Source: Methanotrichaceae archaeon
GTDB lineage: Archaea > Halobacteriota > Methanosarcinia > Methanotrichales > Methanotrichaceae
Reading direction: 5' to 3'
Assembly (NCBI GenBank): GCA_963813075.1
Contig: CAWEXU010000002.1
Span: forward strand, 1-13,653
Length of the DNA: 13,653 nucleotides
Shown here: one piece after another, positions 1 through 13,653 of the stretch
Layout: every line of letters starts with the position of its first letter
How positions within the stretch are numbered: position 1 is the stretch's first letter
Translations under genes and position numbers: made by a program
The notes under the pieces: generated by a model
What the model saw: only the letters and a program-made list of their open reading frames with translations
Told to the model about the DNA's origin: nothing
Databases searched by the model: none

Positions 1-1
1 A

Positions 2-2059
2 GACGCAGTGGTTCACGTCGGGACTCACGGCCTGGCCGAGTTTACAAAGGGAAAGGAGGTCGGCCTATCCAACGAGTGCTTTCCCGATCTGCTCATAGGC
101 AGCCTTCCCCATCTCTACTTCTACCAAGTGGTGAACACCTCGGAGGTTGTGATCGCTAAACGCAGGCTGTATGGGACGACCATAGGCTACAACTCTCCAC
201 CCTACACGACCTCGGACCTCTACAGGGATTATGCCGAGCTGGAGGATCTGATAGACGAGCACGGCCAGGCCCGGCTGCATGATCCATTGAGGATGAAGAG
301 GGTGGAGGAGAAGATTTTACAGAAGGCCTCCGAGCTTCACCTGAGGTCAGAGGATCTCGATTCTATCCATGCGGAGCTTTACGAGATGAAGCGCAGGATC
401 ATACCAAAAGGCTTGCACATCATCGGACAGAGGTACCAGGCCTCTGAACTGAAGAGCTTCATCGAGTTCATCCTGAGATACGACAGGGAAGGGGATGGAT
501 GCAGGTCCTTGAACCGAATACTGGCTGAGGCACGCGGGCTCGATTACGATGAAGTCTTGAAAGACAAGAGATGCTTTGTGAGCGATCTGGAGGAGATAGA
601 CCGAAAGGCATCGCATCTGGCCGGAATCAGCCTGGATGACTCTGCTGAGGCGGCGGTGCAGGCAAGCGGCCTTGCTCGCGCCCAAGCGGAGCAGCTCAAG
701 AAGACCCTGGACTTTGGGCTGCAGTTCCTGGAGATGTACTCGGCAAACGAAGGCGAGATAGAGAGCTTCCTGCAGGGCCTGAAGATGTCGTTCATCCCGG
801 CAGCATCCGGGGGCGACGTCATCAGAACGCCGCAGATCCTGCCGACAGGGCGCAACCTGACCCAGTTCGATCCAACCCGCCTGCCCACTCAGACGGCTGT
901 GGAGCGCGGCTCTGAGATCGCCGAGAATACGATCTCAGCATACCTGAAGAAGGAAGGGAGGTTTCCGGAGAGCACGGGTGTGATACTCTGGGGCTTCGAG
1001 ACCACCAAGACCGGGGGAGAGACCGTCGGCCAGATCCTCAGCTATCTGGGTGTCCGCCTTGTAAAGGATGCCGGTGCCTGGTCTCCTAGGCTTGATCTCG
1101 TGCCCCTGGAGGAGCTGGGAAGGCCGAGGATCGATGCTCTGGTGAACATCTGCGGCTTCTTCAGGGATATGTTCCCCAACGTAGTCCTCTTGCTGGATCA
1201 GGCCTTCAACCTCGCAGCCGGCCAGGATGACGAGCCCCTGGAGATGAACTTCGTGCGCAAGCATTCGCTGCAAAACCAAGAGAGACTGAACTGCATGGGC
1301 CTGGATGAGAGGACAGTGTGCAAGATGGCAAACGGCCGGATTTTTGGTCCCAAAGCAGGCGAGTACGGGACGAGGATGTTGCCACTGGTGGAGGACTCAG
1401 TCTGGAGGACTGAGGAGGAGCTATCCGAGGTTTTCATCCAGTCGATGGATCACCTCTATGCCGAGAATCTGCATGCCGTAAAAAGCGATGACATTTACCG
1501 CAGCAACCTGGCCAGGATCGATCTGGTCTCCCAGGTGAGGGATTCTCACGACCGGGAGATCATCGACCTTGATCACTACTATGAGTTCTTTGGCGGGCTA
1601 TCCAGAGCAGTTCAAAAGGAGCGGGGAAGGGCTCCTGAGATGCTCATCTCCGACACGACTGGAGAGGCAGTCCAGACCGAGGACGTGCAGGATGTGGTGG
1701 CACGGGGAGCCAGGACAAGGCTTCTCAATCCCAAATGGGCCGATGCGATGCTCGAGCATGACTTTCATGGGGCTCAGCAGGTGGCTGACAGGGTTGAGAA
1801 CATGCTAGGGCTTGCGGCCACAACTCATGCTGTGGAGAACTGGATCTGGTCTGAGATAGCCGGCCTGTACATCTTTGACAGAGAGATGCAAGAGAAGCTA
1901 TCCCGAAACAACTGTTATGCTGCGGCGGAGGTGGCCAAAAGGCTGCTGGAGGCGCAAAGGCGGGGTTACTGGCAGGCGACAGATGAGGAGATGCAGCAGT
2001 TGCGAGAAGCATCGATGGAGATGGAGGGAAGAATCGAGGAGATGACGGATGGGCGATGA
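2..2059 (+). CDS. CobN/magnesium chelatase H (ChlH/BchH-like) family large subunit, 5'-truncated by the window edge
   Basis: The frame is open from base 2 (DAVVHVGTHG...), so the GTG at 8 is internal. Family motifs present: HVGTHG..EF..GKEVGLS..CFPD, SE..IAKRR, LPTGRN, ELGRPRID, GFFRD.FP, RIFG...GEYG, D.DHYYEFFGG, RTRLLNPKW. GTHG/EF/SE..IAKRR look more ChlH/BchH-like than CobN-like (GKHG/EW/GEG.QAKRR). Confidence 0.93.
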   Translation, partial: DAVVHVGTHGLAEFTKGKEVGLSNECFPDLLIGSLPHLYFYQVVNTSEVVIAKRRLYGTTIGYNSPPYTTSDLYRDYAELEDLIDEHGQARLHDPLRMKRVEEKILQKASELHLRSEDLDSIHAELYEMKRRIIPKGLHIIGQRYQASELKSFIEFILRYDREGDGCRSLNRILAEARGLDYDEVLKDKRCFVSDLEEIDRKASHLAGISLDDSAEAAVQASGLARAQAEQLKKTLDFGLQFLEMYSANEGEIESFLQGLKMSFIPAASGGDVIRTPQILPTGRNLTQFDPTRLPTQTAVERGSEIAENTISAYLKKEGRFPESTGVILWGFETTKTGGETVGQILSYLGVRLVKDAGAWSPRLDLVPLEELGRPRIDALVNICGFFRDMFPNVVLLLDQAFNLAAGQDDEPLEMNFVRKHSLQNQERLNCMGLDERTVCKMANGRIFGPKAGEYGTRMLPLVEDSVWRTEEELSEVFIQSMDHLYAENLHAVKSDDIYRSNLARIDLVSQVRDSHDREIIDLDHYYEFFGGLSRAVQKERGRAPEMLISDTTGEAVQTEDVQDVVARGARTRLLNPKWADAMLEHDFHGAQQVADRVENMLGLAATTHAVENWIWSEIAGLYIFDREMQEKLSRNNCYAAAEVAKRLLEAQRRGYWQATDEEMQQLREASMEMEGRIEEMTDGR

Positions 2060-2284
2060 TTGATGAAACGATTCTGTGAAGAACGGGAAAAAAGAGAAAA
2101 ATCAGCAGGCTAAGCAGTTCCTGTCTGCCATGTACTGCAACTCTTGCCGTTCATATCTGCCATCTAAAGGTCAGATGCCTGGATCGGCATAGCCATAAGT
2201 GATGCACTTAGGAGCAACATGGCAATCATGCTGCAACAGCGGATCATGTTTTGTATACCTCCAATGTTTTAAGCAGCCGTATGG

Positions 2285-2300
2285 GCGATAAATTTATATG
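2285..2300 (+). promoter_or_regulatory. Putative archaeal BRE/TATA promoter for the transporter operon
   Basis: GCGATAAA followed by TTTATATG (2293-2300) in the AT-rich spacer about 110 nt before the permease start. An alternative TATA-like run, TTTTTAAA, lies at 2357-2364. Confidence 0.55.
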
Positions 2301-2331
2301 CTTAACGCTCCTTTTTTGCTAATGATTCGCA

Positions 2332-2353
2332 AATCAGTAATACTAATTGCTAA
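2332..2353. promoter_or_regulatory. Candidate operator, copy 1 (AATCAGTA-N8-TGCTAA)
   Basis: AATCAGTA atactaat TGCTAA. Identical arms and spacing recur at 12804-12825. The arms TCAGTA/TGCTAA form an imperfect inverted repeat. Confidence 0.5.
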
Positions 2354-2409
2354 ACATTTTTAAAATGAGGAATATGACAGAACAAGAAATGGTCCGATGG
2401 TGAACTCTC

Positions 2410-3492
2410 ATGGCAGGGTTGACAAAAAGGATGCGAATTGCAGAGCGTATAGGCCTTAATCAGGAATACGGTTTTTCAGAAATTCACAAGATGCTGATCC
2501 TCCTCGCCCTGTTTGCGTTGCTTGTTATCGCCGTGGGCGTGGCCATAACCTTTGGAGCTTACAACATCTCAGTCTCTGATGTCTACAGAATAGTGATGGC
2601 TCACATGATGCCATTCGGGGACATCTCTTCCGTCACCAAGCTGCATAACACCATCGTCTGGGAGCTGAGAATCCCCCGAGTCCTCCTGGCTGTGACCGTG
2701 GGCACTGCCCTGGCCACTGCAGGCGCAGTCTTTCAAGGATGCTTCCGAAATCCATTGGTAGAGCCGTATCTCCTCGGCATCTCCTCGGGAGCAGCCTTTG
2801 GTGCAGCCATGGGCATTGTCTTTTCCGACTTTCTCCTGTCCATCCAGCTCTCTGCCTTTATCTTTGGGTCCCTGGCGGTTGCCATGGCCTACTTCCTGGC
2901 CAGGGTTCGTAAGGAGACGCCCATAGTGACTCTGATCCTGGCCGGTGTGATCATCGGCTCTATCTTCTCTGCAATGGTCTCGATCCTCAAGTACGTAGCC
3001 ACAGATGCAGCCTTGAGGGAGATCGTCTTCTGGCTTATGGGCGGCTTCTACTATGCCACATGGAATGACGTCCATCTGCTCGTGCCCATAATAATCCCCA
3101 GTTTTCTGATCATGTGGGCTTTGGGCTGGAAGCTGAACATTCTATCCATGGGCGACGACGAGGCCAGAGCCCTGGGAGTCAACCCGGAGAAGTATAAGTT
3201 TGTCCTGATCACCCTGGCCACGCTTGTAACCTCCCTGGCAGTATCTACCGTGGGAATAATCGCCTGGGTGGGCCTGATGATGCCTCATGCCACGCGCATG
3301 ATGCTTGGCCCCGATCACCGCTATGTGATTCCGGCATCGGCCATGCTGGGGGGAGCTTATCTCCTGGTCTGTGATACCATGGCACGGACGCTTACGACTG
3401 CTGAGATCCCTGTGGGAATCATCACATCCATCCTTGGAGCGCCATACCTGTTCTATCTTCTCAGGACCAGAGGGAAGGCGATGCTGGGATGA
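2410..3492 (+). CDS. Iron-chelate/cobalamin ABC transporter permease (FecCD/BtuC family)
   Basis: Multiple hydrophobic helices. Motifs LRIPRVLLA, FRNPLVEPYLLGISSGA, GDDEARALG, IAWVGLMMPH, EIPVGIIT..LGAPY. GGTGA ribosome-binding site (RBS) at 2399-2403, 6 nt before the ATG. Confidence 0.95.
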   Translation: MAGLTKRMRIAERIGLNQEYGFSEIHKMLILLALFALLVIAVGVAITFGAYNISVSDVYRIVMAHMMPFGDISSVTKLHNTIVWELRIPRVLLAVTVGTALATAGAVFQGCFRNPLVEPYLLGISSGAAFGAAMGIVFSDFLLSIQLSAFIFGSLAVAMAYFLARVRKETPIVTLILAGVIIGSIFSAMVSILKYVATDAALREIVFWLMGGFYYATWNDVHLLVPIIIPSFLIMWALGWKLNILSMGDDEARALGVNPEKYKFVLITLATLVTSLAVSTVGIIAWVGLMMPHATRMMLGPDHRYVIPASAMLGGAYLLVCDTMARTLTTAEIPVGIITSILGAPYLFYLLRTRGKAMLG

Positions 3493-4304
3493 CGCCAATG
3501 CTCGAGGTCAAAGACCTTCACTTCAACTATGGAACTGCCCCAATACTCAAGGGCGTGTCTTTTGAGGTGAACGAGGGTGGACTTTGCGGCCTATTTGGCC
3601 CCAACGGCTGCGGGAAGACGACGCTCTTTAAGTGCTGCCTGAACTTCCTTAAATCACATCGTGGGTCGATAAGCATGGACGGAAAAGATGTCAAAAACCT
3701 CAGGGTTGAGGACATGGCAAAAATTGTGGCCTATGTGCCCCAGGAGCACAAGCCTCCGTTCCCTTATCTGGCCCGGGAGGTGGTTTTGATGGGCAGAACG
3801 CCACGGCTGAATGGATTCTTCGGTATCATCCGGGAGGATAAGATGAAGGCGGCCGAAGCCCTGGATCTCCTGGGGCTCACAGAGCTGGCTGACTATCCCT
3901 ATAATCAGCTCTCAGGAGGCCAGCGTCAGATGATATTGATGGCGAGGGCCATTGCCCAGGAGACCCCTCTTATGTTCCTGGATGAGCCGACGTCTGCGTT
4001 GGACTTCAGCAACCAGATACGCATCTGGAGGATAATGCGCCTGGTTGCGGAGAGGGGAGTGACTATTCTCGCATGCAGCCATGATCCAAACCACGTTAGC
4101 TGGTTTTGCGATAAGGTGGTGGTGATGAAAGACAATCGCATTCTCAGGGAGGGTTCACCTCACAACGTGATCACCGAGGATACGATGGATGAGATCTACC
4201 AGGACATGTGCTCTGTGAGGAACATCGGCGGCACAAAGATGGTGCTGCCCAGGGATGGGACGCTCAGAGATGGGACTAGGTGTCCTCCATATGGAATGGC
4301 TTGA
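3489..4304 (+). CDS. ABC transporter ATP-binding protein (FecE/BtuD/FhuC-like)
   Basis: Walker A GPNGCGKT, Q-loop YVPQ, signature LSGGQ, Walker B/D-loop MFLDEPTSALD, H-loop SHD. ATGA overlap with the permease stop. Confidence 0.96.
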   Translation: MTPMLEVKDLHFNYGTAPILKGVSFEVNEGGLCGLFGPNGCGKTTLFKCCLNFLKSHRGSISMDGKDVKNLRVEDMAKIVAYVPQEHKPPFPYLAREVVLMGRTPRLNGFFGIIREDKMKAAEALDLLGLTELADYPYNQLSGGQRQMILMARAIAQETPLMFLDEPTSALDFSNQIRIWRIMRLVAERGVTILACSHDPNHVSWFCDKVVVMKDNRILREGSPHNVITEDTMDEIYQDMCSVRNIGGTKMVLPRDGTLRDGTRCPPYGMA

Positions 4305-4378
4305 GTACGCTGAATTCGAAGGCAGGATGATGGAATAATCGCAACAATCGGTTGAATTGGATGTTTAGGAATGATGAG

Positions 4379-5668
4379 ATGATGTCTGGCAAGAAGATGT
4401 TTCTTTGTATCTCTATGGTTCTTTCCTTGATTGGCATTTGTGCGGCGGGTTATGAGCCTTTAGTGTATGGTGATGCCAACCAGGACGGCCAAATAGATGG
4501 GAATGATGTTGACTATGTTGCAGGCATAATTGGCAGCACAAAGGAGCGAACCAATCTGTCTGATGCCAATTACGACGGGAAAGTCGATGAGTCAGATATC
4601 CTCCAGATAGAAAGAATCATTGGAGGTAATCAAACGAATCTAACCCTGCTTGATATGGATGGCAGGTCGGTGACGATTCCACAGCCCGCAAACCGAGTCC
4701 TAGCTATCGGCTTCGGTTTCATCGAAAATACGATGTTCGCCTTAGGAGCAGAGGATAAAATAGTTGGCAGTGGTGGAGCAGTCCGTTCGAATTTGACTGC
4801 TGGCGTATTAAATCCAAAGCTGAATTCACTTCCCAGCGCGGGCTCCGCTGTTGAGGGAATAAACTATGAAACAATAGCGTCAGCGAATCCCGACATTGTG
4901 ATCGTCAGAAGAAATATCTATTTCCCGGAGCAGTGCGACAAAGCCGTGGAAATGATAGAAAAGCTGGACATACCTGTAATAGTATTAAAAGATCCAAATC
5001 ATTTCCATACATCAGATATCTCCACAATCTATCAAGAGATAGGACTTCTCGGACGGATATTCAATAAGGATGAGCCTGCACATAAATTGATAGATGCAAT
5101 GGATAAAAGCGTCTCATCTATTACAGAAAGAACGGAGAATATAGGAGAAAAGGATAAACCAAAGGTGCTGTTTTGCGGTCTGGGAAGCAATAGCTCCAGG
5201 GACAAAGGCGGAATTCTTGTTGTATGGGCAAAGGAATGCGCATCAACATTTGCAGATTTGCTCAATATCAAGAGCGCATATGATGGATCAGGAAGAAATT
5301 ATTTATCCGCAGAACATATATTGAATTTAGATCCTGATGTGATCATTCTTGAAACATCTGGTGGCGGATGGAATACAAGCCAGCTGTATGAAGAAGAATA
5401 TTATAAAAATCTGCAGGAATTGAAGGCCATAAAAGATCAGCGCGTATATTCTATTGGAAGATTAACATACTGTGGGGATATCCAGCTAGAGCTTCCGATA
5501 ATGCTGATGATCGAGGCAAAGGGTGCCTATCCTGAGAACTTTAAAGATATAAATATATCTGAATGGATTGAAAAGTATCTTATGGAAATATATACAGTTG
5601 ATAAAGATACTGCAAAGTCTCTGAAAAATGCACAAGGATTGGCCTGGATTGACAGATCTGGCTTCTAG
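4379..5668 (+). CDS. SBP1: type III ABC substrate-binding protein with N-terminal dockerin-like domain
   Basis: Signal peptide (MMSGKKMFLCISMVLSLIGICAA), two DANxDG repeats, then BtuF/FhuD-type motifs DMDGRSVTIP, NYETIASANPDIVI, EHILNLDPDVII, LKAIKDQRVY. ATG 4379/4382 is preferred over the TTG at 4352 because it places the basic and hydrophobic signal regions at the N-terminus. The exact start is uncertain. Confidence 0.88.
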   Translation: MMSGKKMFLCISMVLSLIGICAAGYEPLVYGDANQDGQIDGNDVDYVAGIIGSTKERTNLSDANYDGKVDESDILQIERIIGGNQTNLTLLDMDGRSVTIPQPANRVLAIGFGFIENTMFALGAEDKIVGSGGAVRSNLTAGVLNPKLNSLPSAGSAVEGINYETIASANPDIVIVRRNIYFPEQCDKAVEMIEKLDIPVIVLKDPNHFHTSDISTIYQEIGLLGRIFNKDEPAHKLIDAMDKSVSSITERTENIGEKDKPKVLFCGLGSNSSRDKGGILVVWAKECASTFADLLNIKSAYDGSGRNYLSAEHILNLDPDVIILETSGGGWNTSQLYEEEYYKNLQELKAIKDQRVYSIGRLTYCGDIQLELPIMLMIEAKGAYPENFKDINISEWIEKYLMEIYTVDKDTAKSLKNAQGLAWIDRSGF

Positions 5669-5672
5669 CTGT

Positions 5673-5735
5673 AGCCATCTTCGGGAGGGAGAAGGACTCG
5701 ATAGCGAGAACCTATTCCCTTCCAGAGTTATGGCT
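5673..5735 (+). other. Long imperfect intergenic stem-loop
   Basis: Nested pairings: AGCCAT(5673-78)/ATGGCT(5730-35), GGGAGGGA(5683-90)/TCCCTTCC(5716-23), AGG/CCT, and CTCG-atag-CGAG. There is no following U-tract. Confidence 0.65.
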
Positions 5736-5784
5736 TGTATGAAATAAAAAATCTCGATAATGAAACATTTGGAGGGAGACGACG

Positions 5785-6975
5785 TTGAACTTAATAAAAT
5801 CGTGGATGATTGTTGCTACATGTTTATGCCTGATTTCAGTAGCATCAAGCTCTTTTGAAAACAGAACTATAACAGATATGCGTGGCAAAGTGATCCAGTT
5901 GCCGGCTCATATTGAGAGAGTAGTCACCATAGATAATGGTCTTGTCGAAGGTGTTATGACAATACTGGGCGAATCCGATAAAATAGTGGGTTTGGGCTCA
6001 AAGTTTGGAGTAAGCTCTCAGACTTTCACCAGTGTCACATCTGGGAACTACTCATACGAGAACGGCATGAATCCCGTAAGATACCTCAATCCCAAGCTTG
6101 CGGATCTGCCTCTGGTCGCGGCTGAATCAACTGGAATCAACTATGAGACACTGGCAGGTCTTAAGCCGGATGTTATAATTATCAGAAGCGGATCTTGTGC
6201 TGCTTCTTGGGGAATAAATGAGGACGATCTGAAGAAGAATCTCGGACCGATCGAGAAGATGGGGATCCCGACTGTAGTCGTCAATGCACCCCCATGCTAT
6301 GACCATCCCAATCTCAGCACTATATCTGAGGAGATCAGAGTCATTGGGCAAGTATTCGGCAAGGAGGAACGAGCGGAGAAGCTCGCCGGCTATCTCGACG
6401 ACTGCGTCAAGACGATAAAGGACAGAACAGCAGGAGTTCAGGAGAAAGACAAGCCCAAGGTGCTGGCGTTGGGACTTGCTCCCCAGTCAAGGAGTGCAGG
6501 CGGAGCAGGCAATGTGCGAGGAGCAATCATCGCTTATTACATTGAGAATATTGCCAATGCCAACAATGCATATACTGCGATGAGATATGTCTCTGATTCA
6601 GTCATCTTAAGCGGTGAGCAGGTCTTTGCGCTGGACCCAGATATTATCATACTGCCGACATCATCAGGCTACCATCCGCCAAGCGAACTGTACAACGCTC
6701 CATACTATCAAAACCTCCAAGAGCTTAGGGCAGTCAAGAACAGATCTGTCTACGCGCTTGCTCTTACAGGCTCTAATTGCGATGCTTCACGATTAGAATA
6801 CCCGATTGATCTGATGATCATTGCCAAGGCCTGCTACCCGAATCGCTTCAATGACATCAAGGTAAATGAATGGGTGCTTGATTTTTACTCGGGACTTTAT
6901 GGTGTGGATAAAGAGACGGCCAAGAAGCTGCGCTCAGCCCAGTGGCTCAATTGGACAGTTGAGGAGAACTTCTAA
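5785..6975 (+). CDS. SBP2: type III ABC substrate-binding protein (Cys/GYHPP paralog group)
   Basis: TTG start 9 nt after GGAGG (5771-5775). Signal peptide present. Motifs TITDMRGK, NYETLAGLKPDVII, FGKEERAEKL, LRAVKNRSVY. Confidence 0.9.
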   Translation: MNLIKSWMIVATCLCLISVASSSFENRTITDMRGKVIQLPAHIERVVTIDNGLVEGVMTILGESDKIVGLGSKFGVSSQTFTSVTSGNYSYENGMNPVRYLNPKLADLPLVAAESTGINYETLAGLKPDVIIIRSGSCAASWGINEDDLKKNLGPIEKMGIPTVVVNAPPCYDHPNLSTISEEIRVIGQVFGKEERAEKLAGYLDDCVKTIKDRTAGVQEKDKPKVLALGLAPQSRSAGGAGNVRGAIIAYYIENIANANNAYTAMRYVSDSVILSGEQVFALDPDIIILPTSSGYHPPSELYNAPYYQNLQELRAVKNRSVYALALTGSNCDASRLEYPIDLMIIAKACYPNRFNDIKVNEWVLDFYSGLYGVDKETAKKLRSAQWLNWTVEENF

Positions 6976-6996
6976 AATGATTTGGGCGGCGAAATC

Positions 6997-8172
6997 ATGT
7001 CTAAATGCCTTAATCTCTGTATCCTTGCCATAGTCGGCATCTTTCTTTTGATTGCCACTTGTTGGGCAGCCGAGGAAACAAGAACCGTTGTAGACGGTCG
7101 CGGCGTGGCTGTGACCATCCCGGCACAGGTCGATCGTGTGGTTACAGTCTCTGCCGGAATCATTGAGGGCACGATGTATGTGTTGGGCGAGGCAGATAAA
7201 ATCGTAGCAGTCGGGTCGGTCTGCTCCCAGAAGGTCTCCAATTACACAATCACGACAGAGAATGGGACCCTCGATGGCGAGGGTGGCATGAATCCGGTGG
7301 CCTACCTCAGTCCTCGGCTGCAAAATCTCCCGGTGCTCGGGAGCGGTACGGATATGAACTTCGAGAAGCTTGCCGGGCTTGATCCTGACTTGGTTATCAT
7401 CCGTGCCTGCGGCTGCAATGTCGCTTCGATGGAAGATGAGAGCACGCAGAAGACGATAAGGACTATCGAAGCCCTCGGAATTCCTGTCGTTGTGCTCCAG
7501 GGTCCCACGTGCTTCGATAAGCCTAATCTCTCAACGATGTCCGATGAAATAAGGATTCTGGGGAGAGTCTTCGGAAAGGAGGAAAGGGCAGAAAAGCTGG
7601 CCGATTACCTCGAATCCCAGACAGAGGTGGTCTTTGAGAGGACGAAAGATATCCCCGACTCAGAGAAGCAGTCCGTTCTGATATTTGGAGCCTCTCCTAA
7701 CTCCAGGAAGGCTGGCGGAGCGGGCATGGTGAGGGGAACCGATACAATTGAGTCTTACTTTATCGAGGAGATCGTCCATGCGAAGAACGCCTTCCGGGAA
7801 ACAGGCAGACCTACTATCTCTGCGGAACAGCTCCTCTCTCTCAATCCTGATGCGATAGTGCTCGATACCGCCAACGGCTATCATCCGCCGGAAGAGCTCT
7901 ACTCAGCTCCCTACTACCAGAATGTCGGCGAGCTCTCGGCTGTTAAGAACCGCCGTGTTTATGCTCTACCCTGGACGTGCTGCAGCACCAAACGTCTCGA
8001 ATATCCTATTGAGGCAATGGTGATCGCCAAGGCAGCTTATCCCGATCGTTTTGACGATATCGATCTTGAGGAGTGGCTTGTTGACTTCTTCAAGAACGTA
8101 TATGATGTTGATAATGAGACGGCGAGAGCGTTAATATCGACTCAGTGGATGGACTGGTGCGTTAAAGAATGA
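6997..8172 (+). CDS. SBP3: type III ABC substrate-binding protein (Cys/GYHPP paralog group)
   Basis: ATG 6997 (MSKCLNLCILAIVGIFLLIATCWAA) is preferred to the TTG at 6982. Motifs TVVDGRGVAVTIP, NFEKLAGLDPDLVI, SAEQLLSLNPD, LSAVKNRRVY. Clear paralog of SBP2 and SBP5. Confidence 0.9.
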   Translation: MSKCLNLCILAIVGIFLLIATCWAAEETRTVVDGRGVAVTIPAQVDRVVTVSAGIIEGTMYVLGEADKIVAVGSVCSQKVSNYTITTENGTLDGEGGMNPVAYLSPRLQNLPVLGSGTDMNFEKLAGLDPDLVIIRACGCNVASMEDESTQKTIRTIEALGIPVVVLQGPTCFDKPNLSTMSDEIRILGRVFGKEERAEKLADYLESQTEVVFERTKDIPDSEKQSVLIFGASPNSRKAGGAGMVRGTDTIESYFIEEIVHAKNAFRETGRPTISAEQLLSLNPDAIVLDTANGYHPPEELYSAPYYQNVGELSAVKNRRVYALPWTCCSTKRLEYPIEAMVIAKAAYPDRFDDIDLEEWLVDFFKNVYDVDNETARALISTQWMDWCVKE

Positions 8173-8191
8173 ATTGAGCTTCGAATGAGGT

Positions 8192-9046
8192 ATGTTGATG
8201 CAATCGAATATGGATATTGACTGGAATTCTGCCTGGAAGGACCTCTACGAAAAGAACGCAGAGTGTCGAGGCAAAGGAGAATGCGCTTCGATCTGGGCCT
8301 CTCGAGATAGTGCCCGTGCGTTTTTGGCACAGTCACGGGAGAGGCCTGAGCGCATTCTTCAAGACATCGAGGGCCTGCCCATCAAGGCCGACTCTAAGGT
8401 GCTGGACATTGGCGCAGGTCCCGGCACTCTTGCCGTTCCCCTGGCCGCCCGTGTCGCCTCCGTGACTGCCGTCGAGCCTGCGGCGGGAATGGCGGAGGTG
8501 ATGAGCGAGCATGCCCTGGAAAAGGGTGTAACAAACCTTTCAATTGTTCGCAAACGCTGGGAGAATGTCGATTCTAAAAAAGACCTCGATGGTCCCTATG
8601 ATCTCGTCATCGCCCGGCATTCGCTCGGAATGCCGAATATCAGGGATGCGATAAAAGCGATGTGCGAAGCATCGTCAGAATGGGTCTATCTCTTCTGGTT
8701 TGCAGGGAGCACTGGATGGGAGAGGGCAATGATTGATCTCTGGCCTAAACTGCATGGCAGAGAATATCGTTCTGGTCCAAAGGCAGACATACTCTACAAC
8801 GTCCTCTACTCGATGGGAATCTATCCCAATGTTGAGACGGTGCAGATGGAGTACGCACGCAAGTTCCCTGATCTCAATGCCGCTTTAAAAGAGTTCAGGG
8901 AGCAGTACATGATATCATCCCCTGCCCAAGAGGAGATCCTGCGAGGGCATCTCCAAGAGAGCCTCTCGAAAACCAGCGAGGGCCTGGTGAATTCGATGAT
9001 GACGAATCAGGTAAGGCTCTGGTGGAGTGTAGACCGTTGTCGATGA
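8192..9046 (+). CDS. Class I SAM-dependent methyltransferase (MT1)
   Basis: Motif I VLDIGAGPGTLA, then VTAVEP and YDLVIA. No signal peptide. The true start may be ATG 8198, 6 nt after GAGGT. Confidence 0.9.
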   Translation: MLMQSNMDIDWNSAWKDLYEKNAECRGKGECASIWASRDSARAFLAQSRERPERILQDIEGLPIKADSKVLDIGAGPGTLAVPLAARVASVTAVEPAAGMAEVMSEHALEKGVTNLSIVRKRWENVDSKKDLDGPYDLVIARHSLGMPNIRDAIKAMCEASSEWVYLFWFAGSTGWERAMIDLWPKLHGREYRSGPKADILYNVLYSMGIYPNVETVQMEYARKFPDLNAALKEFREQYMISSPAQEEILRGHLQESLSKTSEGLVNSMMTNQVRLWWSVDRCR

Positions 9047-9176
9047 GAGATTTCGCGTTGTCCACAAGCCATCCTCGGGCTCTTTTATTGCGCCTGTGCC
9101 ATCCTGTGAGATGATGCCTGCGGTCATTGAGTTACTATCTCTCTCATATTTTTTAACATATATTATTACTTGTTGA

Positions 9177-9190
9177 GCAAGATTTATAAC
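9177..9190 (+). promoter_or_regulatory. Putative internal BRE/TATA promoter for SBP4-SBP5-MT2
   Basis: GCAAGA-TTTATAAC (TATA 9183-9190) in an AT-rich 167-nt spacer. It resembles GAAAGA-TTTAATAC at 12833-12846. A T-rich run (9149-9154) lies upstream. Confidence 0.55.
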
Positions 9191-9213
9191 CAGGTCTACA
9201 CGTCATTTCCTCC

Positions 9214-10455
9214 ATGTCAAGAAATAATCGGATCAAATCCAATAGAACGAAGACGGCAATTGGCATGGCGAGTTTTTATTTATTCTCCTTGGCTTTGGTT
9301 CTTGTGTTCGCAGGAGTTGCAGCATCTGAAGAGCATGGCAATGATCAGGCCAAAAAGAATATAACAGCAAACTTTTCGATGTGTGATGGCGATCTAAAGA
9401 CTGTCAAAGACGGCTTTGGAGAGAACGTTTCCCTATGCATGCCAATAGAGCGTATTGTGAGCCCTTGGTGCACCAATAATGAGCTATTGAAAGTAATTGG
9501 GGCATCCGATAAAATAGTGGCCGTGGATTCCGGCATGACTGGTGTAAGTACTGCTTTGTTTCCGGAATTCAAGGATCTCCCAGATTGCGGTTCATGGGTA
9601 GAACCAGATTTTGAGACGATCTTGAGTCTTAAACCTGATCTATATATCCCCTGGACTCAGATACCGTCCCGACTATCTGTTAATACGACGGGTGCATCAC
9701 TGTATGGAATCCAGAGAAAGAGATTTCTCGAAGAACAGCTTCCCGGAGTATCCATTCTATGCATAGATAACAACGAGTACCTCGGATGGAAAAATTTCCT
9801 GAATGAAACAAGGATGTTGGGGGAGGTATTAGACCGACAGGAGAAAGCCAATGAGTTCATTGATTTCTATACGGATTGCATGGCTCCCATCATAGAGGGC
9901 ACAAAAAGCCTTTCAGAAAATGAAAAGCCACGAGTATGGATTACGTCTCTATTCTCCACAGGTGGCAAGGTTACGACACAGCCTCGTGCCTATCCATTGT
10001 TTGAACCTGTAGATTTGGCCGGGGGAGATAACATTGCGTCTGAATTGCCTGGCGACGGCAGACAGGTGGATATAGAATGGATAATCAAGCAAAATCCGGA
10101 GTATATCTTTATACAAATATGGGCGGCTGGCAATAAGAAATCGCCCTATGATTCTGATTATCCCTTATCGATCGCAAAAGAACAGGTTGAAGAGATCCTG
10201 AAGATGCCGCAGCTCGCTCAGGTAGATGCCGTAAAGAACAAGAGGGTCTATGTCATACAGTATTCACACTTCACAAAAGGACCTTCCAGAGCTATTGCTA
10301 CAGCTTACCTGGCAAAACTGCTTCATCCTGATTTATTCGTGAGCTTGGATCCGATAAAGATGCATCAGGAGTACGTAGACCGCTTCTTGAAGATCAACTT
10401 CAATATAACTGAGAATAGGGCCAATTTCATTTACCCCTATTTGGAGGATCTATGA
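9214..10455 (+). CDS. SBP4: type III ABC substrate-binding protein (second subfamily)
   Basis: Basic n-region plus hydrophobic signal (…FSLALVLVFAGVAA). Motifs TVKDGFGENV, DCGSWVEPDFETILSLKPDL, DIEWIIKQNPEYI, VDAVKNKRVY, LAKLLHPDLF. Alternative start at ATG 9265. Confidence 0.9.
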   Translation: MSRNNRIKSNRTKTAIGMASFYLFSLALVLVFAGVAASEEHGNDQAKKNITANFSMCDGDLKTVKDGFGENVSLCMPIERIVSPWCTNNELLKVIGASDKIVAVDSGMTGVSTALFPEFKDLPDCGSWVEPDFETILSLKPDLYIPWTQIPSRLSVNTTGASLYGIQRKRFLEEQLPGVSILCIDNNEYLGWKNFLNETRMLGEVLDRQEKANEFIDFYTDCMAPIIEGTKSLSENEKPRVWITSLFSTGGKVTTQPRAYPLFEPVDLAGGDNIASELPGDGRQVDIEWIIKQNPEYIFIQIWAAGNKKSPYDSDYPLSIAKEQVEEILKMPQLAQVDAVKNKRVYVIQYSHFTKGPSRAIATAYLAKLLHPDLFVSLDPIKMHQEYVDRFLKINFNITENRANFIYPYLEDL

Positions 10456-11660
10456 ATTGGAGATCTGTTGTTAGAGGATGTCTGATGTTGTTTTCCATTG
10501 CGTGCATGATTGGATGCAGCAGTGCTGCGGCGGCTGCTCAATCTGGAGACGGCACCAGCAAGATAATCACTGATATGCGTGGGGCAGAGGTCTCAGTCCC
10601 TCAGGACCCTCAGAGGATTGTTGTGATGGATGATGGAACGGTCGAAAGCATGATGGTGATCTTCGGCGTGTCAGATAGGATTGTCGGCCTTCCCAGAACG
10701 CCGAAGAACTATACCTACAACTTTACCAGCGTGATAACGAACGAGACCTATTGGTATAGAGGGGGTAGAGGCGTTTCTCTCGTGCTTTGCCCCGATCTTG
10801 CCAAGGCGACCGTTGTAGGGCGAAATGCACCAAACTACGAGACTCTTGCCTCACTATCTCCTGATCTTGTTATTCTCAACTCGGGATCATGCAGCTTCCC
10901 AGATTGGAAAAAAGACGAGAAATCGGAAAAGGTCATCGAGATGATCGAGAAGATGGGAATTCCAGTCGTTGTGATAGAAGCGCCTGAGTGCAGCGCCAAC
11001 CCTGACCTGGAAAACCTCTACAAAGAGATATCTATTCTTGGAGAGATATTCGGAAAGGAGGACAAGGCAAATCAGGTCGTCTCCTTCTTGCGAGAGCAGG
11101 TCGCCTTCATTGAGGATAGAACCAATGGCGTACCTGCTAAGGATCAGCCTTCCGTTCTATTCTTCGGACTCTCTTCGACTGATATTAAAAAGGGCGGTGT
11201 CGGGAATGTGAAGGGTAAGGATACTCCAGAGGACTTCTTCCTTCATGAGATTATCCACGCAAACAATGCGTACTCTGATTCGGGAAGTCCAACGGTCTCC
11301 GCAGAGCAGGTCCTGGCTCTGGATCCTGATGTGATCCTGCTTCCCACTTCTAATGGATATCATCCACCGAAGGAGCTCTATGAGTGTGCGCCATTCCAGA
11401 GTCTCTCAGAGCTGTCTGCAGTTAAGAGCCATCGGGTGTACTCATTGCCCTGGACTCCGAGCAGATGTGCAACCCGTCCCGAGTTTCCAATCGATCTGAT
11501 GATTGCAGCAAAGGCTGCTTATCCGGATAAGTTCTCAGACATTATGGTTAACGATTGGGTACTTGACTTTTATGCCGGCCTTTATGGCGTGGACAAGGAG
11601 ACCGCTCAGACACTCAGGACAGCTCAGTGGCTCGATTGGACTGTCGAGGATGATTTCTGA
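10452..11660 (+). CDS. SBP5: type III ABC substrate-binding protein (Cys/GYHPP paralog group)
   Basis: ATGA overlap with SBP4. Signal peptide with a possible lipobox (MIGC). Motifs IITDMRGAEV, NYETLASLSPDLVI, SAEQVLALDPDVI. The C-terminus WVLDFY.GLYGVDKETA..LR.AQWL.WTVE..F is shared with SBP2. Confidence 0.9.
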   Translation: MNWRSVVRGCLMLFSIACMIGCSSAAAAAQSGDGTSKIITDMRGAEVSVPQDPQRIVVMDDGTVESMMVIFGVSDRIVGLPRTPKNYTYNFTSVITNETYWYRGGRGVSLVLCPDLAKATVVGRNAPNYETLASLSPDLVILNSGSCSFPDWKKDEKSEKVIEMIEKMGIPVVVIEAPECSANPDLENLYKEISILGEIFGKEDKANQVVSFLREQVAFIEDRTNGVPAKDQPSVLFFGLSSTDIKKGGVGNVKGKDTPEDFFLHEIIHANNAYSDSGSPTVSAEQVLALDPDVILLPTSNGYHPPKELYECAPFQSLSELSAVKSHRVYSLPWTPSRCATRPEFPIDLMIAAKAAYPDKFSDIMVNDWVLDFYAGLYGVDKETAQTLRTAQWLDWTVEDDF

Positions 11661-11696
11661 AAACGAATGATTTCAAGTGAATGAGGAATATTACAC

Positions 11697-12731
11697 ATGC
11701 TGGAAAACATTAAGCAGGACTTCGAGCAGGTTCTGGAATCGGATAAGGACTCCAGCGATCTCCGCAGTCTGTCTATATCTCTGGATACCTTTTATGCCCT
11801 TTCCTCAGCCCTTGAGGTGGGAATATTTCAGGGTTTGGAGGAGCCCAAAAGCTCCTCAGAGCTAGCCGAGACTCTGGGCCTTCATGCAGGAATCGCTGAG
11901 AAGCTCTGCAAGGCCCTCGCATCGAGAGGATATCTGTCCAGAGAGGGCGGCAATTATGCCCTCTCCGATCAGGCCAGAACCTTTCTCACAGAATCCTCTC
12001 CATTCTATCAAGGTAGTCTCATAAAATTAATGAAGAGAACGCGGGAGCAGCGGTGGAGCAGCCTGGCCAGAGCTCTCAAAGAAGGCCCGATCGCCGCTCC
12101 CTCAGGATCTCAGGTCTTCGATGAGTTCTTCGCTCTGGCTATGGCCGAGGGTGCAGTTGGCGGATCGCTGCAAAGGACGATAAAAGCATTGAAGAGAATG
12201 CCAGAGTTTCATAAAGCCAGAAGATGCCTCGACCTGGGAGGCAGTCATGGGCTCTACTCACTGGCATTTTCCAGGTCGAATCCGGAACTTGAGGTAGTCC
12301 TCTTCGATCTTCCAAAAGTAATAGAGGGCGCTGCTAAAAAAGTAGTGTCTGACTCGGAGCGAATTGTCACAACGGCAGGAGATTTTAAGAGAGATGATCT
12401 GGGCAAGGATTACGATTTTGTCTTTGCCTCAGATGTGCTCTACAGGGAGGGGAAATTGCTCCGTCCTTTGCTGACCAGGATCAGGGACAGCCTGAAACAC
12501 GACGGGCTGCTGATATGCAAGCACTTTCATATCGACGACCTCGAGATTGACTCATCGGCTGTTCTCTTTGATCTGATGTTCTCCATATCCGGGACAGGTA
12601 GTGTCGTTTATTCGTCGGCTGATTTCTGCCGCCTCCTGGAGTCGGCAGGATTCTCAATAGTTCAGGTGGAAGATATCAGCAGCCCTGTAAGTCCCAGCAA
12701 GATCATAACGGCAAGAAAGCTCGGGGATTGA
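11697..12731 (+). CDS. O-methyltransferase-type SAM methyltransferase with N-terminal dimerisation/winged-helix domain (MT2)
   Basis: N-terminal ALEVGIFQGL..PKSSSELAETLG...LASRGYL, then CLDLGGSHG, LFDLPKV, AGDF, YDFVFASDVL. This is the Methyltransf_2-like architecture. GAGG RBS at 11683-11686. Confidence 0.9.
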   Translation: MLENIKQDFEQVLESDKDSSDLRSLSISLDTFYALSSALEVGIFQGLEEPKSSSELAETLGLHAGIAEKLCKALASRGYLSREGGNYALSDQARTFLTESSPFYQGSLIKLMKRTREQRWSSLARALKEGPIAAPSGSQVFDEFFALAMAEGAVGGSLQRTIKALKRMPEFHKARRCLDLGGSHGLYSLAFSRSNPELEVVLFDLPKVIEGAAKKVVSDSERIVTTAGDFKRDDLGKDYDFVFASDVLYREGKLLRPLLTRIRDSLKHDGLLICKHFHIDDLEIDSSAVLFDLMFSISGTGSVVYSSADFCRLLESAGFSIVQVEDISSPVSPSKIITARKLGD

Positions 12732-12785
12732 AGCTTTGCAGCAGATATATCCGGCTGCAAAATTCAATCATTTTATCTATTTTTT
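12726..12785 (+). terminator. Stem-loop plus T-tract terminator after MT2
   Basis: GATTGAA(12726-32)/TTCAATC(12763-69) encloses TTTGCAGC(12735-42)/GCTGCAAA(12754-61), followed by TTTTATCTATTTTTT. Confidence 0.7.
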
Positions 12786-12803
12786 AAATATGGCTTATTT
12801 TGC

Positions 12804-12825
12804 AATCAGTAGCAATTGATGCTAA
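12804..12825. promoter_or_regulatory. Candidate operator, copy 2 (AATCAGTA-N8-TGCTAA)
   Basis: AATCAGTA gcaattga TGCTAA. All 14 arm positions are identical to 2332-2353. It ends 13 nt upstream of a TATA-like box. Confidence 0.5.
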
Positions 12826-12832
12826 TATAATA

Positions 12833-12846
12833 GAAAGATTTAATAC
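12833..12846 (+). promoter_or_regulatory. Putative BRE/TATA promoter for SBP6
   Basis: GAAAGA-TTTAATAC downstream of the terminator and about 130 nt before the SBP6 ATG. Confidence 0.55.
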
Positions 12847-12973
12847 CAATAACAATGTTCAGGTGTGTTGTGTAATTCATGCGGATGGCAATATGCATGC
12901 ATTCGAAGTCTTCACAGCAAGAACGACGAAAATGCGGTATGGTGTTGGGAAATAAAATGGGGAGTTGCGTCAA

Positions 12974-13653
12974 ATGAAAAGTACTATTTTAATATCAGTG
13001 ATCTTATTGGCTCTGATTCCCGTTTCTAATGCATCCGGCTGGACCCTGGGGATCTTTGGAAACGCCAATTTGGACGATACCATTGATGAGGCTGATATTG
13101 GCTATGTTGAAGGAATACTGGCCGGAAAAAATAATTCGACCGATTTCGCCGATGCAAATCACGACGGTCTGGTGGACGAAAAGGACATTGAGCAGATAAG
13201 ATCTATCATAAAGGGCGAAGAGAAGGAGCTTACCTTGGTGGATACGGCAGACCGAGTGGTCACCGTTAAGAAGCCTCTGAAGACCCTGGTGGGCTCAAAT
13301 ATTGCCGTTATGAAATCACTGGGGATGGATATTAAGGATATGGTTATCGGAAGATACAACCAGGTCGATGTGGAGGCCTTCCCTGAGCTTTCCGATGATC
13401 TTCTCGATGTAGGATCTGGATGGTCCCCGGACATTGAAAAGATCCTCACGCTAAATCCAGATGCTGTGTTCCTTTATCCACCCGGATTTACCTACGATAC
13501 AAAGCCAACATTGCAGTCTCTTGAGTCATCGGGAATGATCGTTCTCTGCTTCAAGCTGCAGACTCCGAAAATTCACCAGGAAGAGGTAACCAAGCTGGGA
13601 TACATATTCAACAAGAGAAAAGAGGCAGAGAAATATCTCGACTGGTATGAGAA
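12974..13653 (+). CDS. SBP6: type III ABC substrate-binding protein with N-terminal dockerin-like domain, 3'-truncated (absent from the ORF track)
   Basis: Hand translation: MKSTILISVILLALIPVSNASGWTLGIFGNANLDDTIDEADIGYVEGILAGKNNSTDFADANHDGLVDEKDIEQIRSIIKGEEKELTLVDTADRVVTVKKP...DVGSGWSPDIEKILTLNPDAVF...LGYIFNKRKEAEKYLDWYE, open to the window end. GGAG RBS at 12961-12964. Confidence 0.9.
   Translation, partial: MKSTILISVILLALIPVSNASGWTLGIFGNANLDDTIDEADIGYVEGILAGKNNSTDFADANHDGLVDEKDIEQIRSIIKGEEKELTLVDTADRVVTVKKPLKTLVGSNIAVMKSLGMDIKDMVIGRYNQVDVEAFPELSDDLLDVGSGWSPDIEKILTLNPDAVFLYPPGFTYDTKPTLQSLESSGMIVLCFKLQTPKIHQEEVTKLGYIFNKRKEAEKYLDWYE

Follow-up and report, generated by a model that had tools for sequence, protein, structure and literature searches.

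HmuS/BtuS, the heme dechelatase of Bacteroidota hmu operons (PMC12583661, PMC6460266), belongs to the same superfamily as the chelatase analyzed here, and both are linked to uptake genes. The other chelatases to which it can be compared are the magnesium chelatase subunit BchH/ChlH, whose partners are ChlI and ChlD, and CobN of the aerobic cobaltochelatase CobNST. Corrinoid operon-2 of Dehalobacter restrictus (PMC4285132) and TDE_0746-0750 of Treponema denticola (PMC12724145) are described as combining an ABC importer of the FepBCD/BtuCDE type with a CobN-like gene and magnesium chelatase subunits, and layouts similar to that of our locus are already in print. Operon-2 is described as having a cobalamin riboswitch and as rising 346-fold on corrinoid starvation (PMC4285132). 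It includes cbiZ, which our locus lacks, and the likeness is one of gene content. These same descriptions mention neither an SBP array nor a NikR site. On the importer side, the Helicobacter CeuE-FecDE system for Ni-(His)2 uptake and Haemophilus MolABC have SBPs of the same fold subgroup and a FecCD-type core, but the SBPs of our locus are only 18 to 20% identical to CeuE and MolA, are present as six per core, and are archaeal.

The stretch of DNA that we analyzed (the window; 13,653 nucleotides) is the entire contig C2 of the Methanothrix-like genome G000, and because it spans the whole contig, both of its ends are assembly breaks. It contains 11 genes, all of them real and all on the plus strand, at positions that agree with the initial annotation (Table 1). 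The cluster content listed in that annotation is present: a chelatase, a single FecCD permease, a single ABC ATPase, six PF01497 SBPs, and two class I SAM methyltransferases, which are unrelated, as had been said, in that MT1 and MT2 give no BLAST match to each other. It was also correct that no corrin ring gene is among the 11 genes of the window; cbiD is present elsewhere in the genome. Six of the 11 SBP matches over the cut-off in the 2.7-Mb genome lie within these 13.6 kb, and the clustering is therefore far beyond chance. An Rfam scan of the window and of the related loci L012 and L013 gave no match.

Table 1. Features of the window, in order of position
Feature	Position	Strand	Remarks
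Chelatase, C-terminal 685 aa, 5'-truncated	2..2059	+	PF02514, E 5e-219; class I large subunit "type A"
Decayed 5' remnant of inverted SBP gene	2140..2247	-	Stop after 27 codons
TATA-like element	2288..2299		Conserved across five aligned permease promoters
Candidate NikR-type operator, TTGCTA-N16-TAATAC	2316..2343		Halves conserved, spacer variable in four relatives
FecCD/BtuC-family permease	2410..3492	+	Clade restricted to closest relatives
ABC ATPase, FecE/BtuD type	3489..4304	+	The only ABC ATPase of the window
SBP1, class III, N-terminal dockerin-like domain	4352..5668	+	PF01497
SBP2, class III, Cys/His-bearing subfamily	5785..6975	+	PF01497
SBP3, class III	6982..8172	+	Model nearest the folds of MolA, TM0189, YiuA, and CeuE of H. 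pylori
MT1, class I SAM methyltransferase	8192..9046	+	Family common beside metal-uptake genes
Candidate NikR-type operator, TTACTA-N16-TAACAT	9132..9159		Halves identical in L012
SBP4, class III, YiuA-like by sequence	9214..10455	+	PF01497
SBP5, class III	10452..11660	+	PF01497
MT2, O-methyltransferase fold, carries a dimerisation domain	11697..12731	+	Class I SAM methyltransferase
Candidate NikR-type operator, ATGCTA-N16-TAATAC	12819..12846		G511 has TTGCTA-N16-TAATAC
SBP6, class III, cut by contig end	12965..13653	+	26.5 bits as ORF, just below cut-off of 27.5

The chelatase fragment scores 730 bits against PF02514 (cut-off, 24.5). Type A proteins are ~1,250 aa long in relatives, and the 5' end of this gene lies off the contig. 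Residues 5 to 10 of the fragment (HVGTHG) fit the HxG(T/K)HG motif, and domain V carries DLDHYYEFFGG, which fits LDHxxEFxGG and whose His and Glu align with His1209 and Glu1212 of HmuS. Type A matches HmuS at the two pocket histidines and at the His/Glu dyad (LSLDHxxEFMGG in HmuS), and it combines a porphyrin-type His with an HmuS-type Glu. This porphyrin-type active-site motif suggests a chelatase of the tetrapyrrole type, as the initial annotation had supposed. However, in a FastTree phylogeny type A forms its own clade (support, 100) while HmuS joins type C (support, 99), and the window chelatase does not fall in the HmuS clade. Type A proteins are also shorter than HmuS (about 1,250 versus 1,360 to 1,500 aa), they often have ChlID nearby but no DUF2162 or MotA neighbors, and their predicted control is of the nickel or B12 type rather than by iron. 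Their N termini are hydrophilic by eye, with no N-terminal membrane anchor discerned, and the proteins are predicted to be cytoplasmic. The HmuS-side paralogue of the genome is a different gene, located on contig C13 and adjoined by DUF2162 and MotA, which gives no support to the parallel that had been drawn with CobN-like proteins of heme operons.

BchH/ChlH is the best HMM match and the best PDB match of type A, and the domain V His is found in both. Full-length L012, which is 93% identical to the window chelatase, passes the BchH model TIGR02025 (963 bits versus a cut-off of 829), as do other full-length type A members (891 and 1,040 bits), but this model is a loose one because type B passes as well (850 versus 829). 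In contrast to BchH, type A is found in nonphototrophic hosts, has Glu rather than Asp after the His, and forms a separate clade; no bch genes are among the recurrent neighbor clusters of 80 type A loci. Membership in the BchH clade was not found in the tree, which contains only two BchH rows and shows an unresolved three-way split. CobN shares the PF02514 fold family and the HxGxHG motif with type A, but its domain V reads DSDDY[YF]Q, without the second His, and the D-S/G-D-D motif of CobN is absent from type A. Type A falls below all NCBIfam CobN cut-offs (for TIGR02257, 646 versus 822 for L012), and the cbiD gene of its hosts belongs to the anaerobic pathway, as opposed to the aerobic one of CobN. 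From these comparisons, the window chelatase appears to belong to an orphan clade that is neither CobN nor HmuS.

Across its family, this clade travels with metal-chelate importers, in agreement with the initial annotation: a class III SBP is found in 56 of the 80 loci and FecCD in 34, and three importer types (ABC, TonB-dependent receptor, and ECF) occur beside it. The usual partner SBP lies upstream (L012:7077-8270 in that relative) and is off the contig here. (The product of a small gene that precedes this SBP is similar to a carboxypeptidase-regulatory-like beta domain, which is uninformative.) ChlD or ChlI lies within 10 kb of the chelatase in 29 of 80 loci; a ChlD-type gene was sought in G000 (83% complete) and in G011 (75% complete) and was not found in either. 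A ferredoxin-like gene precedes the chelatase in 5 loci, and cbiK is near it in 7 of 80 loci and in the same operon in L083. Among 50 carrier genomes, 37 have cbiD, including all 8 Bacillota, and a cobalamin riboswitch heads the type A operon in 5 of the 8 Bacillota loci, a count that rests on 8 loci because the class of G073 gave no further type A match. (Of 399 scored genomes of that class, G073 is the only one with a type A-level match, and four others had paralogues of 32 to 34%.) In 16 bacterial type A loci from outside the Bacillota no riboswitch was found, and no hmuTUV-type cluster is among the recurrent neighbors of the 80 loci. We considered, and did not adopt, an assignment of the Bacillota partner SBP as heme binding: IsdE is its best NCBIfam model, yet the score is below the cut-off, and PDB profile searches put siderophore binders first.

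Between the chelatase and the permease is a gap of 350 bp, in which the remnant of an SBP gene of opposite orientation is found; the same gene is intact in L012, L013, and L020. A TATA-like element follows, and the array has its own promoter, apart from the chelatase. While the genes of the window are indeed co-oriented, the co-orientation of chelatase and array is secondary, as the inverted remnant and a separate promoter lie between them. Of the 6 genomes with window-type MT1, 4 have the chelatase and the SBP array on one contig; in G009 and G496 the two are on separate contigs. We conclude that the window consists of two abutting modules rather than one import-and-edit operon, Module 1 being the permease, ATPase, six SBPs, and two methyltransferases and Module 2 being the chelatase.

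Module 1 has the PF01497 SBPs, PF01032 permease, and ABC ATPase of a class III SBP-dependent importer. SBP2, SBP3, and SBP5 form one Cys/His-bearing subfamily (42 to 47% identical). SBP3 is closer to binders of small metal chelates than to BtuF or to heme binders, and in searches with its predicted structure MolA, YiuA, and CeuE-Ni(His)2 rank over heme binders. None of the window SBPs reaches the model cut-off for BtuF (≤29 bits versus 234) or for a heme SBP (IsdE, ≤42 versus 299). In the FastTree SBP tree, none of the six groups with the SBPs that are the customary neighbors of the chelatase, and the permease clade of the window occurs in only 4 of the type A loci that have a permease. The methyltransferases track metal-uptake operons rather than the chelatase: none of 29 loci with MT1 homologues, and 1 of 10 with MT2 homologues, has a chelatase within 1.5 kb, which does not bear out the previously proposed link between these enzymes. 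No close solved relative of MT1 was found.

A 28-bp inverted repeat is present in three of the four promoter-sized gaps of the window, compared with a background of 28 of 1,190 promoter regions of the genome and 22 of 449 AT-rich ones. Its architecture agrees with that of published NikR sites (GTATGA-N16-TCATAC and GTGTTAC-N13/14-GTAACAC), its halves being of the NikR type and its span within 27 to 28 bp. All three nickel-uptake promoters examined in G000 (nikR/nikA, DUF4198-nikM, and the DUF4198 promoter of C11) carry the repeat, and this genome has two NikR paralogues. The permease and SBP6 sites served to define the motif, which leaves the SBP4 site and these three nickel promoters as its independent occurrences. 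In 28 Methanotrichaceae loci, the repeat is found at 19 of 63 metal-uptake promoters versus 6 of 75 others, a difference to be read with the facts that the motif is short and AT-rich, that the metal-uptake promoters are richer in AT than the other set (0.64 versus 0.56), and that spacers of 13 and 19 score like 16 at metal-uptake promoters (17 of 63 each). The N16 form is at only 7 of 30 nikR promoters across the genus and in only 5 of 36 DUF4198 upstream stretches. Over the whole family, the starts of chelatase operons show no enrichment (8 of 55 at N16 versus 1 to 7 at other spacers). The chelatase is within nikR-anchored islands in G492 and G516. Since the repeat in the window gaps also marks the nikR/nikA and nikM-type promoters of the genome, uptake of nickel chelates is likely, and the putative regulatory signal of the array points to nickel rather than to cobamide or heme.

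The explanation that we favor, tentatively and at a little short of an even chance, is that two separately promoted modules meet in the window. One, the array, would import nickel chelates and is predicted to be repressed by NikR; the other, the orphan chelatase, would free nickel or cobalt from an imported planar tetrapyrrole. At low nickel, NikR would leave the three promoters, and the six divergent SBPs would feed different nickel complexes through one permease-ATPase, with the two methyltransferases likely modifying the chelator or organic ligand of the importer and not the chelatase substrate. The chelatase, supplied by its own upstream SBP, would grip the ring between two histidines, like HmuS, and free the metal; in loci that have one, a ChlI/ChlD motor or a reductant would help. 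In methanogens the metal would then go to F430 and nickel enzymes, whereas in Bacillota, where the operon is led by a cobalamin riboswitch, it would serve CbiK and corrin synthesis. The ChlD/ChlI neighbors suit insertion just as well, and BchH, a metal inserter, shares the domain V His, with Asp replacing Glu. Sirohydrochlorin is the branch ring of F430 and anaerobic B12 synthesis, and a less probable but close alternative is that the importers deliver a metal chelate while the chelatase and ChlI/ChlD act as an ATP-driven, high-affinity back-up that inserts scarce nickel or cobalt into it. The scores against the BchH model and the frequency of cbiD in carrier genomes fit insertion, and a single substrate would account for control by nickel in methanogens as well as by B12 in Bacillota. 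However, ChlD was not found in G000 or G011, the enzyme would be redundant with CbiK in L083, and the HmuS-type Glu and upstream ferredoxin-like genes suit removal better.

That the window is one import-then-edit unit, in which the cobamides, heme, or F430 imported by six SBPs are remodeled by the chelatase and both methyltransferases, as the initial annotation proposed, now seems improbable. Its contig linkage in four genomes, the likely sharing of permeases (the genome has 2 FecCD permeases for 11 SBPs), and the reported gene content of the starvation-induced Dehalobacter operon-2 are in its favor, but the array is separately promoted and lies on a different contig in two genomes, its SBPs and permease are not the usual partners of the chelatase, and the methyltransferases are not tied to chelatases, MT1 homologues being present in 42 of 59 genus genomes versus 16 of 59 for the chelatase. 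BtuF scores are also weak (for SBP3, E of about 2e-3). Hardly more probable is an array that imports Fe-siderophores or mixed metal complexes (Fe, Mo/W, and Co), with the repeat a general metal-regulator site or due to chance and the chelatase an enzyme that removes iron from heme and belongs to the island through its location. The best solved SBP relatives include YiuA (Fe-siderophore) and MolA (molybdate), motif matches also precede what, from their sequences, read as a Fur-like gene and a gene probably for tungstate binding, and the IsdE heme model is the top scorer, below its cut-off, for the Bacillota partner SBP; against this are the repeat at all three nickel-uptake promoters and the riboswitch control in Bacillota, which would make no sense for iron supply. 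A broader form of the reading that we favor, which we regard as unlikely but not negligible, is that class I chelatases have a fourth functional branch in type A, a cytoplasmic enzyme that would mine nickel from F430-like or other imported Ni-tetrapyrroles in methanogens (NikR) and cobalt from Co-tetrapyrroles in Bacillota (riboswitch), while arrays holding as many as about 20 SBPs would sample the nickel chelates of anoxic habitats.

The 2025 HmuS paper describes the archaeal use of HmuS, CobN, and ChlH homologues as unclear (PMC12583661). One clade among these is now isolated; it has a diagnostic motif and a partner SBP, and two hints bear on its regulation, the B12 riboswitch in Bacillota and the NikR-type sites in Methanothrix islands, and for type A the question narrows to release versus insertion of nickel or cobalt. 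Growth of methanogens is reported to be nickel-limited in some cases (PMC3087415), and the array is a proposed route of nickel-chelate uptake in Methanothrix.

The window fills its contig (C2, 13,653 bases) in a 2.7-Mb genome that is 83% complete, and its chelatase is 88 to 93% identical to proteins from Methanothrix or Methanotrichaceae records. All 11 genes described in the initial annotation were found, every one co-oriented; this observation is confirmed, but its reading as an import-then-edit system is supported only in part. The chelatase and the permease are separated by a gap of 350 bp, whose minus strand keeps the 27 initial codons of an SBP gene and a few further degraded codons. The same gene is intact, inverted, and in the same position in three loci (L012, L013, and L020). 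Because a conserved TATA-like element and an inverted repeat adjoin the SBP remnant, the permease has its own promoter. In a FastTree phylogeny that took in 117 SBPs with a minimum length of 300 amino acids, and also SBP6, the usual chelatase partner SBP forms a clade of 19 (support, 100), of which 14 are encoded directly upstream of the chelatase. None of the six window SBPs is in this clade, and the partner of the window chelatase would fall past the left end of the contig. SBP1, 2, 3, and 5 fall in another clade, whose 20 members all come from the window, L011 to L014, or L020. The window permease is 89 to 98% identical to permeases of 4 loci and 32 to 44% identical to the remaining 33 compared, and the C30 permease of the same genome is a nearer relative of most archaeal permeases (47 to 85% identity). 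No array lies downstream of the chelatase in L015 to L018 (76 to 77% identity). We conclude that the window is two modules rather than the single unit proposed, since the permease is separately promoted and the partner SBP and permease clades differ.

The methyltransferases had also been linked to the chelatase, and this linkage does not hold. Among 59 genomes of the genus, MT1 homologues occur in 42, MT2 homologues in 8, and the chelatase clade in 16. Within 1.5 kb of MT1 homologues at 29 loci (the top 30 among the matches listed, less the window's own), we found class III SBPs at 6, Nik genes at 7, CooC at 11, and a chelatase at none. MT2 loci have an uptake gene in 10/10 cases and a chelatase in 1/10. 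Both methyltransferases are recurring components of metal-uptake operons, and we infer that they methylate a chelator; MT1 has no close solved relative.

The motif LDHY[YF]E[YF]FGG is present in 80 of 93 chelatase ORFs from 80 loci, a count that is partly by construction because the motif was itself one of six search patterns for these loci. The aligned references have SLDHVYEFMGG (HmuS), S/TxDHYFDTLGG (BchH), and DSDDY[YF]Q (CobN) at this position; therefore, the His of the domain V motif of type A, the window's chelatase clade, is common to HmuS and BchH, both of which handle porphyrins, whereas the Glu is common to HmuS alone. Excerpts of the HmuS paper (PMC12583661) place His538 and the pair His1209/Glu1212 in the catalytic site and call the role of archaeal homologues unexplained. 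In a FastTree phylogeny with few references, type A is a separate clade (support, 100), apart from both HmuS, which groups with membrane-type methanogen paralogues (99), and CobN, which groups with two more paralogue types (99). A second cytoplasmic chelatase type stands in tandem with type A in L022, L024, L026, L029, L030, L035, L038, L061, L074, and L075; in its domain V a Cys-rich motif, GCCCYFxxHGG, replaces the His and is a possible metal or Fe-S site. The second chelatase of the source genome, on contig C13, is on the HmuS side; its motif, DNDD, resembles that of CobN and lacks the second His. DUF2162 and MotA/ExbB genes adjoin this chelatase gene, and mcr genes are close by. This genome also has 11 class III SBP matches over the cutoff, 2 FecCD permeases, cbiD, and two nikR genes; at 83% completeness, a ChlD-type gene was not detected.

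Type A neighbors include class III SBPs (56/80 loci), FecCD (34/80), ChlD or ChlI (29/80), and CbiK (7/80); several Gram-negative loci have TonB receptors or ECF components. A cobalamin riboswitch was detected in 7 of 8 Bacillota loci, leading an SBP-permease-ATPase-chelatase run in 5 and another unit in 2; in the eighth, the chelatase operon begins beyond the locus boundary. L071 has a 380-bp gap just ahead of the chelatase. A search of 16 bacterial loci outside Bacillota, several of which are short, turned up no such riboswitch. Of 50 carrier genomes examined for cbiD, which account for 50 of the 80 loci, 37 gave a match. In Jordarchaeia (L041, L056, and L079), genes for a corrinoid protein, an MttB-family methyltransferase, and a methionine-synthase-like protein adjoin type A and chlD.

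With at most one mismatch, KTRYTA-N16-TARYAM occurs in three of the four promoter-sized gaps of the window (per-gap chance, 0.012 to 0.05 by Markov shuffles), against a genome background of 28/1190 promoter regions and 22/449 AT-rich ones. The motif was built from two of the window's own sites, so the shuffle result of 3/200 is circular. Its architecture is common to NikR sites in excerpts of published work, GTATGA-N16-TCATAC in Escherichia coli (PMC7055735) and GTGTTAC-N13/14-GTAACAC in deltaproteobacteria (PMC545781). A copy of the repeat also occupies the interval between nikR and a gene for a NikA-type SBP, and another stands ahead of a DUF4198-nikM operon; in L011, L012, L014, and L020, the halves of the window's repeat are kept and the spacer is divergent. 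Spacers of 13, 16, and 19 score much alike in metal-uptake promoters (17/63, 19/63, and 17/63), which are richer in AT than the comparison set (3/75, 6/75, and 6/75). The N16 form is in only 7/30 nikR promoters and only 5/36 stretches upstream of DUF4198 genes (expectation, 1.04; many such stretches lie within operons, and kin do not count as independent), and chelatase operon heads show no enrichment (8/55). About 40 bases upstream of nikR in L117 to L146, over the TATA box, both nikR paralogues have a compact, strongly conserved near-palindrome, TATTACTAAGTA[AG]CA, which is probably an autoregulatory site with half-sites spaced one helical turn.

An island of ~66 kb in one genome (G492) holds the array, the chelatase, ~20 SBPs, NikA-type systems, DUF4198, and nikR, and in another (G516) ~16 kb containing nikA and nikM separates the chelatase from nikR. 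Another 13-kb contig of the source genome (C11, L115) carries four class III SBPs, two ABC exporter-type genes, and a DUF4198 gene with two N16 copies upstream; sharing this repeat, it is possibly a continuation of the window's island. The NifH/D/K-bearing island of genome G022 has additional cbiC, cbiZ, and cbiK copies.

Positions of features in the window and related loci
Locus	Positions	Feature
Window	2316, 9132, 12819	KTRYTA-N16-TARYAM
Window	4352-4620	SBP1 N-terminal dockerin-like domain (PF00404)
Window	12965-13230	Start of SBP6, similar in appearance to the SBP1 domain
C13 (L116)	81368-88565	HmuS-side chelatase, broken into two overlapping ORFs
L022	12238-15975	Tandem second chelatase type
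G492:C88 (L217-L219)	36000-102000	~20 class III SBP genes, several permeases, two NikA-type systems; nikR at island end
L092	14939-18568	Nitrogenase-like NifH/D/K triplet within SBP-chelatase island
L097	10692-14375	Same
L218	14835-18430	Same
L070	1-4124	Small secreted and large surface protein (leucine-rich repeats) under cobalamin riboswitch, downstream of chlI-chlD
L078	1-4133	Small secreted and large surface protein, same setting

By sequence and AlphaFold model (pLDDT 82, built with 9 sequences), the nearest relatives of SBP3 are uncharacterized SBPs, MolA, YiuA, and Helicobacter pylori CeuE with Ni-His, with heme binders ranked below and BtuF absent among the matches listed. Every match is at 14 to 25% identity, too low to assign a ligand. 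Recurring loop Cys residues and a YHPP motif in aligned SBP2, SBP3, and SBP5 may form disulfides or a soft-metal site. Cohesin-domain genes adjoin SBPs in Alkanophaga loci L026 and L029, which, with the dockerin-like domain of SBP1 and the similar start of SBP6, hints at surface scaffolds displaying many SBPs.

Excerpts of earlier papers print comparable layouts for Dehalobacter restrictus (PMC4285132) and Treponema denticola (PMC12724145), cite a 2003 prediction of BtuS-type salvage (PMC6460266), report that BtuS-annotated proteins in Methanosarcina barkeri differ by Fe/S source (PMC10846266), mention an early proposal that CobN-like proteins insert nickel (PMC3087415), and remark on ChlH-like genes without known role in euryarchaeotes and firmicutes (PMC3595025). 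Those of PMC9227772, PMC13474568, PMC2667541, and PMC8351635 contain nothing specific. The literature searched, mainly open and with most subscription papers outside it, describes neither the type A motif nor an NikR-linked SBP array in Methanothrix; HmuS datasets EV3/EV4 may already separate type A.

We tentatively favor, at slightly under even chances, a role in which type A would strip the metal from an imported ring. ATP-driven insertion of metal by type A is the nearest alternative, somewhat less probable. Three features tip the balance toward release: the importers are dedicated, the dyad is of HmuS type, and 5 loci have a ferredoxin-like gene upstream of type A. In hosts that make corrin themselves, induce the operon at low B12, and co-encode cbiK, the gain from type A is most plausibly cobalt; the Methanothrix islands point to nickel as the type A metal there.
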